Shown here: one piece after another, positions 1 through 336 of the stretch | Layout: every line of letters starts with the position of its first letter | Numbering within the stretch: position 1 is the first letter of the stretch | Sequence record: K02751.1 | Direction: 5' to 3' (one strand) | Length of the DNA stretch: 336 bases | DNA from: a phage | Program-made: the position numbers and the translations under genes | Notes under the pieces: model-generated | The model's database searches: none | What the model saw: only the letters and a program-made list of their open reading frames with translations | What the model was told of the DNA's origin: nothing

Positions 1-83
1 TTAAGTTGATGCAGATCAATTAATACGATACCTGCGTCATAATTGGTGGTTTGATGGCCTCCACGCACGTTGTGATATGTAGA

Positions 84-98
84 TGATAATCATTATCA
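84..98. repeat. 15-bp palindrome TGATAAT-C-ATTATCA (7-bp arms, 1-nt centre)
   Basis: Seen directly: 84-90 TGATAAT is the reverse complement of 92-98 ATTATCA. GATGATAATCATTATC (82-97) resembles the Fur-box consensus GATAATGATAATCATTATC. Function not established. Confidence 0.6.
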
Positions 99-104
99 CT
101 TTAC

Positions 105-111
105 GGGTCCT
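105..111 (+). promoter_or_regulatory. cosQ-like element (GGGTCCT), packaging termination signal upstream of cosN
   Basis: GGGTCCT lies about 20-30 bp upstream of the cohesive-end start, where cosQ sits in lambda. The exact cosQ coordinates are from recall, not verified. Confidence 0.55.
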
Positions 112-130
112 TTCCGGTGATCCGACAGGT

Positions 131-142
131 GGGCGGCGACCT
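131..142. other. cosN core: 12-nt cohesive-end sequence GGGCGGCGACCT (terminase nicking site)
   Basis: Exact match to the lambda 5' single-stranded cohesive end. Flanked by CGCGGGTTTTCGCTATTTATG as at the lambda left end. The 4 bp immediately upstream differ from the lambda reference (see findings). Confidence 0.9.
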
Positions 143-178
143 CGCGGGTTTTCGCTATTTATGAAAATTTTCCGGTTT

Positions 179-194
179 AAGGCGTTTCCGTTCT
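179..194 (+). promoter_or_regulatory. cosB R3, gpNu1 (terminase small subunit) binding element
   Basis: AAGGCGTTTCCGTTCT contains the CGTTTCC core and matches R1 (281-296) at 12 of 16 positions, same orientation. The position about 50-65 bp from the cohesive end fits lambda R3. Confidence 0.65.
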
Positions 195-204
195 TCTTCG
201 TCAT

Positions 205-231
205 AACTTAATGTTTTTATTTAAAATACCC
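205..231. promoter_or_regulatory. AT-rich bendable segment at the position of the cosB IHF site I1
   Basis: AACTTAATGTTTTTATTTAAAATAC is AT-rich with T- and A-tracts and lies between R3 and R2, where IHF site I1 sits in lambda. I could not place an exact IHF consensus match by eye, so the boundaries are approximate. Confidence 0.45.
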
Positions 232-238
232 TCTGAAA

Positions 239-254
239 AGAAAGGAAACGACAG
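239..254 (-). promoter_or_regulatory. cosB R2, gpNu1 binding element (inverted relative to R1 and R3)
   Basis: AGAAAGGAAACGACAG is the exact reverse complement of 281-296. It contains GGAAACG, the reverse complement of the CGTTTCC core. Confidence 0.7.
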
Positions 255-280
255 GTGCTGAAAGCGAGGCTTTTTGGCCT

Positions 281-296
281 CTGTCGTTTCCTTTCT
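281..296 (+). promoter_or_regulatory. cosB R1, gpNu1 binding element
   Basis: CTGTCGTTTCCTTTCT contains the CGTTTCC core and forms a perfect 16-bp inverted repeat with 239-254. It lies about 25 bp upstream of the Nu1 start codon, as in lambda. Confidence 0.7.
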
Positions 297-320
297 CTGT
301 TTTTGTCCGTGGAATGAACA

Positions 321-336
321 ATGGAAGTCAACAAAA
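321..336 (+). CDS. Nu1: 5' end of the terminase small subunit gene (gpNu1); CDS continues beyond the window
   Basis: ATG GAA GTC AAC AAA A encodes M-E-V-N-K, the recalled N-terminus of lambda gpNu1 (MEVNKKQLADIFG…). It sits 190 nt after the cohesive-end start, matching the lambda Nu1 start at genome position 191. A weak GGA Shine-Dalgarno-like motif lies about 7 nt upstream (311-313). Confidence 0.85.

Follow-up and report, generated by a model that had tools for sequence, protein, structure and literature searches.

The 336 nucleotides of phage DNA analysed here (sequence record K02751.1; the whole stretch is called the window in what follows) raise the question of what a small gap in an otherwise familiar sequence represents. 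An earlier note had pointed to an apparent loss of about 10 bp upstream of cosQ, in DNA nearly identical to that of phage lambda, and had proposed that it could be neutral natural variation in a lambda relative or the mark of a lab-derived cos fragment. We have explored the identity of the window, the occurrence of the gap among lambdoid phages and prophages, its position relative to the signals of the packaging machinery and the ways in which it could have arisen.

Identity of the window and placement of its two deletions

The window is the closed cos region of laboratory phage lambda, of the reference type (J02459/NC_001416). It is reconstructed exactly from NC_001416/J02459 positions 48359-48502 followed by positions 1-206 once two blocks are removed, with 0 substitutions over the 336 positions. 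Compared with the closed cos of J02459/NC_001416, all 336 window bases are identical, including the base known as G138, and the window is without 48404-48413 (ATTATTTGAC, the decamer) and without 48499-48502 (TACG).

Read from left to right on the plus strand, window 1-45 matches NC_001416 exactly over lambda 48359-48403, non-coding DNA to the left of the 10-bp deletion, in which a repeat search returned an imperfect inverted repeat formed by CAATTAATACG (window 17-27) and CGTCATAATTG (window 35-45). The 10-bp deletion junction lies at window 45/46, and it is followed by an exact match to lambda 48414-48498 (window 46-130), which is the right end up to 4 nt before the terminus. This segment holds an intact cosQ, GGGTCCT, at window 105-111 (lambda 48473-48479); its position was transferred from the misc_feature of the phage 434 record OL657227, 24-30 nt from the right end, and its sequence is invariant across the alignments. 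At the second junction, window 130/131, the missing TACG represents the last four bases of the linear lambda genome, exactly at the join with position 1, and the 12-nt cohesive-end sequence GGGCGGCGACCT follows intact (window 131-142, lambda 1-12, an exact match to NC_001416). The cosB region (window 181-298) is identical to the reference; its R repeats, recovered as the repeat families D1, I1 and I2, are found at about window 183-195 (R3), 238-250 (R2, inverted) and 285-296 (R1), in keeping with the R3/I1/R2/R1 layout of cosB (PMC4669245). An extra G at window 268 (lambda 138) is the G138 state of J02459/NC_001416, and window 321-336 contains the first 16 nt of the coding sequence of Nu1, the small terminase subunit (nu1 is at 191-736 in NC_001416, and window 321 is lambda 191).

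Among phages, plasmids and complete E. coli genomes, the best megablast matches to the window are lambda and lambda prophages. All but one of the full-length matches span 349-350 nt against the 336-nt query, and none is gap-free. In a pairwise alignment with PV340536, a re-sequenced lambda, there are 0 substitutions and three indels: 10 nt missing from the window after position 45, 4 nt missing after position 130 and one additional G at position 268. Scored with gaps, the re-sequenced lambdas and lambda prophages (PV340536, DE3, KT232076 and the K-12 lambda lysogens) have 95.7% identity to the window, with no substitutions; unlike the window, they carry the decamer and TACG and are without G138.

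These comparisons bear out most of what had been noticed from the sequence alone. The lambda sequence given in the earlier note is correct, the absent block being exactly ATTATTTGAC (48404-48413), and pairwise alignment and exact reconstruction agree on its loss between window 45 and 46. Aligned to the lambda right end, the stretch is gapped and not contiguous, and the second indel suspected nearby is real, namely TACG (48499-48502). The gap does lie upstream of cosQ (junction at window 45/46, cosQ at window 105-111), the figure of about 85 bp to the cohesive end agrees with the 85 nt that separate the junction from the right-end/left-end join in the window, and the segment, described as having no assigned function, is outside the 48446-182 insert that comprises cosQ, cosN and cosB (PMC4856287).

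In an exhaustive search over every placement of a 10-nt and a 4-nt deletion in the 350-nt reference segment, one solution only was obtained, ATTATTTGAC and TACG. Microhomology at the 10-nt junction is 0 nt in both directions, which rules out replication slippage between direct repeats; slippage between the nearby TTGAT/TTGAT or TTG/TTG pairs would delete 19 bp or 8 bp, not 10. The dropping of a printed ten-letter block is not supported either, as the decamer is off the block register of J02459 (48401-48410), and equally off register when counted backward from the nick or in the numbering of the window. Under some other numbering, a dropped ten-letter block would be possible.

G138 was present in six of the 50,697 phage records: J02459, NC_001416, two O276 records, one UNVERIFIED lambda strain and OR974322. 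It was absent from ten other aligned cos regions (PV340536 and nine more), from 100 out of 100 distinct IMG/VR relatives and from every E. coli chromosome among the complete genomes, where the only match was an engineered plasmid; a full-text literature search for a '138delG' note returned nothing relevant. G138 looks like a base specific to the reference, probably an old sequencing error, that marks the sequences derived from it. It could in principle be real in some laboratory stock (O276 carries it), and this would weaken the idea of a copy made from the reference text. The non-lambda lambdoid cos regions in the alignment have several substitutions within the span of the window. Because G138 is present and there are 0 substitutions over 336 nt, we assign the window to laboratory or reference lambda and not to a wild relative. 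As a side observation, the E. coli 'RiboJ-M2-day21' plasmid NZ_CP174269.1 (segment 301-335) contains a 35-nt piece of lambda cosB four times in the G138 form, equivalent to window 243-277 on the R2-side hairpin, and one of the copies adjoins an rrf fragment; these pieces were apparently designed from the lambda reference.

The decamer and its surroundings in lambdoid genomes

In the collections that we searched, no lambdoid lineage carries the 10-bp gap as an inherited allele. The 24-mer across the junction had no match in IMG/VR, in GTDB (one genome per species) or in the JGI metagenomes. A junction-centred 50-mer, for which megablast seeding is possible only across the junction, gave no match when run against 5,426 complete E. 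coli genomes, 50,697 phage records and 72,556 plasmids (PLSDB); the window as a whole has 8,797 homologous places in the E. coli set. It had been suggested that the same sequence in many independent genomes would point to an ordinary variant; we found it in none.

The spacing itself was explored in IMG/VR with a gapped pattern in which two exact flanks are separated by 0-30 nt. Among the matches listed, the spacer is 10 nt in 120 of 120 contigs, and it reads ATTATTTGAC in 103 and ATTATTTCTC in 17; in these lambdoid contigs, among the matches listed, the sequence of the decamer is not strictly fixed and its length is. A spacer of 0-9 nt gave zero matches in IMG/VR, and the 23 matches to it in metagenomes and genomes were discarded, their flanks being unrelated to lambda and their number as expected by chance for a 20-mer. 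Since this first sample needed exact flanks, a second one was drawn via the neighbouring DUF3950 protein, a choice that is unbiased for the DNA of the decamer, and the decamer is intact with unchanged spacing in 76 of the 77 loci. The remaining locus (the one listed with a sequence starting AACTTATTGATAGTG) has wholly different DNA upstream of the gene instead of the lambda-type region to the left of cos. Finally, all 71 phage records with lambda 48299-48474 (71/71) match it with at least 80% query coverage and at least 90% identity, and the full-length matches, among those listed, are exactly as long as the query.

The decamer lies in none of the genes annotated in the reference and is overlapped only by a 37-codon minus-strand ORF of some automatic annotations. 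The nearest real gene is a 64-codon member of the DUF3950 / YlcI-YnfO family on the minus strand (Pfam E = 1.9e-20); it starts at 48303, and the decamer is therefore in its upstream region. The only conceivable local effect of the gap would be on the upstream region of this divergently oriented gene. Between the DUF3950 start and cosQ, lambda 48330-48425 (about 100 bp, non-coding) is near-invariant in 100 distinct relatives, and this stretch may serve the DUF3950 gene as its promoter/operator region. However, its conservation is not specific, because the adjacent coding sequence is about equally conserved. Two overlapping imperfect inverted repeats are found in the near-invariant stretch (lambda 48330-48425; window 1-67), namely ATCAATTAATACG/CGTCATAATTGAT and CGTCA..TGACG; the deletion clips one inverted repeat and takes the 3' arm of the other.

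Folded locally (41 nt), the CGTCA..TGACG repeat differs from shuffled sequences with z = -2.3 (RNA, plus strand) and z = -2.75 (minus strand), and it is abolished by the deletion, the fold of the window having z = +0.49. In a 91-nt context this hairpin signal is gone (z = -0.35), and a natural variant, GAC>CTC, disrupts the TGACG arm with no compensating change, in contigs whose left arm is fixed by the search pattern. A stable, conserved hairpin, modest in 41 nt, lost in 91 nt and broken by a natural variant, was thus rejected. A standard scan returned neither a sigma-70 promoter nor an intrinsic terminator at the decamer, whereas a relaxed promoter scan gave a weak minus-strand match, TGGAGG-16-AATAAT (8/12), with its second hexamer within the decamer, so that the deletion removes a weak -10-like AATAAT on the minus strand. 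The IHF consensus WATCAANNNNTTR was unmatched at or near the decamer, in a scan that was also unmatched at cosB, the home of the I1 IHF site. No function is assigned to the decamer stretch in the literature searched.

Consequences of the two deletions for cos

The decamer, 90-99 nt to the left of the top-strand nick in lambda, belongs to no defined cos subsite. The synthetic 48446-182 insert of the Feiss laboratory (238 bp) contains cosQ, cosN and cosB, and an XbaI site has been engineered at lambda 48442 (PMC4856287); the decamer is 33 bp to the left of this insert and 60 bp to the left of cosQ. Because all three defined cos subsites are to its right, the loss of the decamer is predicted to be harmless to packaging, and by itself it would be expected to have no effect on packaging initiation or termination. 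With about one helical turn removed, the rotational phase of the upstream DNA relative to cos would also stay roughly the same. The cos mutations of the Feiss laboratory (the cos2 deletion of cosN, substitutions in cosQ and I2, and the synthetic 48446-182 inserts of pOER) are likewise small changes in lambda cos, but deliberate ones, and some of these mutants were synthesised from the reference sequence (PMC4669245, PMC4856287). None of the mutations in PMC4669245 and PMC4856287 deletes 48404-48413, a position outside their cos inserts.

With TACG, cosN has lost the left flank of its top-strand nick site, including the conserved CG. The cosN of the window reads GACAGGT|GGGCGGCGACCT and does not have the CG that stands beside each nick in an intact cosN. 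According to the Feiss laboratory, the CG beside the nick is highly conserved and under selection (PMC4669245), and among the matches listed TTACGGG is present in 96 of 96 IMG/VR relatives with cosN in reach. The junction left by this loss was absent as a 50-mer from the E. coli genomes and as a 24-mer from IMG/VR. The other two subsites are in place: cosQ with its 7 bp, about 24-30 bp left of the nick and brought 4 bp nearer to the nick position by the loss of TACG, and cosB with R3, I1, inverted R2 and R1, as window 131-336 is lambda 1-206. From established cosN genetics, a phage dependent on the cos of the window should not propagate; because the loss of TACG at the terminus removes the conserved nick-side CG, the pair of lesions is not expected to be the cos of a propagating phage.

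Origin and meaning of the gap

Artefacts at the cos join or at the ends of lambda do get deposited, as is shown by two other records. The Stenotrophomonas 'plasmid' pACYCe.8N_2 (NZ_CP104294.1, 48,499 bp) is lambda DNA that has lost GGG at the cos join, and OR974322.1, a lambda 'complete genome' from chicken cloacal swabs with G138 present, has an artefactual right end, its last 14 nt being GGTGAAAAAAAAGG instead of GGTGATCCGACAGGTTACG. Like the window, both are lambda sequences slightly damaged in or close to the cos join or the ends; their lesions (the GGG loss and a poly-A tail, respectively) are nonetheless unlike those of the window, and neither has the 10-bp gap. Near-exact matches to the lambda cos window also occur in a group of 'plasmids' of about 48.5-49.3 kb (NZ_CP104294.1, NZ_CP068597.1, NZ_CP082339.1 and CP036489.1), for which the hosts given are Stenotrophomonas, Paenibacillus, Salmonella and Rahnella, and which presumably represent control or contaminant lambda DNA. 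In another record, the Bacillus thuringiensis plasmid pBMB0558 (HM037272.1; segment 201-544), there is a lambdoid E. coli cos/Nu1 region through which single-base indels are scattered, probably contamination of the assembly by the cloning host or library.

Based on our results, the gap is probably a private, non-natural lesion in a sequence of the J02459 type, introduced during sequence determination, assembly, transcription or design, and silent for packaging. By exclusion and association, we infer that an artefact or a design is its most likely origin. The window would be a copy of reference lambda across the closed cos with two private lesions, the loss of ATTATTTGAC and the terminal loss of TACG, and the gap would count as a real mutation only in the case of a record that describes a laboratory construct. 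An artefact is consistent with the reference-type G138, with the second lesion exactly at the physical terminus and with comparable damage in other lambda records. It is less easily reconciled with a clean loss of 10 nt located 85 nt inside the join, which is atypical of homopolymer or end-trimming errors, or with a decamer out of the ten-letter register of J02459 (48401-48410); and, given the near-invariance among relatives of the roughly 100 bp around it, a function of the decamer is possible. The proposal of a lab-derived cos fragment holds as far as laboratory derivation is concerned, and we widen it to an artefact of the record, of the assembly or of design.

A real deletion in a laboratory lambda derivative, a cos vector or a lambda transgene/carrier array, arising by end-joining-type repair and carried passively without need for cos packaging, is the main alternative, possible but rather unlikely. 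Both lesions are clean and without microhomology, and the full 12-nt left cohesive end is kept while 4 bp of right-end duplex are lost, as would be expected from fill-in, nibbling and blunt joining of linear lambda; reference-designed DNA does carry G138, as in the engineered E. coli plasmid. Yet the junction is in no vector-like or engineered record (PLSDB, the phage set, E. coli plasmids), the fosmid-type cos of an Alicyclobacillus 'plasmid' (PLSDB) has both the decamer and TACG intact, physical lambda DNA, when re-sequenced, is without G138, and the junction strings were not found in a full-text literature search. Two particular sources were rejected: a known vector cos fragment (the fosmid-type cos is intact at the decamer and the junction is in no plasmid) and the lambda transgene rearrangements of MutaMouse and gpt-delta rodents, whose published junctions are different and much larger.

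Two further readings are less likely still. A neutral polymorphism of a wild lambda relative, the first possibility raised in the earlier note, could draw on the position of the gap in non-coding DNA outside the defined cos subsites and on a decamer that tolerates change (ATTATTTCTC in 17 of 120 IMG/VR contigs, among the matches listed); but over 336 nt the window has 0 substitutions, where non-lambda lambdoid cos regions differ at several positions, it has the reference-type G138, a shortened spacer is in no collection searched, and the accompanying cosN lesion is predicted to be incompatible with a propagating phage, and we consider this origin extremely improbable. It is highly unlikely, too, that the deletion was selected or engineered for its effect on an unannotated conserved element, be it a DUF3950 promoter/operator or an accessory element upstream of cosQ. 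The near-invariance of 48330-48425 in 100 distinct relatives, the two overlapping inverted repeats, with local fold z-scores of -2.3 and -2.75 and the second repeat abolished, and the weak TGGAGG-16-AATAAT hexamer inside the decamer, upstream of DUF3950, would speak for such an element. They are offset by an empty standard promoter scan and a relaxed match of only 8/12, by a hairpin that is lost in the longer context (z = -0.35) and whose TGACG arm is broken by GAC>CTC without compensation, by an equal conservation of the neighbouring coding sequence and by a literature, as searched, that assigns no function. For the more specific proposal that the decamer belongs to an unrecognised DUF3950 operator/promoter, or to an accessory signal that the packaging motor meets before cosQ, and that the window comes from a mutant without one helical turn, we see a very slim chance.

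In conclusion, we do not regard the 10-bp gap as a biologically interesting feature. If it were real and viable, 48404-48413 would be dispensable, which is already expected from functional cos inserts that begin at 48446. In practice, this analysis is of use for quality control, as it marks the window as a copy of reference lambda that has been damaged or engineered. Its cosN should be uncleavable, and the window is not to be counted as evidence for the diversity of lambda-like phages.

Follow-up and report, generated by a model that had tools for sequence, protein, structure and literature searches.

A phage lambda cos sequence with two clean deletions, one beside the cosN nick, that probably derives from handling of the J02459 reference text

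Few DNA packaging signals have been characterised as well as the cos site of phage lambda, which is known in detail. The 336-nt stretch of DNA analysed here (the window) contains this element, with four bases (TACG) missing immediately 5' of the point at which terminase nicks the top strand. The locus therefore raises the question of whether this loss is a biological allele of cos or a product of the way in which the sequence was handled.

Identity of the window and its differences from lambda

The whole 336-nt window was identified as the phage lambda cos region by BLAST against 50,697 phage records, and its 336 bases aligned to 349 bases of the lambda-type records, so that more than four bases had to be missing. 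When J02459 positions 48359..48502 and 1..206 (350 nt) were joined by script and two blocks were deleted, the window was rebuilt exactly; 336/336 retained bases were identical to J02459, with zero substitutions. The deleted blocks were TACG (48499-48502; between window positions 130 and 131) and ATTATTTGAC (48404-48413; between positions 45 and 46), 14 bases in total, and the script found one placement only for each, which excludes both microhomology and alignment ambiguity. Positions 131-336 were 100% identical to J02459/NC_001416 1-206, including a G at lambda position 138. Aligned to DE3, a K-12 lambda lysogen, and phage 4W, the window showed three differences: the 10-bp gap between 45 and 46, the 4-bp gap between 130 and 131, and the extra G at 268. 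Whole-window BLAST of phages, plasmids, and E. coli genomes returned nothing closer than wild-type lambda. The excerpt as it stood before deletion was exactly 350 nt long (144 from the right end and 206 from the left end of J02459), and this round length hints that the bases were removed after an excerpt of fixed length had been cut. The features of the window are as follows.

Positions 1-45, plus strand: lambda non-coding right-arm DNA, identical to J02459 48359-48403, where J02459 has no annotated feature.
Positions 45-46, no strand: second deletion, where the 10 bp ATTATTTGAC (J02459 48404-48413) are absent; single placement in the alignments.
Positions 105-111, plus strand: cosQ heptamer GGGTCCT, the packaging termination signal, intact (J02459 48473-48479; role from PMC4669245, PMC4856287).
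Positions 127-134, no strand: junction AGGT/GGGC, with TACG (J02459 48499-48502) absent between 130 and 131, from the alignment and the script.
Positions 129-144, no strand: remnant of the 16-bp cosN, with left flank GT at 129-130 (wild type CG), GGGCGGCGACCT at 131-142, and right flank CG at 143-144.
Positions 148-180, plus strand: I2, a bent, AT-rich stretch that separates cosN from cosB (lambda bp ~18-50; extent from PMC4856287), identical to J02459.
Positions 180-195, plus strand: cosB R3, a TerS (gpNu1) binding site (lambda bp 50-65; coordinates from PMC9026076).
Positions 209-221, minus strand: candidate IHF site I1, between R3 and R2, a one-mismatch match to WATCAANNNNTTR that is at chance level when taken alone.
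Positions 239-254, minus strand: cosB R2, AGAAAGGAAACGACAG, in the opposite orientation to R1; the two belong to an inverted repeat whose arms span 239-263 and 272-296.
Position 268, plus strand: extra G, J02459 position 138 (GAGGC vs GAGC), between R2 and R1; a marker of the reference text.
Positions 281-296, plus strand: cosB R1, CTGTCGTTTCCTTTCT, from the repeat search.
Positions 321-336, plus strand: start of nu1 (terminase small subunit), ATG GAA GTC AAC AAA = MEVNK (J02459 191-206; CDS 191..736 in J02459; also in the DE3 and Lambda records).

Like the cos of J02459/NC_001416, the window holds cosQ, the 12-bp cohesive end, I2, R3, the candidate I1, R2, R1, and the nu1 start in the same order, and it shares G138. 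The 12-bp cohesive-end sequence is identical to J02459 1-12, and R3, R2, and R1 stand at the correct distance from cosN, followed by nu1 (ATG at 321, lambda bp 191). Within R3, the repeat core CGTTTCCGTTCT (183-194) pairs with both R1 and R2, which have an identical 16-bp sequence in common (PMC9026076), and the spacing of R3 to the bottom-strand nick is unchanged. The candidate I1 is identical in sequence to lambda, and its position fits the I1 described in PMC4669245. In comparison to J02459, the absence of TACG turns the left CG flank into GT and brings cosQ 4 bp nearer the nick, and the absence of ATTATTTGAC affects DNA upstream of the functional cos. The short open reading frames of the window were unremarkable and no further hidden feature was found; a search for RNA elements in Rfam gave only sub-threshold hairpin matches, due to the R2/R1 inverted repeat.

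The junction itself, within which window positions 117-148 read GGTGATCCGACAGGT followed directly by GGGCGGCGACCTCGCGGG, has TCCGACAGGT joined to GGGCGGCGACCT at positions 121-142, whereas every lambda-type record has CCGACAGGTTACG joined to GGGCGGCGACCT. A reading made earlier from the sequence only had given a lambda junction with TACG and placed a loss of these bases at 127-134, just 5' of the top-strand nick. The junction that it gave proved correct, since the lambda-type records do contain TACG, and alignment across the circular lambda junction placed the 4-bp gap (48499-48502) inside that bracket and in that position relative to the nick. The assignment of these bases to the right half-site has to be amended: although the right genome end terminates in them, in the standard cos orientation they flank the left half of cosN, beside bp 1-6. 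The TACG deletion is one of three differences from typical lambda; the same reading missed the 10-bp deletion and the diagnostic G.

The second deletion lies 85 nt upstream of the nick, that is, 85 nt inside the linear end. It falls outside the 238-bp segment 48446-182 that has been used as a complete cos (PMC4856287), and the wild-type sequence at 48404-48413 gave no sigma-70-like promoter match. Exact searches with the 26-mer across the 45/46 junction returned 0 matches in IMG/VR, GTDB genomes, and JGI metagenomes, and the 26-mer across the TACG-deletion junction likewise returned 0 matches in these three collections.

Conservation of the cosN flank and predicted behaviour of the altered site

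Published work counts as cosN the 12 bp together with 2 bp on either flank; ten of its positions show rotational symmetry (PMC9026076), and the flanking CG is highly conserved (PMC4669245). We collected 120 natural cos sites from IMG/VR with a bait limited to bases 1-25 of the left end, which left the upstream side unselected. ACG occupied positions -3 to -1 in 120/120 sites, representing 40/40 distinct upstream contexts, and T occupied -4 in all but one (119/120), whereas positions -5 to -12 varied freely (16 different 12-mers). The start of cosQ lay 30 nt before the nick in 119/120 sites and 29 nt before it in the remaining one, compared with 26 nt in the window. The -4 to -1 flank of the window now reads A, G, G, T, so that all four positions are changed; the CG flank 3' of the bottom-strand nick is in place. 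Of the features that define a functional lambda-type cos, the window thus lacks two, the left CG flank and the usual spacing of cosQ from the nick. The survey is a small positive result in its own right: the bases at -4 to -1 and the cosQ-nick spacing are essentially invariant, and this conservation indicates that TACG is functionally important for cos. The earlier suggestion that its loss would impair or shift terminase cutting is thus backed by the 120-site survey and by the published work on cos (PMC9026076, PMC4669245).

In that work the bottom strand is nicked by a TerL anchored at R3 and the top strand by a second TerL (PMC9026076). The left half of cosN is the mutation-sensitive half, the right half being helped by cosB anchoring (PMC4669245); termination needs both cosQ and cosN (PMC4669245, PMC4856287); and 3-bp changes in the spacing between cosN and cosB are severe (PMC9026076). 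If the DNA of the window existed, cosB and its distance to the bottom-strand nick would be untouched, so that assembly of TerS and IHF should proceed and the bottom-strand nick by the anchored TerL would be expected to fall between bp 12 and 13 as normal. The second, unanchored TerL would meet GT in place of the invariant CG flank, and the left half-site, needed for the top-strand nick, would be without its symmetric C(-2)G(-1). At termination the register of cosQ would also be wrong, with the heptamer displaced towards the nick by 4 bp, or about 137 degrees of helix. Together, the lost CG flank and the displaced cosQ would be expected to result in poor top-strand nicking at initiation and poor cosQ-dependent cutting at termination, and we predict from the sequence that such a cos would be defective in both respects. 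Any molecules cut at the same phosphodiester bond would keep normal 12-nt cohesive ends.

The cos mutants of Feiss and Becker (the cos2 cosN deletion, cosN G2C, and altered cosN-cosB spacing) resemble the window in having lesions of cosN or of spacing, with reduced nicking and packaging (PMC4669245, PMC9026076). Their spacing mutants lie on the cosB side, whereas the change in the window is on the cosQ side, and for cos2 the description goes no further than "cosN deletion phage" (PMC4669245). In the literature searched, neither loss of the 4 bp that precede the top-strand nick nor a change of the cosQ-cosN spacing was described. The TACG deletion, if real, would be a clean probe of left-half cosN recognition by the unanchored TerL.

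As a separate observation, a Fur-box-like 19-mer, GTAGATGATAATCATTATC, is located at window positions 79-97, 8 nt upstream of cosQ, and agrees at 16/19 positions with the consensus GATAATGATAATCATTATC. The score of this candidate site was reached by 0/200 shuffles. Fur-like 19-mers (<=4 mismatches), in two sequence variants, were present 49-56 nt 5' of the nick in ~94/120 natural lambda-type cos loci.

The extra G as a probable marker of text derived from J02459

The G at position 138 was found only in J02459, NC_001416, O276, OR474059, and OR974322, and the other lambda-type phage records are without it. It was likewise absent from 30/30 lambda-like loci of IMG/VR, from DE3 and the K-12 lysogens, and from all 4,459 matching E. 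coli records, the best of which (99.5% over 205 nt) has the state without the G. Five physically sequenced copies of cos also lack it (5/5; three circularised lambda "plasmids" and two BAC/fosmid-vector "plasmids"). The base is likely an error or a private base of the 1982 reference and, as such, a useful marker of text derived from it. It may be a known error in J02459; a search of the literature found no published documentation of the position-138 discrepancy. Further J02459-specific bases probably include a compensating 1-bp difference near 14266 and the cI857/ind1/Sam7 positions. The window thus combines GAGGC at this position with otherwise exact identity to J02459/NC_001416. The argument for derivation from the reference hangs on this one diagnostic base, which is common to three other records that are perhaps not independent of J02459; OR474059 is flagged UNVERIFIED, and the right end of OR974322 is junk.

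The circularised copies deserve description on their own account. Three "plasmids" of 48,499-48,502 bp, NZ_CP104294.1, NZ_CP068597.1, and NZ_CP082339.1 (from Stenotrophomonas, Paenibacillus, and Salmonella), consist of circularised lambda control DNA, and errors at the cos junction were seen in 2/3 of them. Two others, CP036489.1 and NZ_CP104070.1, deposited for Rahnella and Alicyclobacillus, have the cos-loxP junction of a BAC/fosmid vector together with an IncFIA replicon. All five are probably contaminants or spike-ins rather than native plasmids. NZ_CP104294.1 and NZ_CP082339.1 resemble the window in having small lesions exactly where the cos ends meet (GGG lost in the former, a G changed to T in the latter), and these lesions show that the junction is prone to artefacts. 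They differ from the window in that both are without G138 and without the internal 10-bp deletion, and in that their lesions are inside the cohesive end rather than in its 5' flank.

Origin of the deletions

Our preferred interpretation, to which we assign a probability of about 70%, is that the window is J02459/NC_001416 text in which the right end was joined to the left and from which two clean blocks were removed by sequence handling, and that the loss of TACG is not a biological allele. The reference-only G and the internal 10-bp deletion are unexplained by an end-joining step, and together they point to reference-derived text that was edited or mishandled; it is from these features, the exact derivation from J02459, and the absence of either junction elsewhere that we infer a non-biological origin. 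The handling could have been an in-silico edit, a joining or transcription error, or an artefact of a reference-guided consensus, and accidental and deliberate editing may both fit. Neither deletion is aligned to the 10-letter blocks of the flat-file format, which, within an artefactual origin, counts against the simple dropping of a block. The 4-bp loss stops exactly at the last base of the linear record, a coincidence expected at ~1 in 350 if the deletion were randomly placed.

A real laboratory construct or mutant, either lambda or a cos plasmid, might also carry the TACG deletion, for example as a packaging-dead cos whose sequence was written down by editing the J02459 text. We regard this as unlikely, even though a mutant reported in that manner would look identical to the window and the editing of J02459 text would account for the reference-only G. 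The deletion falls exactly at the nick site and takes out the best-conserved flanking bases, a choice that a designer intent on killing cosN might make. Helper phages with a defective cos are known, among them the cosN-deletion phage cos2 (PMC4669245), and synthetic cos inserts have been ordered from reference coordinates (the pOER plasmids, PMC4856287). Against such a construct, the literature searched described neither the TACG deletion nor the 48404-48413 deletion, phage and plasmid collections held no matching record, and it is hard to see what a designer would gain from the 10-bp deletion outside the functional cos. An artefact of de novo assembly or circularisation, in which an assembler joined the ends of linear lambda imperfectly and dropped four terminal bases, would explain why the lesion adjoins the linear terminus (the last four bases, 48499-48502), and it has precedents in CP104294 (GGG missing at the same junction), CP082339 (G-to-T inside the cohesive end), and OR974322 (corrupted right end). 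We nevertheless judge it distinctly improbable: de novo assemblies of lambda are without G138, as seen in the physical copies, DE3, and the lysogens, whereas the window has the G, and the lesions are not confined to the terminus, one of them being well inside the end. Among the three origins that the sequence-only reading had left open, an artefact is accordingly the best supported, but not as the simple circularisation slip that it proposed.

The third of those origins, a lambdoid prophage in which cos is a natural variant or a decaying remnant, is very improbable. Lambda-like cos sites are present in 4,557/5,426 E. coli genomes, and small deletions do accumulate in cryptic prophages; yet natural prophage cos regions typically differ by 4-10%, whereas the window has no substitution relative to J02459 over 336 nt, the reference-only G included, and its state is shared by 0/4,459 matching E. 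coli records. Neither junction was present in E. coli records, IMG/VR contigs, GTDB genomes, or metagenome contigs. It would be exceptional for the window to represent a cos that still works, with a terminase that accepts the new flank or moves its top-strand nick and so yields a viable phage with an altered right end. The TerL endonuclease is not highly sequence-specific and is positioned largely by cosB anchoring (PMC9026076), and both the 12-bp cohesive sequence and cosB are intact. These points are set against the invariance of ACG at -3 to -1 (120/120) and of the cosQ offset (119/120), the mutation sensitivity of the left half of cosN (PMC4669245), and the absence of any phage with the junction of the window from every collection searched. 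That the deletion is a true allele, in a lambda derivative that propagates or was built on purpose and whose terminase would cut without the TACG/CG left flank and with cosQ 4 bp closer, or at a shifted top-strand nick, is highly doubtful. If true, such a still-functional allele would contradict the strict natural conservation and would be moderately interesting to packaging specialists.

The evidence points to a copy of the reference that was altered in handling or editing, and the window has little biological import. Its bearing is on sequence records: where the ends of a linear phage record have been joined, the junction sequence is unreliable, and a single reference-specific base such as G138 can expose copied text, as distinct from independent data.

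Several specific sources were examined and rejected. A dropped flat-file block was rejected because the deletions are off the 10-letter blocks in both J02459 and window coordinates, and a microhomology-mediated deletion because both deletions have a single possible placement. An origin from a BAC, fosmid, or cosmid vector was rejected because CP036489 and CP104070 diverge after ATGGAAGTC into vector and are without G138, whereas the window continues into nu1. OR974322 (48,496 bp) was rejected as the source because its right end is different junk. That record, OR974322.1, came from cloacal swabs of chickens and is named "Escherichia phage Lambda isolate P6/2022/SA"; over 48200-48496 it ends in GGTGAAAAAAAAGG rather than in the lambda right end, and, with G138 and this odd right end, looks like a reference-guided assembly of lambda control DNA.
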